This document shows, piece by piece, positions 1 through 64,000 of a stretch of DNA of 64,000 bases. How positions within the stretch are numbered: the first letter of the stretch is position 1; each line of letters opens with the position of its first letter. Source of the stretch: a virus; the IMG/VR virus record IMGVR_UViG_3300023223_001973, positions 1-64,000 of that record; one strand, 5' to 3'. The notes under the pieces were generated by a model that did not search any database, was not told where the DNA came from, and worked only from the letters and a program-made list of their open reading frames with translations. Position numbers and translations under genes: made by a program.

Positions 1-105
1 GAGTTGAATAGGGAGTCTCCTGCGTATGGTGAAGATGCTTTCTTACAACTGCTTGAGAAGTATGGTATTCACGGTAACGCTGTGATGGGTATGTTGACTG
101 GATAG
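1..105 (+). CDS. 3' end of a hypothetical gene truncated by the window edge
   Basis: Frame 1 is open from base 1 to TAG at 103-105, followed by GGAG and the next start. Confidence 0.5.
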   Translation, partial: ELNRESPAYGEDAFLQLLEKYGIHGNAVMGMLTG

Positions 106-113
106 GAGACGCT

Positions 114-896
114 GTGACCCCTGTGCATGAGCGTTGGAAGAATACAGGCCTTGTTGACAAGTATGTCGTCTCTAAGAAGGACGGCTCACCTGTCGCAGAG
201 GATGCTGAGTACTTCGTTCTCCGACTGGATGAGGCTTGCAAGGACCATAGGCATGTGATTGCGTGCCGTGCTGCGGCCTTCCTGTATGCTTCTATGATCC
301 GACAGCATCTTCCCTTGCTGTCCTCTGATATCATCCAGAAGATCAAGGTTCTGACTAAGGAACATTCAGAGGTTAACTGGTCCTCTATCTCGCCTGCAGA
401 GGTCTACCTTGAAACTGGACGACCCTCCAGTATGACCCATGAGGAATGGCTGATTACCATTGTGAATATCAAGGTTGCTATTGATGCTATCCGACAGGTG
501 CAGATTGATCTTCTGTCTGGCTTTCGTGAGTTTGTTGAGAAGAAGTTGGAGCTGGTCAAGTCTAAGGGCGACCCGCCAAGTGCTCTTGCTGTTGAAGGGT
601 TGCTCAATGACATGATTCAAGAGGTGGATGACACTGGCGCAACCTTAGGCCTCTGCATCTCTGTTCATGGCAAAGCTCCAGAGAAGGACCCTCTGACTGA
701 TATCTTCGAGACTGAGGATAAGCTCATTGCGGCCATAGGGCCTGTTAACCTCATTGGACATCTTCAATCTCATTGTTTGGCAACTGCTGATCATCCCACT
801 GAAGAGACCAAAGCTGAGACTGAGAAGTGGGAACGGACTGCCAAGATGTTGTATGAGGTTCACAACCAGTTGAAGGAGATCTGGGACCCTAGCTGA
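114..896 (+). CDS. Hypothetical phage protein
   Basis: 260-aa ORF with GGAG RBS; its stop TGA is the first three bases of the TGAACCT promoter box. Confidence 0.7.
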   Translation: MTPVHERWKNTGLVDKYVVSKKDGSPVAEDAEYFVLRLDEACKDHRHVIACRAAAFLYASMIRQHLPLLSSDIIQKIKVLTKEHSEVNWSSISPAEVYLETGRPSSMTHEEWLITIVNIKVAIDAIRQVQIDLLSGFREFVEKKLELVKSKGDPPSALAVEGLLNDMIQEVDDTGATLGLCISVHGKAPEKDPLTDIFETEDKLIAAIGPVNLIGHLQSHCLATADHPTEETKAETEKWERTAKMLYEVHNQLKEIWDPS

Positions 897-918
897 ACCT
901 AACACTCTCTTCTACGTA
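894..918 (+). promoter_or_regulatory. Phage ECF-type promoter TGAACCT-N14-CGTA
   Basis: TGAACCT 894-900, CGTA 915-918; same motif and spacing recur at seven other sites. Confidence 0.8.
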
Positions 919-955
919 CTATTGTCTAGTAGGCCTTTAGACAAAGGAGAGAGTC

Positions 956-1210
956 ATGGCATCAGTAAGAACCCAGGTTGCGGAAGCCGTTGCGGAGCGC
1001 ACATCGGACAACGGGAACTTCGAAGAGTACCGTTGCAAGTTCGATTGGGAGATCACGGACCAGCGTCTCCTGGCTCGTTTTATCGCGAAGGTGGAAGCTC
1101 ACGAACTGGAACCAAATCAGGTTCGTTGGTATGTGAAGCGCCTGAACTTCCGTAACGTCTTTATCCCAGACTCCGTTATTGACATGCTCCGCTCCGGCGT
1201 ATATGTCTAG
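956..1210 (+). CDS. Small hypothetical protein upstream of the RAMP gene
   Basis: 84 aa, AAGGAG RBS, first gene after the 894 promoter. Confidence 0.7.
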   Translation: MASVRTQVAEAVAERTSDNGNFEEYRCKFDWEITDQRLLARFIAKVEAHELEPNQVRWYVKRLNFRNVFIPDSVIDMLRSGVYV

Positions 1211-1239
1211 GCAATGCTGCCTAGACAAGGAGTTGGGTC

Positions 1240-1992
1240 ATGACGTATACACAGCGGGACCTCGATAAGCTTATGTCTAAGCGTCGGGGTCGGGCAATCG
1301 TCAAGTGTCGTGCTGTCCGCAAGATTGCGGGTGGCCAGCCTGCCGGTGACAAGGCTCTTGCAGCCTTCGTCAAGTATCACCTCGACCTGGATCCGGAAAG
1401 CAACGAAGGTAAGTCCGCTATCGCTCGGATCAAGAACGAGGAGATTGGGGAGAGGGATACCGGTACTCCCGAAGGCGAGCTGGACAACAAGGAAGTGTAT
1501 CAGGTCAACGTCATTCGACGGAATATGAATGGTCCCTTCCTCCTGGAACACCAGATCAAGGCCATGCTGAAGCAGTCTGCCAGCCGCCTTGGCTACTTTG
1601 TCAAGAAGCGTGGCTCCAAGGGTGACATGGCTGAGCTGGGCACAGTCCGCGCTCATGGAACCAGTCTTCAGTTTGCTCTCCGTCCTTGGGAAATTCACTT
1701 GCGCAAGAACGGGCAAAGTGCTCCCACCTCATACGACCAGATCACCGGTTGTGTGAGCACCACTCAGGGCAAGAAGTCCATCATGCACCATACCGAAGTG
1801 GCGGATGAGGGCTCCGAGTTTGCCTTCGAGTTCGACTGGATTCCTGACAAGCTGGGCAAGAATGCCATGCTGGAGATCATTGCTGCTGCCACGCAGATCG
1901 GCATTGGTTCCTGTCAGAGCTTGGGCTACGGGAAGTTCGAGGTCGTGGAGCTGGATATTGACATGCCTGTTAAGGTTAAGAAGGAGGCATAA
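1240..1992 (+). CDS. Stand-alone Cas7/Csm3-like RAMP-superfamily protein
   Basis: C-terminal G-rich loop IGIGSCQSLGYGKFEV, central 'FLLEHQIKAMLKQSA' helix (cf. P..S.KG.lR), 'TEVADEGSEFAFEF' strand; AAGGAG RBS. No other cas genes in the window. Confidence 0.8.
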   Translation: MTYTQRDLDKLMSKRRGRAIVKCRAVRKIAGGQPAGDKALAAFVKYHLDLDPESNEGKSAIARIKNEEIGERDTGTPEGELDNKEVYQVNVIRRNMNGPFLLEHQIKAMLKQSASRLGYFVKKRGSKGDMAELGTVRAHGTSLQFALRPWEIHLRKNGQSAPTSYDQITGCVSTTQGKKSIMHHTEVADEGSEFAFEFDWIPDKLGKNAMLEIIAAATQIGIGSCQSLGYGKFEVVELDIDMPVKVKKEA

Positions 1993-2630
1993 CTCGACCT
2001 TACGAAGCACAGCGGCCATGCATCATTCCACCGCGCGAGACGAAGCGGCATTGCGTCACAAGACTTGACATATCATGACGAAGAGGCAAAGCAACATGAT
2101 GCATGGCGTAACTAAGCGGCATGACAGGATGTAACTTAACCCAACGTAGAGGCTTAACCAGTCCAAGCTGGTCGGTACTGAACTAAGCGGCTATACAATG
2201 CACGTCTTTACGAAGCGGCGGGACCAGATAAGTCGTGACACTACCCGACGGAGTGGCAGAGCCTTACTCGACATTACTTTACGGAGTGGCAATGCAAGGC
2301 TGAGCAGTGCCGAGCGGCAGGACATAGCTCTACGCTACCACACGCAGAGGCACTACTGAATCATGCCTGACATTGCTTAACAAAGCGGCAGGACGCTACT
2401 CCACACGACGAAGTGGCATGACGCGACTCCACAGGACATGGCGGCTCGACAAGACCGAGCACTATAAGGCTGAACTGGACGAAACAGAGTGGCCAAGCCT
2501 GATGAATCTGTGCGACACAAAGCGAAGTGGCAAGACGGGATGGTACGCCACCTAACTGAACGCAGCGGCAAGTCAAAACAGGACGATACATTGCTGAGAG
2601 GCGAGACAAAACGGGACATTACGCCGCGGC
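1989..2630 (+). repeat. Pentamer-periodic array: 19 units of (NNN-RC)n closed by NNAGH-GGC; putative guide-RNA array
   Basis: Parsed by hand without gaps: 117 pentamers plus 19 GGC trimers = 642 nt; unit lengths 28/33/38/48; the 98 internal pentamers end in AC (60), GC (23), AT (8) or TC (7). Confidence 0.92.
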
Positions 2631-2635
2631 ATAGC

Positions 2636-2660
2636 TGAACCTAAAGACCTCCTCTACGTA
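2636..2660 (+). promoter_or_regulatory. Phage ECF-type promoter
   Basis: TGAACCT 2636-2642, N14, CGTA 2657-2660, directly after the array. Confidence 0.8.
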
Positions 2661-2680
2661 TTGTAAGTGAGGAGATTATT

Positions 2681-3037
2681 ATGAGTAAGGTTGCTGACAA
2701 ACTCCGGGTTATCAAGATCTATAATGATCATGGGATCTCTGAGCCTGGCGGTGTTTACATCTCCCGTAGATCACGAGGTCCCTGGAAACCACCTGCTTGG
2801 ATAGTTCACATTCAAGGTAAGAGCTTCAAGACTGCTGGTCGTGAGGATAATGGTGGTAGGGCCTTTCGTATTGAGGGCCGTGGAGATGTGAAGGACTGTC
2901 TCGCGAGAGCTATTGATTGGTGTCAGCAGAACCTTGGGACGTATTACTTTGTGAAGTCACCTTTCGGTGGCGGAAACATGGTTCAGGAGTCCTTCCTCAA
3001 GAAGGCCATCAAGAAAGCTGATGATGTGCTTGCCTGA
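2681..3037 (+). CDS. Hypothetical protein
   Basis: 118 aa, GAGGAG RBS, downstream of promoter. Confidence 0.7.
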   Translation: MSKVADKLRVIKIYNDHGISEPGGVYISRRSRGPWKPPAWIVHIQGKSFKTAGREDNGGRAFRIEGRGDVKDCLARAIDWCQQNLGTYYFVKSPFGGGNMVQESFLKKAIKKADDVLA

Positions 3038-3168
3038 TGACCTTCCAACTCTGGCCCTTCCTCAGTGGGAACTGGAGATGCTTGAATTTCAGAAGAAGCT
3101 GAAAAAGGAAATGGATGCTTATTTCCGCTCTAAAATGATAGTTCCTGCTAAATACTTTGGAGGCCCTT

Positions 3169-3672
3169 ATGAAAGTAGTCGATCTGTTAGAACTGATCAA
3201 GGACGTGGACCTGGAGGCAGAGGTCCCGAGCGAGATCATCGACAAACTGACCCAGGTACCTGATGGCTCACCGCCTCGCCCTGTCCGTGGTAAGCTTCCC
3301 AACCGTCGCAATGGAATAACCCAGAAGGTATCTGTTGCTCAGCAGACAGTCTATCTCCGATCTGGACTGTATGAAGATGGTTCTCTGGGTGAGATATTCA
3401 TTGACATGTCCAGACAGGGTGCTGGTTATCGTTCCATTATGGGCTGCTTTGCTATCGCGGTAAGTCTTGGTTTGCAGCATGGTGTACCGCTTGAACGCTT
3501 TGTTAATGCTTTTGTATGGACAAGATTCGATCCGCAAGGCCAAGTTGCTGGCCATCCTTCTATAAAACACTGTACGTCAGTGGTGGACTATATCTTTAGA
3601 GACTTGGCTTATCACCATCTTGGTGATGAGGATATGGCTAAGTATGATCCTAAGGAGCACTCTTACCTATAA
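3169..3672 (+). CDS. Stand-alone class II ribonucleotide reductase (NrdJ) C-terminal TSCPD-like domain
   Basis: [14 protein letters not shown]...[14 protein letters not shown]...[15 protein letters not shown]...[11 protein letters not shown]; GGAGG RBS before ATG 3169. Confidence 0.8.
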
Positions 3673-3687
3673 TGTCACGTAACCGAC

Positions 3688-3999
3688 TTGATCCCAGAGT
3701 CTACAGAGGTAAACGTACTACCGGTGAGGACTCATGCCGGGCATGCTCTGGTTCAGGTATCCAGCATCACGATCGGGCAGTCTGTCGCGTATGTAAAGGT
3801 AGTGGAAAGGCACAAGATGACAGACAAGGAAGAAGTAAAGGTCACTGATAAGCAGTTCTGCGATCCCAAGGGCACTGCTTTTAATAGGGAGGCAGGCCAC
3901 TTGCATGAACTGTGTGGAACTCCGATGAAACCTCTGTTCATGGGTAATGCTCTGTATGGACACCGGTGTCCCAAGTGTAATGTTGAGGTTGAGGCATGA
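3688..3999 (+). CDS. Small hypothetical protein, possible Zn ribbon
   Basis: LCGTPM...HRCPKC; start uncertain. Confidence 0.5.
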   Translation: MIPESTEVNVLPVRTHAGHALVQVSSITIGQSVAYVKVVERHKMTDKEEVKVTDKQFCDPKGTAFNREAGHLHELCGTPMKPLFMGNALYGHRCPKCNVEVEA

Positions 4000-4181
4000 T
4001 TAAGAAATCCCCACGTAATTCATATAAGAAGCGTGTACAAGACTTATTTCCTGAGTCAAAGGCCTGGAAGGTGGGAAGGAAGAAGTGGAGGATTCTTACC
4101 TCTCAGGGTCATGTCATTGGTGAACACATTTCTCCTGGTAAGGCTTGGGAGAACGCGGCTAAGCTATTTAAGTTGACATAA
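3996..4181 (+). CDS. Small basic hypothetical protein
   Basis: ATGA overlap with previous gene, GAGG RBS. Confidence 0.55.
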   Translation: MIKKSPRNSYKKRVQDLFPESKAWKVGRKKWRILTSQGHVIGEHISPGKAWENAAKLFKLT

Positions 4182-4186
4182 CTTAT

Positions 4187-4200
4187 TGCTCTTTGACAAT
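4187..4200 (+). promoter_or_regulatory. boxA-like antitermination site
   Basis: TGCTCTTTGACAAT vs rrn boxA TGCTCTTTAACA; intergenic. Confidence 0.55.
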
Positions 4201-4240
4201 TTAGTCAACCCTAACCTGCCTTGAAAGGGGGTGATGTGCA

Positions 4241-4513
4241 ATGGCAGACAAACGTTTGGCGAAGCCCGGCGACGTGGTTGTATACCACGATCCAAAGGGT
4301 GTGCCGCATAACGCTCTGGTAACCATAGCGTGGACTGAGACCTGCATCAACCTGGTGCTTGTATCGGATGATGAGGATAAGCAGGATACGTATGGTCGTC
4401 AGATTGAGCGGCAAACTTCGATGGCTCACGTTGATGAGTCAACGGTGCATGGATTCTACTGGCGTTGGCCCGATGAGGAACCCAACCCATACGTGCCGCC
4501 GAAGTCGAAGTAG
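4241..4513 (+). CDS. Hypothetical phage protein
   Basis: 90 aa, AAGGGGGT RBS. Confidence 0.7.
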   Translation: MADKRLAKPGDVVVYHDPKGVPHNALVTIAWTETCINLVLVSDDEDKQDTYGRQIERQTSMAHVDESTVHGFYWRWPDEEPNPYVPPKSK

Positions 4514-4586
4514 CCAGCAAGCGGCTTGGAACCTTAACGGAACCTGTTAGCCCGCAATCTGCCATAAGGGTTGACTGAGAGTTTAG

Positions 4587-4704
4587 AGTGGCTGCTGACG
4601 GACCTGATCAGTCCGTGCAACTGGCTGTATAATTCGAGTGGGGGAAGCGCCCACAGGGTTGCTCCAATCGTGGAGATATTGAGCACACGGTCCAGCCAGC
4701 CACT
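4587..4704 (+). ncRNA. Putative structured ncRNA of unknown class
   Basis: Terminal helix AGTGGCTG/CAGCCACT; internal hairpins ACGGAC/GTCCGT, GTGGG/CCCAC, CTCCA/TGGAG. Confidence 0.5.
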
Positions 4705-4718
4705 TGTTCTTTGACAAT
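4705..4718 (+). promoter_or_regulatory. boxA-like antitermination site
   Basis: TGTTCTTTGACAAT, ending 2 nt before the tmRNA 5' end. Confidence 0.55.
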
Positions 4719-4720
4719 AT

Positions 4721-5070
4721 GGGGGTGAATTGGATTCGACTGGCTGTATGAGCTATCGTGCTGCGTGTCGTGGTTGGTCGGTTGGCCACGTTAAAAGCCG
4801 TCCAAAAGCTTATCTGCGGAATATACCGCACGTCTGCGCTTGGTCTCCGGACCACGTGCCGTCGCTGCCTGAGCGATGTACCCAAGAAGGCACTTCGTCA
4901 AGGTGTCCCGCTGAAGACGGTTTTAGTTGGTGGGAGGACAGGTGGGGAAAGACCCACTGCCGAACCTGCGTCACGAGGGCCGGGCAATAAACGGAAACAG
5001 TGACTATGCATGTAGACGCCGGTAGTTTGGCAGTTCCAGCACGTGGGTTCGACTCCCACCACCTCCACCA
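4721..5070 (+). ncRNA. ssrA: tmRNA; tag reading frame AEYTARLRLVSGPRAVAA* (4816-4872)
   Basis: 5' GGGGGTGAATTGGATTCGAC; 3' T-arm GTGGGTTCGACTCCCAC then CACCTCC-ACCA; acceptor stem with G3.U Ala determinant; internal ORF ends in AVAA. Confidence 0.95.
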
Positions 5071-5077
5071 AATTAAG

Positions 5078-5169
5078 TCCCTGCTGCGGAGCGTCTTAAG
5101 TGGCGCATGGGAGAGCTCCTCGTGCACAGAGGAGAGGCAACCGGAAGATGGGTATCCGGCCAGTGGGGA
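5078..5169 (+). ncRNA. Putative cloverleaf-like RNA between tmRNA and tRNA-Asn
   Basis: Closing helix TCCCTGCTG/CAGTGGGGA and three hairpins (GCGTC/GGCGC, CTCCTC/GAGGAG, CCGGA/TCCGG); no TTCGA loop or CCA. Confidence 0.5.
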
Positions 5170-5175
5170 ATCTAT

Positions 5176-5250
5176 TGACCTGTAGCTCAATGGTAGAGCG
5201 CCTGGCTGTTAACCAGGAAGTTGGAGGTTCGAGCCCTCCCGGGTCAGCCA
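5176..5250 (+). tRNA. tRNA-Asn (GTT)
   Basis: TGACCTG/CGGGTCA acceptor stem, D-arm AGCTCAATGGTAGAGC, anticodon arm CCTGG-CTGTTAA-CCAGG, GGTTCGAG, encoded CCA. Confidence 0.95.
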
Positions 5251-5260
5251 AAGGAACGAC

Positions 5261-5521
5261 ATGGACACCATGAAGAAGGGGAACATGCAGGACCAGGCTA
5301 TGGGAACCTGGTTTGTGGATTCCACTGGTACTGTCTTTCTGAAGTGTCCCTTGTGTGGTAGGGTTGGTAGTCTTCGATCTCCTGGGGATAAGGAGGGTCA
5401 TGAGATTGACTCTTACGGTGTAGTCTCTCCTTCTTTAATATGTCCTCGTAAGGGTTGTCCATTTCATACTGAGATTCAGCTTGAGGATTGGAAAGATGAA
5501 GCGCACAAGCCGTTGTCCTGA
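5261..5521 (+). CDS. Small putative Zn-binding protein
   Basis: CPLC...H...CPRKGCPFH. Confidence 0.6.
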   Translation: MDTMKKGNMQDQAMGTWFVDSTGTVFLKCPLCGRVGSLRSPGDKEGHEIDSYGVVSPSLICPRKGCPFHTEIQLEDWKDEAHKPLS

Positions 5522-5726
5522 GATTAATGAGCGTAGGCTTCGAGCTCGCTTGGAAGGTGAGATTAATCAGGCTTGCAAGGAAGGTCTTATTACTGATGGT
5601 AAGATATTTAATGTTGACTGCTCTCACCCTCATGGCGACAGTGCTCACTTTGCTCTCAAGCCTTCTAAGGGTGGTGAAACTTTACCCGCGGCTATGCGTC
5701 TCTTCGAGGCTGGGTCAAGAGAGTGA
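5496..5726 (+). CDS. Hypothetical protein
   Basis: Short ORF filling the gap; ATG 5496. Confidence 0.4.
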   Translation: MKRTSRCPEINERRLRARLEGEINQACKEGLITDGKIFNVDCSHPHGDSAHFALKPSKGGETLPAAMRLFEAGSRE

Positions 5727-5729
5727 GAC

Positions 5730-6326
5730 GTGGTTACTAGCTCCCTAAGTGAGGTTGGGTTTGCTATAGGGAATGGAGAGACAAGGAATGGCGTCGATCT
5801 CGGACATATCTCTCAGTATGGTGTTATCTACGGCTGTAATGCGCTATATCGCGACTTCTCTCCTGACATCCTAGTCTCTGTTGATCGTCTTATGATTGGC
5901 GAGATCATGGAGTCTGATTACTCGGGCCGCATGATCTATCGATCTCGTGAGGAGAAAGGTTGGTTGCACTCTACCTGGGAAGATAGGTCATATATTGATA
6001 AAGGGTGGTCAGCAGGCCCGACTGCTGTATGGTTGATGTGTAAGCGACATGTGAACATTAGGCGTATATTCCTAGTAGGATTTGATTTGGATAGTACACC
6101 CGGATCAGGTGGGAAAGATCATCAGAACAACATCTACAAAGGAACCGCCAATTATCGTACGGCTGATGATCCTAATGCTCCTTCAAGGAACTGGGAGAAG
6201 CAGCTCTTGCAGGTGTTTAAGGAGTTTGGGCATATCCAGTTTGTAAGGGTTGGTGGGGAGGATCCACCAATACCCTGGCGACAGTTCTCTAACGTGTATC
6301 AAAACGACCTTGATATCTTGCCTTAG
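5730..6326 (+). CDS. GT29/Maf-like (DUF115-type) nucleotide-sugar transferase-fold protein
   Basis: AIGNGETR, IYGCNALYRDFSPDILVSVD, SAGPTA, IFLVGFD motifs. Confidence 0.65.
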   Translation: MVTSSLSEVGFAIGNGETRNGVDLGHISQYGVIYGCNALYRDFSPDILVSVDRLMIGEIMESDYSGRMIYRSREEKGWLHSTWEDRSYIDKGWSAGPTAVWLMCKRHVNIRRIFLVGFDLDSTPGSGGKDHQNNIYKGTANYRTADDPNAPSRNWEKQLLQVFKEFGHIQFVRVGGEDPPIPWRQFSNVYQNDLDILP

Positions 6327-7200
6327 GGGGTGTATTATTATCGTTCAGGTGCCTACCGGGATTGGAGACTTCTCTTGGGTCTATAGCAAACTTGCTTCTC
6401 TTGAGATTCCAGTGACAATAGAGGTCTGTGCCGGAGGACCTGCTCGCCTTCAACCTATAGCTGAGCTGCTTCCTCGCATTGAGAGGATGTATACTGGAAA
6501 TATAGGTTATGGTGAGCTAGCTGTGAAGCAGCTGCCTGCCGAGACAACTCGTGCTCAGTTGATGGCCTGGCCCGCAGGTGCACCTATTCCACTCTCATGC
6601 AATACCCACCTGGAGAATGGTAATCGTGTGGAGACCTGGCTCCCAGATATTCCTACCTATCACCATTACCCTGTTCTAGTCTCTCAGCAGGACATTGACC
6701 AGGCCAAGGCTCTTGTTCCCTTCAAGGACTATGTCTGTATCTATGCCTCAAGTAAGGCTACTTGTGCTACCTGGACGGGGTGGATGGGTCCTCAGTGGGT
6801 CGAGTTTATGAATCTATTCCGGGATAAGATAGCACCTATGAGCTTTGTTCTGATTGGTGCACAATGGGATGTGGATCTTGGAGTAGAGGTTCAACAGTGT
6901 GCTGCTGTTGCTCAGATACCCTTTGTTAATCTAGTGAACCTAACCAGGTTGGGTACTGCCTTAAAGATTATCAAGAACTCTCATTATATGGTGTCATTCC
7001 CGTCTGGGATGGGCATTATGTCTCATGTTATTCGTCAGCCCTGCACAATGTTCTATCCTTCTCCTCTTGTCAAGATGCTTCGTACTTTTGTATCTCCAGA
7101 GTCAGCTGCTCTGAATAGGTTTCATGAGACTATTTTCTGCCCACCTGCAGAGCTTATACAATGGCTGCTTGATGTTTATAAGATTAAGGAGCATCTATGA
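6250..7200 (+). CDS. GT9-like (heptosyltransferase-fold) glycosyltransferase; true start probably near 6337
   Basis: IIVQVPTGIGD N-terminal motif; NLVNLTRLGTALKIIKNSHYMVSFPSGMGIMS C-terminal GT-B motif. Confidence 0.7.
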   Translation: MVGRIHQYPGDSSLTCIKTTLISCLRGCIIIVQVPTGIGDFSWVYSKLASLEIPVTIEVCAGGPARLQPIAELLPRIERMYTGNIGYGELAVKQLPAETTRAQLMAWPAGAPIPLSCNTHLENGNRVETWLPDIPTYHHYPVLVSQQDIDQAKALVPFKDYVCIYASSKATCATWTGWMGPQWVEFMNLFRDKIAPMSFVLIGAQWDVDLGVEVQQCAAVAQIPFVNLVNLTRLGTALKIIKNSHYMVSFPSGMGIMSHVIRQPCTMFYPSPLVKMLRTFVSPESAALNRFHETIFCPPAELIQWLLDVYKIKEHL

Positions 7201-8051
7201 GGCCTGACTGCGTGAAGGTAGGCTATGGTGATCCACAGCATGGAATTGCTCTTTCTGTAGTGGTCCTATTTTGTGACTTTGATGATGAACAGACGAGGGC
7301 CTCGGCAACTGCTTGCCTACTGTCTGTTCGCGAGACTGCCCCCGTGGATTGTGAGATCATCTGTGTACTGAATAACGTCTCGACTGAGCTTCTTGCCTTC
7401 GTGGAACATGCTGCTGATCGTGATGGTCGCATTGTATTGATTAATCTTAGTGTAAACTTGGGCGTGGTGGCTAAGAATCTGGGTTATGAGATTGCCCAAG
7501 GTAAGCTCATCTTCTCCATCGATGGTGACGTTCTAGTTAGGGATAGGAAGGCCTTTACTGATTGTGTTACCTTTATGGAGAGCCGTAGACATATTCATAC
7601 AGCTCTGATAGGTCCATGTGGTGGTATCTTGGACAAGGAACGATGGACTGATGAAGACTGGCCTATTGCTAAGTGGGAAGAGGGCTCTAATGCCTTTGGG
7701 TATGATGATCCTATCGACTTTGGTGGTGAGGTTGCTGATCTTCATGGCATGAAGGTAGATGCCATACCCAGCTTGTTCTGGTGCTTTCGCAAGGAGGTCA
7801 TGGAGGAGGTAGGATCTCTGGACTGGAGGTTTGGTCCCTTTGTAGGATCTGACTCTGATTTTTGCTTTCGTGTTAAGGAGGCAGGATACGATATATGCCT
7901 TGTGAGAGTTCCTATTACCCATTATGGAGGTGGTGCGAGTACGCACAAGGCCTTCAAGAAGGACATTGATTTCCTAAGGGGAAGTCATATCAAGCTGCTC
8001 TACGATCTGTGGTATGAGAAGTTTGATGTGATAAGTGAGGGAGGCAAATGA
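7197..8051 (+). CDS. GT2 family glycosyltransferase
   Basis: LSVVVL...EIICVLNNVS...NLGVVAKNLG...FSIDGD (DxD)...DSDFCFRVKEAGY. Confidence 0.85.
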   Translation: MRPDCVKVGYGDPQHGIALSVVVLFCDFDDEQTRASATACLLSVRETAPVDCEIICVLNNVSTELLAFVEHAADRDGRIVLINLSVNLGVVAKNLGYEIAQGKLIFSIDGDVLVRDRKAFTDCVTFMESRRHIHTALIGPCGGILDKERWTDEDWPIAKWEEGSNAFGYDDPIDFGGEVADLHGMKVDAIPSLFWCFRKEVMEEVGSLDWRFGPFVGSDSDFCFRVKEAGYDICLVRVPITHYGGGASTHKAFKKDIDFLRGSHIKLLYDLWYEKFDVISEGGK

Positions 8052-8052
8052 T

Positions 8053-8385
8053 ATGAGTTTACTAGCAGTTCAACGTTTGACTGGTCGGGGCGAGATTCCG
8101 ATTGAGTTAGACTTTATGACTATTCCTGAGGCTCTTAAGGATGCTAAGGATTCGGATAGAATTGTAGTTGATGCCCGTACTATGCGGATGTTGTTTGGGT
8201 TTTGTGAGGATTGGGGGCCTCTTTCCAAGGAGAAGTGTGCTGCTCAGTATAAGAGGTTTGTAACAGCTGAGTTCTTGGATCGATGTATAAACTGTATGGA
8301 GGCAGTGGTGCAAGATGAGGCAACGAAGGAGCAAGTTCAATACTTCCTGGATCGGTTGAAAGGAGTAATGAAGGAAGAGTTGTGA
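8053..8385 (+). CDS. Hypothetical protein
   Basis: GGAGG RBS; within the cluster. Confidence 0.55.
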   Translation: MSLLAVQRLTGRGEIPIELDFMTIPEALKDAKDSDRIVVDARTMRMLFGFCEDWGPLSKEKCAAQYKRFVTAEFLDRCINCMEAVVQDEATKEQVQYFLDRLKGVMKEEL

Positions 8386-8493
8386 GTCCGGTACCAAATT
8401 ATAGCTATCATTGTAACGGAATCTGATCTTGAGGGTACTGCTATATACAATGAATCTATCTCACATTGGGACCTTTAACCCCAAGGGTGACTC

Positions 8494-9927
8494 ATGAAAG
8501 TTCTATTTGTCGCTAAAGAGTTGAGGATGGACCCCCTCGGCATCATGTATCTCAGTGCCCAGCTCAAGCATGAAGGGCATGAGGTTGAGCTTGCCCGGAT
8601 GGATGACAAGAAGGCGTCGGGTCATGATGTGGTCAAGAGGTTCCAGCCCGACGTGCTAGCATATTCCATGTGCTCTGGTCTAGAGTGCTTCTATGAACAG
8701 TGGGATAAGGAGTTTCGTAAGCTGATCAACCATAGGGTTCGGAGCATGTGGGGTGGACCCGCGGTCACCTTTGATGTTGCCTTGAGGGCTCGTCTAAGTC
8801 AGGGCCCTGACAATATGGCCTTTGGTGGTGAGTGCGAGAAGTCATTTGCTGAATACTTGCGGACCTGGGAGGAGCCCAAGCCCAGTATCGTGGATCTTGA
8901 TGAGGTTCTCCCTCCTGATAGGGCTATCGCATATCAATTCGAGAGCCTGAGGAATAACCCCATCAAGAATGTTCTTACCCGCCGTGGTTGTCACTATGGC
9001 TGTTCCTACTGCTTCAATCGGGACTGGAACAAGATGTTCCGGAAGCAGCTCCCCAAGGGCATCTATCGGTACCACTCACCCGAACGCGTGGTTGAGGAGT
9101 GCCGGCAGGTCATGAAGGACTGGCCTGTGGAGATGTTCAACTTCGTGGATGACAACTATGCCTCATCTGAGGAATGGTTAGAGGAGTTTGCTCCTATCTA
9201 CAAGAAGGAGATAGGACTCCCCTTCTTCTGCTCCGTCCGTCCGGAGGATGCCCAGAAGAATGGTCCCATCATTCCTCTGATTAAGGCTGCTGGTGGCTGG
9301 ATCGTGAACATGGCCATTGAGTCCGCCAACAAGGAGAACCGGAAGCGTGTTCTCATCCGTGGTGGTAAGGGCCTCCAGCCTGTGATTGACACCATCAACG
9401 AAGTCCACAAGCACGGCATGGTCACTCGCCTGCAAAACATTGTTGGCCTGCCGGTAGAGGACCCGCTTGCTGACGCTTATGAGACTCTGGATTTCAACAT
9501 CATGGCCAAGCCTACCTCTTCATGGGCCGCTCTTCTTCAGCCTTATCGTGGGACCAAGGTCAACGAGATCGCTGAAGCAGGTGGCTTCCTGGCTGAGGAT
9601 CATGTTACCGATGAGGAGTTCTTCGGAAGGTCTGCGCTTAAGATTCGGGATAAGAGGAAGGTCGAGAGACTGCATAAGTTGTGGCCTCTGCTCACCTGCT
9701 ATCCCATCTTCCGGAAGATTGCACCTCTTCTGATCCGTATACCGCTGCCCTTCAGCTGGTTCACGTGGTTCTTCAAGTATACGAAGAAGCACTTCGCTGA
9801 ACGGGATCTGTGGGTTGTATGTCGTAAGAAGTCAGCTCGGGATGCCAACCTGCCCTTCCCTGTCAATTCTGCTCCGAATAAGAAAAAGATAGATGCTGAG
9901 GCACTTGAGACAGCATTGGATTGTTGA
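8494..9927 (+). CDS. B12-binding-domain radical SAM protein (class B methylase-like)
   Basis: PLGIMYLSAQLKHEGHEV cobalamin-domain start; TRRGCHYGCSYC (CX3CX2C); FVDDN; AIES. Confidence 0.9.
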   Translation: MKVLFVAKELRMDPLGIMYLSAQLKHEGHEVELARMDDKKASGHDVVKRFQPDVLAYSMCSGLECFYEQWDKEFRKLINHRVRSMWGGPAVTFDVALRARLSQGPDNMAFGGECEKSFAEYLRTWEEPKPSIVDLDEVLPPDRAIAYQFESLRNNPIKNVLTRRGCHYGCSYCFNRDWNKMFRKQLPKGIYRYHSPERVVEECRQVMKDWPVEMFNFVDDNYASSEEWLEEFAPIYKKEIGLPFFCSVRPEDAQKNGPIIPLIKAAGGWIVNMAIESANKENRKRVLIRGGKGLQPVIDTINEVHKHGMVTRLQNIVGLPVEDPLADAYETLDFNIMAKPTSSWAALLQPYRGTKVNEIAEAGGFLAEDHVTDEEFFGRSALKIRDKRKVERLHKLWPLLTCYPIFRKIAPLLIRIPLPFSWFTWFFKYTKKHFAERDLWVVCRKKSARDANLPFPVNSAPNKKKIDAEALETALDC

Positions 9928-9954
9928 ACATTCTAGCTGGGACGTATTGGTTGT

Positions 9955-10725
9955 ATGAACTGTTATATGACCAAGGTTCCTTGGGTCTCCCACCCTGGCG
10001 ATGATCTCTCGATTCTAGGTGAGAAGGATGGTCTTACTGTCCTTCGGTGTTCCTTCTGTGGTCTAATCCAAGTTGACCATACGGACAAGGAAGCCTACCT
10101 AGACTCCTACCGCACTGCAGATGGTTACTTTACACGACGTGTAATGATAGGCCATGAGTCATATGCGGCTCGCCTTGCGCATGATGTGAGGGTGTCTGAG
10201 ATCCGAGTACGAAATCTCTTGTGGAGACTTCGCGCGCGGTCAAGGAGTAAGATATCCTTACTAGACATAGGGTGTGGGAATGGTGGCTTCATTAAGGCTG
10301 CTATCTCTCATGACTTCGATTGTCTCGGCGTTGATCTGTCACCTTATTTCACTAAGTGTAATGTGGAAGGCATTACTGGTGCCTCCTTTATGTGTCGTGA
10401 TCTGATTGCTCAGGGTAATGAGGGTCTGGGTCCTTTTGATGTGATTACGTTCCACGATAGCTTTGAACACTTTCTTGACCCTGTCGCCTATGTTGAGGCC
10501 CTAAGACCATTGCACAGTCCTGGGGGTCTGATAGTTGTTGAGATGCCTGATACTTCCTGCAATGAGTATGCTGAAGAGGGCATGAACTGGCGACACATGA
10601 AGCCCAAGGAACATCCGTTTCTGTATCGTGAGCAGATTATTGCTGATATGTTCAGGGATCTGGGTGTGGCTCTTGTCGATGTTGTCTATCCCATCCCTGG
10701 AAGGATGATTTTGTATCTGGGTTAG
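9955..10725 (+). CDS. Class I SAM-dependent methyltransferase
   Basis: LLDIGCGNG, GVDLS, FDVITFHDSFEHFLDP, PGGLIVVEMP; N-terminal RCSFCGL. Confidence 0.9.
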   Translation: MNCYMTKVPWVSHPGDDLSILGEKDGLTVLRCSFCGLIQVDHTDKEAYLDSYRTADGYFTRRVMIGHESYAARLAHDVRVSEIRVRNLLWRLRARSRSKISLLDIGCGNGGFIKAAISHDFDCLGVDLSPYFTKCNVEGITGASFMCRDLIAQGNEGLGPFDVITFHDSFEHFLDPVAYVEALRPLHSPGGLIVVEMPDTSCNEYAEEGMNWRHMKPKEHPFLYREQIIADMFRDLGVALVDVVYPIPGRMILYLG

Positions 10726-10727
10726 TA

Positions 10728-11384
10728 ATGGAGAAAACTCAGCTTACCCCCCACGAGTTCCAGGCGCTTTATGAGAATGTAAAGTGTCCCGGCGATCCTT
10801 CTCGGTTCAATCATTACGTCCAGTCTGCCTGGATTAAGTTCCAGATCGCTAGACTACTTCAACCTTCTAATATTGTGGAGTTAGGGGTCCGTGCTGGATA
10901 CTCAGCTTGGTCTCTGCATCATGGTTGGCCTATAGCCAACATTATAGCCTATGACAGCTATCAATCTGGCTATCAGGGAACTCAGGGACATGAGCTTGAG
11001 CTACAAGTTCATGCTGAAGAACTGCTTGAGAGGTTAGGAATAGAGCTTAGGATTGAGGATACGCAGAAGCTGAAGTCTATTCCATCTGCTGCTCTGTATC
11101 ATGTTGACGCAGACCATACTTATGAAGGTTGCTATAAGGACATTAAGCTATGCATGAACTCAAATGACGAAGCTGTGATAGTGGTTCATGACAGTAATGC
11201 TGATGCAGTTCATAGCGCAATAAAGGATGTAGTTACTTCAGCTAATCCTAGATGGTTCTGGGATAATATATCAAGTCATTGGGGTGATGCCGTCATCAGT
11301 AGGCGTCTTGAACCCTGGGTAGATAAGGTTAAACCGTTCCCTCCTAAGTTAGTGAAGTCTGACCCTGGCTGGCCCGATGAGTAG
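10728..11384 (+). CDS. Methyltransf_24-like SAM methyltransferase
   Basis: IVELGVRAGYS, HVDADHTYEG, IVVHD. Confidence 0.8.
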   Translation: MEKTQLTPHEFQALYENVKCPGDPSRFNHYVQSAWIKFQIARLLQPSNIVELGVRAGYSAWSLHHGWPIANIIAYDSYQSGYQGTQGHELELQVHAEELLERLGIELRIEDTQKLKSIPSAALYHVDADHTYEGCYKDIKLCMNSNDEAVIVVHDSNADAVHSAIKDVVTSANPRWFWDNISSHWGDAVISRRLEPWVDKVKPFPPKLVKSDPGWPDE

Positions 11385-12105
11385 GCTCATTTACTTTGAG
11401 TCCTTCCCACACACTGGGTCCTGGTTCTTGATCAACTTTATCATGTCCCATCCTGAAGTGGGTGGGTTCCTCCCTGCATACCAGCTACCACTCGCCCTAA
11501 TGGGTGTAGATAACCCTCGCAAGGTGCTTGGAGGTCCTAATGATAAACCTCCGATCACTGAACATATGGGGACTGAACATTCTGTAACCTTGGTTCATTC
11601 CCACTGTCAAGGGGCTGATAGCTGTGCTTGGACCTTCCTTAACCTGCATCATGGTGTTCTGGTCTCACTTCGCGACCCATTAATGATCCTTGTTAGCTGG
11701 AAGCAGTCTGTACCCAACTTCAACCAAGGTCAGGTGGCAAGGTACTGGAGACGGTATTGTGCCTGGTACCCTCATCTTGGGAACCTTTGTGATGTAATCT
11801 ACTTTCCTATTGACTGGCTTGCTGGTGAATCTGTTGATACGAGATCATGGTACCTTATCCAGGTGTTGGACTGCTTCGATCTAGAAACTCATACCAACAT
11901 CATACATGAGACTGCTTCCTCTTGGGAGAGGGTGGGAGGTACTGGTGAGGGTTATCGTGCTGAGGCTCAGAAGGCGTATGATGATAGAGATGTGGAGTTC
12001 TTCGAGCGTACTATTCCTGAGGGGTTTAAGGTTCTGCGTGAATCAGAGGATCTTATGAGGCCCTTCCTCGAGCAGTGGTATAAGGACCTGTTATGGTGGT
12101 CATGA
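11377..12105 (+). CDS. Sulfotransferase-like protein
   Basis: 5'-PSB-like SFPHTGSWFL; 3'-PB-like VSLRDP...VSW. Confidence 0.65.
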   Translation: MSRLIYFESFPHTGSWFLINFIMSHPEVGGFLPAYQLPLALMGVDNPRKVLGGPNDKPPITEHMGTEHSVTLVHSHCQGADSCAWTFLNLHHGVLVSLRDPLMILVSWKQSVPNFNQGQVARYWRRYCAWYPHLGNLCDVIYFPIDWLAGESVDTRSWYLIQVLDCFDLETHTNIIHETASSWERVGGTGEGYRAEAQKAYDDRDVEFFERTIPEGFKVLRESEDLMRPFLEQWYKDLLWWS

Positions 12106-12812
12106 ATGATTCTTCTGTCATATTGGTTTGTACCTCTGGTAGGAGTGGTTCTCTCTATTTGAATGAAGTCTTTAAGCATCATAAGACCGGTGAGCAGGTT
12201 GTTCTCCATGAAGAGGGTGGTCGCCCTCCTTGGCGTGAAGATTTACCTGGACTTGCTGAGTCTGGCAAGGGTCTAATTCTGACTGGTCGCAATGCTATTG
12301 CTAGTTTAGGAGTGGAGTTGGCCCCTTATACACCTAAAGTTCTACACTTAGTGAGGAATGTACATGATGTCTGTATGAGCTGGTATGAGAGGATTCCTCA
12401 AGATCATTATAATCCTGAGCATGTTGCAGGGTTTTGGCCGTATGGTAACTCTTTTTCTCATTTAGATCGTAGGTGGTCTGAGTATCAGACCTATATATGG
12501 CATTGGTTCAGTACTTACTATGCTGGATTAAGTCTGTATCCTGTGCATACAACTCGTCAGTTGTATTTCCCTGATCTAAATGATGTTGATGCTATGAATG
12601 CTATATTGGATTGGTTAGGTATGATGGAGTTGTGTAATTCTAAGTCTTTAGAGCAGTGCCTTGGTGCTAAGAATTCTAGGATTAAGCATCGGTCTGGATC
12701 TCATATTGATACTGAACATGAGATGCACGAATGGCTTGATACTATGAGTGACCGTTCTAAAGAAAAAGTAAGAACAGTGGCTCGGAGTTTGGGAGAGGGG
12801 TACTCAATATGA
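12102..12812 (+). CDS. Sulfotransferase-like protein
   Basis: TSGRSGSLYL...HE; LHLVRN...SW. Confidence 0.75.
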   Translation: MNDSSVILVCTSGRSGSLYLNEVFKHHKTGEQVVLHEEGGRPPWREDLPGLAESGKGLILTGRNAIASLGVELAPYTPKVLHLVRNVHDVCMSWYERIPQDHYNPEHVAGFWPYGNSFSHLDRRWSEYQTYIWHWFSTYYAGLSLYPVHTTRQLYFPDLNDVDAMNAILDWLGMMELCNSKSLEQCLGAKNSRIKHRSGSHIDTEHEMHEWLDTMSDRSKEKVRTVARSLGEGYSI

Positions 12813-13999
12813 AGGTCTTGATGTCCTGTCGACAGCACCCCAAGCACCTGTGTGGTGGTCTATCCATTGCTTCCTGGAATACAGCTAAGGCTGCTCGTGA
12901 TGCTGGTCATGATGTGACCTTCCTTACCGCTGAACATCCTAGTCAACCTGATCTTGCCGAAACAGAAGAGGATGGTATTAAGGTTTCCTGGGTGCAAGGT
13001 ATGTTCCATGACTCCACCGGTTATCCTGATCTATATAAGTGCCTACGTGCCCATAAGGAATGGGTCATGGGGTTCGACATTCTGCATAGCCAGTCATCTG
13101 CACTGACTCCTTGCCTAGAGTGGGGCAAGCCCATCATCTTCCAAGACCATGGAACAATGCTAGCTGCCATGCAGGATGATATGAACATGCATGCCTTTGG
13201 CATGGAGAAGAAGTTTGGCATTGCACTTGGTACCTCCTGGAAGACCGATGTAGCCTACAACAAGATGTATGACGAGTTTACCCTCTGTATTGAGGGTCAG
13301 CGTGAGATGGATTATCTTCGTAAGTTCACTCAGGTGTGGGCTACATCTGCTATCTCTGCTGAGGATCTAGTAACTCGGTACTTTCTATGTAATGTAAGGT
13401 TGTTCTATCACTCCATCTATGATCTTGTGTATCCAGGTCCTCGTGAGGCTGCTTCCACACCTGTGGTAGGGTTCTTCGCACTGGAGTTGGATGCTCCTCA
13501 GAAGTATGCCAAGCTAGGTCTCAGTCAGCTGTTGCCCATTAAGGACCAGATCTCTATCAAGTTGGTCGGGAATGGACCTGTGACAGTGGCCTGGGCGAAG
13601 GAACACTTCCCTCGTGTAGAGTATACGGGATACCTTCAAGAGTCTGATGCCTTCCAAGCTCTATGTTCAGTGGATGTCCTGTTTGAGTGCTCATGCCACC
13701 ATCGTGGTCTGAACCTTGCAGGGATTACTGCAATGGGCTTGGGTATCCCTGTTATAGCCTACCCAACTGGTGGTCACCCTGATATGATTGGAGAGGAAGC
13801 TCTATATAATATATATGGACCTGGTGGGGCACTGGTTGATCCGTTTGATGATCAGATGGCGTGCGAGGCAGTCAGGAATATTACTATTAACAGGTCTGTT
13901 CGTAGTGTGAAGGCCCGCTTACAGTTTGAGAGCAAGTTCCTTCCAAAGATCGTATCCAAGCGATTGGATGAACTGTATGCAGAGATTCTTTCCGGGTAA
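12809..13999 (+). CDS. GT4 family glycosyltransferase
   Basis: MKVLM...GGLS...GHDVTFLT; DILHSQS; AMGLGIPVIAYPTGGHPDMI. Confidence 0.85.
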   Translation: MKVLMSCRQHPKHLCGGLSIASWNTAKAARDAGHDVTFLTAEHPSQPDLAETEEDGIKVSWVQGMFHDSTGYPDLYKCLRAHKEWVMGFDILHSQSSALTPCLEWGKPIIFQDHGTMLAAMQDDMNMHAFGMEKKFGIALGTSWKTDVAYNKMYDEFTLCIEGQREMDYLRKFTQVWATSAISAEDLVTRYFLCNVRLFYHSIYDLVYPGPREAASTPVVGFFALELDAPQKYAKLGLSQLLPIKDQISIKLVGNGPVTVAWAKEHFPRVEYTGYLQESDAFQALCSVDVLFECSCHHRGLNLAGITAMGLGIPVIAYPTGGHPDMIGEEALYNIYGPGGALVDPFDDQMACEAVRNITINRSVRSVKARLQFESKFLPKIVSKRLDELYAEILSG

Positions 14000-15008
14000 C
14001 CCCACAGGAAACCCCGTTCCAATCCACAAGATTAAGGGCTTTCCTCCTGAGGCATGGGACCCTTTCAAGTATAATGAGCTTGCTTTTGTGAAGGGTCCTG
14101 TTAGGGTGCTTCCCTATCAGAAGATGGTCTTGAATCCTGAGAAGAGAGCCCGCAAGGCCATAATGCTCAAGTACTGGGGTGCTGTTGGGGACTTTTACTA
14201 CTTCCTGACCTTTGCAAACTACGTACTGAAGAAGTATTCTACCCGCAAGATTGTCCTAGCTGCTGATACCTACAGCCGGTATCAAGGCCATCCCATAGTG
14301 GAGCTATGTCAGCACAATGGTTTGATTGATGAGCTGTGGCTTCATCGGAGGAAGACGGGTGGCCCTAATACCTTCCCTTCCGAGTTCTATGCTCAGGCTG
14401 AACTTGATTCTCCTAATGTCATGTTATTCCATGTTGGAATTTACTATCCTCAGTGCCTTGTAGGTCCTGGTGTAAAAGAGTGGCCTCTGCGTCAGATGCG
14501 TCAAGCTTGTGAGAAGGAGCGTTTCCTAATCCATATTCTCTCCGAGAAAGAGCTTAGAAGGATGTATCCTCAGTTACCAGAGAAGTATGTGACATTCCAT
14601 CCTAGGACCTTTGGTAAGAATTATAAGAACGAAGTTCCCATGACGGCTATTAATGCTGTGGCCCATCTTCAAATCCCTATTGTTGTGCTCCAGTTTCAGG
14701 GTGAGAACCATGCCAAGCTGTTTGAAGAGATTCCTAATGTACATGTCTTCCATATAAATGATACTCCTACCTCTATCTGGGTGCAGTATTACGCCCAGTT
14801 TCATGTTGGCCTTGAGAGTAGCCCGCTTCTAGCTGCGGTTATTCATAAGGTCCATGCCTACTATTTCCCCTTCTCTGGCATCTCTATGTTCAAGCGTGAT
14901 CTTGGCATTGAGCCCTATTGTCATGAGTTGGATTGGGATGCCACGGCTGAAGATCTCCACAAGACCTTCAAGACTGCTCTTAAACGTAGGATTATCCCAC
15001 GCGTATAG
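13926..15008 (+). CDS. GT9-like glycosyltransferase (start probably 13968/13977)
   Basis: WGAVGD; YVTFHPR; FHVGLESSPLLAA. Confidence 0.6.
   Translation: MRASSFQRSYPSDWMNCMQRFFPGNPTGNPVPIHKIKGFPPEAWDPFKYNELAFVKGPVRVLPYQKMVLNPEKRARKAIMLKYWGAVGDFYYFLTFANYVLKKYSTRKIVLAADTYSRYQGHPIVELCQHNGLIDELWLHRRKTGGPNTFPSEFYAQAELDSPNVMLFHVGIYYPQCLVGPGVKEWPLRQMRQACEKERFLIHILSEKELRRMYPQLPEKYVTFHPRTFGKNYKNEVPMTAINAVAHLQIPIVVLQFQGENHAKLFEEIPNVHVFHINDTPTSIWVQYYAQFHVGLESSPLLAAVIHKVHAYYFPFSGISMFKRDLGIEPYCHELDWDATAEDLHKTFKTALKRRIIPRV
14981..15005 (+). promoter_or_regulatory. Variant ECF-type promoter TAAAC-N16-CGTA
   Basis: Same spacing as the main motif, followed by AAGGAGG RBS. Confidence 0.5.
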
Positions 15009-15027
15009 TAGTCAAAGGAGGAATGAA

Positions 15028-15234
15028 ATGGCTCCTGAGTTGAAGGAAGAGACCTTTAATACTGGTGATGTTGTACGAGTCCGTGAAGGGGCTGTTCATA
15101 TCAAACCTCAGTTCCATAGTACTGAGGGTACTGTGATAAGATGGACCCATGATCACTGGTATATTGTGAATATAGCTTACTCAGTAACACTGTTACGAGC
15201 AAGCGAATTACAACTTGTACGTAGAGCAGGCTGA
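15028..15234 (+). CDS. Small KOW/SH3-like protein
   Basis: FNTGDVVRV...EGTVIR...WYIV...SELQLV; AAGGAGG RBS. Confidence 0.55.
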   Translation: MAPELKEETFNTGDVVRVREGAVHIKPQFHSTEGTVIRWTHDHWYIVNIAYSVTLLRASELQLVRRAG

Positions 15235-15256
15235 ACCTTAGCCTCTGCCTTACGTA
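15232..15256 (+). promoter_or_regulatory. Phage ECF-type promoter
   Basis: TGAACCT 15232-15238, CGTA 15253-15256. Confidence 0.8.
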
Positions 15257-15278
15257 TAGGTAGTAAGGAGGACATACA

Positions 15279-16565
15279 ATGGCTGTTCAAAGACGACTTG
15301 CTGAACTCAAGAACGAATGCGAGAAGCTTGGTCTGAGCGTTACCCCGGTTGGCAAGCGTGAAGCCAAGAAGGACTTCGTCAAGGCTCTTCAGCTGCACAA
15401 TCTGAAGGTCCGTTATAAGGAAGATGCCTTTATTCCCTCCAGCTTGGCTTTTATGCTGAGTATGGAATCCCCTATGCTCTGCTTCCGCCTGCCCAATATG
15501 CCTGAGGACTTCCAGGAGTCAGTCTGGGACGACCCCAACTGGATCGCTGAGGAGAAGATCAATGGCTGCCGGATGCTGGTGATCTACAACGAGCAGGAAG
15601 GGATCAAGTTTTACTCCCGTAACCTGTCTCTCATCGACTACCTGCCAGTTGAGTATACAAACATCTGGCTAAAGAACTTTGATATCAACTCCCTGAAGGC
15701 ACTGGGTATCAGCTCCTTCATCCTCGATACAGAGGTCCTCTGCCCGGTCGCCAAGGTGGATACGACCAAGAAGGCCATGGGCGGTGGGAGTGGGGTGGTA
15801 ACCGAGACGAACTTGCAGGCCACTACGGCTCTGATGGCTCTCAACGATGCAGATAGCCTGCGGATACAGCAGGAGAACGACATCCACCTTGAGTTCCACG
15901 CCTTCCACCTCCTGGAGCTCAATGGGAACTCGTTCGAGGCCCTTCCCTATCACCAGATGGACCAGATCCTGCAGGAGACGATTACCCGCTTGCAGTCTGT
16001 GGACCTCAATGTCCGGTCGATCACCAAGTTCATCGAGGGTAAGAAGACCTTCTTCGAGAAGATCGTGGCAGCCGGCGGTGAGGGAGTGGTGCTCAAGAGT
16101 CTGAACTCTACCTACCACGCCAAAGAGTCCCGCTATCACAAGGAGTGGATCAAGGCCAAGCGGACCGTGTCCTTCTCGGCCGCTGATGGTGGCCTGGGTG
16201 ACACGATTGATGGATGGATTATGGGTTCCATGCCTGGTAACAAGGGCACTGCCTTCGAGAAGCTGGTCGGGTGCCTGCAGGTTGGCGTCTGGCTGACTAA
16301 GGCTGATGGGTCTCAGGTGATCCATCATATCGCCAACGTACCCAACCTGACCCTGGCCTTCCGTCAAGAGAATACGGTGATTGGCGAGGACGGGGTGCCC
16401 GCCATCAATCCTTCCTTCCACAACAAGGTTGTGGAGATTGATGGTCAGTGGATCTCTGCCAGGGCTCGCCGTCTGGTCCATCCTCGGCTCATCCGCTTTC
16501 GTGAAGACCGGTCTCCTGAGACCTGCGTCCTCACTGAGGAAGAGCTGACTAAGATGATCATCTAG
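15279..16565 (+). CDS. ATP-dependent DNA ligase with N-terminal SAP-like helix-extension-helix
   Basis: Motif I EEKINGCR, III ILDTEV, IIIa FHAFHLL, IV EGVVLK, V WIKAK, OB domain with HPRLIRFREDR. Confidence 0.9.
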   Translation: MAVQRRLAELKNECEKLGLSVTPVGKREAKKDFVKALQLHNLKVRYKEDAFIPSSLAFMLSMESPMLCFRLPNMPEDFQESVWDDPNWIAEEKINGCRMLVIYNEQEGIKFYSRNLSLIDYLPVEYTNIWLKNFDINSLKALGISSFILDTEVLCPVAKVDTTKKAMGGGSGVVTETNLQATTALMALNDADSLRIQQENDIHLEFHAFHLLELNGNSFEALPYHQMDQILQETITRLQSVDLNVRSITKFIEGKKTFFEKIVAAGGEGVVLKSLNSTYHAKESRYHKEWIKAKRTVSFSAADGGLGDTIDGWIMGSMPGNKGTAFEKLVGCLQVGVWLTKADGSQVIHHIANVPNLTLAFRQENTVIGEDGVPAINPSFHNKVVEIDGQWISARARRLVHPRLIRFREDRSPETCVLTEEELTKMII

Positions 16566-16574
16566 GAGGTTGAC

Positions 16575-16949
16575 ATGGATGATATGACCTGGACTCAGGT
16601 AAAGTACTCTTTCTATAATCGTCAAGATGACTATCAAGAGCATGGAGACTTGCTAGTTCAGGGGTCTCCGGAAGATCCTGAGACTATTAAGCGTTTGGTA
16701 AAGCAGCTTCAATACTGTCTTAAAAAGTGGTACTGGAGAGATAAGGGGCTTAGTGGGAGCCTGGCTATAGTAGAAGTAAATGAATTGATACGAACGGATG
16801 TACAAGCGCAGGATTTGATACAGGCTATAACTCAAGCTCATAATAATCATGTTTCTGAGTGGCGAACTAAAGCAGATAAAAAGAGGGCAGATGAGGTGGA
16901 AGCACGGGAGCGTAGTGAGCTGGCCCGTCTGAAAGATAAGTATTCCTGA
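16575..16949 (+). CDS. Hypothetical protein
   Basis: AGGAGG RBS. Confidence 0.65.
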   Translation: MDDMTWTQVKYSFYNRQDDYQEHGDLLVQGSPEDPETIKRLVKQLQYCLKKWYWRDKGLSGSLAIVEVNELIRTDVQAQDLIQAITQAHNNHVSEWRTKADKKRADEVEARERSELARLKDKYS

Positions 16950-16993
16950 TTGAGTCTGGCCGCCTTCTGGCAGGTATCATGTAAAGGTGATTT

Positions 16994-17356
16994 ATGGGTT
17001 TATTAAGTCCACTCAATCTTATGCGACGCGAGATGGGTATGCTTCGGCGAGCCATCCGAGATAATCGGTGGGAGCTGAAGATGCTTGTTAGTGATAAGCG
17101 CGGCTACCATGAAGACCTTCTTAAATTTATGTCTCACGGCGTAGGAACTGAAGCGGCTATAGATTTCTCTCGGCACCAGATGGAGAGTACGACTGCTGAG
17201 ATAGCTGAGTGTACGCGCTTCAATTACGAAACCTTGCAGAAACTCAGGAAGCTGGAGAAGGAGGTCTGGTTACTGGTTGCCAAGCTTCCCATCTGGCAGC
17301 CTGATTATGAGAACAACCTTTATAAATGGACACCTCCTGATCGGAAACCTACCTAG
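16994..17356 (+). CDS. Hypothetical protein
   Basis: AAGGTGA RBS, 120 aa. Confidence 0.6.
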   Translation: MGLLSPLNLMRREMGMLRRAIRDNRWELKMLVSDKRGYHEDLLKFMSHGVGTEAAIDFSRHQMESTTAEIAECTRFNYETLQKLRKLEKEVWLLVAKLPIWQPDYENNLYKWTPPDRKPT

Positions 17357-18210
17357 TGCTTTGCTTCCACCACAATGATCATGATGGGCGATGTTCCGCC
17401 TCCATCGTTAGCCGTTGGAACAAACGGCGGGAACAGCCTAATGAACTTCGCTTTATCGAGATGGACTATAAGCTTCCTGTCCCTGTTGGTGAGATCATGG
17501 ATGGGGAGACAGTCTTCGTAGTTGACTTCTCCTTTGAACCAGATGACATGAAGCAGGTGCGCCAGAAGGCTGGTAATGTTATCTGGATTGATCATCACAA
17601 GACTGCTGAAGAGTATGGCTATGATGATCTGGATGGTCTACGCGACTTCTCCGACAAGGGGCCTTCAGGATGTGAGCTGTGTTGGATGCATCTGTTCCCT
17701 GATGAACCTATGCCTGACATAGTAAGGCTGATAGGGGACTATGATGCTTGGCGTCTGAAGATGGAGCCAGAGTGTTACCACGCCTTCGAAGGTATGAAGA
17801 TGGAGGACACTGAGCCCGAATCTGCAACATGGGCCGAGATGCTTGATGGTGGTGGAGATCTGGATAAGATCCTCACTCAAGGGCAGTCCGCCATCAAGTA
17901 CCGTGATAACTACTGTACTGGTATATCTGATTCTCATGGTTATGAGACCGAGATTGATGGGGAGCAGGCCTATGCCATGAACATGTATGGCTTTGGGTCC
18001 AACTGCTTCGGGAGTAAGATGGAAGAGTATTCTGTCTGCATTTGCTACATCCATGACGGTCAGCAATATACGTGTTCTGTCTACTCAGAGACAGTGGACG
18101 TATCAAAGATAGCTAAGAATCACGGTGGTGGTGGACATAAGGGTGCCGCAGGCTTTGTCTGTGATGAACTACCCTTCAAAAAGACGACTGAAGCAGGGTC
18201 TGAATCATGA
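17356..18210 (+). CDS. DHH/DHHA1 phosphoesterase (nanoRNase-like)
   Basis: HNDHDG, VVDFSF, WIDHH, GGGGHKGAAGF. Confidence 0.9.
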   Translation: MLCFHHNDHDGRCSASIVSRWNKRREQPNELRFIEMDYKLPVPVGEIMDGETVFVVDFSFEPDDMKQVRQKAGNVIWIDHHKTAEEYGYDDLDGLRDFSDKGPSGCELCWMHLFPDEPMPDIVRLIGDYDAWRLKMEPECYHAFEGMKMEDTEPESATWAEMLDGGGDLDKILTQGQSAIKYRDNYCTGISDSHGYETEIDGEQAYAMNMYGFGSNCFGSKMEEYSVCICYIHDGQQYTCSVYSETVDVSKIAKNHGGGGHKGAAGFVCDELPFKKTTEAGSES

Positions 18211-18239
18211 GGTATCATATTCTGTGAACCTATGACAAC

Positions 18240-18264
18240 TGAACAACGTGCTCCCCCGCACGTA
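18240..18264 (+). promoter_or_regulatory. ECF-type promoter upstream of sigma paralog 1
   Basis: TGAAC 18240-18244, N16, CGTA 18261-18264; an extra TGAACCT at 18225. Confidence 0.65.
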
Positions 18265-18301
18265 TGTTCTATGGACTTCTAGCCTGAAAGGATCAGTTAT
18301 T

Positions 18302-18910
18302 ATGAAGGACGAGATAGTCTCCCTAGAGGAGGCATATGAGATAGCCGCACAGCTTTGTCCCTCCATCATGAAGAAGTTGGAAATACCTTCCAACAAGATA
18401 TCCGAAGAAGATGTCATAGGACAGTTTATTACGAACTTTATTGAGAAGGGTTTTCTCAATAAGTTCAACCCCCGCGTTACTTCCTTCCGGTATTATGTCT
18501 ACATGGGCGTACGCAACGCCGCAGTCTCCATGATCCGACATCTCAAGTATGAGGTCACTTCACTGGATGCGATTACCCGTCCAGACCCTGATGGCAAGGT
18601 CTTGGACATTCCTGCACCAGAGCCTGTTCAAGAGATGATCATGAAAGGTCTGCTTGAGGAGGTTTGGGACTTCTCTTTCGGGTACGGCAAGATTGCCAAG
18701 TTGTATGGAGCTGAGGAAGACCTGATTGCCGAGTTACCATCCACTGCCCGCTCTGTTCTACAGATGCTGTTCATGAAATACAGCAAGGACGAAGTTGCCG
18801 CCTTCTTTGGGGTTACTGTCTCGACCATCAATAACGTGATCAGTAGCGTCAGAGATCAGGTTAAGGCGCGAAAGATAACACCGCAGGATTGCCTGTTATC
18901 TGCCTTTTGA
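18302..18910 (+). CDS. ECF-like sigma-70 factor, paralog 1
   Basis: Region 2-like EEDVIGQF...KFNPRVTSFRYYVYMGVRNAAVSMIR; region 4 HTH LPSTARSVLQM...YSKDEVAAFFGVTVSTI. Confidence 0.8.
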   Translation: MKDEIVSLEEAYEIAAQLCPSIMKKLEIPSNKISEEDVIGQFITNFIEKGFLNKFNPRVTSFRYYVYMGVRNAAVSMIRHLKYEVTSLDAITRPDPDGKVLDIPAPEPVQEMIMKGLLEEVWDFSFGYGKIAKLYGAEEDLIAELPSTARSVLQMLFMKYSKDEVAAFFGVTVSTINNVISSVRDQVKARKITPQDCLLSAF

Positions 18911-18932
18911 ACCTAAGCCCTTCCTTAACGTA
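18908..18932 (+). promoter_or_regulatory. Phage ECF-type promoter
   Basis: TGAACCT 18908-18914, CGTA 18929-18932. Confidence 0.8.
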
Positions 18933-18965
18933 CTTTAATAGGATCACTTAAAGGAGGGCACTATT

Positions 18966-19283
18966 GTGGCTTTACTCTGGACGGTCATGAAGCGGAAGAA
19001 GGATGGTGAGTTTACTGAGGAACCTGAGGTAGCTCAGAAAGTTCAGATCATCACTTCCGATGGTACCCTTGTGCTGCGTGACTCTTCAGGTCAGATTGAG
19101 TCTTATGAGTTCCTGGCCGAGACCTTCGAGTTCTTCGAGGATGGCATTCGTATTCACGGTATTGAGATAGACCGGGATGGGGATGAGATAACTTCTGAGC
19201 AGACTCTCGACTGCGTTCCGGAAGGAATGACCATTGATGTTGAGGACTACAGCCCACTTCTTCCAACTCCTGATCATGGCTGA
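18966..19283 (+). CDS. Acidic hypothetical protein between the sigma genes
   Basis: AAGGAGG RBS, GTG start. Confidence 0.65.
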   Translation: MALLWTVMKRKKDGEFTEEPEVAQKVQIITSDGTLVLRDSSGQIESYEFLAETFEFFEDGIRIHGIEIDRDGDEITSEQTLDCVPEGMTIDVEDYSPLLPTPDHG

Positions 19284-19342
19284 TGTGATCCGGTCACTCC
19301 CTGCCAGTTACTGATAATAGAGCCTCTATTATCGGAGCTGTC

Positions 19343-20029
19343 ATGCCAGAAGCTGTCCAAACTACTTCTACAGGTGAAGAAGAGATTATTAAGGCATATA
19401 ACCTCGCTCAGAAGTTCGCTCCTGGGATAATTAAGAAGTTCAATCTTCAGGGTCAGATTGATCCAGAGGACATTGTTGGCCTCTTCATTACCAACTTCAT
19501 CGACAAGGGCTTCTTAGACAAGTTCAACCCCAAGGTTATGTCCTTTGATCGGTATGTCTGGCAGGGTCTTCGCAACTCAGCTATTCAGGCTGTTCGTAGG
19601 AAGAAGGAGCGCACCTCTATTCAGGCCATGGGTGGTGAGGAAGGTGACCTTGGAGACATTCTTCCTGCTGAAGCACCCAAGAGCCGGGAGTTCGTGGAGG
19701 AACTGATTGACGACATTGAGGACTTCAAGTTTGGTTATGGGAAGACTGCCATACTCATGAGTGAGCCGACGGACCCTTCTGATAAACCTGAGGTTATTGC
19801 TGAACTTCCTTCCTCGGCACGTTCCATTATGAAGATGCTCTCTATGGGCTACAAGCCCTTTGAGATAGCTCAGAAGTTTGGCGTCTCTCCGGGTACCATA
19901 TCTGGTGCTATGAAGAGGATTAAGACCGAGCTCAAGGCAGTCTATCCTGAACGCTTTGTCGAAGCTATTCTTCACATACCTGAAGGTATGACCCTGTTCG
20001 ACTCTACCTTAAAACATTTCCTTGGGTAA
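19343..20029 (+). CDS. ECF-like sigma-70 factor, paralog 2
   Basis: Clearly similar to paralog 1 (FITNFI.KGFL.KFNP; FGYGK.A; IAELPS.ARS); HTH YKPFEIAQKFGVSPGTI. Confidence 0.8.
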   Translation: MPEAVQTTSTGEEEIIKAYNLAQKFAPGIIKKFNLQGQIDPEDIVGLFITNFIDKGFLDKFNPKVMSFDRYVWQGLRNSAIQAVRRKKERTSIQAMGGEEGDLGDILPAEAPKSREFVEELIDDIEDFKFGYGKTAILMSEPTDPSDKPEVIAELPSSARSIMKMLSMGYKPFEIAQKFGVSPGTISGAMKRIKTELKAVYPERFVEAILHIPEGMTLFDSTLKHFLG

Positions 20030-20060
20030 CACTTCTGCGTATAACATTCGGGAGGTTACC

Positions 20061-20420
20061 ATGTTTAGGGTTCCAGCTCTCAAAGAGCTTGAAGGGGTTG
20101 ATGCTGAGCCTCTTGGTAAGAAGATCTGGAAGTATGAGCGGTTTGTACACAAGCAGCGTATCCTTATAGTAAATACCAACCTCTCTGATCCTTCTGAGAA
20201 GATCTTTATGATAGAGTACCAGATTGGGCCTGAGGTTCTCAACTCCATTATTGAAGGCGTATCTACTATAGAAGAGGCGCTCAAGAAGTATGCCAAGACC
20301 ATGCATAGTAGCCTGATTGAGATGAAGAAGAAGATTGATACGCAGCGGTTTAGAGCAAATAGCGCACCTCCACCTGGGTTTGATATTCAGGGTCCTGATC
20401 GCGGTATAATAACCCCTTGA
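20061..20420 (+). CDS. Hypothetical protein
   Basis: GGAGG RBS before ATG 20061. Confidence 0.6.
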   Translation: MFRVPALKELEGVDAEPLGKKIWKYERFVHKQRILIVNTNLSDPSEKIFMIEYQIGPEVLNSIIEGVSTIEEALKKYAKTMHSSLIEMKKKIDTQRFRANSAPPPGFDIQGPDRGIITP

Positions 20421-20442
20421 ACCTAAGCTCATGCCATGCGTA
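20418..20442 (+). promoter_or_regulatory. Phage ECF-type promoter
   Basis: TGAACCT 20418-20424, CGTA 20439-20442. Confidence 0.8.
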
Positions 20443-20467
20443 CCTTCCTTAGAAAAGGAGGTGCCGA

Positions 20468-20980
20468 ATGGGCATGACGTTTACGGAACCAACCGTAGTC
20501 ATCAACTACAAGCCTTATGCTAAGATGATGCACTACATTCGCTGGGCCAAGGGTGAAATCTCTGGCTTCGGTGAAGCAGAGTTCAGGGACAACCACGTCG
20601 TAGTGGTTAAGTCCGTTTTCATCCTTCCTCAAGAGTGTTCAGCTGCATACACTGAGCTGACCGAAGAGGGTCTCACCGACTTTCTGTACCACTGTGCTAA
20701 AAAGGGTAAGGACCCCTCTAGCTTTCGGTTCTGGTGGCACTCACACGTGAACTTCAGCGTGTTCTTCTCCACGATTGACACTGACAACATCGCAAGGTTG
20801 GCCTCTGTTGCACCTTGGGTGTCGCTCTGTGCCAACAAGAGGGGGCACATGGTTGCCCGTTATGATGATGGTGGGAAGTCTACCCCCATGGGCATCTTCG
20901 TAAACCCTACTTCTGGCTCGCACCTAATGCGCATCTGCAGAAAGCAGATAAAGCGGATGGTCGGGCCAGTGAAGTCATAG
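20468..20980 (+). CDS. JAB/MPN+ metalloprotease (deubiquitinase-like)
   Basis: GEISG (catalytic E); WWHSHVNFSVFFSTID = HxH-x7-S-x2-D. Confidence 0.85.
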   Translation: MGMTFTEPTVVINYKPYAKMMHYIRWAKGEISGFGEAEFRDNHVVVVKSVFILPQECSAAYTELTEEGLTDFLYHCAKKGKDPSSFRFWWHSHVNFSVFFSTIDTDNIARLASVAPWVSLCANKRGHMVARYDDGGKSTPMGIFVNPTSGSHLMRICRKQIKRMVGPVKS

Positions 20981-21022
20981 CTCCAGAGTCACTTTGGGAT
21001 CTTTACGGTGAAGGAGAGGACG

Positions 21023-21823
21023 ATGAATCAAGCTGACTATAGCCGTCAGTCTGACCTTGTGAACATGGCTGTCTTGCAGGGCCTCCGTGCCACGGTTATC
21101 GGTGCTGGAGCTGTGGGCTCTTACTCTGCACTGGCGTTGGCCAAGATGGGGTTGGGCACCATTGAAGTCTATGATGACGACGTTGTGGCCCCGCACAACC
21201 TGCCAAACCAGTTCTTCCGCAACTCTGACACGGGCAAGCTGAAGGTGGATGCCCTTGCAGAAATTCTGGCTGACTTCACGGATGCTACGGTAGAGCCCCA
21301 TGCTGATCTATACAACGATCAGGAGTTGTATCCTGTGGTGATCGTGGCTGTTGACTCTATGGCTGCTCGCCGGGTGGTCTGGGAGCAGTTCAAGGGTTCC
21401 AATGCTCAGGTCTACATTGAGGCCCGCATGGGCGGTCAGCTCGGTGCTGTTTATACCATCCGCAAGGCTCAAGGTGTCTTGTCTGAGGAAGACAAGCTCT
21501 GGTATGAGCAGTATCTGTATGATGACAGTGAAGCCGACCCTGTGCGGTGTACCGAGAAGTCCATCATTTACAACGTGCAGATGATATCTTCTCTGATCTG
21601 CCGTGCTCTCCGTGCTGTGATCATGCGCGAGGAAGGGTACCCGAAGGAGTTTGTCTTCGACATGCACCACATGCAGACGTACTCGCAGGAGACCCTTGTT
21701 GAGGAAGAGCTGGTAGAGATTGAGGCTGACGTTGAGGACATCTTCGATGAAGATGAGGACGAGAATGACCTGGATGATGAGTTCGGTGAAGAGGACGAGA
21801 TTGAGTATGAGGTCATTACCTGA
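21023..21823 (+). CDS. ThiF/MoeB/E1-like adenylating enzyme with acidic tail
   Basis: YSRQ, VIGAGAVGS, YDDDVVAPHNLPNQ, GKLKV, AVDSMAAR, candidate catalytic Cys in PVRCTE. Confidence 0.9.
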   Translation: MNQADYSRQSDLVNMAVLQGLRATVIGAGAVGSYSALALAKMGLGTIEVYDDDVVAPHNLPNQFFRNSDTGKLKVDALAEILADFTDATVEPHADLYNDQELYPVVIVAVDSMAARRVVWEQFKGSNAQVYIEARMGGQLGAVYTIRKAQGVLSEEDKLWYEQYLYDDSEADPVRCTEKSIIYNVQMISSLICRALRAVIMREEGYPKEFVFDMHHMQTYSQETLVEEELVEIEADVEDIFDEDEDENDLDDEFGEEDEIEYEVIT

Positions 21824-21845
21824 ACCTCCTATCTCCTTATGCGTA
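21821..21845 (+). promoter_or_regulatory. Phage ECF-type promoter
   Basis: TGAACCT 21821-21827, CGTA 21842-21845. Confidence 0.8.
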
Positions 21846-21863
21846 TAAGTAGTAGGAGAGGTT

Positions 21864-23141
21864 ATGGCAAGACGCAGTAATCCACATGAAGCCTTTCAAA
21901 ACTTCCTGAATGAGCAGGAGAGGGCTCGCTTGCGTCTTAACGATACTCCGGAAGCTGTTGAGGAAGATCAGCTCATAGAGATGGAAGACATGGACTCTGC
22001 TGTCACTGGAGGTACTTCGTCAACGACGATCCGGGTAGAGATCAATGATGGTACGGATGCTACCTTCTCGATGCGAGAGGTTACTCCTACGCCCGCAACG
22101 CGCCCTACTCAGGCTGAGGCCCGGAGAGCTCGACGCCGCCGCCTTATTGGTAGTAATCCTCCTACCCCTCGTAGGCGACGCCGCCGCCCTCGTCCCGTTG
22201 CAGACCCGACTGAGAATGAGGGGAAGGGTAGGTCGAAGCATAAGATCTTTCTGGACCCGTACAAGGACCTTTTGCCACGCGAGTTAAAGCGTAAGGGTAA
22301 GAAGTTCTTCAAGACTATTCTGTTCTCCTCTAAGCTATGGGAACGGGTAGAGTGGTACTGGCGCTACATGGCCGGTAAATCCTATCAGGGTAAGAAGTCC
22401 CGGGATACATCGGTACAGCCCTGGGTTGCCATGTTGGGTGAGAAGGATGGGGTGGTCTCTCGCTTTGTCAAGGCGGACACTGGTAGCCAAGGTCAGCATG
22501 GTGGCTGCTGGAACATGCCCGATCTGACGATTGATGAAATGACGTATGCCGCTGTAAAGCTGGCAGAACGTGGTTACTCTCTGGTTGGAGTGATTCGGGT
22601 AGGCCGGTTTGAGTTGGATGAAGCGGTAGGACTTCGCGGCCCGGCACTTCAAGAGTTTGCACAACAGGGAGCCAACTTCTTCATGCTCTCGGTAGGCATT
22701 GAGGGAGCATGCGTTGAATGTTGGGACCTTGCCAAGCGTACTATAGTTGAGCACAACTATCGTGTTTTAGCCCCGGGTGAGAAGCCCACAGAAGAGGAGA
22801 AGCGTCATGGCCAAGGAACTGAAGAAGGCAAAGAAGTCGAAGAAGGTCAAGAAGAAGTCGAGCGGCAGCTCGGAGCTGGTGCAGTCGGGAGGCATCCGAG
22901 TGATGCTGGTCAAGCTGGCGGAGCCGATGAAGGTGGCGAACCTGCAGAGGGCGTGCTCCCTCAGGGAGTTCCTGGATCGTCGGAACATGCAGCTGAGCCC
23001 GAGCATCCGGGTGAACCGGAAGGTCCGGAGCGGGGACTATGTGCTTCAGGACAACGACATCGTGACTCAGATCACCAAGGTCAGCGGCGGGAACGTGAGC
23101 TGACCGATGCGGAAAGGGCGCTGTGGGGCATCATGGAGTAG
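21864..23141 (+). CDS. Hypothetical protein with Arg-rich tract and possible inactive MPN-like domain; 3' part overlaps the Ubl gene
   Basis: AGGAG RBS; VAMLG...GYSLVGVIRVG resembles an MPN core without HxH. Confidence 0.55.
   Translation: MARRSNPHEAFQNFLNEQERARLRLNDTPEAVEEDQLIEMEDMDSAVTGGTSSTTIRVEINDGTDATFSMREVTPTPATRPTQAEARRARRRRLIGSNPPTPRRRRRRPRPVADPTENEGKGRSKHKIFLDPYKDLLPRELKRKGKKFFKTILFSSKLWERVEWYWRYMAGKSYQGKKSRDTSVQPWVAMLGEKDGVVSRFVKADTGSQGQHGGCWNMPDLTIDEMTYAAVKLAERGYSLVGVIRVGRFELDEAVGLRGPALQEFAQQGANFFMLSVGIEGACVECWDLAKRTIVEHNYRVLAPGEKPTEEEKRHGQGTEEGKEVEEGQEEVERQLGAGAVGRHPSDAGQAGGADEGGEPAEGVLPQGVPGSSEHAAEPEHPGEPEGPERGLCASGQRHRDSDHQGQRRERELTDAERALWGIME
22807..23103 (+). CDS. Ubiquitin-like (ThiS/MoaD beta-grasp) protein with Lys-rich leader, ending GG-NVS
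   Basis: SLREFL...IRVN...DYVLQDNDIV...KVSGG; own AGGAG RBS; next to E1 and JAB. Confidence 0.75.
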   Translation: MAKELKKAKKSKKVKKKSSGSSELVQSGGIRVMLVKLAEPMKVANLQRACSLREFLDRRNMQLSPSIRVNRKVRSGDYVLQDNDIVTQITKVSGGNVS

Positions 23142-23170
23142 GATATCCATGGTGTCCCCTCCTTTCCTTT

Positions 23171-23195
23171 TGAACCTCTTGCCTTCCCTTGCGTA
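23171..23195 (+). promoter_or_regulatory. Phage ECF-type promoter
   Basis: TGAACCT 23171-23177, CGTA 23192-23195. Confidence 0.8.
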
Positions 23196-23203
23196 TTATA
23201 AGT

Positions 23204-24037
23204 ATGAGCATGCAGACCCTCGCTGACAACCTTTCTAAAGAGGAACTGAGCTTCCTGTTCAGACGCAAGTCTGTCAAGGATATGGCACGTATCCTCGGTC
23301 TTACCACTTCCAATACCTATGCTCTCATGCGTGAGAGAAAGTTCCAGACTGGCAAGGAGTTTCTGAAGACTCATCAGAATGATGAGCTGGCTAAAGAAGT
23401 TGCTTGTCATGTCTCTTTTAAGGCCATGGCTAAGTATTACGCCTGTTCTGCGGCTTTTGTTAAGGCTCTTGTGAGGGATGTATATGATCCTTACCCTTCT
23501 GAGAAGGTCTTTCATGAGCCTTCACATGTCCAAGATGTATGGAATCGTACAGGTTCAGTGGCCCTTACTGGTGTGTTGTTGGATGTGACACCTTCGGTAC
23601 TCCGGGCCTTCATCAAGCAGAACAAGCTGGTCAAGCCCGATGCCCCGGACTATAATACTGACCTGTCTCATCAGTTTGGACGTCAAGCCGAACGTGATTA
23701 CCGAGAGTTTCGCAATCTGCCTATTGAAGCTGACCGGACGTATCATGATCCGAACCATCCTTACGATATTGATGATCAAGAATACGGGAAGGTGAATGTC
23801 AAGGCATCGAAGGTTGCCCGGTACAAGCAGAAGTCCTTGTTGGATAAGGAATACTGGAAGTTTGACCTTACTGGCGCACCTGCATGCAACAACTTCGCTC
23901 TCATGTTCTATCGGAAAGGCAAGCTCATCGAGATTGTGATGCTTCCTTCCTCAGCGGCATCCGCTATGAAGACCACGACTCTCATTGTGAATTACAAGAA
24001 CAGGGAAATCATACGCCTCTTTGGCCGTATCCTTTAA
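23204..24037 (+). CDS. Tandem-HTH protein with C-terminal PD-(D/E)xK-like nuclease domain
   Basis: HTH SVKDMARILGLTTSNTY; GRQAE...HPYDID...VNVKAS. Confidence 0.55.
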   Translation: MSMQTLADNLSKEELSFLFRRKSVKDMARILGLTTSNTYALMRERKFQTGKEFLKTHQNDELAKEVACHVSFKAMAKYYACSAAFVKALVRDVYDPYPSEKVFHEPSHVQDVWNRTGSVALTGVLLDVTPSVLRAFIKQNKLVKPDAPDYNTDLSHQFGRQAERDYREFRNLPIEADRTYHDPNHPYDIDDQEYGKVNVKASKVARYKQKSLLDKEYWKFDLTGAPACNNFALMFYRKGKLIEIVMLPSSAASAMKTTTLIVNYKNREIIRLFGRIL

Positions 24038-24048
24038 GGAGTTTGATA

Positions 24049-24666
24049 ATGCCTGATCCAACTGAAGCTGAGGTACCACTCGCTGCCAAGAAGGCTGAAG
24101 CAGGAGCTAAGAGGGATGTCAATACTCAAGCTGTGACTCGTATGAAGAATCTTGTAGCTGACCTTCGTGCTGAGTTGGCAACCGAACGGGCTCGTAACAA
24201 GACTGCTGCCAAGGAGCTTGTTGACTCTATTCGGAACAAGGTGCGCAAGGAGCTGGAGCTGCTTGGTAGTGCTCGCAACGAGATCCATGATCGTGTTGTC
24301 ATGATGGGCAAGAGCGTAAAAACCTCTATTGTAGAGGCTGAGGATCGGATCATGAAGGTGGTGGAAGGCGAGCTTCAGGCTGCTCGTGATCTGTTGGAAG
24401 AGAATATCATGCAGGACAAGACCGCTATTCATAGGGTCTTGGGCTCTTCCAAGGCTATCCAGTCCTTCAAGGCTAAGATGGATGTTGTGGCCTCTAGGCT
24501 TATTACTATGGAACGCTCGGTTAAGACGCAGAGTGATGAGCAACAGCGGATGAAGGATTCTCTGACTCTGCTGGAGCAGCGCATGGGTGAGCAGGAGCAT
24601 AGATTCTCCGTTGATGAAAGGGGCCACGTACTTATTAAGAAGGACAAACGTAAATCTGGTAGGTAG
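24049..24666 (+). CDS. Coiled-coil hypothetical protein
   Basis: AAGGAG RBS; heptad-rich sequence. Confidence 0.65.
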   Translation: MPDPTEAEVPLAAKKAEAGAKRDVNTQAVTRMKNLVADLRAELATERARNKTAAKELVDSIRNKVRKELELLGSARNEIHDRVVMMGKSVKTSIVEAEDRIMKVVEGELQAARDLLEENIMQDKTAIHRVLGSSKAIQSFKAKMDVVASRLITMERSVKTQSDEQQRMKDSLTLLEQRMGEQEHRFSVDERGHVLIKKDKRKSGR

Positions 24667-24667
24667 T

Positions 24668-25180
24668 ATGAACGTAGTCTTACCTCATTCTCCTTATTTG
24701 CTCATATCCCCGACCGCTGGTGAGCACTTGCACCGGTGTGCCTTAGCTGGCTTTCCAATTATCACAGGTACTGCTCAGGAGATCTCTGAAGAGCTGATTA
24801 GTCTGAAGTTAACGACGTTGGACCATCCGATTGCTGTAGGCGATATCTCCCCATCTGTGGCTGGCTATGACATTGAGGCTCGGCTTTTGAAGGTGTTGGA
24901 GAGTCTGCTGCCTGATGTTCTCTTCTTCTCTACTGTCGACGCTTTCAGCATGACCTTTCTGTCTCGCTTTGCTCAGGTGGTTAAGCAGGTTCCTATCCTG
25001 AAGTCTGTATCAGACTCTAGCCGTCTCTTTAAAGCATTCATGAGAGAGCACCCTCCGGAGATGACACTGGAAGAGGGCGTGAAGAAGGTGATAGAGATAG
25101 CTCCTTCATGCTTTGAGTTCTACATCAACTTTAGGAATTCTAAGGTACCAGCGAAGGCTAAGTTAGTGGAGCTGCTGTGA
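24668..25180 (+). CDS. Hypothetical protein
   Basis: Tightly packed ORF in the replication operon. Confidence 0.6.
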   Translation: MNVVLPHSPYLLISPTAGEHLHRCALAGFPIITGTAQEISEELISLKLTTLDHPIAVGDISPSVAGYDIEARLLKVLESLLPDVLFFSTVDAFSMTFLSRFAQVVKQVPILKSVSDSSRLFKAFMREHPPEMTLEEGVKKVIEIAPSCFEFYINFRNSKVPAKAKLVELL

Positions 25181-25815
25181 TAAACATTTACTGTTATGAT
25201 CCGGAGATAGTGGCTCAGGTCTATCCTGAACTCACGGTGGTGAGAGAAGGGGACTATGTTGGTCACGGTCAGTTGTTTATAGGTCGTGGCCAACCCTTTG
25301 GTGAACCTGATGCCTATCAGGTTACCCGGGTCCTAAACCAGCAGACAGAGATCAGCCTTCCCGATCGGTGGAAGGTGGTTGAGAAGGCTCATGAACGGAA
25401 GGGCAAGCGTATCCCTAAGTCTCTTCAGAAGTACGTTGAGCGCATGGACCCTGAAGAATTCATTACCGAGCTACGGTACTTCATGGCCTGTACTAAGTGG
25501 GTGAAGCTCTCCTCTATGGAGGCTAAGATTTATATGCTTTTCGATGCTCTAACCCAGTCCCGTGACAGCTTCATGAAGCAGTACTTTGCTCTGCGTCAGA
25601 CCTATTCATATCAGGAGATCTGGGCTTCGGTGGTTACCTTCTTCCTACGGGTGGTGAACTATGATTCCACAGACACCAACATTTCTGACTTCTACAAGAA
25701 GGTGATAGAGCGATTCAAGAACCAGTCTTCAAAGATTCGGTCAGCTCTTACCTTCTTTAATACCAATGTGTACAATGAAGTTACTGTTGTGATGTTTTTC
25801 TTATCCGTAAGGTAA
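25177..25815 (+). CDS. Hypothetical protein
   Basis: GTGA overlap, 212 aa. Confidence 0.6.
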   Translation: MINIYCYDPEIVAQVYPELTVVREGDYVGHGQLFIGRGQPFGEPDAYQVTRVLNQQTEISLPDRWKVVEKAHERKGKRIPKSLQKYVERMDPEEFITELRYFMACTKWVKLSSMEAKIYMLFDALTQSRDSFMKQYFALRQTYSYQEIWASVVTFFLRVVNYDSTDTNISDFYKKVIERFKNQSSKIRSALTFFNTNVYNEVTVVMFFLSVR

Positions 25816-25817
25816 GT

Positions 25818-26357
25818 ATGGCCACGAGTCACCCACTGTACCTACCGAAGTTCCTTTGTCCTGAGTATGAGTCTCAAACTGTTTACTCTGGAGATTTATT
25901 TGATAGGTGGCAGGCTTGTACAACCTGTCAGTACTCCAGTCCTGAGAGACGCATGCCGACTGGACAACATGATGCCTCTAACCTCATCATAGTGAAGTCC
26001 TCCGATAGCTTCCCTGTAACGCCTCTTAAGATGAATATGTTCAACCAGTTTCTGTTTAGGGAAGGTATCGACCATCATGATTATATGTTGGTAGCCTTAT
26101 ATCACTGTATGATGCATGGTAAGAAGGTGAATCCTGAGATTGAGTCTGGCTGTCTCATGTGGCTGAATGTTTTCTTCCAACGGCTGAAGAACATTGATAC
26201 CATTATTGTGTCGGGGAATGAGGTAGCTCGTTTGCTCTTTCGGAAGGAGATAGAAGCCTATATGAGAGGGACTGCTCCTGTCCAGGTCACTTACAAGGAA
26301 AGGGTATTGAACCTCACGTTACGCCCATCGTATCTTAGGAAGACGAAGGAGTTCTAA
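25818..26357 (+). CDS. Degenerate family-4 uracil-DNA-glycosylase-like protein
   Basis: CTTC...G...ASNLIIV; C...EIESGC...IIVSGNEVARLL pattern; catalytic GE.PG not conserved. Confidence 0.5.
   Translation: MATSHPLYLPKFLCPEYESQTVYSGDLFDRWQACTTCQYSSPERRMPTGQHDASNLIIVKSSDSFPVTPLKMNMFNQFLFREGIDHHDYMLVALYHCMMHGKKVNPEIESGCLMWLNVFFQRLKNIDTIIVSGNEVARLLFRKEIEAYMRGTAPVQVTYKERVLNLTLRPSYLRKTKEF
26308..26332 (+). promoter_or_regulatory. Phage ECF-type promoter (inside upstream gene)
   Basis: TGAACCT 26308-26314, CGTA 26329-26332. Confidence 0.75.
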
Positions 26358-26358
26358 G

Positions 26359-27207
26359 ATGGGCATAATGAATCTAGGTTGTCATGCAAGCGCAGCTCTC
26401 AAGGCGACCCAGATAGATGAGATGAAGAAGTATACCAACCTGTTCCAGGTGTTCTTGCAGGCTCCTCAACGCCTGATCCTGGACAAGGATCTGTTGCGAG
26501 ATGCTGCCTACCGATTACGCGATCAACACTCTGACTGCCACTTTGTTATCCATGCCCCCTTTTGGTACAATACCCAGGCTCCTAGCCGATTTCATAAGCT
26601 GACTCTTAAGTCGATTCGCCAGTACCTGGAGGTCTGTGAGGAGTTTGCCTTCTCTCACTATGTCATTCACACTGGCTCTCGAAAGGTGACTGACAAGGAG
26701 ACTGGAGAGGTCACCATTTATGACTTGCAGGAGTCGGTAGAGTTTATGACAAATGCCTTACTCAGTGTAGCCGCTAGTATTGAGGGTACCAGCGTGAAGC
26801 TTTGTCTGGAGAACACACCAAACGTAGGCACTAAAGGAGTGGGTGCTAACCAACTCCTCCATGTAGTTGAGCGTTTTAGGAATAAAGGGCTTAACAACAT
26901 CGGATTGTGCTTTGACACTGAACATGCGTATGCTCATGGTACAGAAGTTACGCACTTTGACAGGTATATCGAGTTCGCGGAAGTCATTCATTTGAACTCT
27001 GTACCGGAGAAGGTTGAGTTTGGGAAAGGGTTGGACCGACACTCTAAGACTCCAATGAGTGAGTCTGTCGGTATTGAGCCTGCATCGCTTGTGCGGTGGG
27101 CTCATCGGTACGCGGACACCATCAAGATCCTTGAGATGAATCAAGGACCGGCAACTGAGACTTTTGAATGGTTGTCTACCAACGATGTCTTGCGTATCAT
27201 TGGTTAG
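26359..27207 (+). CDS. nfo: AP endonuclease family 2 (endonuclease IV-like)
   Basis: HAPFWYN, IHTGS, LENT, CFDTEH, HLN, DRH, ILE metal-ligand motifs. Confidence 0.85.
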   Translation: MGIMNLGCHASAALKATQIDEMKKYTNLFQVFLQAPQRLILDKDLLRDAAYRLRDQHSDCHFVIHAPFWYNTQAPSRFHKLTLKSIRQYLEVCEEFAFSHYVIHTGSRKVTDKETGEVTIYDLQESVEFMTNALLSVAASIEGTSVKLCLENTPNVGTKGVGANQLLHVVERFRNKGLNNIGLCFDTEHAYAHGTEVTHFDRYIEFAEVIHLNSVPEKVEFGKGLDRHSKTPMSESVGIEPASLVRWAHRYADTIKILEMNQGPATETFEWLSTNDVLRIIG

Positions 27208-27247
27208 TGATGGGTGCTAAATCGCACCCCGGAAAAGGAGGGTTGTT

Positions 27248-27610
27248 ATGAACGTCCCTGCGGCCGCGCCTGTGCCGGCCACTCCTGCTGCCCCTGCTCC
27301 TACGGCAGCCCCTGTTGCCGGAGCTAAGCCCGGCAAGGTCGTCATTCCGAAGAAGGATTTTCTGGATGGCATCGTGCGCGCTTCGCTCATGAAGGCCCTG
27401 GAAGGTGGACCGAATGCCAACCTGCGCCTGTCCCGCGATCGCGCTGGCATCTTCTGGGACACGATCAGGAACGCTCTGGTGGCTCGTGCGGAGCAGGGTC
27501 CGTTCTCGATTCGTGGTTATGGCTCGTTCTATATCGTGACGGGCAAGGACCGTGGAGAGGGCAAGAAGCCGAATCGCTATATGCGTTCGCGGCTCAAGCT
27601 CAAGAGCTAA
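27248..27610 (+). CDS. HU/IHF-like DNA-binding protein with Pro/Ala leader
   Basis: KKDFLD...FSIRGYGSFYIV. Confidence 0.55.
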   Translation: MNVPAAAPVPATPAAPAPTAAPVAGAKPGKVVIPKKDFLDGIVRASLMKALEGGPNANLRLSRDRAGIFWDTIRNALVARAEQGPFSIRGYGSFYIVTGKDRGEGKKPNRYMRSRLKLKS

Positions 27611-27670
27611 TTCTGTTTTCCCCCACTGTTGAGTTGGAGGGAAAGTGGATAGGAACCGAGGAGAGTAGTT

Positions 27671-28819
27671 ATGCCAGAGGCACCTAAGGTGTTTGATCCA
27701 TCATCGTTCTTCGGCGGACAGGCCGGAGCTGCTCCTCCTGCGACTCCCTCCGCGGCCCCAGTTGCTGCACCGGCACCCATTGCCGCTCCTGTAGCACCCA
27801 TACCGCAGACAGCCCCTGCTCCGGCAGCTAATGTAGCTCAACCGGGGTTTGGGGTCCCTGCGGCTCCTACTCCACCAGCTCCTGCGGTTCCGACTCCTGT
27901 AGCGGCCCCGGTGGCTGCTGTTCCTGCTACCCCAGCACCACCTGTTCCCGCAGCCCCAGTGGTACCTGCTGCCCCTGCTCAGGCAGTACCTGCTGCTGTT
28001 GCACCACCCCCGGTTGCGGCGGTACCTGTCGCTGCTGCCCCAGTTGTCGCCCCTGTTCAAGCTGCCCCAGTTGTCGCCCCTGTTCAAGCTGCCCCAGTTG
28101 TCGCTGCCGTACCCGCGGCTGCTGCTGATGCCCCCTCGTTTGCTAAGACCCATGCTATTACCTTTGGTGACAAGCTCTCCCGTTACCCTGTACCACGATT
28201 CCGGGGGATCAAGGGATTCACCAAGCGTATAGGCATCCTGAACGTGACTAAGTGGTATGCTGTTAAGACCCACTATGAGCAGGGGATTGGCTACTACTTC
28301 TGCTTTGGCACCGTCTGTTGTGAGTCTAACGATCCTTCAGTAAGGTACTTGGCTCCTATGGTGGCCTACGACACTGATAAGGATGGAAACATCGTATCCC
28401 CCAACTTCGAGATCCAGTACATGGCTCTCTCGGATCAGTACTATGACCATCTGCAGTTGATACACCGGAATTATCCTCTGGATGAGATAGATATGCTTGC
28501 CATGTGTGCTGATGAGACGTATCAGAAGATGGCTTACCAACCCGCTGGTGCTGCCTCTTGGAAGCAGAACGCTGAGTGGGGTAAGGCTATCGTGGAGAAG
28601 TACCAAGAGTTGGAGCCTAACATCATGCGTTGTCATGCTACTCGTTTGGGTAGAACCCCTGATGAGTGTGTCAAGGCTCTGGCTGCTCGTCGTAGCCGTG
28701 GTTCCAACCAGCCTACTCAGACGCAGCCTACTCCAACAGCCCAGGCTCCTGGTGTTGCTCAGTTTGATATGAACGCGTTCATGAATCAGCCGGGAGGCGA
28801 TGCAGCTAGGGGTCGGTAA
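27671..28819 (+). CDS. Putative single-stranded DNA-binding protein with long Pro/Ala-rich N-terminus
   Basis: HY...YYFCFGTVCC metal-site-like segment; sits before RuvC/RecA; ~155-aa PA-rich region. Confidence 0.55.
   Translation: MPEAPKVFDPSSFFGGQAGAAPPATPSAAPVAAPAPIAAPVAPIPQTAPAPAANVAQPGFGVPAAPTPPAPAVPTPVAAPVAAVPATPAPPVPAAPVVPAAPAQAVPAAVAPPPVAAVPVAAAPVVAPVQAAPVVAPVQAAPVVAAVPAAAADAPSFAKTHAITFGDKLSRYPVPRFRGIKGFTKRIGILNVTKWYAVKTHYEQGIGYYFCFGTVCCESNDPSVRYLAPMVAYDTDKDGNIVSPNFEIQYMALSDQYYDHLQLIHRNYPLDEIDMLAMCADETYQKMAYQPAGAASWKQNAEWGKAIVEKYQELEPNIMRCHATRLGRTPDECVKALAARRSRGSNQPTQTQPTPTAQAPGVAQFDMNAFMNQPGGDAARGR
28034..28104 (+). repeat. 27-nt coding tandem repeat (AAPVVAPVQ), 2.6 copies
   Basis: GCTGCCCCAGTTGTCGCCCCTGTTCAA twice plus a partial copy. 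Confidence 0.9.
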
Positions 28820-29484
28820 TGACTTCGATTGTCGCCCTCGATGCCTCTTATCGTGGCTGTGGAATAGCTTCCTTTAGGTTTCCTGACTACCATAGCCATC
28901 AGGCTGCTCAAGATTCTGACCTGAAGCCTATCCTCGTTCTTGGTGTTATATCCTGCTCTGAAGATGCAAGTATGAAGGGTTTTCACACCCTTGTTCCCGC
29001 TGTTGGTGAGATCGTGGTTCCTCTTAGAAAACTGTTTCATCGGGTAGGAGGGAATGGCCAGGTAATCATGGAGATGCCCCCACCTAGGGGACGCATGGCC
29101 CCTGCTCTGTGGGCTCTTGATACCGCGATAGCAAGGGCTGCTGATGACTTTGGGCTATCTGTTACCGGGTGCTCTCCTATCTTGGTCAAGTCTGTTCTTG
29201 GGTCAAAGAAGGCTAAGAAGGAAGAGTCCTGTAAGCTGGTGAAGGAGCAGGTTGGCTTTTTTGACGAGACCTATGAGATGATGCAGTTCTCATTGGGTGG
29301 TGAGCTTACTCATCCTACAATGCTTGATGAGATGACCCTCCCCCTTACACTGGATGATAATAATATCGCTGATGCTCTGATCATAGGTCTGACGTATATA
29401 GCTATGTTGGGTAAGTATGGTAGGTATCTTCCGCCACCCATTGCCAACAATAAGAAGGCTTATACCTTCCGTAAGGTGTTCTAA
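28819..29484 (+). CDS. RuvC-like Holliday junction resolvase
   Basis: IVALDAS, VIMEMP, AKKEE, DNNIADALIIG. Confidence 0.75.
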   Translation: MTSIVALDASYRGCGIASFRFPDYHSHQAAQDSDLKPILVLGVISCSEDASMKGFHTLVPAVGEIVVPLRKLFHRVGGNGQVIMEMPPPRGRMAPALWALDTAIARAADDFGLSVTGCSPILVKSVLGSKKAKKEESCKLVKEQVGFFDETYEMMQFSLGGELTHPTMLDEMTLPLTLDDNNIADALIIGLTYIAMLGKYGRYLPPPIANNKKAYTFRKVF

Positions 29485-30515
29485 TGGCTCGAAAACCACC
29501 TCCGCGTCCTGGAAGGAAGGCTCCAGCTCAAGAGCTAGCAGATTATCAGAAGGTCCTTGACAAGCATAACAAGAAGTATCCTCCTCAGAAGGCTGAGTGG
29601 GTTCCTTCAGGATCTCTGGTGCTGGACTATGTGTGGGGCATGGGCTTTCCTGTCAACAAGGTCACTGTACTGTCTTCAGCTCCGGCCTTGGGTAAGACGA
29701 CGGTAGCTGTATCTACTGCCCGTGGCATACTTGAGTCTGCTGAAGGTCTCGTACTCTATCTAGATGCAGAGTCTGGATTGGATGAGTCCTTGGTGAATAA
29801 TGTTATTGGTGAGGAGCTTAAGTCTAGGTTTATTATTCATACTCCACCAACCTATGAGGCTGTCGAAGAGATGATTCAGGATTATACTGCTACTACCACC
29901 AGGTTGCTTGCTGTGATTATCGACTCAGTCACGGCTCTTCAGACGGAGAAGGTGTTAAAGGAAGGTGATGCTAGGATTGGGTCCAAGGCTGGTTATGAGG
30001 CTCTGTTCTGTATTAAGATGAAGCTCTGGTCTGCTACCAACAAGTTTGGGGTGATCTATGTTAACCAGCAGAGAGCTAACATCTCGATGACAGGACGTGG
30101 CCCTGCAACCCGCCCTGCTGGTGGCTTTGCTCTCCATCACTACTGTGATATTGAGATGCAGCTGCGGAACATGTTGTTTATCAAGAACAGTCAGAATGAT
30201 AAGCTTGGCGTGTGTGCAAGGGTCTTTACTGATAAGAACAGGATGGTAGGGAATCGGTCTGCTCCTCTCTATATTCGGTATGGAGTGGGTGTTTCTAATG
30301 TTACCACCTTAGAGAGCTTCTTGAAGCACACTGGTAGGGTGACTCAAGGTGGAGCTTACTTTAAGATAAAGATTGAGGAGCTAAACATAGAGAAGAGCGT
30401 ACAAGGTAATGTGGGTCTGAATGCCTTTGTTCAGGAGTACTTTGTGCCCCTGTTGGAGCTGATGAAGAACAGTCCTGAACAGTGTCTCGACTATTACGAG
30501 AAATATAAGCCATGA
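29484..30515 (+). CDS. recA: RecA/UvsX recombinase
   Basis: PSGSLVLDYVWG, APALGKTT, YLDAE, IIDSV, NQQR, GGFALHHY, KNR. Confidence 0.9.
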   Translation: MARKPPPRPGRKAPAQELADYQKVLDKHNKKYPPQKAEWVPSGSLVLDYVWGMGFPVNKVTVLSSAPALGKTTVAVSTARGILESAEGLVLYLDAESGLDESLVNNVIGEELKSRFIIHTPPTYEAVEEMIQDYTATTTRLLAVIIDSVTALQTEKVLKEGDARIGSKAGYEALFCIKMKLWSATNKFGVIYVNQQRANISMTGRGPATRPAGGFALHHYCDIEMQLRNMLFIKNSQNDKLGVCARVFTDKNRMVGNRSAPLYIRYGVGVSNVTTLESFLKHTGRVTQGGAYFKIKIEELNIEKSVQGNVGLNAFVQEYFVPLLELMKNSPEQCLDYYEKYKP

Positions 30516-31621
30516 AGGTACGTGTACAAAACTATCAGATCATCCAGGATATCGAGTTTGATATCGAGGGGATCACTGTAATCTCTGGCAAGACCAATAA
30601 TGGCAAGAGTGCCTTGTTCCGAGCTATCCGAGCTGCTTGCTTTGGACAGAAGGGGGACAAGTTTGTTCGACATGGTACTTCCAGTACTATGGTGGCCCTT
30701 CAGGCTGATGATAAACTATGTTCCTTTCAGAGGCAGGGCAAGAGCACTATATTCTATCTGGACTCTAAAGACTATCCTAAGACGGGTGGTAATGCTCCTG
30801 AGGAGTACAAGACTGCAATTAATATGCAAGAGATTGAGGTTGGCAAGCTCAAGATGCTTCCCAACTTCTCTAGTCAGTTCGACGGCTTGTTCATTACGGG
30901 ATTATCCCCGGTGGATGCAGCCTCCGCACTGGCCTGCTTGTTTTCTGGCGATAAGTTCCCTCAGTTGTTGAAGCGGATAGTTAAGTTTGTAAGTGAGACG
31001 AAGAAGCAGATCACTCACACTGAGGGTGCTATAGATGCTACGGATAAGAGGGTTAAGCAGCTGATAGAGATACGTGATACTCTCGTTCCTTATCAGCACT
31101 GGATAGATCAACGTCAGGTGATGGAGAGCTTGATGACTCAGTATGATGCTGTTGCTGGTCTAGTTGATAACTTTAATATTGTTGTGGCTAGAGTGGCTGA
31201 GACGGCTACTGCCGTGGCACAGATTATGGAGAGCCATAAGGTTCTCAATGATCTGGACGATGGACTGCTGGAGAGGCATACTGGGTTGAATGCTGCTAGT
31301 GTTAAGTTGGCACAGGCTTATACTCAGGCGATAGAGGTTGAGAATGTTTATCAGGAACGGAAAGAGATCAGTGAGTGCCTGGATCAGCTTAATCATGAGG
31401 ATCTTGAGAGTCGAGATGCTCTTGCGAAGATTATTACGCGTATTACTCTTGTAAGAAGAGAAGCAGGAGAGTATGCTGAGAAGGCTATGTCGGGTAGTGC
31501 CAAATTGGAGCTGATTGAAACACAGCTGAGCATCAAGTTGGAGGCTATTACTGATTGTCCCTACTGTGAGTCTGTTCTGTCGGCAGATGGTCGCTCCAAA
31601 CTGTTGGAAAGGGTTAAGTGA
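30512..31621 (+). CDS. SbcC/Rad50 (gp46-like) N-terminal half: Walker A, coiled coil, zinc hook
   Basis: VQNYQ, GKTNNGKS, Q-loop SSQFD, terminal CPYC. Confidence 0.85.
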   Translation: MKVRVQNYQIIQDIEFDIEGITVISGKTNNGKSALFRAIRAACFGQKGDKFVRHGTSSTMVALQADDKLCSFQRQGKSTIFYLDSKDYPKTGGNAPEEYKTAINMQEIEVGKLKMLPNFSSQFDGLFITGLSPVDAASALACLFSGDKFPQLLKRIVKFVSETKKQITHTEGAIDATDKRVKQLIEIRDTLVPYQHWIDQRQVMESLMTQYDAVAGLVDNFNIVVARVAETATAVAQIMESHKVLNDLDDGLLERHTGLNAASVKLAQAYTQAIEVENVYQERKEISECLDQLNHEDLESRDALAKIITRITLVRREAGEYAEKAMSGSAKLELIETQLSIKLEAITDCPYCESVLSADGRSKLLERVK

Positions 31622-31872
31622 TGCCAGATCCTATTGATGAATACCGTGCTCTTCTTAGTCAGAAGCAGAAGGCTCAGACTGAGTTGGCTACTGCAAGGGC
31701 TCTTCAGAAAGAGAAACAGAAGGAGCTGGACACTCTCTTGGCCCAGGCTAAGGAGAAGTTTGGTGTATCTACTCTTGAAGAGCTGCAAGAGCTGTTGAGG
31801 CAGAGTGAGGCTGCCATATCTCAGACAGTGATTAATGTCCGTGCTTCTGCTCCGGGACTCTTAAATGGATGA
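31618..31872 (+). CDS. Small coiled-coil protein
   Basis: 84 aa, between the SbcC halves. Confidence 0.6.
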   Translation: MMPDPIDEYRALLSQKQKAQTELATARALQKEKQKELDTLLAQAKEKFGVSTLEELQELLRQSEAAISQTVINVRASAPGLLNG

Positions 31873-32065
31873 TATTACCCTAAAAGTCTTGATTTGGACG
31901 CTCTGCGGTCTTGTGACTGGAATTGGCACTCACTTTATCCTTGGGAAGGAGTATGATGCTGGATGGGAAGCTTGTGCTGCGGGGTTTTTGATGTGGCCAG
32001 CTTTTATTATAGTCTTTATTTATATTGCCCTTTTCCATGGTTTGGGAAGAGCCCGCAAGGATTAG
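31865..32065 (+). CDS. Small membrane protein (two hydrophobic segments)
   Basis: VLIWTLCGLVTGIG; AGFLMWPAFIIVFIYIALF. Confidence 0.55.
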   Translation: MDDITLKVLIWTLCGLVTGIGTHFILGKEYDAGWEACAAGFLMWPAFIIVFIYIALFHGLGRARKD

Positions 32066-32072
32066 TATTATA

Positions 32073-32696
32073 ATGGATGATGTGGAAACACTCCGGGCCA
32101 TAGTTAACAAGACTCGCAATGTTGAGGGTGAGATCAAGACCACTCTTGCGGAGATTGTGCAGCTTGAGAAGACTGTTCAGCATGATAGGAATGAGCACCT
32201 CCGACTGACTGAGCTGGCTGCGAATGATCTTCAGGCCTCAGAGATTATTAAGATTCTCTTCGATAAGCTGTCGGAGAAGGGGTTTCATTTCTTGGAGAAC
32301 CTTGGTACTCAGGCTTTGCAGATCGTATTTCCTGATGAGTCTTATTCCTTTAAGATTAATGTAGGCTCACGTGGAGCTGAGCGAACATCAGAGTTCTTCT
32401 TGGTTGACGGAGGTAAGGAAATACCACTGAGTGAGACCGGTGGTGGGGTACAGGTTCTCCTTGCATTTGTCTTCCGGGTCTACTTTATTCTACAGTACAA
32501 GCTGCGTAGGGTTATTGTGATGGATGAGGCTTTTGCCCAGCTGTCACCGCAGTATCTGGAGACCTTGTTACAGTTCTTGCACGACCTTGTCAAGCACTTT
32601 GAGTTTAAGATTCTGTGGATCTCTCACTCACCGTACCTTGAGGGTCGAGTGACCAAGTTCTATCAGATGGTTAAGGGAAGGTTGATGGTACGATGA
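32073..32696 (+). CDS. SbcC/Rad50 C-terminal half (signature, Walker B, H-loop)
   Basis: ETGGG, IVMDEAFAQL, WISH. Confidence 0.85.
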   Translation: MDDVETLRAIVNKTRNVEGEIKTTLAEIVQLEKTVQHDRNEHLRLTELAANDLQASEIIKILFDKLSEKGFHFLENLGTQALQIVFPDESYSFKINVGSRGAERTSEFFLVDGGKEIPLSETGGGVQVLLAFVFRVYFILQYKLRRVIVMDEAFAQLSPQYLETLLQFLHDLVKHFEFKILWISHSPYLEGRVTKFYQMVKGRLMVR

Positions 32697-32884
32697 GCGA
32701 AGAGCCAAAAGTTGGGGACCTTGTTGATGTGCCTCTAGAGGCTAGACATATAATGGCTGGCAAGAGGGGTTGTTTAAGGGGCGAGATCACTCAATATGGT
32801 GCCCCTTGGTTTAAGGTTGAGTTTGATGAAGGTGTGGTGGTTGACATGTCAGCTAAACAGATGAAACCCTTTATAGTGAGATGA
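32693..32884 (+). CDS. Small KOW/SH3-like protein
   Basis: PKVGDLV...WFKVEF...MSAKQM. Confidence 0.55.
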   Translation: MSEEPKVGDLVDVPLEARHIMAGKRGCLRGEITQYGAPWFKVEFDEGVVVDMSAKQMKPFIVR

Positions 32885-32888
32885 TACA

Positions 32889-33077
32889 ATGAGTCCATTC
32901 GGACCTGAGATAGGTGCTAGTATCCTTGTTCATCCCGATTCTGGTCATATGATGGAAGGGGAGAAGGGTGTTATAAGGAAGACCTTTGCTAGGAATGATC
33001 AGCAATGGTATGTTGTGGAGTTTGAAGGTGAAGTTGAGATGCAGATGACTGCCAAACAGTTCAAAGTGATCCTATGA
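32889..33077 (+). CDS. Small KOW/SH3-like protein, paralog of previous
   Basis: PEIGASI...WYVVEF...MTAKQF. Confidence 0.55.
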   Translation: MSPFGPEIGASILVHPDSGHMMEGEKGVIRKTFARNDQQWYVVEFEGEVEMQMTAKQFKVIL

Positions 33078-33961
33078 AGCTGCTCTTCTGGACTGATCCT
33101 CATATGTCTTCCATGCGGCTGGCTGTCCGAAAGGACGACTATCCGGAGGCTATCTTTCAGAAGGTGTCTCGGGTAATGGAGTTGGCTGTAAAGGAGAAGG
33201 TGGATCTTATCTTATGTGGTGGTGATCTATACCATACCAAGAGGGTCTCTAAGACCTATGAGAATCGGGTGATTAAGCTTCTGTGCTCGATTGACATTCC
33301 ACAGGCTTGTGTGGTTGGTAACCACGATATCTGGTATGCTGATGCTTCTACTGTGGAGAGATCACCGCTTGGTACGTTCTTTGCTGCACATGCCTTTACT
33401 CCATCTCCTCCAGATCTTGTCATTGAGACAGATGATGCTATGATTATCCTGTTGCCTTACAGTCTTAACCCTACAAACTTTAATATCAACTCACCTAAGA
33501 CGAAGATCATCGCTGGACACTACTTCTTGGAGACGGGATGGGATGATGCTGTTCTACCTCCAGAGCTGACTAAGGTAGCAGACTACATCCTCCTAGGTCA
33601 TGACCATGTGACTTATCCCATAGAACGTAGAGAACGTGCCTTAATCGGACGGCCTGGATCCCTGTCTCGCGGTTCTCGTCATGAGCCAAACTGGCACCGT
33701 CCGGTCCTAGTGGCCATTCTTGATACAGATGCCGCTGAACCGTTAAGGTATGTGGAGATTCCACATGCTCCTGCTGATGAAATATTCAGTCGTGAGCGTA
33801 TAGAAGCAGAGAGAACATTAAAACAAGCACGCATCCTTGATGACCTCACAACATCCGTTTCAATGGGGGAGGATGCGCCTGAGATCCTTGCTTCTATGCA
33901 AATGTCCACTGCAGTCCGTGCCCGTGTAGATCACTGGCTTAGGGAAGGTGGAATCACCTAG
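33074..33961 (+). CDS. SbcD/Mre11 (gp47-like) nuclease
   Basis: TDPH, GGDLYH, GNHD, GH, LGHDH, PGSLSR. Confidence 0.9.
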   Translation: MKLLFWTDPHMSSMRLAVRKDDYPEAIFQKVSRVMELAVKEKVDLILCGGDLYHTKRVSKTYENRVIKLLCSIDIPQACVVGNHDIWYADASTVERSPLGTFFAAHAFTPSPPDLVIETDDAMIILLPYSLNPTNFNINSPKTKIIAGHYFLETGWDDAVLPPELTKVADYILLGHDHVTYPIERRERALIGRPGSLSRGSRHEPNWHRPVLVAILDTDAAEPLRYVEIPHAPADEIFSRERIEAERTLKQARILDDLTTSVSMGEDAPEILASMQMSTAVRARVDHWLREGGIT

Positions 33962-33970
33962 GAGAACTTA

Positions 33971-35305
33971 ATGTCGGAACCAACTGCTGAGACTGAAGTT
34001 GCTGAAACATCCTCTCCTGAGACCGTAACCGAGCCTGTTGACACTGAATCTGTTGATATTGGCAGTCTCATGGATGATGCTGGGGAGATGTCGGACGAAG
34101 CCCTGAGCGAGATGGTGACGTCGGTAAGTGATGACTCTGCCCAGTTCAAGGAGCCTGAAGAACCTCACCTGAAGATTGAAGCCAAGCAGCTCCTCAGTCA
34201 TATGAAGCTGTTTGCATCCCAGCACCGATCTCTTGCGGATGTTCTGGCACGTGCTTGCCTGATGGTTGTTCATGAGGACAGCTTCAGTGCTACAATGTCT
34301 AATGGGACGGTATCCAACTCTGTGGTGGTCCCTATTGTTAACAGAACGGAGGGAGTCCCTGATACTATCATCATTGACTATGAGTCTCTGATGAAGGTGT
34401 CTGCTCTGGCAGGTGAGTTTGTCTACCTTGTCTATGTTGATGATGTATTCTATGTGGACTTCTTTGGCGGACGAATACACATTCCCACCTTTGTGATGAA
34501 GCCAGAGGACATTGTTAATCGAGTGACTCTTGAGGCTGAGCCGGTTGATGGAACGCCTGTGGATGCAGTCCAGATGTTACAGGCTATTAACATTGCCAGG
34601 AACTACTTGGCTGCCAATCAGCTGCCAACCTTGGACTTTGCTTTCATGTTTGAGGATGGGATGCTTCTGTCGAATGGGTTTACTGCCCTTAAGACGACCT
34701 TTGAGTTTCCTGTGGAGTGCACCCTGCGGAAGGCTGATCTCCCATTTCTGACTGCTATGTGTGATATCTCCATCCAGGAGCAGGTTCATGTGTTCTCGGT
34801 GGGCACCAAACTGGTGTTCCGGACATCGAAGGTTCAGATTATACTGCCGAAGTTCACTGAGAAGTTCCCTTCGGGGTATAGCAACCATCTTCAGACGTTC
34901 TTGGATCGTAAGGATAAGTTTACGGTGGACTTTGCTAAGTTCTACCTGCTGTTGAACATGCTATCAAAGGTGTATCGAACCTCTGGAGTAGTCCAGTTTA
35001 AGGCTACGGATGGTATCTTGATCATGAAGTCCAGATCTCTTGATGACAAGGTATCCCACTTGGACTTGGCAGAGGATGGTCCGAAGGAGATGGAAGCTGA
35101 TCTCTCCTTTAGTGTACAGGGTCTGTTAGCTGTGTTGAGGGCTATCAAGGTCTTCAAGCACATGGATCTTGCCATAGTGGGTCAAGCTTTCCAGCTGTCT
35201 AATGAGACTGCTGCCTTGGTGGTATTCGGTACTGGCTCGGATATCAAGTCCAAGGTTTTCAACATGAAGAAGGCAGCCAAACGAGCTGAGTATGCAAAAA
35301 AGTAA
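33971..35305 (+). CDS. Putative beta-clamp-like (DnaN) sliding clamp with acidic N-terminal extension
   Basis: ~380-aa alpha/beta core after an acidic leader; DnaX nearby; fold inferred only. Confidence 0.5.
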   Translation: MSEPTAETEVAETSSPETVTEPVDTESVDIGSLMDDAGEMSDEALSEMVTSVSDDSAQFKEPEEPHLKIEAKQLLSHMKLFASQHRSLADVLARACLMVVHEDSFSATMSNGTVSNSVVVPIVNRTEGVPDTIIIDYESLMKVSALAGEFVYLVYVDDVFYVDFFGGRIHIPTFVMKPEDIVNRVTLEAEPVDGTPVDAVQMLQAINIARNYLAANQLPTLDFAFMFEDGMLLSNGFTALKTTFEFPVECTLRKADLPFLTAMCDISIQEQVHVFSVGTKLVFRTSKVQIILPKFTEKFPSGYSNHLQTFLDRKDKFTVDFAKFYLLLNMLSKVYRTSGVVQFKATDGILIMKSRSLDDKVSHLDLAEDGPKEMEADLSFSVQGLLAVLRAIKVFKHMDLAIVGQAFQLSNETAALVVFGTGSDIKSKVFNMKKAAKRAEYAKK

Positions 35306-35633
35306 ATCGGACTTACTCGCTCTGATTGAGGTCTTGGTTGGTAAAGGTGTCATTTCAACAACTGATGCCCGTAGGGTCAAAGAGGTATCAGACCTGGTAA
35401 AGCTTCTAGTCGCTCAAGATCTAGTAACTGAAGAAGAGGTCGAAGAACTTACTATCATGTATGGCGATTTCCTAAATCAGTTGTTGGTTTTATACCAACG
35501 AGGCGTACATGATAAAGATCTCTTCAATCGCTTGAAAGAAAAGTTCGGCGTTAAGTTCCCTAAGATCTTCACTCTTTTGGAGCAGATGCATGAGAATCCA
35601 CGACAGGGACACGATACGGCAGACGCTAGTTGA
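35292..35633 (+). CDS. Hypothetical protein
   Basis: 113 aa, overlapping neighbours. Confidence 0.55.
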   Translation: MQKSKSDLLALIEVLVGKGVISTTDARRVKEVSDLVKLLVAQDLVTEEEVEELTIMYGDFLNQLLVLYQRGVHDKDLFNRLKEKFGVKFPKIFTLLEQMHENPRQGHDTADAS

Positions 35634-38376
35634 CAACGTAAGGCTGCTTAAAGAGCCTGGTTGGTTCTTCTTCGAGGATACCAACCTTGGCAAGCCTGAG
35701 GACTTCGACAAGGCGAAGCTGCGTATCTTGATCCTGTTTCTCTCCGCAGGCGAGACCCGCGCTGTCTCCTCGACTGACATTGTGCTGACCTCGATTGTTC
35801 AACAGCATCTGGGCGATCAAGCCTTTGTGGACGTGTGCTTCTTGCCCACGCAGCACAATGCTGAGGTCTTGGATAAGCTCAACCTTCCTTGGGTCTTCGG
35901 TGGGTTGTCCCATCGCCACATCAACGAATTTGACATGGTGATTGTCTCCAATGCAATCATTGATGAGAAGATCAATATCTTCCCGCTGTTCCTGAAGAGT
36001 GACTTCCCTCTATGGTCCACTGAGCGGTTTGATAAGGAACATCCTCTTGTCATGTTGGGTGGGCATGGTGCTTCTGAGGCTGAGCCTCTCTATGGGGTCT
36101 CTGCGGATGGTAAGAACCGTTGCATTCCCGATTGTACCTATACGGGGTTTGCTGAACGCTTCTTCCCAGATATGCTGAAGACTCTTCTGGCCATGCACAC
36201 CGAGCAAAGCCTGAGGACCCGGGATAAGAAGGAGCTTGCCTTCGATCTGGTTAAGGATTATGAGAATATCTATATCCCCTGGGCCTATGATCACATCCTG
36301 GCGGAAGATAACTGGACGATTAAGGAGATCGTTCGGAACACCAAGCGGGTGCCTAAGCGTGTGAAGTTCGCTAAGGTCCTGCCTGAGGACTGTGAGAACG
36401 TAGCAGGGTTTGAGAACAAGCTCCTGTACAGTCATGGGAACTATGATTCCAATGACATCCAGATCAGCTTTGGGTGCAGTGGTGGCTATGTTTGCAGCTT
36501 CTGCCATGAGGGGAACCTACAAGCTTGGCGCGAGAAGTCTGTGGATAAGATCGTGAAGGAGATGCAGGCTGCTCGTAACAAGTCATTGTCCAGTACTATC
36601 TCCTTCTATAGTTACAACACGAATTACCACACGCAGTACGAAGACATGATGAAGGCTGCGGCATCTATGTACCCGAAGATCTCAGCCATCGCTATGCGTG
36701 CTGATGAGATCGCTGCCCGGCCCGACTACTTCAAAATGAACAAGTACCTGGGTCTCTCCCGGATAACTCTAGGCGTGGAAGGTGTCAGCGCCAGGCTCCG
36801 GGATGGCTACATGACCAAGGCTCTCAGTGAGCAGTCGATCTTTGAGGCTGCTAACGCCTGCTTTATGAACCGGTTTATGCAGGTTAAGCTGTTCTTCATC
36901 CTTGCAGGAGTGGAAGAGCAGCAGGACTGGGAGGAAGGCGTGAAGATGATTAAGACTCTGGTTCGTATGCGTGACGAGTCTGGGGCCAATACACATCTTC
37001 GTGTATCCTTCTCCATTCTGTGCTACTATCCTGACACTTCCATTGCATGGGAGGAACGTAGGGCTGTTAAGCACACCATCGAGAAGGGGCGGATCTCGTA
37101 CTTTATTGAAGAGTGCAAGAAGATGGGTGTAGGAACCCGTTTCTCTTCGCGTGGCATGTCCACTGTCTTCCAGCAGTACAATCTGGATGTTGGTCGTCCT
37201 ATGACGGCCATCTACGACCGTCTCTACAATGAGCAGGGGTTCATCTGGTACCGGAACGTACCGGACAGCATAGTTCATAGGCTTCTTGAGCTCTGTGAGG
37301 AATATGGTCTTCCCGACTATAAGAAGATCCTTGATCAGCGTCCCTATGACTGGATCTTCCCTTCTGACACTATCTTCGTCAAGAGTCGTCAGTTCTTGGT
37401 GAAGGCTGCTAAGAAGCTGAAGAACATGGAGCCTGTGATCTACTGTATGCCCACGCAGTCCAAGAATGAAGCACGTGGCTGTGACTCCTGCGGCCTGTGT
37501 AACACCAAGGAGCTGGTGGCTATTACGTCGGGTAGAGTGTCTCATGGGACGAATGTGCCTGTCGATGAGGTTATCCTGACTCTCGCCAAGAACAAGCCTT
37601 ATCATCGGTATCGGTTTGAGTTCAGGGTTCCTAAGGAGGCTGCGTTCCTGGTTAAGAGACCACTGGCTCATTATCACATTGCTAAGCTCCTGCCTGAGGA
37701 GTTCAAGCCAGAAGTGTACAGTGTGGGGTCTGATGGTGACCCGGGACGCTGGACAATCTGCAATGAGACTCCTTACTCCTTCCACGGTAAGTACTTCTTC
37801 GACCTGTTGACGAAGGTGCCCATGCCAGAGCTTCCCATGGACAGGGATCTGGGACTGCTCAAGCTGAAGGGCATCCATGAGATTCCTCTCAAGTTTGCTC
37901 TCAAGCCCAATGACCTGGTGCTGTCGGTCATGTCAGTAAGGGGAGACTCCAGGCTGTATCAAGGTCTACGGAGTGGCTCTATCAGGTTCCCCTGGATGAA
38001 GAATGACTTCCCGCTGGAGTGGTCTCATGATGCCGGTACAGTTGACTTCAGTCTTGTGAAGGGTGAGATAGATAAGCTGCTTGTGGTGCATCCTATCCGC
38101 TCTAACATGGTGAAGTGGCTGAGCGATCTGACTGGGAAGAATTACATGGGAGCTTATAAGGATAACTTTATAAGCTTGGAGCATGTGACATATATGCGAC
38201 CTGTTCCTGGATTTGGTTGTCGTCTCTGCACGTCAGATGCGTATATTGATCTGACAACTGGCAAACAGGTCTCCTTGTGCCCAGCTCATACCCAGTCCCT
38301 TGTCCTCAAGGCGCTTTCCAAGGGCAAGAAGGCTCCAGTGGTATCACCTGCGAAGGAGCTTATTCTACAGGCCTAA
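35590..38376 (+). CDS. Large radical SAM protein (TIGR03960-like architecture)
   Basis: PLVMLGG...EP; QISFGCSGGYVCSFC; TLGVEGVSARLR; VKLFFI; CDSCGLC. Confidence 0.8.
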   Translation: MRIHDRDTIRQTLVDNVRLLKEPGWFFFEDTNLGKPEDFDKAKLRILILFLSAGETRAVSSTDIVLTSIVQQHLGDQAFVDVCFLPTQHNAEVLDKLNLPWVFGGLSHRHINEFDMVIVSNAIIDEKINIFPLFLKSDFPLWSTERFDKEHPLVMLGGHGASEAEPLYGVSADGKNRCIPDCTYTGFAERFFPDMLKTLLAMHTEQSLRTRDKKELAFDLVKDYENIYIPWAYDHILAEDNWTIKEIVRNTKRVPKRVKFAKVLPEDCENVAGFENKLLYSHGNYDSNDIQISFGCSGGYVCSFCHEGNLQAWREKSVDKIVKEMQAARNKSLSSTISFYSYNTNYHTQYEDMMKAAASMYPKISAIAMRADEIAARPDYFKMNKYLGLSRITLGVEGVSARLRDGYMTKALSEQSIFEAANACFMNRFMQVKLFFILAGVEEQQDWEEGVKMIKTLVRMRDESGANTHLRVSFSILCYYPDTSIAWEERRAVKHTIEKGRISYFIEECKKMGVGTRFSSRGMSTVFQQYNLDVGRPMTAIYDRLYNEQGFIWYRNVPDSIVHRLLELCEEYGLPDYKKILDQRPYDWIFPSDTIFVKSRQFLVKAAKKLKNMEPVIYCMPTQSKNEARGCDSCGLCNTKELVAITSGRVSHGTNVPVDEVILTLAKNKPYHRYRFEFRVPKEAAFLVKRPLAHYHIAKLLPEEFKPEVYSVGSDGDPGRWTICNETPYSFHGKYFFDLLTKVPMPELPMDRDLGLLKLKGIHEIPLKFALKPNDLVLSVMSVRGDSRLYQGLRSGSIRFPWMKNDFPLEWSHDAGTVDFSLVKGEIDKLLVVHPIRSNMVKWLSDLTGKNYMGAYKDNFISLEHVTYMRPVPGFGCRLCTSDAYIDLTTGKQVSLCPAHTQSLVLKALSKGKKAPVVSPAKELILQA

Positions 38377-38392
38377 GTTATGAGGCCGCAGA

Positions 38393-39088
38393 GTGATAGG
38401 TCACGTTCAAGATCGTAGTCATTTTACACTGGATGACCGGTGGTCTCTCCATTTGAATAGAATGGGGATCACGAAGACTGGAATCTTCCGGGCTATTCCT
38501 CCTAAGAATAGTGATGGGGACTCCTTCTATGGGCAGCTCCTTCAGGAAGTACCTGAAGGGTATCTCATACCTGCTGTAGCCCACGTCTCCTACCTTGGAT
38601 TCCACTTCTGCCCTCTGGGTCTTCTCTTCAGAAATGTAGCAGATAAGGACTTCAAGATAGCATCCCGGTATAAGACCCGGGTGGCCTTCTATGTCTCCCA
38701 ACGGTTTGAAGAGAATCTTAGTCAGTTCTGGTACGGTCGCCCTATCGTCCTGCTTGAGGGCCTGCTTGATGTGGAGGCCTTCGCCTACCTGACCGATTAT
38801 CCCTTCATTATGGGCTATCTGACATCACGAGTTAATGATGCTACAGCTGCCTTTATCTCAACTCTGACTGATAAGGTGCTTCTGGTGCCAGATAATGACA
38901 GTGCTGGTCGTAGGAGTGTCTCCAAGTCTAAGGTATCCTTGAAGGCTTTTAACGTACAGTCCACGGTTCTGTCAACTCAGGCTAAGGATTTTGGTAATGT
39001 GTTGGAGAATCCAGACCAGGACGTATTAGCAGCAAAGGCAATTCTGTCTTGTTACGGTCAAGGAACCCAACTAGGAGGCACTGGATGA
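38393..39088 (+). CDS. Toprim-domain primase-like protein
   Basis: LLEGLLD, PDNDSAG, KDFG; no N-terminal Zn finger. Confidence 0.75.
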   Translation: MIGHVQDRSHFTLDDRWSLHLNRMGITKTGIFRAIPPKNSDGDSFYGQLLQEVPEGYLIPAVAHVSYLGFHFCPLGLLFRNVADKDFKIASRYKTRVAFYVSQRFEENLSQFWYGRPIVLLEGLLDVEAFAYLTDYPFIMGYLTSRVNDATAAFISTLTDKVLLVPDNDSAGRRSVSKSKVSLKAFNVQSTVLSTQAKDFGNVLENPDQDVLAAKAILSCYGQGTQLGGTG

Positions 39089-40086
39089 TCTCTTCCATAG
39101 AACGGAATACTATTCTACAAGAGGCTGATCTTGAGCATAATGGACTGAGTCTGCTGGATAGTAATGCTTTGACTGTGGAGGTTCGGCAGGCTCCCGCCGA
39201 AGGTCGGAGACAGCCCCGCCGTGTGATTATGGTGCGTGATGCTGATGGTGAGTTACCGGCCACTACACGATTTAAGAGCAATATGCTGGCCATAACAGGA
39301 ATGACAGGTCGGCTCTTCAAGGAATTGCCTCTGGACCAGCTTAATCGTGATATTACGCATCAGTTACTTACACGGGCTCATAACATTGGTTATGTCAAGG
39401 CTTCTATTGAGGATGAGATGGCTGCTGTTAGCATCTTCCCGATAGCGGATCGTGGGTATGTTCCTTATGGAACCATGATACCTGAGGGTGATTTGTCTTC
39501 CTTCACGGGGTCACCCCTCTTTGAGGACTCTGTCTCATTTATGACTATGGATAGAACTCTCGATCTAGGTGGGTCGCCCATCTTTATCGGTGTTCATGCC
39601 CGTGCCTCAAGTAATGGTATGGCTAAGACCAAGGTGCATCTTGGGTTTTATAGGACCCAATGCACCAACAGTGCCATCGATATAGGATTTGGTGGCTTTG
39701 ATTTAAGGGAGCTTGATGCGTCCCTCTTCAGAAGTGCCCTTGGAGAGATGCAGGGTAGGCTTAATGAGTATACCCAATCTGTGGAGTCCTTCATAGAAGG
39801 AGCTCAGCGTCTATCTATCTCAGATCAGGTCTTTAGGCAGAATGCCTTGGGCCAGCTGGCCATTCCAACCAAGATGAAGGATCTGGTAGAGTTATCTGCT
39901 AGTACCCCGGATGTGGTAAGTGAGTTGCTTGAGCGGGCAGGTGTGGAGCATGTTCACAACCTGTGGGAGGCCTTTAATGTTCTTACTCATCTGAGTTCCT
40001 TGGCTCCTACGGTGTCTCAGAGAACGACTTATGCTGCTACATCACTGACCTGGGCTAAGAACCTGATGGGCATAGCTAGGAACTGA
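39085..40086 (+). CDS. DUF932-like protein
   Basis: SSNG...GFYRTQCTN; NLWEAFNVLT. Confidence 0.6.
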   Translation: MISSIERNTILQEADLEHNGLSLLDSNALTVEVRQAPAEGRRQPRRVIMVRDADGELPATTRFKSNMLAITGMTGRLFKELPLDQLNRDITHQLLTRAHNIGYVKASIEDEMAAVSIFPIADRGYVPYGTMIPEGDLSSFTGSPLFEDSVSFMTMDRTLDLGGSPIFIGVHARASSNGMAKTKVHLGFYRTQCTNSAIDIGFGGFDLRELDASLFRSALGEMQGRLNEYTQSVESFIEGAQRLSISDQVFRQNALGQLAIPTKMKDLVELSASTPDVVSELLERAGVEHVHNLWEAFNVLTHLSSLAPTVSQRTTYAATSLTWAKNLMGIARN

Positions 40087-40184
40087 GCTCTACCCTGTCA
40101 TAACATTTATTCATGGAGTACCTTCCATGCGTATTATGGTTTTAGATGAGGATGTGGTGACAGAATTGGAAGGAACCTCCCACT

Positions 40185-41255
40185 GTGCTGACTATCGATT
40201 ACCGACCCAGAAGGTTCTCAGAGATAGTCGGTCAACGTGAACCAATCTCAGTTATGAGAGCTGTGGCTGACCAGCCTGATACAGCTCCCCGTGTCTATCT
40301 TTTCCAAGGAGGGCGTGGTCTAGGGAAGACTACGCTTTCTCGCGTGTTTTCTCGCGTTCTGTTGTGTGCTAACCCTGCTGGTGGTGATGCTTGTTTAGTC
40401 TGTGAGGCCTGCGTAGGATTCACTGATATTGGAACTCACTATCAGGAGTATGATGCAACCCAGGTTGGTAATGTTAAGTTTATGAGGGACCTGAGTGACC
40501 ATCTTCGATTTACTGCTGTGGAAGGGTTTCGTGTTGTAGTTCTGGACGAGATTCAGTCAGCTTCCATTCAAGCTATGTCTGCTCTTCTCAAGTTGCTAGA
40601 GGAAGGACCTAAGAATACCTTCTTCCTCTTGTGTACCACCGACCCTGATAAGCTGCTTCAAACCATTCGCTCCCGATCTGTGGAGCTGAGTTTCTCACCT
40701 GTATCTGATACTGAGGTTCGTTCTCTCCTGGTAAGGATCGCTCAGGGTGAGAAGATGGATCTGCCTCAAGCTGTCCTTGATAGCATTGTCTCATTCTCCT
40801 TTGGGTATGCGCGGGAAGCTGTAATGCGACTCGATGTGTACCTGAAGGTGCAAGACCCGGATAAGTTCTTAGGAATGATGTATATTCCTGAGAAGGATAT
40901 TATTCAGATGTTTCTGGCTTTCAAGAGGGGTGATCAGGCAATATTTGAAGAATCTCTGAGCCGTCTTTCTGCTTATCCGATGGCTCATCTACGGAAGAGC
41001 TTTGAGGTATTTACCTTGAATGCAATGAAGGCTCTGGTGGACAATAAGGAGGCAAGTGTTGCCTATGTCCCTATTGTTGAGGCCTATGGAATACAGCTCT
41101 ATCAGGTATTGACTGTTCTGTCTCAAGGATGGGTGGTCAACTGTTTCCAGAGTGATACTATGTTTCAAGCCTTTACTTGGTTCCTATATAGCCAATTCTC
41201 TAAGGAGCAGACTGCCTCTGCTTCTAAGGAAGATGATCGGTTCAAAAAGGGTTAA
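40185..41255 (+). CDS. dnaX: Clamp loader, DNA Pol III gamma/tau-like
   Basis: YRPRRFSEIVGQ, GGRGLGKTT, C..CLVCEAC, LDEIQ, ALLKLLEE, TIRSR. Confidence 0.9.
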   Translation: MLTIDYRPRRFSEIVGQREPISVMRAVADQPDTAPRVYLFQGGRGLGKTTLSRVFSRVLLCANPAGGDACLVCEACVGFTDIGTHYQEYDATQVGNVKFMRDLSDHLRFTAVEGFRVVVLDEIQSASIQAMSALLKLLEEGPKNTFFLLCTTDPDKLLQTIRSRSVELSFSPVSDTEVRSLLVRIAQGEKMDLPQAVLDSIVSFSFGYAREAVMRLDVYLKVQDPDKFLGMMYIPEKDIIQMFLAFKRGDQAIFEESLSRLSAYPMAHLRKSFEVFTLNAMKALVDNKEASVAYVPIVEAYGIQLYQVLTVLSQGWVVNCFQSDTMFQAFTWFLYSQFSKEQTASASKEDDRFKKG

Positions 41256-42298
41256 TGTTGAAGGACTTTGCAACTTTGCAGGCTCTTCTGAGAGATGAAG
41301 AGTTTGACGCCAATGTGGTGTTAAAGGACATTGAGGATGTCTTATATGTCAATGCGTCCCGCATGCACCGGAGGTTGGACCGGGATCTCATTCTAGAGCT
41401 GCGCTCTGTTTACTTTGAAGATATCTGGACAATGGATAGACCCGTTGAGGAACCTCTCCGGTTTATACATTCCCATGCTAAGAGAGTAATCTACGCCTCG
41501 ACTCCTCGTCATGTCTCTCTAGATAGTCTTCCACCAGTGTTTGTTGCTACTACTCGGACTGAGAACCCCTGTGATATACTTGCCCCTGTCTTAGGTACGG
41601 CTCTACATCAGAAGATCAAGGATACCTATGAGGAGCTGGTCGGGCCAATTACTTATACGCAGGCAGCTGCTATTGCTGCCACCCAGAGTTATCTAGGTCA
41701 GATGATAGCTGGAGCCATGTTTAAGAGGATGGGTCAAGGTGTGACTGGATACGAACCAACCATTATTGCTGATGAGGATGAAGAGGTCTCCTGTTTGAAC
41801 CTTTCAACACGGGAGAAGGAGGTTCTGATTGGTGTTATTTGTGCTAAGCTAGGTAAGAAGTGGGCACCCCCTGCCTATGTTTTAATGGGTGATACTTTTG
41901 TTCTCGCTCTGTTCTCATTCTTGGGTAGTGCGTTCGCCCCAGAACAGGAGGGCTACTTTCGTAATGTCTTCCTGAGTAGCAGGGTGTACTGTCATCTCAC
42001 CAAGTTATACCGAGAAAGAGGAAAGGAGAGTGCAGAGCGCGCATGTGGCAAGAGATTTGGACTTCGGAGGAGGGACGTCCAGAATAGGTTTGGTCACATA
42101 GTGCGACTGCTAAAACGCTATGACGCTTTCACAGCCACGTACTGTAGGCAGCTCTGGACAGACGCCGTCCATGCTGGAATTGTCAGCCGAGATAGGAAGC
42201 GTCTGCGAGCAGCTAGTGAGAAGTCTCAGCAAGTTTCGGGATCTGAAGGAGAAGCGCGAAGCCCTGATGGAGAACATTCTGGAGAACCCAGCGATTAA
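41255..42298 (+). CDS. Hypothetical protein
   Basis: 347-aa ORF, TAATG overlap. Confidence 0.65.
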   Translation: MLKDFATLQALLRDEEFDANVVLKDIEDVLYVNASRMHRRLDRDLILELRSVYFEDIWTMDRPVEEPLRFIHSHAKRVIYASTPRHVSLDSLPPVFVATTRTENPCDILAPVLGTALHQKIKDTYEELVGPITYTQAAAIAATQSYLGQMIAGAMFKRMGQGVTGYEPTIIADEDEEVSCLNLSTREKEVLIGVICAKLGKKWAPPAYVLMGDTFVLALFSFLGSAFAPEQEGYFRNVFLSSRVYCHLTKLYRERGKESAERACGKRFGLRRRDVQNRFGHIVRLLKRYDAFTATYCRQLWTDAVHAGIVSRDRKRLRAASEKSQQVSGSEGEARSPDGEHSGEPSD

Positions 42299-42572
42299 GG
42301 GGGATCCGGATAGGCCGGGATCGGGAGATCCAGCGCTTCAGTTGGAGGTCTGCATGAAACTACACAGGATGGAGATTGACACTGTGGAGTCTCTCCGGAA
42401 GATGATGGCTCAGTCGGACCTGGAGAAGTTCTTGAGGGCTCAGGGCCTGATGGAATTGGTGGGTGTTATGGGTCAGATGGGTCCTGAGGGTATTGAAAGG
42501 GTTAAGCAGTTTTTGGCAGTATCTGGTAACTCCCCTGAAGTGGAGGGTGTAGGTGAGCGACCTCAGCTTTGA
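42171..42572 (+). CDS. Possible terminase small subunit
   Basis: Helical protein directly upstream of and overlapping TerL; positional inference only. Confidence 0.4.
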   Translation: MLELSAEIGSVCEQLVRSLSKFRDLKEKREALMENILENPAIKGDPDRPGSGDPALQLEVCMKLHRMEIDTVESLRKMMAQSDLEKFLRAQGLMELVGVMGQMGPEGIERVKQFLAVSGNSPEVEGVGERPQL

Positions 42573-44472
42573 ACACTTAGGGCCGGATGAGCAGGATCTT
42601 GTACGCGAGCTCATGCGGCTTCAAGATATAACTACCACTCGCTCGGCTGAGGTGGAGATAATACCTGTAGCCGAGTGGTTGAATAGTGACTATCATGTAG
42701 GTGCTATTAAGGATCACATCTATCCCTTCTGGAAGGAAGAGATAAATGATATATTTGGTGATGGTATTGAGCTTAATTACAATGAGATAATTATCACTGG
42801 GTCCTTGTCTACAGGTAAGAGTTGGGCGGCCCTAGTGGTGTGGCTACGTCTTCTTTATATCTTCTCTCACTTTGATAATCTGCCTCGTCTGCTAGGGTTG
42901 TATCCTGGCTCACGTGTCTTCATGGCTTATCTCTCTGTCTCCATCTCGGAGGCTGAGTTTACTGGGTTTGGTGACTTCCGGAATATGTTAGATGCTACTC
43001 CTTACTTCAGGGATCAGTATAAGCGGAATATGAACAAGAGCTCAGTGTTGGAGTTGCCTAACGGTCTGAATATACTCTCAGGATCTGATGTGCTTCACTT
43101 TATTGGTCAGAACCTGTTCTCTGTGATCTTTGACGAAGCCAACTATGTTCGTAGAGGTGGTGGTAATCCTGGTGATGTTGATAAGGCCTTGACCATCTAC
43201 AAGGCTGCCCGTCTGAGAATTAGAACTCGTATGGCTAACTCTAAATCTATGCTTGCAGGTTTGAACATTCTAATCTCGTCTGTGACACATCAGTCTTCCG
43301 CGACAGAACAGATTATTGCGGACTCAAAGACTACATCTGAGACTAAGGTAATTGCTACCAAGGTGTATGAAGCTCGTCCGGCAGGGACCTATAAGCCTGA
43401 GAAGTTTATGTTCTTCGTGGGTAATGATCTTTACAGTCCGCGAGTGTTAGAGTCTCGGGATGACATGTTGACTCTGCTTCCTGAGACTGAGAGAGTGAAG
43501 ATCCCACCTGGTGAGTTTACCTCTCCACAGGATGTGATGGGCTTTCTTCCTGAGGATATGAGGGATCTTATAGAGCTGGTTCCTGTTGACTTTCTAGTTG
43601 ACTGCCGACGTTACCCTGAACAGGCTCTGATGGACATAATCGGCCACTCTGTGGCCGCTAAGCATAATTTCTTTAGGGATAGGGCCTCTTGGAATGCCTG
43701 TGTAGAGCTGGGTAAGAAGCTGAATATGAGGCACCCGTTCTCACAGGAGTCAGTGACTGTCAGTGTGAAGGGTGATACCCTGCTCTCTGATTACCTTGAC
43801 CTGCCCTATCTCAAGCAGCTTATTGGAGAACAGCCACTCTTCATGGCCCTTGACCAATCTATCTCTGGTGACGCTACGGGTATGGCTGGTGCCTTTCCTC
43901 TCTTTATGCCTGATCTTGAGGAGTATATCATTGTCTTGGCCTTTGCTCTCCGGATTGTTCCTCCGGGCGGTGATGATGAGATCATGATTGAGAAGTGTAG
44001 GAAGCTGATACCTTATCTGAAGGGTAATGGCATCCGAGTACGCTTGGCCACCTATGACCAGTACCAGTCTCGGTCAAGTATCCAGCTGCTGATGGTGCAG
44101 GGGATTAATGCTGAGTTATTCTCCGTTGATGCTAATGATGAGTGTTGGATGGAGGCTGCTAACCGAATATATCAGCGTCGTCTTGCCATGTATGAGTACG
44201 CTCCTTTCCGTACGGAGTGGTTTAAGTTGATACATGATCGAGTGAGGCGTAAGATTGATCATCCCAAGGATGGGTCAAAGGACGTAGCGGATGCAGCAAC
44301 GTCAGCCATTTTCCATGCCTGGATGTCTGTCGCTGAGAGAGAGGCCAGGAAGGGCAGCAATGACAGGATGAATGCAGTGCTCAGTGTTCTAACCAAAATG
44401 GCTAAGCCTGATGAGTCTATGAAGTCCATAACCCAGTCCTTCTTTGGGGATGTTAAACAAATCAGTATTTAG
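42553..44472 (+). CDS. Terminase large subunit
   Basis: TGSLSTGKS, VIFDEAN, LISS; nuclease ALDQS..GD, TYDQYQS, KIDHPKDGSKDVADA. Confidence 0.9.
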   Translation: MSDLSFEHLGPDEQDLVRELMRLQDITTTRSAEVEIIPVAEWLNSDYHVGAIKDHIYPFWKEEINDIFGDGIELNYNEIIITGSLSTGKSWAALVVWLRLLYIFSHFDNLPRLLGLYPGSRVFMAYLSVSISEAEFTGFGDFRNMLDATPYFRDQYKRNMNKSSVLELPNGLNILSGSDVLHFIGQNLFSVIFDEANYVRRGGGNPGDVDKALTIYKAARLRIRTRMANSKSMLAGLNILISSVTHQSSATEQIIADSKTTSETKVIATKVYEARPAGTYKPEKFMFFVGNDLYSPRVLESRDDMLTLLPETERVKIPPGEFTSPQDVMGFLPEDMRDLIELVPVDFLVDCRRYPEQALMDIIGHSVAAKHNFFRDRASWNACVELGKKLNMRHPFSQESVTVSVKGDTLLSDYLDLPYLKQLIGEQPLFMALDQSISGDATGMAGAFPLFMPDLEEYIIVLAFALRIVPPGGDDEIMIEKCRKLIPYLKGNGIRVRLATYDQYQSRSSIQLLMVQGINAELFSVDANDECWMEAANRIYQRRLAMYEYAPFRTEWFKLIHDRVRRKIDHPKDGSKDVADAATSAIFHAWMSVAEREARKGSNDRMNAVLSVLTKMAKPDESMKSITQSFFGDVKQISI

Positions 44473-44480
44473 GAGTTCTC

Positions 44481-46292
44481 ATGGCAGATGATTTCAAACT
44501 GTCGTTCAATCCCGCTAACCTTCTTCAGAAGATCTTTAGGCAGCCAGACGTTGTCAGAGCGGATGTTGTAACTGATAGGACTCCTTTGGGTCCTGGTGAT
44601 GAACAGAGGTTAATGCGTTATGGCTTCTCAATGCAGGACCTTGGCTCTTTGGTGGCCAAAGAGACCCTGGTTAACTTTGAGCGTACGGCCCTCTATAGGG
44701 AGATTGATCGAGCTCTCCTATATCCGTTGATGAGTGCCGCTATGGAGCTCTATGCGGATGTGAGTACCAACTTCTCTCAGCTTCATAACTCTACGGTCTG
44801 GGTAACAGGTGAGGGAAAGCATGCTAATGAAGTGACCAAGTTGTTTGAGAGGATTAACGTTGAGGAGCGCATCTTCGACTGGGCCTATAGTACTGGGAGC
44901 TTTGGTGACTTGTTTGCCATAATTCACGCTCATCCTGGGCTTGGCATCCTCAGTGTTGAGGATGATGACCACCCTATTAACATCTCTCGTATTGACTATA
45001 ATGGTCGCCTTGTTGGGTTCTTCGATACACCCTTTGGTCAGGCTAAAGCAGAGAGGGAGTTAAGACCTCCTTGGTCGATGGTTCACTTTCGTCTGCTTGG
45101 TGCTAAGCGCAAGCGGCCTATGTTTAATGATCCTCTGTATTCTGAATTCCGCACCGTCAGCATGATCGATCCTGATACCCGCCATATTACTGCTAGGTAT
45201 GGTTCTTCTCTTCTTGGTAATGGTCTACCGACATACAAGCGTCTGCGCATGGCTGAGGACTCCTTACTCATAGCACGGCTGTCTAAGGGCCCTCTCCACT
45301 ACGTTTATAAGGTGAAGGTGGAAGGTGATAATGCTCAGGCCATCGATGCCATCATGCAGAACTATGAGAACTTGCTTAAGAGGAGTAAGGCCATTGATAC
45401 CCAGCGGGGTGAGGCTGGTGGTCAAGCCAATTATGAGAACGTCTATGCTGCTCTTCCCAACGCTGAAGATGTGTTTCTGCCTGTCTGGGGTGATGCTAAG
45501 AATGATCTTGTTATTGACAAGATGGGTGGCGAGACTGACATCAAGTGGATTAAGGATGTGGACGCTCTGAGGAGTCAGCTGGCTTGTGCTCTACGTGTAC
45601 CGCTTCAGTTGCTTGGTGGCTTTACGAGTGAGCTACCTGGATCTCTAGGTAGGAGTGCTATTGAGACTCTGGATATCCGGTTCGCTAGGTCTGCTCGTAG
45701 GTTACAGCGTGCTGTGATTGAGGGTTTATATCGTATAGCTCAGATTCACTTGTCCTATATGGGTCTATCTCCTGATACTAGGCACTTCGAGATCCATATG
45801 GCTGAAACTTCCACGGCTGAGGAGGAAGAGCTCAAGGATGCCCTGGACAGGGGCGTTGACATCGTGGATCGCATGTATGAGATGACAATTAAGTTTCTGG
45901 GTGAGGAGATTGACAAGAAGGCTCTGTTGAACTATCTTAACCAGAAGATACTGAAGCTTAATGACTTTAATATTAATGACTTTATTGAGCAGAAGCCTAC
46001 CGTATCGAAGGAGGGTCTGCCTCTTGAGACGGCTCCTCCTGATGCAGGTGAGTTGCCAGCAGAGGCTAGGCAGTATGCTAATGCCTTGCTTGATACTATC
46101 TCTGAGCATAAGAATGGTAAGCAGAATGGTGGGCCGATGAAGGGCAAACACCGGGATGGTAGTTCGCAGTCTTCGGATCTTAAGGCCTATACCTATTATC
46201 AGAAGGGTCTATGGGAGAAGAGGTTTAAGGATCGTAAGGTGATGGTTACTGACTCTCGCGAGTCGGAAGGAGGAAGTGATGTCAACTCATGA
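44481..46292 (+). CDS. Portal protein (T4 gp20-like)
   Basis: YGSSLL...LRMAEDSLLIARL...EDVFLP...GG...DV..L...L..ALRVP...DIRFAR..RLQ. Confidence 0.88.
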   Translation: MADDFKLSFNPANLLQKIFRQPDVVRADVVTDRTPLGPGDEQRLMRYGFSMQDLGSLVAKETLVNFERTALYREIDRALLYPLMSAAMELYADVSTNFSQLHNSTVWVTGEGKHANEVTKLFERINVEERIFDWAYSTGSFGDLFAIIHAHPGLGILSVEDDDHPINISRIDYNGRLVGFFDTPFGQAKAERELRPPWSMVHFRLLGAKRKRPMFNDPLYSEFRTVSMIDPDTRHITARYGSSLLGNGLPTYKRLRMAEDSLLIARLSKGPLHYVYKVKVEGDNAQAIDAIMQNYENLLKRSKAIDTQRGEAGGQANYENVYAALPNAEDVFLPVWGDAKNDLVIDKMGGETDIKWIKDVDALRSQLACALRVPLQLLGGFTSELPGSLGRSAIETLDIRFARSARRLQRAVIEGLYRIAQIHLSYMGLSPDTRHFEIHMAETSTAEEEELKDALDRGVDIVDRMYEMTIKFLGEEIDKKALLNYLNQKILKLNDFNINDFIEQKPTVSKEGLPLETAPPDAGELPAEARQYANALLDTISEHKNGKQNGGPMKGKHRDGSSQSSDLKAYTYYQKGLWEKRFKDRKVMVTDSRESEGGSDVNS

Positions 46293-46581
46293 TCAACTGC
46301 GTGAGGCTATGATTAACCGACTTACTGAGAACCAGTCAGGAGGATCAACATCTCCTAATACCCCACCCCCAGTTCCTATCCATGATCAACCTGTTGAGGA
46401 GTCCACTGAGGTACCTTCCGAGTCTAAGATCTTTGAGGGCATGGACCTGACCGAACTCCTTACCAGTCAGCTCAAAGATAGGGTTCCAACCACAGGCATG
46501 TCACCAAGAGTCAGTGATGAGGTTCGTGAAACTGCTATTAAGAACTCTCAGATTGACTTAATCCGGACATTGAACCTGTGA
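46276..46581 (+). CDS. Hypothetical head-region protein
   Basis: GGAGG RBS. Confidence 0.55.
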   Translation: MMSTHDQLREAMINRLTENQSGGSTSPNTPPPVPIHDQPVEESTEVPSESKIFEGMDLTELLTSQLKDRVPTTGMSPRVSDEVRETAIKNSQIDLIRTLNL

Positions 46582-46955
46582 ACCCGGAGCTGTTAAACCA
46601 GGTCACTTCTGCAGAGAAGTATTTCGAGAACACTCGGTATCATAGGGAGTTAACTGCTGTTCTTGATGCGTTTAAGCGCGAGGATGAGGCAGAACTGAAG
46701 GTATCCCTTAGCAAGTTACCGACGTACTCCGAGCTACTGAAGACGTTGATTCGGAAGCTTAAAGGTAAGTCGGTGTACAGTACCTTGAAACGCTTGTCTA
46801 CGGGGAATCCAAGGAGTAAGTGGGATGCGTTGAAGGGGCTTACTTCTCTGGCAACTCATGCCTGTATTGAGTGTGAGAGGGGGAGTACTGAGTATCGCTT
46901 GGTTTTAGCTCATCTTTACGAGAAGATTGGTGCTAGTCTGTTTTCTAAGGAGTGA
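46578..46955 (+). CDS. Hypothetical head-region protein
   Basis: GTGA overlap. Confidence 0.6.
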   Translation: MNPELLNQVTSAEKYFENTRYHRELTAVLDAFKREDEAELKVSLSKLPTYSELLKTLIRKLKGKSVYSTLKRLSTGNPRSKWDALKGLTSLATHACIECERGSTEYRLVLAHLYEKIGASLFSKE

Positions 46956-48655
46956 ACATGCAGGGTGACTTTCAGTCTTATATGCGTGAACAGGAAAGTA
47001 TTGTTCCTCTTCCTCTGAGGCACCCTGATGGGAATAAGGTCAGGCCAATAGGTCTGGATGAGGCTGAAGGTGATGAACCCCCTGAGGCTGGTAATGATGA
47101 GAAGGAGTTCTTTGGGTCTAAGGGGCCGGACCAGAACTTTTACTTCACCCGTGATGGTGAGGACCTCGTCATTATTGATGCTGAAGGCATCATCGTATTC
47201 TCTGCCGAGCAGCGTGATATTCCCACAGAAGACCTTGTCGATTTCCTGATCTCTGCTGCCCGTGACCTTGAATTGGACGCTGTGGCAATGGAGGTTCTCC
47301 AGCGTTATGATCTGCTTGCTCCTCGCAAGGATGAAGAGCAACCTGATGTTGTTACTCCTCCGCGCAGAGATACGGGTGCTGAGGAACCTGACTTGGGTTC
47401 CCAGGGGCCAACTGAACCTGTTGAAGATCCTCCGATGCCTGAATCTCGTGTGAACGAGATAAAGAAAGAAGATCACCCTTACTACGCTGTGGCTATGGAC
47501 TTTGTTCAGAAGTTCAATGATCTTGGTATCTCCGTTGATGTGCCTGAGGATACTATAGAGTTAGCAGGCCCTGGTGAGGAGTATGATCCTCATGATACTG
47601 AGTATGGTACAGTTCATGAAGAGTCTATAATGCTGTATCGTCCTTCGGATACAGGAAATGTTGCGGATTCTATTAACATCCAGAGTGATGGAATGGTCCA
47701 TAGCTTGGGTGACTTTGGTCAGTTTAATAAGCAGATGTCTGTTGAGGAAGTGGCTGTAATGCTTGACCAGCATCTGGCAAGGCTCAAGGGTCAGTCCACC
47801 ACTGAGCCTGCTATGCCAGAGGGTAAGGTACCTACCCACGCTCAGGATGATGAGAAAACCAAGAAGTCTCTCCTTGAGGAAGGTGAGCCTGTTGCTCCCT
47901 CTGAGGAGACTGATCTTGAGGATGAGGTAAAGCCCACTGAGACTCTCCCGAAGGAGAAGCTGGATGACGTGCCTGCTAAAGGTGCTGAAGCTACTCCGGG
48001 TGCTTCTACTTCGGGAACTGAGCCTGATGCTATTCCTGCAGAAGCCCCTGCTGTTGAGGAGCCTGCTGTTGAGGTTCCTGTTGAGGGGAAGCTTCCCACT
48101 CTTCCTGTTAAGTCGGAAGAGCAGTTGATTAATCAGCTTCGGGAGGAGTTCTTGGAAGAGGGTGATGCCAAGGGTCAGACCCACTATCAAGCTTCGAGGT
48201 CTCAGCAGCAGAACAAGAACTCAGCAGATGCATCGGCTACGTCGGCTTCTAAGTCTGGTGACACTCCTTCCAGTGATGCGATGTCTCAGTCTAAGACGTC
48301 GGCTTCCAAGTCACAGCAGCAGAATGCTAACTCATCCTCCGCTAAGACCTCTTCTGCTATGAATACAGGTGAGTCTGGTGGAACGGCTGCGCATCCGGGT
48401 GGTAAGTCCAAGCAGCAGAATGCTAATGCACCGGCGGCTTCTGACACGGCGGCTTCGAGGACTGGTGATCAACCCCCGAGTGATGCACTGGCTCAGGGTG
48501 GAGTGAGGACTCCAAAGTCTGGTCAGCAGAATACCAACAAGAAGGACGCTCCTGCTACATCTTCTCAGCGTGCTTCCAGTGAGCGTAGGCGTCGTCTGCG
48601 CATGAGGACTGCAGTTGAGCGTAGGAAACGTCGGTTAGCGAGGGAAAGTAAGTAG
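46952..48655 (+). CDS. Acidic prohead-core-like protein with C-terminal SxQQN repeats
   Basis: Between portal and protease; four SQQQN/SKQQN/SGQQN repeats; Arg-rich end. Confidence 0.6.
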   Translation: MNMQGDFQSYMREQESIVPLPLRHPDGNKVRPIGLDEAEGDEPPEAGNDEKEFFGSKGPDQNFYFTRDGEDLVIIDAEGIIVFSAEQRDIPTEDLVDFLISAARDLELDAVAMEVLQRYDLLAPRKDEEQPDVVTPPRRDTGAEEPDLGSQGPTEPVEDPPMPESRVNEIKKEDHPYYAVAMDFVQKFNDLGISVDVPEDTIELAGPGEEYDPHDTEYGTVHEESIMLYRPSDTGNVADSINIQSDGMVHSLGDFGQFNKQMSVEEVAVMLDQHLARLKGQSTTEPAMPEGKVPTHAQDDEKTKKSLLEEGEPVAPSEETDLEDEVKPTETLPKEKLDDVPAKGAEATPGASTSGTEPDAIPAEAPAVEEPAVEVPVEGKLPTLPVKSEEQLINQLREEFLEEGDAKGQTHYQASRSQQQNKNSADASATSASKSGDTPSSDAMSQSKTSASKSQQQNANSSSAKTSSAMNTGESGGTAAHPGGKSKQQNANAPAASDTAASRTGDQPPSDALAQGGVRTPKSGQQNTNKKDAPATSSQRASSERRRRLRMRTAVERRKRRLARESK

Positions 48656-48683
48656 GTTCTTTCTGACTCTGTAGGAGAGTAAT

Positions 48684-50285
48684 ATGTTTCTTAATGAACG
48701 GTTCCTGGTCAAGTCTGAACTTCTTGAGATGGAGACCAAGAACCTCCCTCAGGGTGTGCTTCTTCGTGTTACTTACCCCGTATGCAACATTGGGGAGAGG
48801 AACCACAACAACCGGATCTATGAGGTACAACTGTGGGAGCAAGTCCTGGCAGAGAAGGATCTAAAGGAGAAGCTTGCTGCTCGCACGCTCTTCGGTCATG
48901 CTGAGCACCCGGAAACCACAGCATCCAATGTGGAGAAGGTCTCCCATGTCATTACCAAGATGTGGCTGGATGAGGAGATTGGAAAGCTGAAGCAGACCTT
49001 CGAGGTCCTGGACACTCCTTATGGTCGTATTGTAGCCACTCTTCTGAATGCTAACTGTGGCCTGGGTTGCTCGACTCGTGCAGAGGGTGACCTGGAGGAG
49101 AAGGAAGACGACAAGGGCAAGTACCATCGCGTTATCCCTGAATCCTACCGCTATATTACTACAGACTTTACCGCTGATCCTTCTACGATTGGTGTATATC
49201 CCGAGAGTATTGAGAACCATCTGGTTAGTCAGGTTAAGGCTGGTATGGAAGCCAAGAAGATGGATCCAGCCTTTGCGTGTGCTCTGCTGGAGGGGATGAA
49301 GAGTAAGGATGCCAAGGTCCTCCTTGAGTCTATCAAGGAAATGCATGGTGGTGATGCACATTCTAAGCCTGCCTCAGACATGGAATCTCCACCTATGCCA
49401 CCGGCAACCAATCCTGAAGCAGCTCTGGAAGCCATGTATACCTGTCCCAAGTGTGGCAAGGAAGCCATGTATGAGATCACCTCTGAGAAGATCAACTGCG
49501 AGTGTGGCTCCTTCATGAAGAAGAACGAGCAGTATGAGTCTCGCTTGGTCTTCGAGGACTTTGATGCTGCAGTGGCCTGGTTTACTGAGGCATTTGCCAA
49601 GATTGCTGATGAGGAGCTTCAGGATAAGGTCAGGCAGGTTAAGGGTGCTCTGACTGAGAGCAGACCCTCTGCCATTTCCAAGCAGATGCGGTCACTTCGT
49701 GGTCAACTTGCTGAGTCTAAGGCTGAACTCTCGGTCTTGGGTGAGATTGATGAGGAACGAGCCTCTGGTCTGATTGCTGCCATAAAGCAGGTTGCGGAAT
49801 TAGAGGCACTCATGGCTACTGTGGAGTCCAAGTCCCATGAAGATAAGGAAGCTTTCGGAAGGAAGCTCATGAAGTCTCTTAAGGCTTCCATGAAGGAGAG
49901 ACTTGCCACTGAAGCTACAAGCAGGCAGAAGTTAGAGGCTAAGTATAGTACAGTTTCTTCTGAGACTGGAACCTTAAGGGCAAAGATTGAGGAGCTTCAG
50001 GGGCAGGTAGCCACGCAGGCCAAAGCCCATAATCAGGAGCTTATCAAGAAGTACGCTCAGGTTACCGTGGAGAAGACAGGACTGAAGCTTTCGAAGCAGT
50101 TTCAAGCACTTCTTGAAAAGGCATCCTCGGAAACTGAAGTCGATAACATGCTTGATCGAGTCAGGGATGAAATAACTGAAGGGATGATACATTCTGCGAT
50201 CCCTGCCCTGAAGGTTAAGCCTGATGCCTCGGAACCAAAGGATGTGATCTCGGAAAGTATTCACAGTGCTATGGAAGGTATGTAA
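48684..50285 (+). CDS. Prohead protease (T4 gp21-like) fused to coiled-coil scaffold
   Basis: NHNNRIY, GHAEHP, LDTPYG, GCSTRAEG, DFTADPS; long helical C-terminus. Confidence 0.88.
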   Translation: MFLNERFLVKSELLEMETKNLPQGVLLRVTYPVCNIGERNHNNRIYEVQLWEQVLAEKDLKEKLAARTLFGHAEHPETTASNVEKVSHVITKMWLDEEIGKLKQTFEVLDTPYGRIVATLLNANCGLGCSTRAEGDLEEKEDDKGKYHRVIPESYRYITTDFTADPSTIGVYPESIENHLVSQVKAGMEAKKMDPAFACALLEGMKSKDAKVLLESIKEMHGGDAHSKPASDMESPPMPPATNPEAALEAMYTCPKCGKEAMYEITSEKINCECGSFMKKNEQYESRLVFEDFDAAVAWFTEAFAKIADEELQDKVRQVKGALTESRPSAISKQMRSLRGQLAESKAELSVLGEIDEERASGLIAAIKQVAELEALMATVESKSHEDKEAFGRKLMKSLKASMKERLATEATSRQKLEAKYSTVSSETGTLRAKIEELQGQVATQAKAHNQELIKKYAQVTVEKTGLKLSKQFQALLEKASSETEVDNMLDRVRDEITEGMIHSAIPALKVKPDASEPKDVISESIHSAMEGM

Positions 50286-50318
50286 ACTTTAACTTCACTC
50301 TCTAAGGAGACGGGTACC

Positions 50319-51809
50319 ATGAAGAATAATAACGAAGCTATTGCGGCAGCAGTACAGAGTCGCATGGATGAGATGACGAACCGTCGTTCAGCTCTGGTTA
50401 ATAGCTGGGCCAAGTACGTCAACGCCGTGGATACCTACGTCAAGGAGAAGCGGGGTAACTCCCTGTCGGACTGGGAGAAGATGAACATCGCCCAGTGTCT
50501 CGAAAACGCTCTTATTGAGGGTGGGCTTCGCCAGAATGCCCTGTTCGAGACGACCTTCGCCGACAACATCACCTTCCTGGGCATTCAGCTGCCCGTGATT
50601 GCTGCCTTGCTGCCGTCTCTCGTGCTGAACGAGATCGGCATGGTGCAGGCTCTGGATCGCCGGCAGGGTGCGGTGTTCTATCTGGACCTGCAGTATGGTA
50701 CCACGAAGGGTAACGTGGCCTCCGGAACGGACATGATCAACGCCCAGACGGGCCATGATCGGACCACGCAGGGTCGGAGGTTTGCTACGAACCGAATCAA
50801 TCAAGAAGCCCTCGGCACTGGTGACGGATCGACGGCCACCTTCGCCGGGACTCTGGACTTCAAGCCCGTGAGAGTAGATGGTGACGTCACAGTGCTTCCT
50901 GATGGCGCCATTTCGATCACTGATGGTCTTGAGACCTTCACGGACTCCACGGGGAGTGGGACGCTCACTGGCGACCTTGGTGGCACGGGTACCATCACAT
51001 ACGCCACAGGCGTGTTCAGCGTCACCTTTAACACCGCTCCTGTGTTGGCTGCCGTTGTCTCCGCGTCCTACCGCTTCAACATGGATCGGGATACGACCGG
51101 GATCGGTGAGGTCAACGTCTCGATGCGGTCCGAGAATATTACCGCTGAGGACTTCAAGCTGCGGGCAAACTTCTCCCTGGGTGCAGCCATTGACCTGGAG
51201 AAGGCACATGGGCTGAAGTTGGAGTCCGAGCTGGTCAAGTTCCTGGGTGGAGAGATCAAGTTCGAGATTGACCACTTGGGTATCGACGTGATCAGGGAAG
51301 CTGCGGAAGGGGCCAATGCAGCCACGGCGGTGGGTACCTGGACCGCTACCCCGACCGATGGACAGGAATGGCTCTGGAAGAAGTACGAGTTCAACGACCA
51401 GATCGAAAAGGGCTCGAACTTCATCTTCGCCAAGACGTTGCGCGGGATGGCGACCTTCATCCTATGCGGAAACAACGTGGCGCGGGTATGCAAGCAGCTG
51501 ACCCCGCACTTCAAGGCAGCCCCGGGTCTGGACAAGCAGAAGCCCACGGGCCCGATGGTTATCGGCACACTCGACGGCCGCACCGTGGTTCAGGACCCCT
51601 TCCTCCCGATCAACCGGTACTACCTGGGATTCAAGGGTGACAGTTACCTGTTCTCCGGCTTCATATATGCCCCATACATTCCGCTGTTCGCAACCCCCAC
51701 CCTGGTAACCGCTGACACCCTTGCCCAGAAGGGCTTCTTCAGTGCTGCCGGCTTCAAGATGATTAATGAAGGTCTGTACAACTTCGGCGATATCGCAGGC
51801 CTGCTCTAA
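50319..51809 (+). CDS. Major capsid protein (T4 gp23-like)
   Basis: MVQAL...GAVFYL; KLRANFSLGAAIDLEKAHG; EIKFEID; GFKG...YAPYIP. Confidence 0.92.
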   Translation: MKNNNEAIAAAVQSRMDEMTNRRSALVNSWAKYVNAVDTYVKEKRGNSLSDWEKMNIAQCLENALIEGGLRQNALFETTFADNITFLGIQLPVIAALLPSLVLNEIGMVQALDRRQGAVFYLDLQYGTTKGNVASGTDMINAQTGHDRTTQGRRFATNRINQEALGTGDGSTATFAGTLDFKPVRVDGDVTVLPDGAISITDGLETFTDSTGSGTLTGDLGGTGTITYATGVFSVTFNTAPVLAAVVSASYRFNMDRDTTGIGEVNVSMRSENITAEDFKLRANFSLGAAIDLEKAHGLKLESELVKFLGGEIKFEIDHLGIDVIREAAEGANAATAVGTWTATPTDGQEWLWKKYEFNDQIEKGSNFIFAKTLRGMATFILCGNNVARVCKQLTPHFKAAPGLDKQKPTGPMVIGTLDGRTVVQDPFLPINRYYLGFKGDSYLFSGFIYAPYIPLFATPTLVTADTLAQKGFFSAAGFKMINEGLYNFGDIAGLL

Positions 51810-51832
51810 ATCACGAAGCATACAAAGTTGCT

Positions 51833-51875
51833 AAGGAAGGGGGAGGACCTAAAATCCTTCCCCTTCTTTCGTTTT
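51833..51875 (+). terminator. Rho-independent terminator after the capsid gene
   Basis: AAGGAAGGGGGAGGA-CCTAAAA-TCCTTCCCCTTCTTT then CGTTTT. Confidence 0.8.
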
Positions 51876-52019
51876 AATTAAGTCACTTGGCTCGTACCTG
51901 GCATTAATTAGGCTTCTTGAGTAGACCACTCCCTCCGTATTATATCTTCTACTTCAGACAAGGCATTCCTCGCGTATTATCTTGAGATGCATTATCTTTC
52001 CACTTGAAAGGAGGTTGGC

Positions 52020-52463
52020 ATGATCACTGAACGTATGGTTTGTTCTTCTAACATGAAGCTTGGTGCTAACAAGAAGGTCTATGACCTTAAGGCTCATGTT
52101 CCTCAGGAAGTTGAGTTTGCTGATAAGGCTGAGCTGGATGCTCTTAAGGCTGTAATACCCGGGTTTACGGTCGCTCCTATCGCTCCTGCTGGCCCTGGTG
52201 TTGAGAACTTGTCGGCTCCTGCCACTCCTCCTGCACCACCCCCGGTTCCTACAACTATTCCTCCTACTCCTCAGCCTCCTGAAGAGGTAGATGATTCCAA
52301 GGACCCACGTCTTCCCAGTGACACCGGTGGCGAGGTTAAGCTGCTGACTGGGTTGAAGTCGATGAAGAAGGCTGAGCTGATCAAGCTCTGTACAGATAAG
52401 GGGTTGGATTCCAAGGGAACTAAACCTGAACTGGTCGAGAGGCTCGAAGCTTTGCAGCTCTAA
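52020..52463 (+). CDS. SAP-domain protein with Pro-rich linker
   Basis: C-terminal LKSMKKAELIKLCTDKGLDSKGTKPELVERL. Confidence 0.75.
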   Translation: MITERMVCSSNMKLGANKKVYDLKAHVPQEVEFADKAELDALKAVIPGFTVAPIAPAGPGVENLSAPATPPAPPPVPTTIPPTPQPPEEVDDSKDPRLPSDTGGEVKLLTGLKSMKKAELIKLCTDKGLDSKGTKPELVERLEALQL

Positions 52464-52478
52464 ATTCCTGGGGTAAAC

Positions 52479-53513
52479 ATGACTCTGCTAGAGATCCAGC
52501 GGTGGCTGGCTCGTGAGTTTGATCCGATTAAGCTAGCTACCCCTGGTGAGACAATTGAGCAGCACGTTCTGAATGCGGTCCGCTATTGGAATAACCATTC
52601 CGCTTATCGTTTCATTCGCATGTATAATGCGACTACGGCACGTGACCCTAATAATCCTAATACCTTCGGTACAAGGATACAGATCTCCTCTCAGTATAAG
52701 CATGTGGCTCAGGTGTTCCCTGCCTCTGATACTGAGTTTGTCTTTAGGTCGCATCCCCTTTGGACTCTCCTTGGATTTACCATAGTTGATAATGTCACTT
52801 CGGATCTTATCCTCCTGGGTGAGACCTATCGGAACTATCGCTACTATATTGGTGAAGATTTCAAGTGGCAGTTCGAGCCTGAATTTGATCCTGCTGTGGG
52901 TGGTTTCCTCTATCTTCATCAGCTGCCTATAGATTCCAACAGAGTTGCAGTAGTGGGTTCAAGAAGGATTGTTCTCTCAACGACTGCTGCTATTCTAACG
53001 GGTAATCGATCTACTTTTACTCAGAGGGCAGGTGATACGATCAAGATTATTGCTGACGGTGTCGTATTTGATGACATTGACATGAATGTAGCCACTGTGT
53101 CCGAAGTAGCAGTCAATATTAATGGTGCCGCAGGCCAGACTATAGCTACTTTGAATGTTAATGGATTCCTGGTTCTTACTTCCCTTGCCCAGGGCTATAA
53201 TGCGACTATGCAGATCCTGGATGGCACTAATAGCAATGGTGGTGAGGCCAATAAGTTGTATGCTGGTATTCCTCAGTTTATTGATGGTATTGGTGATGCT
53301 GACATTGTGGATCAGTATATTCTGGACTTCCTTCTGTATTATTCTAAGGCTCTTCTTCAGCAGGCTGAGGGGCGTCTGCTTCGGAAAGGTGACATCATTG
53401 GTGCTAAGAATGATGGTGATACCATGATGAAGGAAGGTAAGCAAGAGCAGACAGAGCTGGAGAAGAGGTTGTCCTATGAAGGTAGGTGGCTCGCGTTAAC
53501 CCGGAAGGGGTAG
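52479..53513 (+). CDS. Neck/head-completion protein (gp13-like)
   Basis: Position after MCP; YSKALLQQAEGRLLRK...NDGDTMMKEG..E..ELE. Confidence 0.65.
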   Translation: MTLLEIQRWLAREFDPIKLATPGETIEQHVLNAVRYWNNHSAYRFIRMYNATTARDPNNPNTFGTRIQISSQYKHVAQVFPASDTEFVFRSHPLWTLLGFTIVDNVTSDLILLGETYRNYRYYIGEDFKWQFEPEFDPAVGGFLYLHQLPIDSNRVAVVGSRRIVLSTTAAILTGNRSTFTQRAGDTIKIIADGVVFDDIDMNVATVSEVAVNINGAAGQTIATLNVNGFLVLTSLAQGYNATMQILDGTNSNGGEANKLYAGIPQFIDGIGDADIVDQYILDFLLYYSKALLQQAEGRLLRKGDIIGAKNDGDTMMKEGKQEQTELEKRLSYEGRWLALTRKG

Positions 53514-53515
53514 CA

Positions 53516-54313
53516 ATGAGCCGGGAACTGCTAGAAGTCACTCTAGATGCTCTCCTTAAGCAGCAGAGTTCTATTACACAGGCCTTTCCCCAGTTTTATG
53601 ATAGGGTTAAGGCTATTGCTCGTAAGGGCGGAGTGCGACTGAAGGAGTTGAGACCTGATGGTGTATGGCGTTTCTCTTGCCAGTCAGGGACTAAACAAAA
53701 TGTACGGTATGATGTCTTTGTTAGGTTCTCTGGGATCGGTAGGGCTATCGAGCAGGCTGCCTCTGATGCTCAGTATTGGAAGAAGGATAAGTCTGGCCTG
53801 AATGCCACGGCTCTAGCCAATGATGTTATCTACAACTCCGACATCCAAACCTACTGCGAGTGTCCCGCGGATCTATACTGGGCCCACCAGTATACTCGAT
53901 CTAAGTCCACTTTTAATGCCAAGTACACGCTCGACATTACCCAAGCTCCGTCCAGAAACAATGTTGCTCAGAGAGGGGCCTTCTGTAAGCACACCCAGCT
54001 GGTCATCGATGTCCTCCCGATGTACCATAGCTCGGTGGCTAAGTATCTTAAAGACCACTACGCCAAGGAGATGAAGGCTGCTGAGGATGTTAATCGAACT
54101 GCGATTACTGGAAAGGAACCTGAAAAGAAGATCATAGTTCCTGGCGAGGTGAAGCCTAAGCCTGGGAAGAGGATTATTACTCCTACGGAAGAACCTGAAG
54201 AGGAACCCGAGGAGAAGAAACCTAAGGAAGAGCCTGAGAAGGAGCCGGAAGAAGACGAGGAAGAGGAGACTGAGGAAGAGCCTGAAGACGAGGAAGAGGA
54301 GAATAAAAAGTGA
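53516..54313 (+). CDS. SWIM-like Zn-finger phage protein with acidic tail
   Basis: YCECPADLYW...FCKH. Confidence 0.6.
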   Translation: MSRELLEVTLDALLKQQSSITQAFPQFYDRVKAIARKGGVRLKELRPDGVWRFSCQSGTKQNVRYDVFVRFSGIGRAIEQAASDAQYWKKDKSGLNATALANDVIYNSDIQTYCECPADLYWAHQYTRSKSTFNAKYTLDITQAPSRNNVAQRGAFCKHTQLVIDVLPMYHSSVAKYLKDHYAKEMKAAEDVNRTAITGKEPEKKIIVPGEVKPKPGKRIITPTEEPEEEPEEKKPKEEPEKEPEEDEEEETEEEPEDEEEENKK

Positions 54314-55230
54314 ATGTTCCTGACCTGACCAATCGCATCATTAATGAGACGACGTTTGCTGATGCTATTGCCTTCCTCCCATCCCACCTTCCTGATATGA
54401 AGAAGGCTATTCTGCCTCTGACCAAGGATAAGAAGAAATGGAAGATAGAGATCCTTGAGCAGGACCTTGATACTTATTATGTCAAGTTTGAGGACCGCCT
54501 GGCAGTCTCTGTCAAGAAGAGGTATATGGAGCACTTCATGAGGAACATATTTGGTTCCCGTGCTCCTGTTATCCAGCACATAATGGAGGTTGACCTGTCA
54601 TTATCTCTCTCGGAGGCTGTAGAGGACACTATTAAGGATGAGATGAAGCGTCTGAAGAGGGTGTTGAAGGGTCTGCCTAGGCGTAATCCTTACCGTCAGA
54701 GTGTTGTGAATTTTGCTGCCTTTAAACAGTACTTGGGGCCTAATCTTCAGGATATAACAGGTGCTGAAGTTCTCATCAATCTCAATCAGTATGACCAGGA
54801 TGTTGACAACCTTCTGACAGCTGTGAAGAGGGAGTACAACGATGACTTGGGTCAACTCCAGTTGCTGATTCAGGCCATGGAGCAGTCCCGACCTGTCGGG
54901 CAGTTCCCCATCTTTGACCGGTATACCACATTTATGGGTGCAACACTACGCCGTCCTGACCCAGACGTAGAGTTGGAGTATCAGGTCGGTGTGTTTATGA
55001 CCCAAGTACCGTTTGAGTCTGTCACTGCCAGTGATGATGAGTTCCTTGAAGAGTTAGATGATGCTTTGGTCAAGACTAGTGGGATGAAAGCTTACCCCCG
55101 GGGTAAGAACTTTACTGGTGGGTTCTTCGTGAGTTTAGCTGATGAGATAATGGACGCTGAAGAAGAGGAGGAGCCTGCTGCTCCCCCTGAAGAGGAGGAC
55201 GAAGATGGCGACGGCGAAGAAAGCCCTTGA
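54310..55230 (+). CDS. Hypothetical protein
   Basis: 306 aa, acidic tail. Confidence 0.65.
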   Translation: MNVPDLTNRIINETTFADAIAFLPSHLPDMKKAILPLTKDKKKWKIEILEQDLDTYYVKFEDRLAVSVKKRYMEHFMRNIFGSRAPVIQHIMEVDLSLSLSEAVEDTIKDEMKRLKRVLKGLPRRNPYRQSVVNFAAFKQYLGPNLQDITGAEVLINLNQYDQDVDNLLTAVKREYNDDLGQLQLLIQAMEQSRPVGQFPIFDRYTTFMGATLRRPDPDVELEYQVGVFMTQVPFESVTASDDEFLEELDDALVKTSGMKAYPRGKNFTGGFFVSLADEIMDAEEEEEPAAPPEEEDEDGDGEESP

Positions 55231-55630
55231 GGTTTATAAGGCTCTTCTCAGGGTCTTTGGTGATTATGCAGACGATGTCCCTGCCACTGGTGTTGATCGT
55301 TATTTTAACATGGCAGTGGAGAAGGGTCAGTCTGTCATTCCTCGGGATGAGAAGGCTCTTCAGATCCTACATTCTATCCTCTGTCAGGGGGATCATACCT
55401 CAGCTTACAGGACCTCAGCCTTGCTGAATATGCGGTTTGCTGACCTTGCTGCTAACTATAGCCCTGTCTATGTGGATGGTGAGCATCAGGGTGAGGCCTA
55501 CTGGAAGAAGGGTGATGATCTCTATGACAGGGTACAGGCGTTGTTGAATTTCGAGGGGCCGAAAGGGTCATGGACTGACGCTGAAGGTAAAAACGTTACG
55601 GTTCAGATCCCTCCCCCTAAGGAGGAGTAA
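55205..55630 (+). CDS. Hypothetical protein
   Basis: GAGGAGG RBS. Confidence 0.65.
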   Translation: MATAKKALEVYKALLRVFGDYADDVPATGVDRYFNMAVEKGQSVIPRDEKALQILHSILCQGDHTSAYRTSALLNMRFADLAANYSPVYVDGEHQGEAYWKKGDDLYDRVQALLNFEGPKGSWTDAEGKNVTVQIPPPKEE

Positions 55631-55632
55631 GG

Positions 55633-58600
55633 ATGGATGCAGCTACTTCGCTTGAAGGTTTGCTTCAGGGGCTCATGACTGAGCTTGAAACGCAGGATCT
55701 CCACCCTGTTGCTGTTGTAGAGCAGGATGACATGGATCTTCCGCGGGATGCTCTTCCTGATGAGGAAGAGGAGCCTGAAGAGGATGATATTCCTGTTCCT
55801 GAAGAGCCAGAGGAGCTTGCTCCCGAGCTTCCTGAGATCACAGATGCCCTCGCCCAGGAGTTCTACGAGAAGTTAGAGGTACCCGATACCATCGAAGTCT
55901 CTGCTCTTAAGTCGGGCATGGAGGCTGAGCTTGAGCATTGGGAGACCTCTGGTGAGAGCATGGAAGTGGTTGCCCGCATTGCTGTTGATCACTTGCTTGA
56001 GTCTCCTACCTACTATGAAGCTCTGGCTGCTATGATAGCTGACCTTGAGGCTGAGCAGGGCCCGACCGATCCTGAAGAGCCTCTTGAAGAGCCAGAGGAA
56101 CCTGTTGAAGAACCTGAAGAGGAAGAGGAGGAGCCTACTGAGTCTCGTGTTCAAGAGCAGGCTGGTTCTAAGTATGCTATGGGTGAAGTGGGGGAGTGGG
56201 ATGCTATTAGTGTTAACCTGACTTCTGACCGGTTGGAGTTTACTTCTCATGATGAGAGTGAGGGTCCTGAGGGTTATGACTTCACGATGAAAAAGGAAGG
56301 GAACGAGTGGGTGGTTGATAGGGAGGAGACTTCTTATAATGTTCAAGGCAGTCATGTTCTTTGGCTTATAGCTAGTGGGTATAAGGATTGGGATGAGGCA
56401 GGGGAGAAGGCTCCAAAGCGGGATGAGGATGTCCGTATTCCTGATGCTAAGATGTTCGATGCTGTGAAGCAGATGGCAGAGGAAGAGGCAGCCTCTCTTA
56501 CTTTGGGATCTTCTGAGGGACCTGAAGAGGCCCGTATTCGTGAGCAGGCCGAGGGTGAGTCTGAGAATGTGTTAGGGCTCGAATGGAAGTACCCGAAGCC
56601 TGTTGCCCGCGTGGATCAGCTTGTCGCAGAGTATGGTCAGCCTCAGACTGTGGCTGATGATCGGGTAATCTGGACTGAAGGCATTGAACCCTTTAGCGAG
56701 ATTAGGGTTGTTGATGAGGAGATACCTCATGATAAGCCCAAGCCTCATGCTGACTATCTTTATGCCTCCATGCCTTATAATGTTCCTGAGGATAAGGTGG
56801 CTGACGTTGAGAAGATCAGTAAGTCGGTAATGTATGATCCTCTCAAGCAGGTCATTACAGCTCGCTGTGATAACATGGCTGCCAATGTTACAAGCCTGTA
56901 TCTTGCCCAGCAGATAGCTGATGGTGAGATGACTGCTGATGAAGCCTCTGAGCAGTATGGTGACACCATTATGAAGGCTATGGAGGATGAGGCACTGGTT
57001 CAGGACATGAAGGGCAAGCTCAAGCCTATGATGGGTGAACTACCTCCTGAGGATGGTGAGCCTGAAGAACGTATCGTGAATCCCATGATTGGTGCTAATG
57101 AGGCTAAGGGTGCCGTCAAGGGCCTTGCCAAGAAGGCTGGCCGCTCTGTTAAGAAGGCTGAGGAGATCTGGAAGTCCGTCAAGAAGGACTATCTCACGCG
57201 CAACAAGAAGACCGAAGATGAGATGACTGATCGTGACTGGGAGAAGGTTACTGGAGCAGTCAAGCACTCTCTCGGTCTTAAGGCTGGTGAGTCTCGTGTA
57301 AGTGAAGACAAGGGCTGGATTGCGTTTGGGAAGAACCATAATGAGTATGTCCTCCTAAGTGAGGATAGGGAGCAGTTCTGGGCTGGTAATGAGAAGGGCT
57401 GGACCAAGACCTATGAAGAGGCTAAGGTATTCTCCTCTCAAGAGGAGGCTGAGAAGGCTGCTAAGTCACTAGGCCTTGATCCCTATGAGTCTCGCGATAA
57501 GGAGTCCCGTGCTGATGAACTCCAGTCTGGTATGTTTATTGAGGGCCATGAGGGTGATGACATTAAGGAGCCCGACATTCCCAGGGATTTTGATGAGGAA
57601 GAGTTTGAGGCCTGGCAAGAGGCTGGTGGTACCTCTCTAGCTGATCTTTCCTTAGAACAGCAGAAGAAGCTGTTTCAGGAGGAAGATTCTGGGGGACCCC
57701 CCGCTGACGAGACTAAGGGACGCGGATTTGGCTCTTCAGGAGTCTCTCGTGAGGAGGAGATGAAGGCTGAGGGAGCAGTCATGGATGCTGGTATCAAGTA
57801 TGATACCAAGAATTATGACATCGCTAATGGTCGCCTTGAGTTTGCACAGTCTTTACCTGGTCGAGGAGCTTCAGCTGATGTTGTCGCTGTCTGGGACCTG
57901 AAGGCTCATAAGCTTATTGACATGGAGGAAGGTAGAGTTCCTAATGTTACAGCTCCTGAGGCTGACAAGATTAAGGACCTTCGTGAACAGGGTTATATGC
58001 CTTTAGCCAAGGGTCTTACGCAAGAGGATGCTGATAATATGGCCAAGGTGAAGGATGGTGTGGTCTCTCCTGATCCTGAGAACCCTGAGAAGTTTATGGT
58101 CCTGGTTAAGGAATCTCTGTGGGAGGAAACCCCTTCTGAGGAAGGTCCTCCTAAGGAGGATAATGGTCCCCGTATTGAGTTCCGTAGTGAGGCTGAGGAG
58201 GATCTCTGGGATACTGAGCTGCTGGGTCAGATCTCGGATGGGGCTTATGAGAACTATCGTGGATCTCATTATCGGCACTGGGATCAGCTTCCTACAAGGG
58301 TTAACCCTGATCTACGTCGTCCGCGGGTGGTTAACAGTCAGTATAAGAATTACTTCCCATTTCATAAGGACCTGATGGATGCCGTTGGTCCGCGGATGTT
58401 GAAGATTGTCAGGCGGACCATGCCTGAGGCTACTTCGGAGGATCTCCGCAAGATGCTGGTTCATATCAGCAATGCTGTGAGATACCCCGTTCGTGAGGTT
58501 AGAGAATCGATGCGTGAAGGATTGACCACTACTCCTAATGATGTTGCTAAGTCCGGTGGTGGTACCTTTGCCAAGAAGGGTGAGACTGTCCAAGCTGAGA

Positions 58601-59625
58601 GGATCTCTGATGAGTCTGGTGGCACGACATTGATCCTGACCAACCCTGAAGAGGGTACTCGTGAGATCCTCCAGTTTGAGTCTGAGCAGGCTATGTCAGA
58701 TGCTGGCTGGAAGGTAGAGGAGACCAAGATGAATGAGGAAGGCATTATACCTCCTGTGAAGCAAGGTAAGGACGAACCTCATCCTATCAAGGATCCCATT
58801 GCATCCGATGTGGATACCTTGAAGGATAAGGACATGGAGGATGAGCGTGTGAAGCCTGCTGAGATGGACTTTGATGAGCAGGGTAAAATGTATATGGATG
58901 CTGTCCTCAGCACAGAGGGTTTGCCTGGCGCTGGACCGTCCGGTCAGGAAGGTACAACTGAATCTATGGAAGAGGCAGACGTACCTAAAGTAGCACTGCC
59001 TCGCGGGTTCCCAAAGTTGGATCAGGACACTTGGGAGAAGGCTGTTGCCTCGCTGCACAAGCGAGGTACCTTGAAGAAAGGTGATAAATACAATTATGCA
59101 GCTCTTATAGCTGTGTATAGGAATATGGAGGCTAAGGCTGAGAGAGAAACAATGACGCCTACTAAGGAATTCCGGGATCTTCATGGGTTACTCTCTGGTT
59201 TAGGAGGTCCTGTGAATGAGCAGGGTAACTTCGCTGTTGCTCGTCCTGATGATATTGGGACTACTGAGGTTAGGGGAGATACATACTATCAGACCTATGG
59301 TGGACCGGGTGGTAGTGAGCCTCCCATTCCTGAGTGGCTTCCCTCGGCTGTTGTCGAGCAGTTCAAACAAGCTTGGACGGATGAGTTTAAGGCCCAGGCT
59401 GAGGCAGAAGCTGGGGAGGGTGAGGACCTTGACGATGTGATGTTTAACATGTCTCAGACTACTTATGATGACGCCTCTGGGTTCCTTGTTGTGGGACCAA
59501 GTATGTCTGAGGATTTCTCAGGTGTTGATCACTGGACAGTGGGCCCCTTCAAGGCTCAGGTTAAGCTGCCTGGCTCTGAGGAAGAGTCAGCTGTTGAGGT
59601 TTGGGGTGGTATCTCTGGGGTGTAG
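55633..59625 (+). CDS. Very acidic modular protein, putative internal-head polyprotein (includes DUF5661-like module)
   Basis: GMEAELEH...IAVDHLLESPTYY; modules separated by ES(R)xxE-like linkers. Confidence 0.6.
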   Translation: MDAATSLEGLLQGLMTELETQDLHPVAVVEQDDMDLPRDALPDEEEEPEEDDIPVPEEPEELAPELPEITDALAQEFYEKLEVPDTIEVSALKSGMEAELEHWETSGESMEVVARIAVDHLLESPTYYEALAAMIADLEAEQGPTDPEEPLEEPEEPVEEPEEEEEEPTESRVQEQAGSKYAMGEVGEWDAISVNLTSDRLEFTSHDESEGPEGYDFTMKKEGNEWVVDREETSYNVQGSHVLWLIASGYKDWDEAGEKAPKRDEDVRIPDAKMFDAVKQMAEEEAASLTLGSSEGPEEARIREQAEGESENVLGLEWKYPKPVARVDQLVAEYGQPQTVADDRVIWTEGIEPFSEIRVVDEEIPHDKPKPHADYLYASMPYNVPEDKVADVEKISKSVMYDPLKQVITARCDNMAANVTSLYLAQQIADGEMTADEASEQYGDTIMKAMEDEALVQDMKGKLKPMMGELPPEDGEPEERIVNPMIGANEAKGAVKGLAKKAGRSVKKAEEIWKSVKKDYLTRNKKTEDEMTDRDWEKVTGAVKHSLGLKAGESRVSEDKGWIAFGKNHNEYVLLSEDREQFWAGNEKGWTKTYEEAKVFSSQEEAEKAAKSLGLDPYESRDKESRADELQSGMFIEGHEGDDIKEPDIPRDFDEEEFEAWQEAGGTSLADLSLEQQKKLFQEEDSGGPPADETKGRGFGSSGVSREEEMKAEGAVMDAGIKYDTKNYDIANGRLEFAQSLPGRGASADVVAVWDLKAHKLIDMEEGRVPNVTAPEADKIKDLREQGYMPLAKGLTQEDADNMAKVKDGVVSPDPENPEKFMVLVKESLWEETPSEEGPPKEDNGPRIEFRSEAEEDLWDTELLGQISDGAYENYRGSHYRHWDQLPTRVNPDLRRPRVVNSQYKNYFPFHKDLMDAVGPRMLKIVRRTMPEATSEDLRKMLVHISNAVRYPVREVRESMREGLTTTPNDVAKSGGGTFAKKGETVQAERISDESGGTTLILTNPEEGTREILQFESEQAMSDAGWKVEETKMNEEGIIPPVKQGKDEPHPIKDPIASDVDTLKDKDMEDERVKPAEMDFDEQGKMYMDAVLSTEGLPGAGPSGQEGTTESMEEADVPKVALPRGFPKLDQDTWEKAVASLHKRGTLKKGDKYNYAALIAVYRNMEAKAERETMTPTKEFRDLHGLLSGLGGPVNEQGNFAVARPDDIGTTEVRGDTYYQTYGGPGGSEPPIPEWLPSAVVEQFKQAWTDEFKAQAEAEAGEGEDLDDVMFNMSQTTYDDASGFLVVGPSMSEDFSGVDHWTVGPFKAQVKLPGSEEESAVEVWGGISGV

Positions 59626-59627
59626 TT

Positions 59628-60506
59628 ATGGAAGAGTTTGAGCCCCTCTTTAACTTTCTAATGGAAGGAAACGTCGGACCTCTCATTGAGCAGGAACCTG
59701 CCACTGGGATGAAGCAGGACCGTCTTCCACGTGAGGAGGCTCTCAAGCGCTTCGACCTTGTGAAGGCCACTCTTGTTGAGTTGGGGATTGACGCTGATGC
59801 CATAGAACCTGGTGGCTCCATACGACGGGGTAAGGACACTGTTGGTGATCTTGATGTTGGCATCTTCGACTATGACAAGATAAGCAAAGGATTCTACAGC
59901 CGGTTTGTTGAGACTATGAAGGCTAAGGGTCATGAGGTTACGCCTAAGACCTTGGGAGCCTCTCAGACCTCTCTTCTCATTGATGGGTTTCTGGTTGAGC
60001 TGAAGAAGTTCCCTACGGAGTCTTACGGTGCGGCCATGATCTTTATTACGGGTCCTGGCCAGTACAACCTTGACATGAGGGGCTGGGCTAAGGGTAAGGG
60101 CTACAAGCTGAATCGCTATGGTCTCTTTGATGCTGCCTCTGGTAAGATGTATCCCTCCGACAAGGAGGAAGGGATCTACAAGCAGTTGGGCATCCCTTAT
60201 GAGCAACCTAGTGCAAGGCTTAAGTTTAGTCCTCCACGTGAGGAGAGACCTGCAGACCCGAAGCCTGATGAGACTCAGATACCTGAAGAGCTCTGGAACA
60301 AGGTCCCTGATGACGTTAAGGCTAAGCTGAAAGACTTCGATGTTCCTGCCGTTGATGAGAACGGGATTCGACTGGGCAAGGACTTCCTCTGGAACAAGAA
60401 GGTCAGGCAGAGGTACCATATCACATACTCCCAGGCGAAGAGGTCTGGTCAGGAGATGAAACCCAAGTTTGAGCTTCCTGCGGAGTTCAAGCTGGATCGC
60501 TATTAG
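59628..60506 (+). CDS. polX: Minimal family X DNA polymerase
   Basis: GGSIRRGKDTVGDLD, FITGP..YN..MR..AK.KGYKLNRYGLF, EEGIYKQLGIPY..P..R. Confidence 0.88.
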   Translation: MEEFEPLFNFLMEGNVGPLIEQEPATGMKQDRLPREEALKRFDLVKATLVELGIDADAIEPGGSIRRGKDTVGDLDVGIFDYDKISKGFYSRFVETMKAKGHEVTPKTLGASQTSLLIDGFLVELKKFPTESYGAAMIFITGPGQYNLDMRGWAKGKGYKLNRYGLFDAASGKMYPSDKEEGIYKQLGIPYEQPSARLKFSPPREERPADPKPDETQIPEELWNKVPDDVKAKLKDFDVPAVDENGIRLGKDFLWNKKVRQRYHITYSQAKRSGQEMKPKFELPAEFKLDRY

Positions 60507-60514
60507 GAGAGGTT

Positions 60515-60820
60515 ATGTCCTTTGAAGAGATTTATGAGAAGGTAGAGGAAGCTCGACCTACTCAGGCTGACTATGAGAGATTCCAGCAGGAGTATAAAAC
60601 TTTTCTTGATGGATCTGGCCTAGATGGTGACATCAATAATGTCGCTGATGAGGTATTTTATGAGATATGGCCGGTCTCTGAGGAGGAAGAAGGAAAAGCT
60701 GTAGACTTTCTTCAGAGGCTTGCTTCTAAGTATAAAATGCGGTATAGCCACTATGGTACGAAGGGTGATGGACAGTTTCATAACCATTATGTAGCATGGG
60801 ACTTACAGTGGATGGTTTGA
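60515..60820 (+). CDS. Putative internal-head protein
   Basis: N-terminus MSFEEIYEKVEE; AGGAG RBS. Confidence 0.6.
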   Translation: MSFEEIYEKVEEARPTQADYERFQQEYKTFLDGSGLDGDINNVADEVFYEIWPVSEEEEGKAVDFLQRLASKYKMRYSHYGTKGDGQFHNHYVAWDLQWMV

Positions 60821-60832
60821 TAGGAGGTTGTT

Positions 60833-61399
60833 ATGGAGTTTGGTGATATCTTCGAGAAGGTGAACGAGGTTAAGATCAACGAGGGTTGGGAAGCCTACCC
60901 ACTTCCTAAAACTCTAGAAGATCTAATGTATACCCTTAAGGGTATGAAAGTGGGTGAGTATGCTATTACTGATGTGGTGAAGAATAAGGGTGGAGAGGGT
61001 GTTACCATTACTGGTGAATGGGGTCCGGAGAAGGTTGATTTGTACCCTTGGGGTCCTAATGCTCTTGAGCTCAGTCTTTCTGGTGATATTTACGAAGAGG
61101 GTGAGTATCCTGCTTCCCCAGAAAGGGGTCCTAGACTCAACCAGGATGCTAGTCTTTTTCAGGAAATGTTTGACGATATGAGGAACTTTGATGTTATTGA
61201 TCAGACTAACTCTGATGTCTCTGTTGACAATATTGAGCGGCTTGGGTTTGGTGAGTATAAGACTGGTGAGGATGAAGCTGGTGAACCTGAGTATACTATT
61301 CCTGTTGAGGTTCTTCAGAAGAGAATGGAAGAGGCCGACACTGGAGTTACTGAAGAGGCTGTATTAGATTTCATTGATGATCTTTTGACTTCTAGGTAG
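60833..61399 (+). CDS. Putative internal-head protein
   Basis: N-terminus MEFGDIFEKVNE; AGGAGG RBS. Confidence 0.6.
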   Translation: MEFGDIFEKVNEVKINEGWEAYPLPKTLEDLMYTLKGMKVGEYAITDVVKNKGGEGVTITGEWGPEKVDLYPWGPNALELSLSGDIYEEGEYPASPERGPRLNQDASLFQEMFDDMRNFDVIDQTNSDVSVDNIERLGFGEYKTGEDEAGEPEYTIPVEVLQKRMEEADTGVTEEAVLDFIDDLLTSR

Positions 61400-61407
61400 G
61401 ATCAACT

Positions 61408-61962
61408 GTGTACTTTGATGAAATCTTCGACAAGGTGAATGAAGACTCTAATTACGTCTACACCGCTCAGGTAGACCTTGGCACCAATCGTAAAGGCTAT
61501 CAGCAAATGGGCCCATACACTGTGCCTGAAGGGAAAACCTTTGCTGGTGATAATTATCCATCTGAGCAGGACTATATTGCTGATCTTATAGCAAAGGGTT
61601 ATGATGAGACTGGGCAACTGAGGAATGTTACTGATCCTCGTTATAGTGTTCAATATGAGGCTCAAGTGAATGAGACTAACATGATAGGCTTCGCAGCTGG
61701 CACTCTCCCTCTTAAGGTTACTCAGGAGCAAGAGACAAGGGAGGTATGGACCTGTCCTCATTGTGATAAGGAAATTCAAGAGAAGACTCTCTTCTGCGAG
61801 GACTTGGATTCTAAGGAATACACTCATAGTCCTTGTAAAGGAAAGGTTTCTCTACCACAGACCACGGAGGGTGAGGATGATATTACTCGCTTCCTAAGTG
61901 GCAAGGATAGTCATGGCCAGGGTGAGGATGTATCCTTTTATGCTATGACCCCGAGAGGTTGA
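61408..61962 (+). CDS. Putative internal-head protein with CxxC
   Basis: N-terminus MYFDEIFDKVNE; CPHC...HSPC. Confidence 0.6.
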   Translation: MYFDEIFDKVNEDSNYVYTAQVDLGTNRKGYQQMGPYTVPEGKTFAGDNYPSEQDYIADLIAKGYDETGQLRNVTDPRYSVQYEAQVNETNMIGFAAGTLPLKVTQEQETREVWTCPHCDKEIQEKTLFCEDLDSKEYTHSPCKGKVSLPQTTEGEDDITRFLSGKDSHGQGEDVSFYAMTPRG

Positions 61963-61963
61963 T

Positions 61964-62245
61964 GTGTTTGGTGAGCTATATGAAGCAATTTTAGAGAAGC
62001 GTGGAACTGGAAAGAGGGCTCGTGTCCCTGGTATACTAGATGTACCAAGGGGTAGATCTGCCTTTAGTATGGGGATTGGTCATTATGTGAAGTTGGCCAA
62101 GCAGCATGGTAAGTCGAAGATCCTGAGTGCTCTCAAGAACCTGGAGCAGCTGAATAAGATACCGTTTCCTAAGTCTTCAGCTGCTGCGAATAAACTGATT
62201 AACCGGCTTACAGCCTCTTCCAAGTGGAAGAAGCTCAAGAGGTAA
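61964..62245 (+). CDS. Putative internal-head protein, basic
   Basis: N-terminus MFGELYEAILE followed by a K/R-rich body. Confidence 0.6.
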   Translation: MFGELYEAILEKRGTGKRARVPGILDVPRGRSAFSMGIGHYVKLAKQHGKSKILSALKNLEQLNKIPFPKSSAAANKLINRLTASSKWKKLKR

Positions 62246-62246
62246 T

Positions 62247-62519
62247 ATGTTTCACGGCCTGTTTGAACGTTTGAGTGAGGATCAAGAGCACGGCCGCGTT
62301 CTCCTCATTAAGATGAATGAAGAGGGTTATGAGTCTCTGATGCCTATGCTACAGCATCTAGAGAATGCTGGCAACGTTGGACACTCTCTATCTGTGGAAA
62401 TGGATGATGACAAGTATGGGTGGGATGGTGACGGTAATGCTAGGATCTTGGGAATTATTGACTTAACTGCTGAAGAGGTCAAAGCGGCTTCTGAAGCTGA
62501 GCCTGTTGAAGGAGAGTAA
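62247..62519 (+). CDS. Putative internal-head protein
   Basis: N-terminus MFHGLFERLSE. Confidence 0.6.
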   Translation: MFHGLFERLSEDQEHGRVLLIKMNEEGYESLMPMLQHLENAGNVGHSLSVEMDDDKYGWDGDGNARILGIIDLTAEEVKAASEAEPVEGE

Positions 62520-62520
62520 G

Positions 62521-63807
62521 ATGTCGGACAAGAATCCTAACCTTGGTTTCCAGGGCTTGCTTGAGTCCATGAATGCTGTGGAGCTCAATGAAGAGACTCT
62601 CCCTGTGGAAGAGGCCCGTATTAATGAAGTCTTAACTTCTGATGAGCGGAAAGCTATTAATGATTGGCTTGAGCCTTATGACGCTCGGTTGATGCCGCAT
62701 GACTCCTCCGCTGAAGATGATGTGATGATCTCAACTAAGCGTCTTGAGAGTCCTGAGCAGTTTTCTAAGCTCCAGAGTGAGGCTGCGAAACGCTGGCCTC
62801 GCTTTGAATGGGATCAGGGTGGAGATTTCTTAGTGGGTAATGTGAAGGAATCCCGCGTTGATGAGGCTGTCCGTCAGCGTCGTAAGTGGTATCCTGATGG
62901 TACTGTTGAGGAAGAGATTGAGTGGGATGAGGACCACCATATGGCTGCTATGGCTGATGGTGCTAAGCTCCCTGAGAGTCTCGTGAAGGAGAACGCTGAG
63001 GAGCTGATCGCCAAGTTCGTCCAGTCCGAGCATAAGAAGGACAAGGATCGTTATACCGTTGAGTATGGTGGTCAAACCTACACTGGCGAGAGTGTTGATG
63101 ATCTCATCGAGCAGCTGACCTCTAAGGGTCCTGACGAGTCCAAGGTGGAGGAGAATGAGGAATATGATCCTAAGCAAACTCGGGGGGCAAATGCCGCTAA
63201 TTGGATTAGGAACCGTTCTCGCGAGACAGGTGGGTGGGTCAATATCCCTTGGGGTGAAGGTGTTCGCTTTGGTTTGACCGATGTTGTTAAGGATCAGGTT
63301 CCTGAGGGGGAGAAGATTGTTGGTGATCCTTCACAAGAGTGGATTCTTAATCAACCAGATGCTGAGTATGGTGATTATATGTATGAGCCTCCTCAGACTT
63401 TAACAGGGATTTATCTTCCTTATTTGGATGATTTTCAGGGAGATCCTTCTTTTGAGGAGATGATGACTGCCTTGAAAAGGGCAAATGAGAGTCAGGTAAT
63501 TGAGCAAGGACCAGGAAGGAGGGGTGGCCCTGGGAGCACTCCTATAGTTCAGGTACCATTTGGTGCTGGTAGTGGCCCTGGAAGGAAAGATGGTCTGTTG
63601 TCGATCTCTGTTGTTAATGACGCTGATCCTCCTGAGTCCTGGCAATGGAACCTGAACATTTTGGTATCTACTGGCGATAGTGTTGAGTTGACGGGCGTGA
63701 CTCCGGATTCGATTGAGACATTGATGATTCAGCTTGGACAGGCTAAGGATGAGCTTGCTAAGCAGCCTCCCTTTAAGGACAAGGACGAGTCTCTCGACTA
63801 TGCTTAA
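62521..63807 (+). CDS. Acidic modular protein, putative internal-head polyprotein
   Basis: FQGLLESM leader; EEARINE, ESRVDE, ESLVKE, ESKVEE, ESQVIE linkers. Confidence 0.6.
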   Translation: MSDKNPNLGFQGLLESMNAVELNEETLPVEEARINEVLTSDERKAINDWLEPYDARLMPHDSSAEDDVMISTKRLESPEQFSKLQSEAAKRWPRFEWDQGGDFLVGNVKESRVDEAVRQRRKWYPDGTVEEEIEWDEDHHMAAMADGAKLPESLVKENAEELIAKFVQSEHKKDKDRYTVEYGGQTYTGESVDDLIEQLTSKGPDESKVEENEEYDPKQTRGANAANWIRNRSRETGGWVNIPWGEGVRFGLTDVVKDQVPEGEKIVGDPSQEWILNQPDAEYGDYMYEPPQTLTGIYLPYLDDFQGDPSFEEMMTALKRANESQVIEQGPGRRGGPGSTPIVQVPFGAGSGPGRKDGLLSISVVNDADPPESWQWNLNILVSTGDSVELTGVTPDSIETLMIQLGQAKDELAKQPPFKDKDESLDYA

Positions 63808-64000
63808 AGATCTTCTCGAAAGACTGACTGAGCAGGAGGAGCCTGTACAAGAACATCTCCCCAAGGCTTGGGGTATTCTATACGCCAACCCCAATCCTGA
63901 TGACTCTCGCAAGCAGTGCCTTAACTGTATAATGTGGTCTAGGGACAACCGTTGCAGCATTCATGAGTCTGATGAGGAGACTACAGAGGATCACACCTGT
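63800..64000 (+). CDS. 5' part of a Cys-rich protein truncated by the window edge
   Basis: MLKDLLERLTEQ...QCLNC...RCSIH...HTC, open to the end. Confidence 0.55.
   Translation, partial: MLKDLLERLTEQEEPVQEHLPKAWGILYANPNPDDSRKQCLNCIMWSRDNRCSIHESDEETTEDHTC

Follow-up and report, generated by a model that had tools for sequence, protein, structure and literature searches.

Can a phage operate its own ubiquitin-like (Ubl) conjugation pathway, and if so, how would the tag be transferred when no E2 enzyme is recognisable? This question is raised by a gene cluster in the window, the whole stretch of 64,000 nucleotides that was analyzed, which an earlier note had interpreted from the letters of the DNA as a three-gene module of a JAB protease, an E1 and an Ubl. 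All three genes were recovered at the positions proposed, and JAB, E1 and Ubl without a recognisable E2 represent a real phage-borne module (Table 1). However, the three-gene description had overlooked a conserved fourth gene in the interval between the E1 and Ubl genes (21864-23141), here called CysMPN, which we regard as the most interesting part of the module. The phage record that was searched comprises 99.7 kb, corresponding to approximately 41% of the genome according to CheckV. No close DNA relatives of the window were identified in the phage DNA collection, and no description of a JAB-E1-CysMPN-Ubl cassette was found in the literature searched, which lay largely outside subscription journals.

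Table 1. Coordinates of the cassette genes, their parts and candidate regulatory elements in the window.
Feature	Position	Strand	Basis or remark
JAMM/MPN+ metalloprotease (JAB), 170 aa	20468..20980	+	ORF and motif read directly
JAB motif codons	E30 20555-20557; H91 and H93 20738-20746; S101 20768-20770; D104 20777-20779	+	
Minimal E1-like adenylyltransferase (ThiF family), 266 aa	ATG 21023 (or GTG 21008)..21823	+	Pfam ThiF
E1 invariant Cys176	21548-21550	+	Alignments A4, A6
E1 acidic tail, ~45 aa	about 21686-21820	+	
TGCGTAT box, candidate phage promoter element	21840..21846	+	17 nt upstream of CysMPN start
Further TGCGTAT boxes	20036, 23190, 40128		
ATGCGTA upstream of JAB	20436		
CysMPN gene, 425 aa	21864..23141	+	18 core homologs, AF2, fold searches
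CysMPN Arg-rich N-terminal region	21864-22235	+	
CysMPN zinc-less MPN-fold core	22236 to about 22790	+	
CysMPN invariant G214-C215-x-x-M218	Cys codon 22506-22508	+	
CysMPN disordered tail, read across Ubl gene	22806-23100	+	
CysMPN short acidic, aromatic C-terminal peptide	23101-23138	+	
Ubl Shine-Dalgarno GAGGAG	22794-22799	+	7 nt upstream of ATG
Ubl gene, 98 aa, nested in +1 frame of CysMPN gene	22807..23103	+	ORF, homologs, codon usage
Ubl parts	Lys-rich leader aa 1-29; ThiS/SAMP-like core aa 30-95; NVS tail		
Ubl G94-G95	23086-23091	+	
Ubl stop	23101-23103	+	

The JAB sequence contains the complete zinc and catalytic motif E ... H-x-H-x7-S-x2-D (E30, H91, H93, S101 and D104), in agreement with the intact active site described previously. 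A phmmer search of the PDB produced a match to Rpn11 (E=2.7e-5) that spans this motif, and the motif aligns with those of the JABs in related cassettes. With the window protein as the phmmer query, JABs were identified in 26 viral loci, the best of them at 1e-39. The score against the Pfam family Prok-JAB (PF14464) was below the curated cut-off (15.1 bits versus 25), and the PF01398 profile had no match anywhere in the record. The protein was thus assigned to the JAB family based on the motif and the PDB match, although the Pfam cut-off was not reached.

The E1 consists of one ThiF domain at residues 21-222 (Pfam, 76.3 bits versus a cut-off of 28.1, 2.6e-21), with matches in the PDB to E1s and to PaaA and 177 homologs at E<=1e-10. 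The GxGxxG motif and the Asp residues are present, and G27, G29, G32, D51, D53, K74 and D111 were conserved in the alignments. The sequence contains a candidate catalytic Cys and no zinc-binding CxxC pairs, just as had been noted. This residue, Cys176, does not vary in either of two separate alignments (6 and 22 relatives) and is conserved without exception in both of the cassette types described below. Its position suggests that it is the equivalent of the crossover-loop Cys and hence a putative thioester site. In place of N-x-x-R-Q, the sequence reads NLPNQ, without the conserved Arg, and N62 is common to all 22 relatives; the chemistry of this family may therefore differ from that of canonical E1s. 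The relatives are 215-235 aa long, span 80-84% of the query and lack the acidic tail of approximately 45 aa.

The Ubl ends in VSGG-NVS. Its sole close homolog, P0001, annotated by JGI as a MoaD-like protein, is 67% identical and terminates exactly at VSGG. Viral relatives terminate in VSGGC, VSGGSF, VSGGR, VNGGKI or VQGG, and 0-3 residues lie beyond the GG in the window protein as well as in more than a dozen relatives from viruses. Three relatives are tandem di-Ubls with KGG at the end of each repeat, so that they would need a processing protease. A spurious Ubl frame was rejected, given that P0001 and viral relatives exist and that the proteins have GG ends. The best PDB match of the Ubl profile, over the full length (E=0.005), was SAMP2, a conjugated archaeal Ubl that has been solved together with its JAMM protease, and the Ubl relative in locus L005 exceeded the Pfam cut-off for ThiS (24.8 bits versus 22.5). 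The AF2 model displayed the correct order of strand-strand-helix-strand, but with a pLDDT of 52, and Foldseek with this poor model was uninformative. Thus, the GG-NVS terminus attributed to the protein is confirmed, whereas for the beta-grasp fold the support comes from profiles. The Lys-rich leader of the Ubl and the acidic tail of the E1, which had been proposed as a docking pair, are both specific to this phage.

The +1 frame of CysMPN contains the entire Ubl gene, whose codon usage (GC3 0.91, T3 0.05) keeps the CysMPN frame open across this stretch with 0 stops. Seven distant CysMPN homologs have tails that are compatible with the same nested Ubl; judging from codon compatibility, these tail-bearing homologs may also contain one. 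A frameshift introduced during assembly was rejected, since the same arrangement is implied in the seven distant homologs and the query did not include the tail. Recent transfer from a GC-rich donor is a less likely explanation of the high GC3, because the overlapping frame is affected by T-ending codons alone; moreover, only the CysMPN frame is free of stops (0 versus 7 stops) and the GC3 values of non-nested relatives are ordinary. The AAG repeats that encode the Lys-rich leader are read as GAA in the overlapping frame, where the same DNA specifies a Glu-rich stretch; either of the two may therefore be a by-product of the other. In the CysMPN family, the Ubl is missed by gene callers because the long frame is called and the tail resembles low-complexity protein. 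Translation of the Ubl would start at an internal ribosome-binding site within the CysMPN gene, in the +1 frame, so that the tag and the disordered tail of its putative carrier are specified by one stretch of DNA.

Two phage promoters had also been proposed for the cluster. These did not hold up beyond short recurring boxes, TGCGTAT (21840 and 23190) and ATGCGTA (20436): as a longer motif, a 15-mer, the box was not above chance, and the scans for sigma-70 promoters and terminators gave results at chance level.

A full HMMER scan identified 18 homologs for the core of CysMPN, while a word-indexed protein search identified none, and no matches were obtained in Pfam, PHROG, NCBIfam or PADLOC. The AF2 model of the core (pLDDT 82, pTM 0.82) matched PfJAMM1 and Rpn11 in Foldseek at about 2e-5. 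In the VIA fold search, the highest Z-score, 13.5, was obtained for BRCC36 and PfJAMM1, and all 35 matches with Z>=8 were MPN chains, including both MPN+ enzymes and the MPN- proteins Rpn8, CSN6, KIAA0157 and Abraxas. No UBC-fold chain was present among the best matches listed in either search, which were MPN domains down to Z 8. The similarity to JAB profiles by hhalign was without signal (probability 0.2). None of the JAMM zinc or catalytic residues is retained: in the register given by the secondary structure, R-x-G replaces HxH and the Glu of strand 2 is absent. The sole motif retained is G-C-x-x-M, which is present in 31 of the 31 family members, six paralogs in locus L019 included. The order of secondary structure elements would place this motif between strand 3 and helix 2. 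At the corresponding location in Rpn11, the Ins-1 segment touches the tail of ubiquitin. We know of no description of such an invariant Cys motif in MPN- proteins. CysMPN may be E2-like in action, without being classed as an E2.

Searches for related loci in IMG/VR with E1, CysMPN or P0001 as single-gene queries retrieved no relatives, nor were any loci obtained with alignment A2 or with P0024. The 32 related loci were obtained solely with the E1 alignment A6 as the query. When the lengths of contigs with E1 homologs were compared with those of contigs with CysMPN homologs, no contig was common to both. JAB and E1 genes are adjacent in about 27 of these, which extends the proposed phage module without a recognisable E2 to other viral loci. 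The order JAB-E1-CysMPN-Ubl, with 1 to 6 copies of CysMPN, was observed in the window and in five contigs from uncultured phages (L017-L021), among them a contig of 223 kb with six CysMPN paralogs. JAB and E1 are the only genes from the neighborhood of the window that recur in the related loci, the flanks being otherwise unrelated, which suggests that the module moves as a unit.

A sister type of cassette, PRTRC/6d-like with the order Ubl-E2-JAB-E1, was identified in phages and mobile elements (L005, L015, L023-L026, L031, L033 and L044). The JAB and E1 are homologous to those in the window (E1, 1e-18 to 1e-49), and the Ubl also belongs to the type found in the window: its core reads IRVN..D(Y)VL..GD, and a short tail follows the terminal Gly. 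These cassettes start with the Ubl and contain an E2-like protein with the motif HPH..C(L/E)G upstream of JAB, whereas the window type has CysMPN between E1 and Ubl and no protein with this motif. One contig, L018, contains a cassette of each type. The earlier note had reported no evident E2 and named a search of the genome as a check; neither the profiles PF00179, PF14461 and PF14457 nor a scan for the HPH..CLG motif identified an E2 in the 99.7-kb record (approximately 41% of the genome). Divergent E2s are often missed by Pfam. The E2 motif was also absent from the CysMPN cassettes in the other phages, unlike in the sister cassettes. CysMPN thus belongs to the cassettes that show no E2, and it is the best candidate for the role of the missing E2, the alternative being that it is a JAB partner.

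Comparison with known systems revealed both similarities and differences. The BilABCD systems, types I and II of which correspond to classes 6c/6d of Iyer et al. 2006 (Chambers et al., PMC10557695), are likewise compact operons on mobile DNA that encode a JAB, an E1 with a conserved Cys, and an Ubl whose conserved C-terminal Gly precedes a few residues that are not conserved. The E1 can act on BilA only after BilC has removed the residues beyond the conserved Gly, and both tail trimming and deconjugation have been demonstrated for BilC (PMC10557695). However, Bil is a host defence system with an E2 of the UBC fold (BilB/CEHH) and an E1 of several domains (IAD, AAD and a CYS domain, with a Zn site), whereas the cassette in the window is phage-borne, its E1 is a single ThiF domain of 266 aa without CxxC, and in place of the E2 there is a zinc-less MPN-fold protein with an invariant Cys. 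The Bub pathways (class 6e; Ye et al., PMC11601596) show that bacterial Ubl routes may depart from the canonical Cys thioester cascade. They also have JABs in unusual architectures, and a BubCD structure is among the fold matches of CysMPN (Z 8.0), but the JAB-E1 fusion, the Ubl-E2 fusions and the oxyester (Ser) chemistry of Bub were not seen in the window.

A parallel without a recognisable E2 is archaeal. Like the window cassette, the SAMP/UbaA/JAMM1 system (for example PDB 5lda, P. furiosus JAMM1-SAMP2) combines a ThiS/MoaD-type Ubl ending in GG with a JAMM protease in a gene set that shows no E2; SAMP2 is the best profile match of the Ubl in the PDB and PfJAMM1 the best fold match of CysMPN. 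It differs in that UbaA has Zn-binding CxxC pairs and also functions in sulfur transfer, in that the system is cellular rather than viral, and in that there is no MPN- partner bearing a conserved Cys. Eukaryotes pair an active JAMM with an MPN protein that lacks the metal site (Rpn11-Rpn8, CSN5-CSN6 and BRCC36-Abraxas/KIAA0157). The fold of CysMPN is similar to these, with Z-scores of 10-13.5, yet there is no detectable sequence similarity, and unlike the eukaryotic MPN- proteins CysMPN occurs in up to six tandem paralogs.

On balance, we consider it probable that the cassette is a phage module for Ubl activation and conjugation with CysMPN as an E2 surrogate or as a JAB partner. The biochemical steps, all of which we infer, would start with synthesis of the Ubl as the precursor VSGG-NVS, from which the JAMM protease would remove the three-residue tail and thereby expose Gly-Gly. 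The minimal E1 would then adenylate the C-terminus of the Ubl and may carry it on Cys176. From there, the activated Ubl would be transferred to targets, possibly phage or host proteins, via Cys215 of CysMPN, which would replace the E2. The alternative route would be transfer directly from E1, as in archaeal SAMPylation, which proceeds without an E2, with CysMPN as a partner or adaptor of the JAB that binds the Ubl tail. The conjugates may be reversed by the same JAB.

The bolder form of this proposal, which we offer tentatively as a possibility, is that the zinc-less MPN protein is a new type of Ubl carrier or ligase: a former deubiquitinase fold that has lost its metal, gained a Cys beside the groove for the Ubl tail, takes the Ubl thioester from E1 and replaces the UBC E2. 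In one branch, the gene for the tag would have been overprinted into the gene for the carrier and maintained by selection, tying the synthesis of the two together.

Rather unlikely, in our judgement, is the interpretation that CysMPN serves the JAB as a partner without catalytic activity, in a heterodimer of MPN+ and MPN- proteins comparable to Rpn11 with Rpn8 or CSN5 with CSN6, which positions or regulates the protease while E1 alone performs conjugation as in SAMP/Urm1. The lack of any JAMM ligand and the presence of Rpn8, CSN6, KIAA0157 and Abraxas among the fold matches are in line with this, as is the window JAB being nearer to Rpn11 than to the Prok-JAB family, and archaeal SAMPylation (for context, see PMC2948915) needs no E2. 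However, a structural partner is not expected to retain a lone invariant Cys while the active site drifts, as in the L019 paralogs, and the ratio of one JAB to between one and six CysMPN paralogs is a better fit to specificity factors than to a fixed heterodimer.

We consider it improbable that the cassette is a sulfur-carrier system, in which the Ubl adenylated by E1 is converted to a thiocarboxylate that donates sulfur to a phage product (a modified nucleoside, a cofactor or a DNA modification) and the role of the JAB is limited to maturing the carrier. In its favor, the Ubl belongs to the ThiS/MoaD type, as seen from the annotation of P0001 and from the relative that passes Pfam ThiS, the E1 is a single-domain ThiF-like enzyme, and there are sulfur-assimilation clusters that combine ThiS/MoaD-like proteins with an E1 and a JAB (Iyer 2006, PMC1779556). 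Against this, the 99.7-kb record contains no rhodanese, cysteine desulfurase or PP-loop ATPase/sulfurtransferase, and none is fused to the E1; an E2 or a sulfur-relay gene may be located elsewhere, since the record covers approximately 41% of the genome. The tandem di-Ubls and the E2-like proteins of the sister cassettes favor conjugation, and CysMPN has no counterpart in sulfur pathways. Membership in a thiamine or molybdopterin pathway was rejected because no partner genes were found, consistent with the previously reported lack of thiamine, molybdopterin and tRNA-thiolation genes nearby.

Very improbable is a counter-defence device in which the phage Ubl, E1 and JAB disturb host Ubl immunity (Bil, CBASS Cap2/Cap3) by acting as a decoy, stripping conjugates or modifying defence proteins rather than by tagging phage structures for assembly: the E1 is matched by CBASS Cap2 profiles over their E1 halves (PADLOC E1-E2, 3.6e-16; NCBIfam 6A-MBL cap2_3, 6.7e-16), the bacterial relatives are defence systems (PMC10557695, PMC11601596), and among phages the cassette is mobile, with a patchy distribution and unrelated flanks, but the Cap2 matches span just the common adenylation fold, a JAB alone would be enough for stripping, and a full activating arm with a private Ubl favors a phage that writes its own tags.

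So far, bacterial Ubl conjugation has been characterized as a means by which hosts defend themselves against phages (Bil, CBASS Cap2/Cap3 and Bub). Here, the phage of the window and dozens of uncultured large phages have a tag, an activator and a trimming protease of their own, and the branch to which the window belongs has, instead of an E2 fold, a conserved Cys-bearing relative of the deubiquitinase itself. The nested Ubl gene also provides a clean and testable example of conserved overprinting in a phage. If it is true that CysMPN carries the Ubl, the function of an E2 would have been invented independently on a different fold, and the cassette would illustrate a new way in which Ubl pathways can be put together.

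The JAB, E1 and Ubl genes described in an earlier note on this sequence were confirmed where that note had placed them, based on motifs, the Pfam ThiF family and the GG-ended Ubl. The JAMM motif of the JAB is complete (E30, H91-S-H93, S101 and D104), and a phmmer search of PDB sequences identified Rpn11 as the top match (E=2.7e-5) in an alignment spanning the motif; in Pfam, the JAB scored below the curated thresholds. The E1 matched E1 enzymes in PDB and also aligned with CBASS Cap2 profiles in their E1 halves. It consists of one domain, lacks a CxxC pair and contains a cysteine, C176, that is invariant in alignments of six and of 22 relatives. Canonical E1/MoeB enzymes carry the ATP-binding motif N-x-x-R-Q. 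The window E1 displays NLPNQ in its place, with the Arg replaced, and the entire phage E1 family in our alignment of E1 relatives shares NLPNQ, with an invariant Asn instead of Arg.

Features of the cassette and its surroundings in the window
Feature	Start	End	Strand	Remarks
DHH/DHHA1 phosphoesterase gene	17356	18210		PHROG 4771 at 7.5e-54
Sigma-factor-like gene	18248	18910		PHROG 1740
Sigma-factor-like gene, paralog	19343	20029		PHROG 1740
JAB	20468	20980	+	170 aa; preceded by AAGGAGG
E1	21023	21823	+	passes Pfam ThiF, 76.3 bits
CysMPN	21864	23141	+	425 aa; between E1 and Ubl
Ubl	22807	23103	+	98 aa; GAGGAG 7 nt 5' of ATG; C-terminus VSGG-NVS
TGCGTAT (or ATGCGTA) boxes	20036; 20436; 21840; 23190; 40128			17-45 nt 5' of several start codons

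The product of the fourth gene, CysMPN, showed no match to a recognised family in any family library searched. When residues 1-314 only were used as the query (the tail was excluded), 1.8 billion representatives scanned in full with HMMER yielded 18 homologs. Few residues are invariant in their alignment: G-C-x-x-M(P), which includes C215, R-x-G-x-F and some Gly, Pro and Ser. The AF2 model of residues 125-314, built with the homolog alignment, was confident (pLDDT 82, pTM 0.82), and MPN/JAB domains ranked first in both fold searches. Foldseek retrieved PfJAMM1 and Rpn11 (~2e-5), BRCC36 and PfJAMM1 reached Z 13.5 in VIA-align, where each of the 35 matches at Z>=8 was an MPN domain, whether active or inactive. 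With the register set by the order of secondary structures, R-x-G occupies the HxH position and the strand-2 position has no Glu, which makes the protein an MPN fold lacking the metal site. The single invariant Cys has no His or Asp partner. In the model it probably lies in the strand 3-helix 2 loop, at the position of the Ins-1 loop, which in Rpn11 touches the ubiquitin tail. Two Arg-rich tracts, RRARRRR and RRRRRRPRP, are located in the N-terminal 124 residues (21864-22235), and the closest homologs lack these tracts; distant homologs have repeated SH3/Tudor-like modules at the N-terminus instead.

The Ubl gene is located wholly within the CysMPN reading frame, in the +1 frame, and a TAG at 22768 closes the Ubl frame shortly upstream, so that Ubl is not a simple fusion. 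Third codon positions of Ubl are 91% G or C and 5% T, as compared to a GC3 of 0.54-0.65 and a T3 of 0.22-0.30 in the neighbouring genes. Each Ubl third position coincides with the first position of a CysMPN codon in the overlap, and every stop codon starts with T. We kept the Ubl protein fixed, resampled its codons and scored whether the CysMPN frame stayed open, which was the case in none of 20,000 trials with the usual codon usage of the phage and in just 12-15% of trials with the skewed usage of Ubl itself. The other alternative frame across Ubl contains seven stops; GC3 is ordinary in the five non-nested relatives, whose corresponding frame contains 1-13 stops.

Similar low-complexity tails past the core were observed in seven of the 18 CysMPN homologs (P0006, P0007, P0008, P0010, P0013, P0014 and P0015), though the query had excluded the tail. 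When all codons were enumerated, 39-47 out of 66 residues in the Ubl core were compatible with the +1 frame of each tail, as compared to at most 33 for shuffled controls and 26-30 for five homologs without such tails. The match uses a single ungapped register every time and includes RVNR, DY.L..DI and KVSGG. All eight proteins, including that of the window, extend past the Ubl end by 16-360 residues, in most cases reaching a short peptide of acidic and aromatic character. They fall within one branch of the CysMPN tree; its support is weak (83/81) and the terminal branches are long. Based on the codon skew, the redraw trials and the seven compatible tails we conclude that the overlap is probably old and maintained, with nesting in the homologs judged from codon compatibility at the protein level. 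In two metagenomic homologs, P0014 and P0025, the frame across the implied nested Ubl extends for 330-360 residues into an unrelated C-terminal region.

The sole close database homolog of the Ubl, P0001, is 67% identical and ends exactly in VSGG. With a profile built from the Ubl and related sequences, SAMP2 of P. furiosus was the best PDB match, over the full length (E=0.005), and a more distant relative passed Pfam ThiS. The AF2 model displays the right order of elements at low confidence (pLDDT 52), for which reason we consider a beta-grasp fold only likely. The earlier note had suggested that the Lys-rich Ubl leader and the acidic E1 tail form a charge-complementary docking pair. The 45-residue tail is peculiar to the window E1, since its relatives end at 215-235 aa. 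The leader (22807-22893, AAG repeats) is, as a consequence of the overlap, the same DNA, read in another frame, as a Glu-rich stretch of the CysMPN tail (GAA repeats), which offers a simpler alternative to docking; at most one of these two need be functional.

A scan with the alignment of E1 relatives identified 32 IMG/VR loci, of which many belong to contigs 80-223 kb long, and the JAB directly adjoins the E1 in approximately 27 of them. The five loci nearest to the window (L017-L021) retain its order JAB, E1, CysMPN, Ubl; their CysMPN genes number one, one, six, three and one in turn. G-C-x-x-M alone is retained throughout these CysMPNs; R-x-G-x-F has drifted as well in the six L019 paralogs. 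Their Ubls end in VSGGC, VSGGSF, VSGGR, VNGGKI and VQGG, and an improved Ubl profile revealed small GG-ended reading frames in most of the remaining loci. Three of these are tandem di-Ubls in which every putative beta-grasp repeat ends in KGG, like those of a polyubiquitin precursor (L027, 7925-8338; L030, 6882-7328; L033, 6960-7367), and which therefore require a processing protease. The di-Ubl genes adjoin phage JAB-E1 pairs.

A second type of cassette encodes an E2-like protein with the motif HPH(V/I)...C(L/E)G upstream of the JAB (L023-L026, L031, L033, L044 and the metagenomic L005 and L015). In the loci with flanks read (L005, L015 and L023-L025), it lies between Ubl and JAB, in the order Ubl-E2-JAB-E1. 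No E2-like motif was found within 6 kb of the CysMPN cassettes, except in L018 (IMGVR_UViG_3300037067_004901), where both types are complete, each with a separate JAB and E1: one E2-JAB-E1 and one JAB-E1-CysMPN-Ubl (300-3567 and 5262-7595). The L005 (694-3384) and L015 (5932-8599) cassettes, comprising a Ubl (KIEGA plus a tail at the C-terminus), an E2-like protein, a JAB and an E1, are on metagenomic mobile elements. This E2-like protein contains HPHVSDERLCEG and, at its C-terminus, Cys-rich zinc ribbons in an array, and an ArdC-like gene is located upstream of the L015 cassette.

The window covers the initial 64 kb of an IMG/VR virus record of 99.7 kb, which is only ~41% complete according to CheckV, and the source is therefore a large phage. 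The genome search for an E2 that the earlier note had proposed detected none in the whole record, neither by three Pfam families nor by an HPH..CLG-type motif. All genes surrounding the cassette are on the + strand. Of the window genes, 20 located from 14 to 31 kb were compared with those loci, and JAB and E1 were the only ones to recur, which indicates that the module moves as a unit and that its flanks give no functional hint. A phosphoesterase gene and two paralogous sigma-factor-like genes, with weak matches to Sigma70 region 4, are located just upstream. The TGCGTAT box may be a phage-specific promoter element; searched as a 15-mer, it occurs at chance level.

The previous interpretation is thus supported as far as a JAB, E1 and Ubl module without a detectable E2 is concerned, and every biochemical step of the cassette is one that we infer. 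The most attractive reading is that CysMPN would serve as an E2-like carrier, given the cassettes without E2, the lone invariant Cys, a fold that binds Ubl tails and the paralog expansions. A role for CysMPN as an Rpn8-like partner is a serious rival to the carrier. Sulfur transfer by the cassette is less favoured, as no rhodanese, cysteine desulfurase or PP-loop enzyme was found in the 99.7-kb record and none is fused to the E1, and the di-Ubls and E2-bearing sister cassettes point to conjugation. Operons of E1, E2, JAB and Ubl were predicted in 2006 (PMC1779556), the JAB of Bil has been shown to trim a short tail after the Gly before the E1 can act (PMC10557695), and Bub has been shown to depart from the Cys cascade (PMC11601596). 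No account of a phage JAB-E1-CysMPN-Ubl cassette was found in a literature search. Two features of the cassette are unusual: the presence of a cysteine pseudo-JAB where no E2 shows, and a conserved gene within a gene.
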